From the NCBI GenBank assembly GCA_002794465.1, contig MTSL01000123.1:1-13029 (forward strand): DNA of 13,029 bases, given 5' to 3'. A program made the position numbers and the translations under genes. The stretch comes from Paramicrosporidium saccamoebae KSL3 (Eukaryota > Fungi > Cryptomycota). Below the pieces are notes generated by a model, which saw only the letters and a program-made list of their open reading frames with translations, did no database searches and was not told where the DNA came from. Below are positions 1 to 13,029 of this stretch, in pieces (the stretch's first letter is position 1; each line of letters starts with the position of its first letter).

Positions 1-2
1 AT

Positions 3-173
3 ATTTTGAGAGATGCGGCGTTTGTTGCCAGCGATGTTGCACCTCTCATCGTCCTGTTCAACATTACTCGTATCCCTGCCCCATCCATGCGGATATTGTT
101 AGTGTCGTTGGTGGCCGCAATGTGGGGAGGCTATGCAATCCTTCGCATAGTATTCCCGTATCCATACAATTAA
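3..173 (+). CDS. 3' end of a gene entering from the left; hydrophobic C-terminus (possible membrane protein)
   Basis: Frame 3 is open from the window edge: ILRDAAFVASDVAPLIVLFNITRIPAPSMRILLVSLVAAMWGGYAILRIVFPYPYN, then TAA at 171-173. It has a TM-like stretch, and AATAAA lies downstream at 298-303. No family recognised. Confidence 0.45.
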   Translation: MLRDAAFVASDVAPLIVLFNITRIPAPSMRILLVSLVAAMWGGYAILRIVFPYPYN

Positions 174-297
174 ACCAAATTTTGGCATCGCACTGTAGTC
201 ATAGGTGAGCCGTAGTGTATTTCATCCAATTCTCTCAAATCTCGCCGCAACGACATGTAAATATCCAAAAAGTTTCAGTGAGAGTTATTGCACGGGA

Positions 298-311
298 AAT
301 AAATGTTTATT
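298..311. terminator. Back-to-back AATAAA polyadenylation-like signals on both strands
   Basis: AATAAA-TG-TTTATT lies between the convergent 3..173(+) gene and OGFOD1(-). Confidence 0.4.
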
Positions 312-470
312 AAACCTTAGTGATGAGAGCTGTCAAAGCAATCACCGGTACTACTAAATCTCAAACTGCGTCATTTCAAATGTTGGCCATTACAATAATT
401 GTAATGAGTGCAATTTACAATCCCCAAACACCTACATTAAATTCACGCGTATATCCATCTCTCCCCTCTT

Positions 471-550
471 CTCTTCATCTCTTCATCTCTTCATCTCTTC
501 ATCTCTTCATCTCTTCATCTCTTCACCTCTTCATCTCTTCATCTCCTCAT
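471..550. repeat. 8-bp microsatellite (CTCTTCAT)x10
   Basis: Ten tandem units, eight perfect, with variants CTCTTCAC (519-526) and CTCCTCAT (543-550). It starts 2 bp past the OGFOD1 stop on the minus strand. Confidence 0.97.
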
Positions 551-552
551 CT

Positions 553-1641
553 TTAACAAATCTCAACAATCACCGTTTCAGTGTTCAATGGAATGGTTAA
601 ATCTCGAGTGGTATATAGGAGAGTGCCAGCCTTGTGTTCATTACAATCCCGGACAAAGACAAAAATTCGGGGCATATCAGGACCGGGTTGTCGATAATCA
701 TTGCGACGGTATTGCTTCATGACTGGCCTTGATGGCCACTCCAAATTATTTTCCATTGCCATTAATTGTCGCATCCATCGCGGCTCTGATGACTCTTGAA
801 AGTAGTGAAATGACTCGTGCTTGGTAGTTATATGCACAGTATCGGGATTCCGGAAAGTTGCATAGGTTGACATTTCCATTAACAGATCGGCGCCGATTTC
901 ATTGGATGGGACACTTAAAGTCGGTGTCTCAGCGTCGTGGAACCAACCGGCCACGGAAAGCCGTTTCCGCGTGCCAAGCACCTGTGCCACCTGGTGGTGG
1001 GAGCTTTTAGAGACTTCAAAAAAGACAAGCAGATTGGGTGCAGGAACTATGGACTGTATTGCTACGTTGGTGGGTGCTGTTCTCCAGTCGGTGGGGACAA
1101 ATTGTAATGCGCCGCCATCCATTGCGGTCCATTCATCCATAAGATAAAGCACAAAGGCGACCCGTCGCGAGTCGAGACGATCGTCATGGCCCAACAGATA
1201 TTCGTCCTGTCCATAGCATTGCGATGAGAGATCCATATTGGTCCGATGCAATGCCCTCCCCACAATTTTCTCAACCGTCGGTATAAAACCCAGCAGTGCC
1301 TCTCGAAGCTCTCCCAAAACGCCGTTCAGGTCGCCGGTTTGGCTGAAACGATACAAATCCGTTTCCTTTTGTCGGTAGGTAAAGGTGGACAGCTGTTTCC
1401 TGACGACGGATGGGTCGGTGAGAAAGTTGGGCAACTTGACGACGGGATACACTTCTGACACTATTTGTGCATCCGTCTCTTTATCTGTGTAGGCACTTCG
1501 TTTCCGGAACGGTTCCTCCAGTCGAGGAGCCGCCTCCCAAATGTAAGGATTAATCATCAAATGGTAAATACAATAATCCTTTACTGTGGTATCTGTCCCA
1601 TCATAAATATGTAGGGCGAATCTATGGGAAAATTCCTTCAT
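553..1641 (-). CDS. OGFOD1: Prolyl 3-hydroxylase OGFOD1/Tpa1-like 2OG-Fe(II) oxygenase; true start may be the ATG at 1557 (MINPYIW)
   Basis: Family motifs KETDLYRFSQTGDL, YLLGHDDRLDSRRVAFVLYL (HxD), LVFFEVSKSSHHQVAQV (distal His) and RLSVAGWFH (2OG-binding Arg). Ends TAA. Confidence 0.9.
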   Translation of the reverse strand: MKEFSHRFALHIYDGTDTTVKDYCIYHLMINPYIWEAAPRLEEPFRKRSAYTDKETDAQIVSEVYPVVKLPNFLTDPSVVRKQLSTFTYRQKETDLYRFSQTGDLNGVLGELREALLGFIPTVEKIVGRALHRTNMDLSSQCYGQDEYLLGHDDRLDSRRVAFVLYLMDEWTAMDGGALQFVPTDWRTAPTNVAIQSIVPAPNLLVFFEVSKSSHHQVAQVLGTRKRLSVAGWFHDAETPTLSVPSNEIGADLLMEMSTYATFRNPDTVHITTKHESFHYFQESSEPRWMRQLMAMENNLEWPSRPVMKQYRRNDYRQPGPDMPRIFVFVRDCNEHKAGTLLYTTRDLTIPLNTETVIVEIC

Positions 1642-1753
1642 CTGATCATGCTCTAAATGAAGATTATCATCCCCTGGGCTTGAATTGGGTCACCACTTGC
1701 CGCATGCGTGTAGGGTGGCTGTTATCGAGTCAATCTGCAATTTGGTCATACCA

Positions 1754-2920
1754 TCAATATATAGTCTCAACCTCATAGCAACAACTATCCGCACTGCTAA
1801 ACACCAAAATGGAATGAGGCAAAGGAACAATCGACTGCCGTGGGCGACTTTTCATGACGATCAGGATAGGGAATGTTCACAAAGACTTGCAGACGAGATT
1901 TGAGCAACTCCATGTCTAAGCCCAGGGACCAAGCGTAGAGAATCAGCTGGCCGGGTGGACAACATCCCGACGCTGCGTCTACTTGGAGGAGAAAGAGGGT
2001 GGGCTTGGTGTCGCTGGGCGGGTCAATCCAGAAATTACATCCATTGTCGCCAAACAATCCCCCGTCAGATAGGATCAATGTTGCCCGCGTATATTTTGGG
2101 GTAACCGGTGGAGATTCAATAATCCTTGTGACGGGCACACTCCAAGCAACACCATCAAAGGACCCCTTTACGGAATCCCCTCCCAATACCAAATCGCACT
2201 GATTGAGCATTTGCACTGCACCCTTAAGGGCCGAGGCTCGACAGATTGCCTGCACAAGGGAACTCGATCCTCCATATGGATAGAGGAGTGCCGTTTTGCC
2301 GCCAAACCGCTGCAAACCGTTGCTGTATCGTTGCACGCTGTCCTTTACATTTCCCACGTCGTGAATGCCTTCCAAACCGCAAACGCCGTAACGGATGAGA
2401 TTGGCAACTTGGGTACTCACTCCCTCCAAACTGCCGCCATTGCTAATGGCCTTCATGATTTGTCGCTTCTCCAAGAGAGAAAATTGGGGGTCAAGCATTA
2501 CTTCCTCCTTACTCCTTGGAAGAATGCGAGGCAGCGAGTTGGAAATGATACCGTGGCTATCTACAGGACGGAATTCCACATATCCCGATAATTTGCGTTC
2601 CAGCAGAGTGTTGGCCACAATAGAATCGGCTCCCACCACCACTGGATGCATGTCAAGCAGAAACCGTCGGTCGTTTTCAAAGGCGTCGCTCTTGTACACT
2701 TCGCCCTTGACTATGGTGAGGTAATCTTCAATGCGGACGGTGCATTCGTATAGGCCGCCGTACCAACGCAACCGCTCTATGTGCAACACCTTTTTGTCCT
2801 TTTCAGTCTCATCCCTACATGTTATGGCCATTAAAATGCCAGATACAGTGCAAGCAAACAGGCATCATATGTGGTGCCTATAATGGCCACGTCAAAGGAC
2901 TCTTCTGGTCCAAATACCAT
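1754..2920 (-). CDS. MRS6: Rab escort protein (REP/Mrs6, GDI/CHM family); exons 2920-2847, 2814-1881, 1834-1754 (~362 aa)
   Basis: FDVAIIGT...KKVLHIERLRWYGG is restored by a 32-nt intron (2846-2815, GTATCT...ATAACATGTAG). Other motifs: RRFLLDM, YVEF, PRSKEEV, SLLEKRQIMK, LLYPYGG, AICRASALKGA. The probable 46-nt intron 2 (1880-1835, GTGAAC...GCCCACGGCAG) gives the C-terminus PLPHSILVFSSAD...EVETIY-TGA, resembling the REP DLPSNVYVCSGPD...AETLF end. Intron 2 is less certain. Confidence 0.82.
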
Positions 2921-2981
2921 ATTTACAATTAAATCAGAATAGCGTTTTAGTCTCGCAACCAGGGAATCAATAAAGCGCCTA

Positions 2982-3131
2982 TTAAACAGCATCCGCTTGC
3001 CAGTGATGCGTCTGACCCAGATAGCGGTTCCACAGTCTAACTTGGTCATATTAAGAATGGCTACCTATATGCCACATATTCTAGTAAAAGTAGTTTGCTT
3101 ATCAGCAGGGTCTGTTAAACAGCATCCGCTT
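2982..3131. repeat. 17-bp exact direct repeat TTAAACAGCATCCGCTT (2982-2998 and 3115-3131)
   Basis: Two identical copies 133 bp apart in the intergenic DNA upstream of the REP gene. Confidence 0.9.
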
Positions 3132-3667
3132 ATTATTGATAAAATTACTTTTACTATTCAACAGGGCCTTTAATTGTGGCCATGTCGACATTTGCGGAAT
3201 GTGAGAAATTTCGCAATTCGTGTGCCGTGTATCTCGACTTGTTCCACAACTGTTCATGTATGGGAGGATTAATGACTGATTTTTAGCCATCAAGGGACGT
3301 ACCCGCGAGTATTATCGCAACGGAACCGTACTGGCGGAAAGTGTGCCCATGACGTAGGTGCGCTCGTGTACAGAGTATTGGAACGACTTTTGGTTCTGCA
3401 TCAGGCTCAAATACGTCGACGAGTCCAAGGCTCATGTAGCACTATCCTTGCCGGCCGCTAATGATACCATAGGAATTGTACAAGGCACGGATGAGGGCGG
3501 ATGGCTCCATCAATAGTGCCAAAGCATTGGCCCTCACACCGGTGGAGGCGGGCATCTGGACGCTCCGATCTGCTGAGCGTGCAAGTTAGAAGGAAACTCG
3601 AGTTTTAGTGGGGTCTGGAGCAGGGACATTTGGACCATTAGATACTAACTCTTGCAATATCATTTAT

Positions 3668-4015
3668 TTATCGGCCATGTGTATCAACTACCTCCATGAG
3701 AGTCTTTACATTCGGACCCATTACTTCGCCGAACGTGGCTGCCGGAGAAGCGCCTTTGATCTGAAAATACCATTCAATGCGATTATCGGCCAGCGTGCCC
3801 ACATAGTGCTGTACACCCGGTTCTTCGGTCAATTTTCCAGAAACGACGGTGGCATCAAGGGGGCTGCTATAGGATGCCTTCCGTACATCGGCAGCAGGCG
3901 CCTTCAGACGGGCTTGCACAGTGATGCCAGATTTCTTGAGATTGTCTACAAGCTCATCAGCCTGGACCGATGCAACTAATGAGACTGCGAGCAGTGCGGC
4001 ACTGGAAAACTTCAT
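3668..4015 (-). CDS. Secreted orphan protein (first exon at least; further exons toward ~3283-3310 likely but unresolved)
   Basis: Classic signal peptide MKFSSAALLAVSLVASVQA, a coding-like frame, and a possible donor GAG|GTAGTT near the ORF end. Coding-like frames continue downstream, but I could not join them unambiguously. Confidence 0.7.
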   Translation of the reverse strand: MKFSSAALLAVSLVASVQADELVDNLKKSGITVQARLKAPAADVRKASYSSPLDATVVSGKLTEEPGVQHYVGTLADNRIEWYFQIKGASPAATFGEVMGPNVKTLMEVVDTHGR

Positions 4016-4064
4016 GCTGTCCTCAATTGAGCCGTGGCACCTATAAGCACAGGCCAGCCATGTT

Positions 4065-4112
4065 CCAATTGGTAATTGCCTTTACCAATCAGAATGATCA
4101 GCGATCACCAAT
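4065..4112. promoter_or_regulatory. Cluster of three CCAAT boxes upstream of the secreted gene
   Basis: CCAATTGG at 4065-4072, CCAAT at 4085-4089 and CCAAT at 4108-4112, spaced about 20-23 bp, 50-100 bp upstream of the ATG at 4015. Confidence 0.4.
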
Positions 4113-4164
4113 TAGACTCGGCGAAATTTACTAATCAAAGTTGGTAGGATTTATTAACTAGCAT

Positions 4165-4329
4165 CCACTATTGTGAGAGTCCATCGTTGCTAGGGGCGGG
4201 ATTCCATCATTGTGGGTGTTTATATTTGTCAATAATGGAGTTCATCATCACCACTAGTGAGAATTCATCGTTGCCACTGGGGGATCTATCATTGATACTA
4301 GTGACAATCCATCCGTGGTGTTAACGATG
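4165..4329. repeat. Degenerate intergenic direct repeats built on a CATCRTTG-like core
   Basis: CCACTATTGTGAGAGTCCATCGTTGC (4165-4190) resembles CCACTAGTGAGAATTCATCGTTGC (4251-4274) and ACTAGTGACAATCCATC (4297-4313). Core-like copies occur at 4181, 4204, 4265, 4286 and 4309, with an inverted copy AACGATG at 4323. Confidence 0.65.
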
Positions 4330-4344
4330 CAAGGCAGGGTACGT

Positions 4345-5039
4345 TTAGTGTACCAATTTACAATGAAAAGCATCTTCAAAGCACGATAGCAGATTTTTCT
4401 CAGTTTCCGACATTAAATTTGCAGCATGATTCCGGATTTCGTTGGCAATCGAGGTCACCCTTATAGAGGAATCCCCACAGGGAATAATATGGTTGAAATA
4501 CGACAAGTCGGTGGTGACATTTAACGAAATGCCATGCAAAGTAACCCATCGGGAATTTTGGAACCCTAACCATCAATCATCCCGCATTGGTACCAATGAA
4601 GCCAATCTTTTTGTCGTTTACCCAGACGCCAACCGACTCTCGACATGTCGCTGATAGACCCGCCAAGCGACAAGTATCGATGAGAACCCGTTCAAGGGCA
4701 TTGACGTACCAACGGAGACTGGGATTGAAGCGCCGTAGGTCAAGAATGGGATACAGGACAATCTGACCTGGCCCATGATATGTAATCTGTCCGCCACGCA
4801 TAACCTACAGTCAGACAATAGTGGGAGGGCAGCACGTCAAAGACGGGAGCATTATTCAGGATGGGAGTTTGGCTCGCGAAGCCGGCAGACCGACGACCAG
4901 CAGTGTATACGGGCAAATGCTGCAGCATGAGCACCGAATCTGTGGCCTCGTCACGACATTTCTGCATCAAGACTGATTGATATTTTAGGCCCTCTGCATA
5001 TGGAATTAGGCCGGGAAGTCTCACTAGACGCAGAGACAT
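4345..5039 (-). CDS. LIPT2: Mitochondrial lipoyl(octanoyl)transferase LipB/LIP2; exons 5039-4836, 4804-4594, 4565-4345 (211 aa)
   Basis: Motifs [58 protein letters not shown] and IIPCG (catalytic Lys/Cys). Two introns restore the frame: 31 nt (4835-4805, GTGCTG...CTGACTGTAG) and 28 nt (4593-4566, GTACCA...TTGATGGTTAG). Ends TAA. Confidence 0.95.
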
Positions 5040-5086
5040 GAAATAGCAAATTATGCTTTAATCCGTCGATTACAACACACCATCCA

Positions 5087-5602
5087 TTAGTCCTTGCGAG
5101 GACCCTTGACAATCATAACGGGACAGTGGCAATGGTGCACGCAATAGTCGCTGGTGCTGCCAATAAAGGTTCTCTTCAATGTGCTCAGGTCGCGACTGCC
5201 CAGAATTAACAGGCCGGCCTTGACGCTCTCCACATAGTCGACAATTTCGTCGCGCGTCTCGCCACGGCCCACCACCATTTCACATTGCATTTTGTTCTAC
5301 CATCAGTATGAGAGGAGGAGGGGTACGCCGAAATGCGACTCGAGCTGAGATTGGTAGTCGCGGACTAGCTTGGTGGCGTCCTCCTGGGCCTGTTTGTAGA
5401 CCTCATCAATGAAGGCTGGACTGTACATTGCGGCTGAGGCGGCATAATAATAGCCGGCCTGGATGGGCGGCTCCACCACTGTCAAGAGGGTTACTTTGTG
5501 CGTGTCGACATTTAAAAAGTTCTTTAACGCCCACTCAAAGGCGTATTTGGAGTGCTCTGAGGAGTTGAGGGAGAGTACTACGTGAACCTTTTGCTCCGCC
5601 AT
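5087..5602 (-). CDS. Universal stress protein (UspA-like); exons 5602-5327, 5296-5087 (161 aa)
   Basis: Motifs VVLSLNSSEHSKYAFEWAL, VTLLTVV and LLILGSRDLSTLKRTFIGSTSDYCVHHCHCPVMIVK. One 30-nt phase-0 intron (5326-5297, GTACCC...CTGATGGTAG). Ends TAA. Confidence 0.93.
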
Positions 5603-5751
5603 GATGGTGATAGGTTTAGTTAAATTGTCTTTGTGAGGTTTGTAAGTCTGTGACCAATCTCCGTGGGACTACAAGCCCGTGTTTGAGTAGTGGTGGTTTC
5701 TAAATATATGAATGTGCCTCACTTGACATTTATCTAAGATGTCTCGCTAAT

Positions 5752-6423
5752 TTACTCTCCAAAGCCATCATCATCGTCATAGTCGTCAAAAGCATCGTAT
5801 TTTCCCGATCCCTTTGTGGCCTTTAGAGAGGGCGGCGGCTTGGCCTTTGTGGCTGCCTGCTTCTCCTTTAGCTTCTGACTCGCCATGTCGGTAAGCACAC
5901 CGGCAACCTTTCGAATCTCTGGAACGTCGCGTCGACTCATCAGAGTGTGGATGAGACCCTCGAGAAATTGGGGATAGTTCTTGCTGGCCTCAAACGTCTC
6001 AAGACGCTTGGTGATGAGACGTGTGAACTGGTCGAATTCCGGGACGGTTGTGGGCGTCATTGTGTCAAAGGGAGACTGTGCAATGGACGTTGTTGGCGCA
6101 GAATCGGCCGTCTTTTCGGGGGCTGAGATGCCAAACAGACTCATGGCATGCTCCAAATCCTTTTCTCGGATAAGCCTTTCCAGGCGCGCCTTTTTCTCAT
6201 GTTCCGTCTCGTTTGCAGGCACGTCGCTCACATAGGATTCAGCGGGCTTTGCTTTGGGTTTTTTCGGGACCTTGGCAGTCTCGACCACGACGGGCTCCTC
6301 CTCCGCGTCCCATGCGTCTGCTACATCTTCTTCGTCGTCCCAAGTGTCCTTGACAACGGCCAAGTCACGTCCATCATCTAAAGTTATATTGGCACAAGAG
6401 GGCCTACCCCATTCATCGCCCAT
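5752..6423 (-). CDS. EIF3J: Translation initiation factor eIF3 subunit J (Hcr1-like); exons 6423-6408, 6377-5752
   Basis: Acidic W-D-D N-terminus (DTWDDEEDVADAWDAEEE), EKKARLERLIREKDLEHAMSLFG, and helical C-domain YPQFLEGLI...EIRKVAGVLTDMASQKLKEKQ, ending YDAFDDYDDDDGFGE. A 30-nt in-frame intron at 6407-6378 (GTAGGC...ATAACTTTAG) gives MGDEWDDG. Ends TAA. Confidence 0.92.
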   Translation of the reverse strand: MGDEWGRPSCANITLDDGRDLAVVKDTWDDEEDVADAWDAEEEPVVVETAKVPKKPKAKPAESYVSDVPANETEHEKKARLERLIREKDLEHAMSLFGISAPEKTADSAPTTSIAQSPFDTMTPTTVPEFDQFTRLITKRLETFEASKNYPQFLEGLIHTLMSRRDVPEIRKVAGVLTDMASQKLKEKQAATKAKPPPSLKATKGSGKYDAFDDYDDDDGFGE

Positions 6424-6699
6424 GACGTAAGAAGTCTACACCCCCGTCTGGAGTCCAATAGCGGTGGGTGCTGGCGGAGGGCGTGGTGAATACTGGCATA
6501 TGCTTTGTACACGTCGTATAATACACGGTTGACTTTAATGCCAGTCTCTTTGACAGACTATTAAGAGTGTTATGTCTATTAGAAGAAAAGTAGGCTACTC
6601 TCAATCCCAACCCAAAGGCCCTTGATTGGTAGCCCTGCTGTATTAGAAAAGTTGCGCTATTAGATGGGCATTAGTGGGTTTTTACTCAGGAGGGCCAAG

Positions 6700-6706
6700 T
6701 ATAAAT
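6700..6706 (+). promoter_or_regulatory. TATA-box candidate TATAAAT for the 6825 gene
   Basis: Same heptamer as upstream of the two paralogs at 8511 and 9520, 125 bp upstream of the ATG. Confidence 0.35.
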
Positions 6707-6824
6707 GACAGACCTCGCTGAGGGTATGGCAAACAGCTGACTATCAATGGGGGCTTTCCTAGTCAGATTATATCCAAATTTGGCAAATTAAATATTTCAA
6801 AAGACAAATTACTCGTATTCCGAC

Positions 6825-7901
6825 ATGATGCAACCCACTACAGAGATTTTGGTGACATTTTTGTTGCTGCTTGGATATGTTCAGACCTCTTTGGTGGGGC
6901 AGTCATCTGATACTGATTCTGGCGATGCCGCCGAGACGCTGGAAGAACAGCTCATAAGATACAAGGTTATAAGAGCACCGACCTTGCATCCCGGTTTCAA
7001 GAGCTCCAATATTAAAAGGAAAACACTCAAAGTAGCTAAGAAGCCAGCATCACTTGATAGTGAAGACGCTATACACTATTCACAAAGAATAAGGGATCCA
7101 GAATTGCGCCTTGTTGGCAGTTCTGAATCCGAGTCCAGCTGGGTGTTACTCAGTGAATCAACTGCCGCGCATGAAGCGACTCTTCTCGATGCAAATAAAG
7201 CACCGAGTACCACGCCTGTAACAGTGGTTACAGAGACTACGAATATCGCGAATGTTGCAAATCTCACGGATGGTATCCCATGTCTGAATTTGCAGCGTGT
7301 TGACTCTTCTGATCAAGGATTTGCTCATATAGAGACCAAGGTTAAACAGCCAGTTCCACCGGAACAGCTGACCCAAGAAAAGGTCGATCTAGTGCAGCCA
7401 GCTGATCACCAAACAAGGGATGCTTTGAGCAATCTTGCCCTCCCTTTTAAAGAAAAGGACTACTCGAGTTCCGAAGAATCAAGCATCAGCGAGCCTGTAG
7501 AGGCAGAGGAACCAAGAGAGCCAAGCCCAACAATTTCTCCAAAGAAAAGGTTTATCGATCTGATGGCGTCGCCTTTATATTCTCCGAGAAAGACGTCTGA
7601 GGAGCTTATTCTCCCCAAATTAGTGTATCTAGGATTCTCCGTCCACGATGAAATGCCGAGCAGAGTGACTCTTGGGCCTGCACCGTATGATTCTGCAGAG
7701 GGAGAAAGCTACGTTTTCTTTGGGTCCGTAAACTCTTCCGATTAGCATTATTTAGACTACGATAAGATAAATCAAACCGGTTTAGTTAGGAGTGTGTACA
7801 GAAAGCCAAGAGTCGGTTACATAAGAGTAGTGTCTAGGATCGAATTTCGTGCGAGGGACAATTTGGTCTTTTTGAAAGTGAATGTTACTATTCAATCATA
7901 G
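6825..7901 (+). CDS. Secreted/signal-anchored protein with a low-complexity S/E/P-rich body and a C-terminal discoidin (F5/8 type C, galactose-binding-like) domain interrupted by an in-frame TAG at 7743-7745
   Basis: N-terminal hydrophobic segment EILVTFLLLLGYVQT. After the TAG the same frame stays open for 51 codons (HYLDYDKINQTGLVRSVYRKPRVGYIRVVSRIEFRARDNLVFLKVNVTIQS, TAG 7899-7901, then CCC TTC TGA to 7910). YVFFGSVNSSD*HYL and YRKPRVGYIRVV match the discoidin-like patterns F-x-x-x-GS-x-D-x-x-x-W-x-x-L and F-x-x-P-x-x-x-R-Y-I-R. The domain call is from remembered consensus, not a search. Confidence 0.7.
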
Positions 7902-7964
7902 CCCTTCTGAAGCAAAGTCCATAAGATTAGCGTCGCGGTCCCAAATGCAATTTAGAAGGCACGG

Positions 7965-8099
7965 CTAATGAAATGCGCGCGTAATCCATGCGTAGTACAT
8001 TCGCAATATCCGCGTAAACCATGTATAGTACAGGCGCAATGCCCGCATAGCCCATGCGTAGTACAGGCGTATTATTCGTATCATCAATGCGTCGTACAT
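7965..8099 (-). CDS. Putative 44-aa micro-protein of 11-residue repeats: MYDALMIR-IIRLYYAWAMR-ALRLYYTWFTR-ILRMYYAWITR-AFH
   Basis: Changes between units in this frame are synonymous (Arg CGC/CGA, CGA/CGG/CGC; Tyr TAC/TAT) or conservative (I/V/L, M/L). An AT-rich element lies upstream, and C at -1 of the ATG matches most other genes here. It falls below the ORF-track length cutoff. Confidence 0.55.
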   Translation of the reverse strand: MYDALMIRIIRLYYAWAMRALRLYYTWFTRILRMYYAWITRAFH

Positions 8100-8109
8100 G
8101 CGTACAATC
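7978..8109. repeat. 33-bp tandem repeat, 4 copies, no indels
   Basis: Units: CGCGTAATCCATGCGTAGTACATTCGCAATATC / CGCGTAAACCATGTATAGTACAGGCGCAATGCC / CGCATAGCCCATGCGTAGTACAGGCGTATTATT / CGTATCATCAATGCGTCGTACATGCGTACAATC. Confidence 0.95.
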
Positions 8110-8452
8110 TAACTCTGCGATTACAATTAATTAAAAATTGAGAGTATATCCTGACCGCTGTGACCTGGGCTAAAGGATCTTTGTTGATGCCATGTCAGAT
8201 ACTCATCGTGTATACGCCATCTAGCTTCCATGTTCTTTTCTAATTGCTTCTTTCATTTGTCTGGCCAGACGCAGAGGATATTAACCCGCCGGCCTCTTTG
8301 GAAGCAGTCTGACGGTAGCTGACCTTGCCCAACCACAACTCTGGCAGCGCACTCATACTTTGTGTTATCGCTGTTACACCTATCCACAACGATATAGTCC
8401 TTCTATTCCTGTTTACCGCTCTTCTAGCTCAGAGTTTATTTATAGCAACAAG

Positions 8453-8557
8453 TGCTATCCCACAAAACTTTGACCCGATAAATCTAATCTGATTTCTTAT
8501 CTGCTTTGCCTATAAATGCCCGGCCCGCAGTCACTGAGTGTAGACTCTGCATGAATA
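8453..8557 (+). promoter_or_regulatory. Promoter of paralog A: TGCTATCCC (8453), ATCTGAT (8487), GCC-TATAAAT (8511)-GCCCGGCCCGCAG, ATG 8551
   Basis: The same motifs in the same order and near-identical spacing recur upstream of paralog B. Confidence 0.65.
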
Positions 8558-9177
8558 TCTCTGCGACTGTCGCGGGCTTTTTACTCTGTTTGGCGGACCT
8601 GTGGCAGCGGCTGACGGGGCTACATGGTCTTATGGAGTTGGGGGAGGGCTGATGCTTGCTTTTGTTGCGATACTATGGCATCACCACAAGAGCGAAAGAG
8701 ATTGCCAGAGGCGGAGCGACGAACAACTCGGTGGACTGTGCCCTAATGATTCATGGGACTCCACAACCACCTTTAACCAGGCACTTTCAGAGAGAGTGCT
8801 TTGATGGACTGACATTCAATGACCTGAGGAGCTTTGGAAGGAATGCCGGGCTGCTGCTATTCACAGAGCCCTCCGAAGCTTCTCGGTGTCGAAAATGGTT
8901 TGTGGAATGTGCAGTCATATTAAACCACTACAGCACAGCAAACGGAATGGGACTGGTTGCCATCGTGCAATATGTATGGAAAAAAGCGTCTGGTCAAGTA
9001 GTGCGCTACAGTCTCACGTTCAATGCCTTTCGGCGTCTAAACGATGAGCATCGGGAAACGTTGCGCGAGAGCTTACACAGGGAGTATCCGGACGACCCTG
9101 TACTTTGCAGTTGTAGACAATACTCTTGGAAACCGGTGAATGCTTCAACCGCGCACCGATTCTATAAATCGTTATAG
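8551..9177 (+). pseudogene. Disrupted tandem paralog (A) of the 9560-10462 membrane protein; C-terminal domain frame intact
   Basis: Starts MNISATVAGFLLCL (B: MTVTGFILCL). A 13-bp deletion between TGTTTGG repeats shifts the homologous TM segment into frame 8601-8804. A second deletion of ~160 bp near 8783 returns to the original frame (HFQRECFDGLTFNDLRSFGRNAGLLLFTEPSEASRCRKWFVECA). TGA at 8650-8652 blocks the ATG frame. Confidence 0.7.
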
Positions 9178-9462
9178 GCGATAAATCCAATCTTGAAATA
9201 TTCTGTCCAAACCTGGGTTAGTGATTGTATCGTGAAATTATTCAATGATGCAATTGGTAATCCGGGTTTGAATTGTAACAATAGGTCCGGTATCAAAACT
9301 GCCGATAAATCATGAATCTATTATCTCATATCATTGAGTGCTTTGGAAACCCCCTATTTTAATCGGCCGATTCTCGACAAGAACTTTTATTCACTCTAAA
9401 ACCCTTTATGGGGATCCTAGAACACTCAGCTAATCAACGTTGTCCTTGTATGGTAGTGGAAT

Positions 9463-9566
9463 TGCTATCCCCTATCATTTATCCCATACACTTTTGGATC
9501 TGATCACTCTGGTATCGCCTATAAATACCCCGGCCCCCAGCCACCAGTTTAGCCTCCGCATGAATA
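9463..9566 (+). promoter_or_regulatory. Promoter of paralog B: TGCTATCCC (9463), ATCTGAT (9498), GCC-TATAAAT (9520)-ACCCCGGCCCCCAG, ATG 9560
   Basis: TATA-to-ATG distance is 40 bp in both paralogs. TGCTATCCC-to-TATA is 57 bp here versus 58 bp in A. Confidence 0.65.
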
Positions 9567-10462
9567 CCATCGCAGCCGTCTTTACCCTCATAGGCGCCCT
9601 TGTGGCTGGGCTAGTCGCATATATTCTCGGCATCCAATGCATTTATAGTAGACGGCAGGAGTGGATGACTGTTACGGGGTTCATACTCTGTTTGGTGGCG
9701 TTGTTTGGCGGACCCGTGGCAGCGGCCGGTGGAACTGTTTGGTCCTATGGAATTGGGGGAGGACTGGTCTGTTGCCTTCTTGTGCTTTTGTGGAATTGTT
9801 ACAAGAGCGACAAGGACGAACAAGCTGAGATACTGAGACTCGAAACATCGCAGGACCCTTTCCATCAGGCGTTACTGGTTTGCCTTGCTCGGAATCGGCT
9901 CACTTTTTAGGCTGCTGTGAAGCGATATGGAAGGGTCGACTCATCAATTCTCCCCCAACTGTCCATGCCAATGATGCGACGTGTGTATGCAACTCGTTTG
10001 GCTGAAGGCCAGCGGCTGCTGACTTTGGATGACTTTCGCGAAGAATGCTTCTACGACTTGTCCTTCAAGGACACGAGCAACTTTGGAAGGAACGCCGGAA
10101 TGTTGATATTCACAGAGCCTTCCGAGTCTGATCGCTGTCGGAAGTGGTTCGTAGAGTGTGCAATTCTCTTGAGACGCTACAGCACGGCGAAAGATAAGGA
10201 GCTGGTTGATATTGTGCGTTATGTATGGCAGGAGAGCGTGATGAGCCCCGAAGTTTGCTACAAGTTTACATTGGATGCCGTACAACGTTTAAAGGGCAAA
10301 TATAAAGAAATGCTATGCCAAGCCTTGCACGAGAAGCATCCAGACAATCTCTGGCTCAAAACTCATCTGCCCCAGTCTTCAGGCATGGACGAAAATGTAT
10401 TCAGCTCCAATCGTGACCCGCTCCTGGGTCCAGTGGCAAAGACAAAGGTTTCCGGACACTGA
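9560..10462 (+). CDS. Orphan membrane protein (paralog B): ~3 N-terminal hydrophobic segments plus a helical soluble domain; two in-frame ORFs joined across TAG 9908-9910
   Basis: ATG 9560 (MNTIAAVF...) follows the shared promoter. ORF 9917-10462 is in frame immediately after the TAG. A candidate 33-nt phase-0 intron at 9878-9910 (GTTTGC...GCTCACTTTTTAG) gives 289 aa, or the TAG is read through. Homology to 8551-9177 spans both parts. Ends TGA. Confidence 0.8.
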
Positions 10463-10816
10463 ATCTGAGCCCGACCACGAACGATGGTCAGAATAGTGGT
10501 GAAGCGGAAGATTCAGCTTGGAAATGTTAATTAATAAAACACGCACAATTGCCTTTGTAAGGATTCGGATTTGGGCCACCATAAATAACCGGGTCATTGA
10601 TCAATAACTTTTATTTGTCGCGTAGTGAGGAAGATGCCACGGACAAAGTCGCCACCACGTCACCTCTTGTTTACTGCTGATACTAAAATCGTGCGAATAC
10701 CGGCCTCACCATCCTCAAATACCCGGCTAGTCAATCCACTCTATCACACCGCAATACGATTATTAATCAGCGCTGGCTCAATTATTTTATAATGAGCGTT
10801 ATTTGTGTAATGGTTC

Positions 10817-12961
10817 TCACTTTTTGCGTTTGTCCTCCATCCACTCTTTAAAATATTGATCATTCCGGTTCGGTTGAGTTGGAAGTATTTGACACTCTTC
10901 CCACAACCAATCCAGGACATTGTATTTCCACATATCACTACTTCTCATTGCCGCATTGGCGGCCCCTACTGTGCACGCCAATAATGGCTTGCTTGTGCGT
11001 ATCACCTCCAAAATGTCAACTCTACCTTTTGATGCAGCGAGGCTCACAAGGGCAGTGGTTGCTTGCAATCCTTCCTCAAGCAGCCACTTGAACACTTGCA
11101 AGTGGCCCAGTCGAATAGCATGGTCCATCATGCCTGGTTCAACCTTGGCATTAGCGGCCGCTGATTTGATCTGTTTGAGGGCTTGTAGCATCAACTCATC
11201 GGGTACAGAGCTCAGTGTGTAATAAAACGCTTTCAGACTTGGCCGTTCACCCTTGAGGGGGTGGCTCAGTATCCACTCCATTTCATCCTGATTCTGCTGT
11301 ATGGTAGCGTAGATGAAGCACTCTGTCACGTTGATAAAAGGATATCCAAACACGAACGTTAGTCTGTCGTTTTCGAACGTAAAAACCATGTGCAAAGCGG
11401 CATAATGGCCCATTTCACAAGATTTCTTCACAGAATGATTATCCGGGAGAACTTTGAATTTAGCGTAAACCCAATCGAGGATTTCAGCGTGCCCACACGT
11501 TGCTGCACGATTCGCTATAGTCTGCTTCGAACCATCAGAGATCTCCAGGTCTGCAAGGTTACTCTGCAACTCTTCCTCTTTTCCATCCGCTGCTAATAGC
11601 ACAAGGTTTGTATCACTTGAAAATGCAATTTTGGCATCATCTCGAAGATAATCGATGATTTTACGAGAGTCAGGGCCCACATAAGACTGGCAAATCGCAT
11701 GGTTCCAATCAATCTGATCTTCAAACCTGATTAGTAGCTATTCGATGAACTCTAAGCGTCCTGAATCGATGATTTTGCTCACTTGGTAAATGTTTGGGGG
11801 GACCAACTTTTTCTCCTTTTCTCCATTCCTCCATTTCCCCTTTTCGTACAGCCACGTTGCTACGTCAAGACTGCCTTTATCGATAGCAATGTTGCACAGA
11901 CGCTCATGGTTGAAATCAGGATCTCCCTGGGGTATTTCCTGTAACAGTGCCAGACAGTTATTTCCGGCAAGCCATTCTGTATATTTGGAGTGGACTGTTG
12001 CTATACCATTCTGTAGTCTCAGGCAGCCTTTTGGGATTCGGTCATAGCCAAAATGTAAGAGATATTGAAGCGCTTTAGCCTTCTTTACTGAGTGAGGGGC
12101 AATGCGGCTGGTGTCGAGGTGCAAATTCTGGTTAGAATTAATGATTTGGTCAATGATATGGGGCGGCCCGTATTCCGCCATCAAGTCCACATCCTTTGCA
12201 ATACCCTCAATCATTTCTGAATAGAAGTGATTAAGGATATTGAGTGCATCAAACTTGAGAATTTGTACACGCAATTCGTCTTTTGACAATTCACTTAAAA
12301 ACGGTCGATCACGCATCACCTCGTAGAATTTAATATTGTCGGCCTTGAAGATCATTGGCCAGAATTCATTCCACTGAAATTCCTGTCGACCCGAAATATC
12401 CTCGATAAAGGCTAGAGTTCCACATGTCATGGCCCGGGCCCAGTGCATCTGTGCATCATCTTCCCAAATCGGGTAGTACATGAGAAATTTCGGGACCTCG
12501 TAGTATTTGTGGTCGAGTGCTTGTTGCACAATTGTTTCAACATTAAGCGCAATTGCGGGACAGTCGGACGCTATGAACCCTGCAAAGGTGTAATAATCAG
12601 CAATGTCTGCATTATTTGCTTTTGCAAGCTCCCCAAGCATCTTGAGGGTGAAATCGAGAGATTCGAGATCCAGTTGGCTTCCATGTTTAGCCATTTCGTT
12701 CTGATGTATAAAGAGGTCTTTTCCCGGCTGTATTTTTGAGAGAATCGTGAAAATGTGACCAGCCGGCGTATTGAGATCCAAGCCAGCGCCTAATTCAGCA
12801 AGCGAGCCCAGTTTTGCGCGCTTTTTCGGACGCTCTTCGTCGCTATCAGCAGACCTTTTGCGCTTGTCCGAGCGCTCTTCACCGCTAATAGAAGAGCACT
12901 GAAGCTCTTGAAACCAACTGGCTATGCAGAACGATAGGGAAAGGAGCAGCACAAACTTCAT
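10817..12961 (-). CDS. Large (~706-714 aa) signal-peptide + bipartite-NLS protein with degenerate ankyrin-like repeats; ORFs 11738-12961 and 10817-11680 are one frame split by a single TAG (11740-11738)
   Basis: Signal peptide MKFVLLLSLSFCIASWFQELQCS, then KRKRSADSDEERPKKRAK. Repeats: AIDKGSLDVATWLY, IIDSGRLEFIE*LL, AATCGHAEILDWVY, AIRLGHLQVFKWLL, AASKGRVDILEVIR. The 19 codons between the TAG and the GTG at 11680 are open (LLIRFEDQIDWNHAICQSY). Ends TGA. Confidence 0.85.
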
Positions 12962-13029
12962 GTCGAGTACCCTGGTCGTTTACCTCGGTTTGTTGTATAG
13001 TCCCGATCGATGTGGGTTATCGAGTGTTG

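Follow-up and report, generated by a model that had tools for sequence, protein, structure and literature searches.

A Paramicrosporidium-specific family of putatively secreted ankyrin proteins and an interrupted copy of it in the intranuclear parasite P. saccamoebae

Ankyrin-repeat nucleomodulins are known from intracellular bacteria (AnkA of Anaplasma, Ank200 of Ehrlichia and the Ank proteins of Orientia), which export them by type I or type IV secretion. In Microsporidia, effectors that combine a signal peptide with a nuclear localization signal (NLS) have been proven to reach the host nucleus, namely EnP1 of Encephalitozoon hellem and NbRBL28 of Nosema bombycis (PMC11348272). In Nematocida, large clade-specific families rich in signal peptides are host-exposed, and some of them are nuclear (PMC5423893). 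The genus Paramicrosporidium is placed where Rozellomycota pass into Microsporidia, and it grows within the nucleus of its host; P. saccamoebae, a fungus-like organism, is an intranuclear parasite of Saccamoeba. We found no published account of how Paramicrosporidium manipulates the host nucleus, and our literature search returned no paper that links the genus with ankyrin proteins, signal peptides or NLSs.

The window analysed here, 13,029 nucleotides long, is the entire contig MTSL01000123.1 of P. saccamoebae KSL3 (GCA_002794465.1). On its reverse strand, an ATG-started frame runs from 12961 to 10817, and its ATG is the first start codon downstream of an upstream stop. The initial annotation described the product as a secreted, nucleus-targeted ankyrin-like protein. 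Its span, coordinates and features agree with what we observe, but the protein is not uninterrupted over its full length: the frame contains an in-frame stop that the annotation did not mention, and the gene as assembled would therefore not yield the full protein described. The features of the locus are as follows.

10817..12961, reverse strand: family gene of 714 codons plus a terminal TGA, with one in-frame stop and no frameshift, collinear with intact paralogues
12456..12961, reverse strand: deposited model PSACC_01731 (PJF18454.1; 148 aa, one intron), which spans the start of the gene only and then departs from the family frame
12896..12961, reverse strand: signal-peptide-like N-terminus, residues 1–22 (K2, then a hydrophobic core; the conserved SWFQELQ[C/G]S is shared with two paralogues)
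12812..12895, reverse strand: two tandem acidic–basic units, residues 23–50 (internal duplication; pattern and shuffle test; paralogue alignment)
12032..12808, reverse strand: family-specific, all-helical N domain, approximately residues 52–310 (conserved across the family; predicted model)
10820..12031, reverse strand: ankyrin-like region, approximately residues 311–714 (Pfam Ank matches; hhalign; a hidden Markov model (HMM) of the gene's own repeats)
11809..11845, reverse strand: 8-base tandem repeat, 4.6 copies, inside the coding frame and coinciding with a basic in-frame insertion of about nine residues

The final 19 residues of PSACC_01731 are out of frame relative to the sequence that can be aligned to paralogues. 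The deposited annotation missed or fragmented each family copy that was checked, leaving models of 148–865 aa, and because these models are fragmentary, published proteome-based comparisons of the P. saccamoebae genome cannot have seen the ankyrin family. Elsewhere in the window, no tRNA and no Rfam match was found, and NCBIfam gave no match for any uncharacterised open reading frame (ORF).

The pieces upstream and downstream of the stop were searched separately, with the stop read as X and no residue assigned to it. A HMMER search with the upstream piece against 1.84 billion protein representatives returned only 16 relatives: eight P. saccamoebae models, including the window gene's own, and eight environmental Logan/JGI proteins, with SRR16214429 and JGI 3300042203 among the samples that contain relatives. 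Word-index protein searches with both pieces were blank within the lengths covered, a range outside which relatives of about 700 aa fall, and JGI metagenome scans with a single protein and with an alignment of a three-member subfamily gave no relatives. By tblastn and ORF scans, 11 family copies were located on eight fetched contigs, a count that includes the window copy, one copy truncated where its contig stops and one divided over two frames; eight are intact single-exon ORFs of 656–719 aa. A more distant sister subfamily is also present. The family proteins, about 660–720 aa long, share one architecture: behind a signal-like N-terminus comes a disordered linker that varies between copies, then a helical domain spanning about 250 aa and finally 6–8 ankyrin repeats. 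The copies diverge fast at the protein level. The window gene is a member of a previously unrecognised, Paramicrosporidium-specific multigene family. Eukaryotic housekeeping genes, compact and for the most part without introns, are found on all eight contigs. Nearly all family copies are situated at contig ends; on seven of the contigs, a copy lies within 1.5 kb of a contig end, and the contig ends hold no telomere-type repeats. Other decayed or split copies exist, which fits birth-and-death turnover. The initial annotation had suggested a census of paralogues combining a signal peptide, an NLS and ankyrin repeats; among the 11 copies, signal-like N-termini occur throughout the full-length ones and basic units in a three-gene subfamily.

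In these respects the family resembles the NemLGF families of Nematocida, which have at least 10 paralogues per species, signal peptides, restriction to a clade and fast protein divergence (PMC5423893). The three genomic criteria used in that work, at least 10 homologues, enrichment in signal peptides and clade specificity, all apply to the copies on the eight fetched contigs. The fold and the family are different, however, and the organism is of Rozellomycota grade; exposure of the Nematocida proteins was established by proximity labelling (PMC5423893), whereas that of the Paramicrosporidium proteins is proposed from their genes.

At the N-terminus, K2 is followed by an uncharged hydrophobic run of 16 residues, with a Kyte–Doolittle 10-residue maximum of 2.76; cytosolic housekeeping proteins of the same contigs do not exceed 1.7. 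The layout of a eukaryotic signal peptide (positive n-region, h-region of about 7–15 residues, polar c-region) is thus present at the true N-terminus, and candidate cleavage positions lie just behind residues ~14 and ~22. A signal-like N-terminus is found in all 10 full-length family copies, which resemble membrane and secretory controls in this respect and are unlike their cytosolic neighbours. No later transmembrane-grade segment is present in the window protein or in the family members. The hydrophobic, signal-like segment accordingly lies where the initial annotation had placed a signal peptide, and homologues lacking it, which that annotation had named, together with a free-living lifestyle, as grounds for abandoning its proposal, were not encountered among the full-length copies. 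The intranuclear lifestyle that it presumed also agrees with published descriptions of the organism. An NLS had further been said to follow the signal peptide immediately; the order is right, but the adjacency is loose, with about 10 residues separating the hydrophobic core from the first basic cluster.

Residues 33–50 (KRKRSADSDEERPKKRAK) map exactly to 12865–12812 and read KRKR-x9-PKKRAK. They satisfy the bipartite rule (two basic residues, a spacer of 10–12 residues and then at least three basic residues in five) and also K[KR]x[KR]. In 5,000 shuffles of the window protein, a bipartite match appeared anywhere in 16% and within the first 60 residues in 1.3%, and an equally dense K/R window arose in 1.1% (n = 5,000). 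Because 16% of the shuffles match somewhere, the bipartite rule is loose. The motif that the initial annotation called a textbook bipartite NLS is present at its place and matches the pattern, but it consists of two tandem acidic–basic units (S..S.EER..KRK/R) and is confined to the three-gene subfamily. The window copy has two units, its closest paralogue, L002, has three, those of the third member, L006, are degenerate, and the rest of the family has none. A consensus NLS is kept in two of the three subfamily members, and most of the family lacks one; L006 keeps KR and RKR and fails both NLS rules. Another copy, L010a, bears a different basic stretch after its signal peptide. Between the window copy and L002, the module is 71% identical, 7 of the 20 identical residues are encoded by different codons, and the dN/dS of about 0.20, calculated from 28 codons only, is the lowest among the segments compared with L002. 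In the predicted model, residues 14–51, with a pLDDT below 50 and block averages near 32, form a predicted disordered linker that joins the N-terminal helix to the folded domain. The NLS-like motif is real and partly conserved, and an NLS function for the module is plausible. For a parasite that already lives inside the nucleus, it is not obvious why an import signal would be required. Basic pairs that immediately follow a signal peptide are possible processing sites, use of which would remove the module.

The closest functional parallel is with EnP1 and NbRBL28, which come from a related parasite lineage and share with the window protein an N-terminal signal peptide (putative here), basic NLS-type segments that are partly conserved and the host nucleus as destination (proposed here). 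There is no sequence relationship, and no such protein appeared in the word or HMMER searches. Ankyrin repeats are missing from EnP1, and its import has been proven; import of the window protein is a proposal, its gene carries a stop, and its parasite is already intranuclear. The NLS-type segments of EnP1 are only partly conserved among its relatives, as in the window subfamily. The bacterial nucleomodulins offer an analogy only: in both, an intracellular parasite pairs a secreted ankyrin scaffold (putatively so here) with access to the host nucleus. Export of the bacterial proteins depends on type I or type IV systems, not on a eukaryotic signal peptide, and HMMER found no bacterial relative of the window protein.

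The N domain contains residues that are invariant across the family, H173 W174 and W197...W201...D208, and gave no Pfam, NCBIfam, PDB-sequence or fold match. A PDB sequence search with the upstream piece was blank, and a Foldseek search of its model (pLDDT 67.6) against the PDB gave nothing at E ≤ 0.001, the matches being generic helical repeats. In the ankyrin-like region, tandem helix–turn–helix units of about 33 residues are present, and the models show helix pairs. Within the gene, six pairs of internal windows score at least 30, compared with 0.7 expected from shuffles, and an HMM built from its own repeats recovers six W-type units and a further one interrupted by the stop; they form three groups whose positions correspond to those in the paralogues. 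For the downstream piece, Pfam Ank_4 scores 27.5 bits and passes its gathering cut-off of 22.7, while Ank_2, Ank_3 and Ank_5 fall slightly under theirs; across the family, Ank_4 is matched at E ≤ 0.01 in seven of eight members (best 2.1e-8). The end of the upstream piece was linked to the downstream repeats by hhalign with a probability of 92%, and a PDB sequence search gave weak matches to designed ankyrin proteins (E ~1e-3). The units, 6–8 per family protein, are degenerate, with a tryptophan in the second helix. In the window gene, their spacing is irregular and the usual TPLH-type hairpin motif is largely missing; the single-sequence AlphaFold model of the downstream piece is poor (pLDDT 47.7). 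The W-type ankyrin-like repeats and the basic C-terminus (...EDKRKK) noted in the initial annotation are thus both present.

The in-frame stop lies inside the ankyrin region and is the only one in the 714-codon frame, which has no frameshift. The corresponding column is a sense codon in all seven intact paralogues compared. Strongly conserved family residues are kept at 56 of 62 positions before the stop and at 35 of 44 after it, and dN/dS is 0.47–0.51 upstream and 0.53–0.63 downstream, values from small pairwise comparisons near saturation (dS 0.8–1.3). Because there is a single stop and no frameshift, and because conserved residues and dN/dS after the stop are near those before it, the break in the window copy appears recent. 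Our best reading of the window copy is a young pseudogene, a null allele of a diploid or a truncated member of the secreted family. If it were translated up to the stop, a product of about 400 aa would result, with signal peptide, basic module and N domain all retained. The window copy itself is probably dead or truncated, which limits its individual importance. Reassignment of the stop codon was ruled out, as TAA, TAG and TGA all terminate other genes in the genome (standard code). An intron across the stop was likewise ruled out: none is predicted, intact relatives show no gap or intron there, and the interval belongs to one of the repeat units.

Taken as a whole, our preferred reading, to which we assign a probability of about 0.6, is that the window holds one broken copy of a Paramicrosporidium-specific family of secreted ankyrin proteins whose intact members are exposed to the host and have a scaffold role. 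For these intact members we infer secretion, host exposure, nuclear import and scaffolding along the following lines. They would enter the parasite endoplasmic reticulum (ER) through the putative signal peptide and would be released from a parasite growing inside the host nucleus, where the ankyrin units may serve as scaffolds that bind protein targets in the host nucleus. The basic units of the subfamily may attach to host importin alpha or to chromatin, and the protein would thereby be kept in, or returned to, the nucleus. The family therefore provides concrete candidates for host-exposed proteins.

Several other explanations bear on the gene itself. It may be intact in the organism, the stop being an assembly or base-call error or one haplotype of a heterozygous site, in which case a protein of about 714 aa would be made; we regard this as doubtful, though a serious possibility. 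A lone stop without any frameshift across 714 codons, a downstream part without clear decay and the intactness of all but one of the other complete copies are what it would predict, and the organism is reported to be probably diploid, with SNPs at 50:50; the assembly is a metagenome bin built from short reads with Velvet. At a coverage of about 50–59x from quality-filtered reads, however, an error in the consensus base is unlikely. The protein collections searched contain no second, independent copy, identity above 66% being reached only in the deposited 148-aa model; an exact-match look-up of the upstream piece was blank, and loss of members from the family is evident from decayed remnants and a split copy. 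The assembly also raises the question of whether the contig comes from the Saccamoeba host or from another member of the community, which would make the product an ordinary amoebal secretory ankyrin protein, since the bin was drawn from a metagenome on the basis of a tetranucleotide map, coverage and BLAST class, and since the hits to the neighbouring Tpa1-like hydroxylase came without organism names. This is very improbable: the GC content of about 46–47% agrees with the parasite bin, and the compact, mostly intronless housekeeping genes on all eight family contigs are as expected for a genome of 7.3 Mb that is 76% coding. Acquisition of the repeats from a giant virus infecting amoebae or from an intracellular bacterium, the horizontal origin raised in the initial annotation, found no support and is scarcely tenable. 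Ankyrin proteins of giant viruses (Pandoravirus, Mimivirus and Pithovirus) share degenerate units, large paralogous families and the host niche, and they rank first among the fold matches to the upstream-piece model in BFVD. Those matches are non-significant (Foldseek, E ≥ 0.028, TM ≤ 0.26), the PDB matches are equally generic, and the viral proteins in the match list lack the family-specific N domain. There are no viral sequence matches: the HMMER search, whose upstream-piece query contains ankyrin units, brought up no relative from viruses or bacteria, and the word search with the downstream piece was blank within the lengths covered. Composition and intron-poor structure are the same as in the housekeeping neighbours, and no relationship in sequence or fold to bacterial or giant-virus ankyrin effectors beyond the generic repeat was found.

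Two further alternatives concern the protein. The family could be secretory without being delivered to the host, its members residing on the parasite surface, in the spore wall, in the polar filament or in the ER, with a basic module that serves inside the parasite. A signal peptide alone is no proof of host exposure, and EnP1, for its part, was originally reported as a protein of the spore wall (PMC11348272). Annotation drew on RNA from spores, and polar-filament proteins cannot be recognised by sequence in the genome, so that some fast-evolving secretory families must fill structural roles. Ankyrin arrays, however, are typically protein-binding scaffolds rather than components of walls or tubes, and the family proteins have neither an ER-retention-type C-terminus nor a transmembrane anchor. 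Clade specificity, expansion, signal peptides and fast divergence together form the signature that identified 85% of the Nematocida proteins shown by experiment to be host-exposed (PMC5423893), and we consider residence within the parasite unlikely. Instead of an NLS, the module could be a simple dibasic pro-region: the basic clusters would be KR/RR cleavage sites for a kexin-type protease, processing within the secretory pathway of the parasite would take the module off ahead of release, and the N-terminus of the mature protein would lie close to the N domain. The module directly follows the signal-like segment, its tandem units each end in KR or KRxR/K, and what all three subfamily members have in common is EER with dibasic pairs, not the bipartite spacing, L006 retaining such pairs where both NLS rules fail. 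That fungal Kex2 cuts repeated units at KR is well established, and in Kex2-processed repeat proteins, too, short tandem units with a terminal KR come after a signal peptide (PMC6339444). Here, only two or three units precede a folded protein of about 650 aa, rather than making up a small, repeat-rich precursor or small-peptide array (PMC6339444), and the product is not one in which KR-flanked repeat cores predominate. One of the dibasic sites of L006 is followed by a proline. A proline in that position is unfavourable for kexins, and acidic, serine-rich spacers with PKKR look like regulated NLSs. On balance, removal of the module as a pro-region is improbable.

Returning to secreted, host-exposed scaffolds, a more specific version can be offered only tentatively, and we would not expect all of it to hold. 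The acidic–basic units would be working modules for nuclear retention or for binding chromatin or importin, their number would expand and contract, the three-gene subfamily would be the first ‘nucleomodulins’ for an intranuclear parasite of Rozellomycota grade, and the window copy would be a segregating null allele. If true, this would show how a eukaryotic intranuclear parasite retains its secreted proteins in the nucleus. The natural series of copies with zero, two, three or degenerate basic units is suited to examining the role of the NLS-like module. Within the ankyrin region of the window copy, the basic insertion of about nine residues at the 8-base tandem repeat corresponds to a gap in all seven paralogues aligned.

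We find that P. saccamoebae has a family of secretory ankyrin proteins which the deposited annotation hides and mis-models. The gene at 10817-12961 on the minus strand of the window is one of its copies. Word-index protein searches with both pieces of its product, before and after an in-frame stop, gave no matches over lengths that leave out full-length kin. HMMER with the upstream piece against the whole library of 1.84 billion proteins recovered 16 representatives only: PSACC_01731 (148 aa, the start of the window copy), seven P. saccamoebae 'hypothetical proteins' and eight Logan/JGI metagenome proteins; a Logan contig carries an intact 669-aa relative. Fetched contigs were then scanned by tblastn and ORF listing, which revealed at least 11 P. 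saccamoebae copies on eight contigs. In eight of the 11, the ORF is intact, free of introns and 656-719 aa long; the remaining three comprise one cut by a contig end, one split over two frames and the window copy itself. The deposited models of family genes (148, 182, 251, 279, 280, 351, 517 and 865 aa) are all fragments or fusions, with introns that excise conserved coding sequence, and the family will have escaped proteome-based analyses of the genome. The loci concerned are as follows (L numbers are handles for fetched contigs).

L002, L004, L005, L006, L007, L009, L010 and window 12456-12961: mis-modelled family genes, single exons of 656-719 codons that differ from the deposit
L010:3109-4293 (minus): frame-split family copy, signal-peptide part and repeat part in different frames
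L006:3838-5985 (minus), L002:4396-5535 (minus) and L003:2354-2845 (plus): members of a sister subfamily
L002:97-789 (minus) and L006:289-852 (plus): decayed or partial family remnants
MTSL01000123, 096, 073, 165, 122, 166 and 102: contigs with a copy near the end

The frame-split copy, which the deposit fuses into a 1384-aa kinesin model, is either frameshifted or interrupted by a real intron. The sister subfamily is more distant and built to the same plan: the N-terminus resembles a signal peptide, homology is recognisable in an N-domain motif, and the ankyrin units are of the W type. An intact ORF of 715 aa, adjoining a family gene, belongs to it; the deposit models no member correctly. One remnant is a weak tblastn match with short ORFs only, and the other is a 187-aa ORF in which a family-type signal peptide is followed by unrelated sequence. 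On seven of the eight contigs, a family copy lies within 1.5 kb of the contig end, and one copy is severed by it. Telomere-type repeats were absent from the family-bearing contigs; the family either resides near chromosome ends (subtelomeric) or breaks short-read assembly.

Alignments and profile comparison divide the family proteins into four parts: after a signal-like N-terminus come a variable linker, a helical N domain and an ankyrin-like region. The N domain (~250 aa) is conserved, its HW, W...W and ADN-type positions being invariant, and has no match in Pfam, NCBIfam, PDB sequences or fold search. The ankyrin-like region begins near residue 311 and contains 6-8 detectable units in three groups. 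The ankyrin-like repeats described in the initial annotation are borne out, as the internal repeats of the window copy are clearly above the shuffled level and its downstream piece clears the Pfam Ank_4 cut-off; seven of eight family members match Ank_4. From the family alignment, AlphaFold modelled the upstream piece to a usable standard (pLDDT 67.6), with folded parts at 71-94. The segment carrying the basic module (tandem acidic-basic units, residues 23-50) is predicted to be disordered because its pLDDT is ~32.

The N-terminus of the window copy is, as previously claimed, signal-peptide-like: in residues 1-22, K2 precedes an uncharged hydrophobic run of 16 residues. Its hydropathy maximum is 2.76 vs at most 1.7 for cytosolic proteins of the same contigs; a glycosyltransferase and a tetraspanin, used as controls, reach ~2.7-2.8. 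Beyond the N-terminus, no segment of transmembrane grade was found in the window copy. The bipartite motif is present exactly where it was placed, at window 12865-12812 (residues 33-50, KRKRSADSDEERPKKRAK), and fits the bipartite rule as well as K[KR]x[KR]; likewise, the basic tail ...EDKRKK is present. The bipartite rule is loose, being matched somewhere by 16% of shuffles; matches within the first 60 residues (1.3%) and equally dense K/R windows (1.1%) are uncommon.

The module consists of two tandem units of ~14 residues (S..S.EER..KRK/R). Together with the signal peptide (MK.VL...SWFQELQ), it is common to the window copy and two paralogues, on L002 and L006, with N-domain identities of 53-55% to the window copy. 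L002 has three units; those of L006 are degenerate, retaining dibasic pairs and failing both NLS rules. L010a has a basic stretch after its signal peptide that is unrelated to the module, and the remaining family members have none. Signal-like N-termini and ankyrin units recur across the family, and the module is confined to a three-gene subfamily. The module is 71% identical to that of L002, with different codons at 7 of 20 identical residues. By a rough Nei-Gojobori estimate, dN/dS is 0.20 for the module, 0.34-0.37 for the N domain and 0.47-0.63 for the ankyrin region. Because identity is kept despite codon differences and dN/dS is 0.20, the peptide appears to be constrained in at least two copies, over only 28 codons and with dS near saturation. 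An NLS function is plausible; its main and credible rival is a kexin-type dibasic pro-region, removed before release (PMC6339444).

The frame of the window copy runs from the ATG at 12961 to the TGA at 10817, the limits originally reported, but its 714 codons include one in-frame stop that had gone unreported; there are no frameshifts. The two pieces were searched separately, and the stop was read through only as X in scripts. A reassigned codon is ruled out, because TAA, TAG and TGA each terminate other genes on these contigs. The stop sits within an ankyrin unit, in an alignment column that holds a sense codon in all seven intact paralogues compared, and no tool predicts an intron there, nor do relatives have one. 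The window copy retains 56 of 62 strongly conserved family residues before the stop and 35 of 44 after it, and dN/dS shows no clear rise after vs before. Hence the break arose recently, is an artefact or marks one of two alleles in a diploid; 50:50 SNP ratios are given in the genome paper, and the collections searched hold no second, independent sequence of this copy. As assembled, the gene would yield a secretory product some 400 aa long, keeping the signal peptide, basic module, N domain and first ankyrin unit and losing most repeats and the basic tail. Among the family members, this one is probably dead, truncated or null. An 8-base tandem repeat (window 11809-11845, 4.6 copies) within the coding frame falls at a basic in-frame insertion (~9 residues) that this copy alone has.

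In the signal-peptide codons (window 12896-12961 vs L002:1517-1582 and L006:1443-1508), dS is 0.08-0.26, vs 0.8-1.3 in the rest of the gene; so unusually low a value suggests that the 5′ end has undergone gene conversion or is constrained at the nucleotide level. The N half of the window copy is nearest to L002 and L006 (53-55% identity), and the C half (window 10820-12031) is 37-39% identical to L004a, L004b and L007, as near as or nearer than L002 (30%). These different nearest paralogues hint at mosaic evolution or exchange among paralogues.

The literature on assembly GCA_002794465.1, a bin from the metagenome of an amoeba culture, confirms the supposed setting: P. saccamoebae KSL3 is an intranuclear parasite of Saccamoeba, with a genome of 7.3 Mb, 47% GC and 76% coding. 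In this parasite, the family is clade-specific, expanded and fast-diverging, with signal-like N-termini and ankyrin scaffolds. The proteins may be secreted into the host nucleoplasm, where the ankyrin units would bind host nuclear proteins; in the module-bearing subfamily, the basic units might retain the protein in the nucleus or re-import it. Precedents come from two effectors of Microsporidia, EnP1 and NbRBL28, in which a signal peptide is joined with an NLS (PMC11348272), and from the large Nematocida families, which are clade-specific, signal-peptide-rich, host-exposed and in some cases nuclear (PMC5423893). The effector reading of the initial annotation is partly supported: the signal-like N-terminus and intranuclear lifestyle stand, and its NLS component is plausible, with the pro-region as a credible alternative. 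The family could also have a parasite-internal role or one in spore structure.

The suggestion of a horizontal origin for the repeats gained no support. Neither the word-index searches with both pieces nor HMMER with the upstream piece returned viral or bacterial proteins. The best BFVD fold matches were giant-virus ankyrin proteins, at non-significant levels (E ≥0.028, TM ≤0.26), and the PDB matches, to helical-repeat proteins, were equally generic.

An exact match of its eIF3j gene shows that the window spans contig MTSL01000123.1 in full (13,029 bases). The GC content of the window equals that of the genome (47%), and its other genes include eukaryotic housekeeping genes for a Tpa1-like 2OG-Fe(II) oxygenase, a GDI/REP-like protein and eIF3j. 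Further features of the window are listed here.

8656-9177 (plus) and 9917-10462 (plus): mutually paralogous ORFs sharing FGRNAG..FTEPSE..RCRKWFVECA, with no match to known families; the first has no ATG start and, unlike the second, is not called as a gene
470-552 and 7978-8069: intergenic microsatellite TCTCTTCA (10.4 copies) and tandem repeat with a 33-base unit in 2.8 copies
6825-7745 (plus): called gene of 306 aa

The 306-aa product has no family match; with its signal-like N-terminus and a body rich in serine, glutamate and proline, it is another candidate secreted protein.
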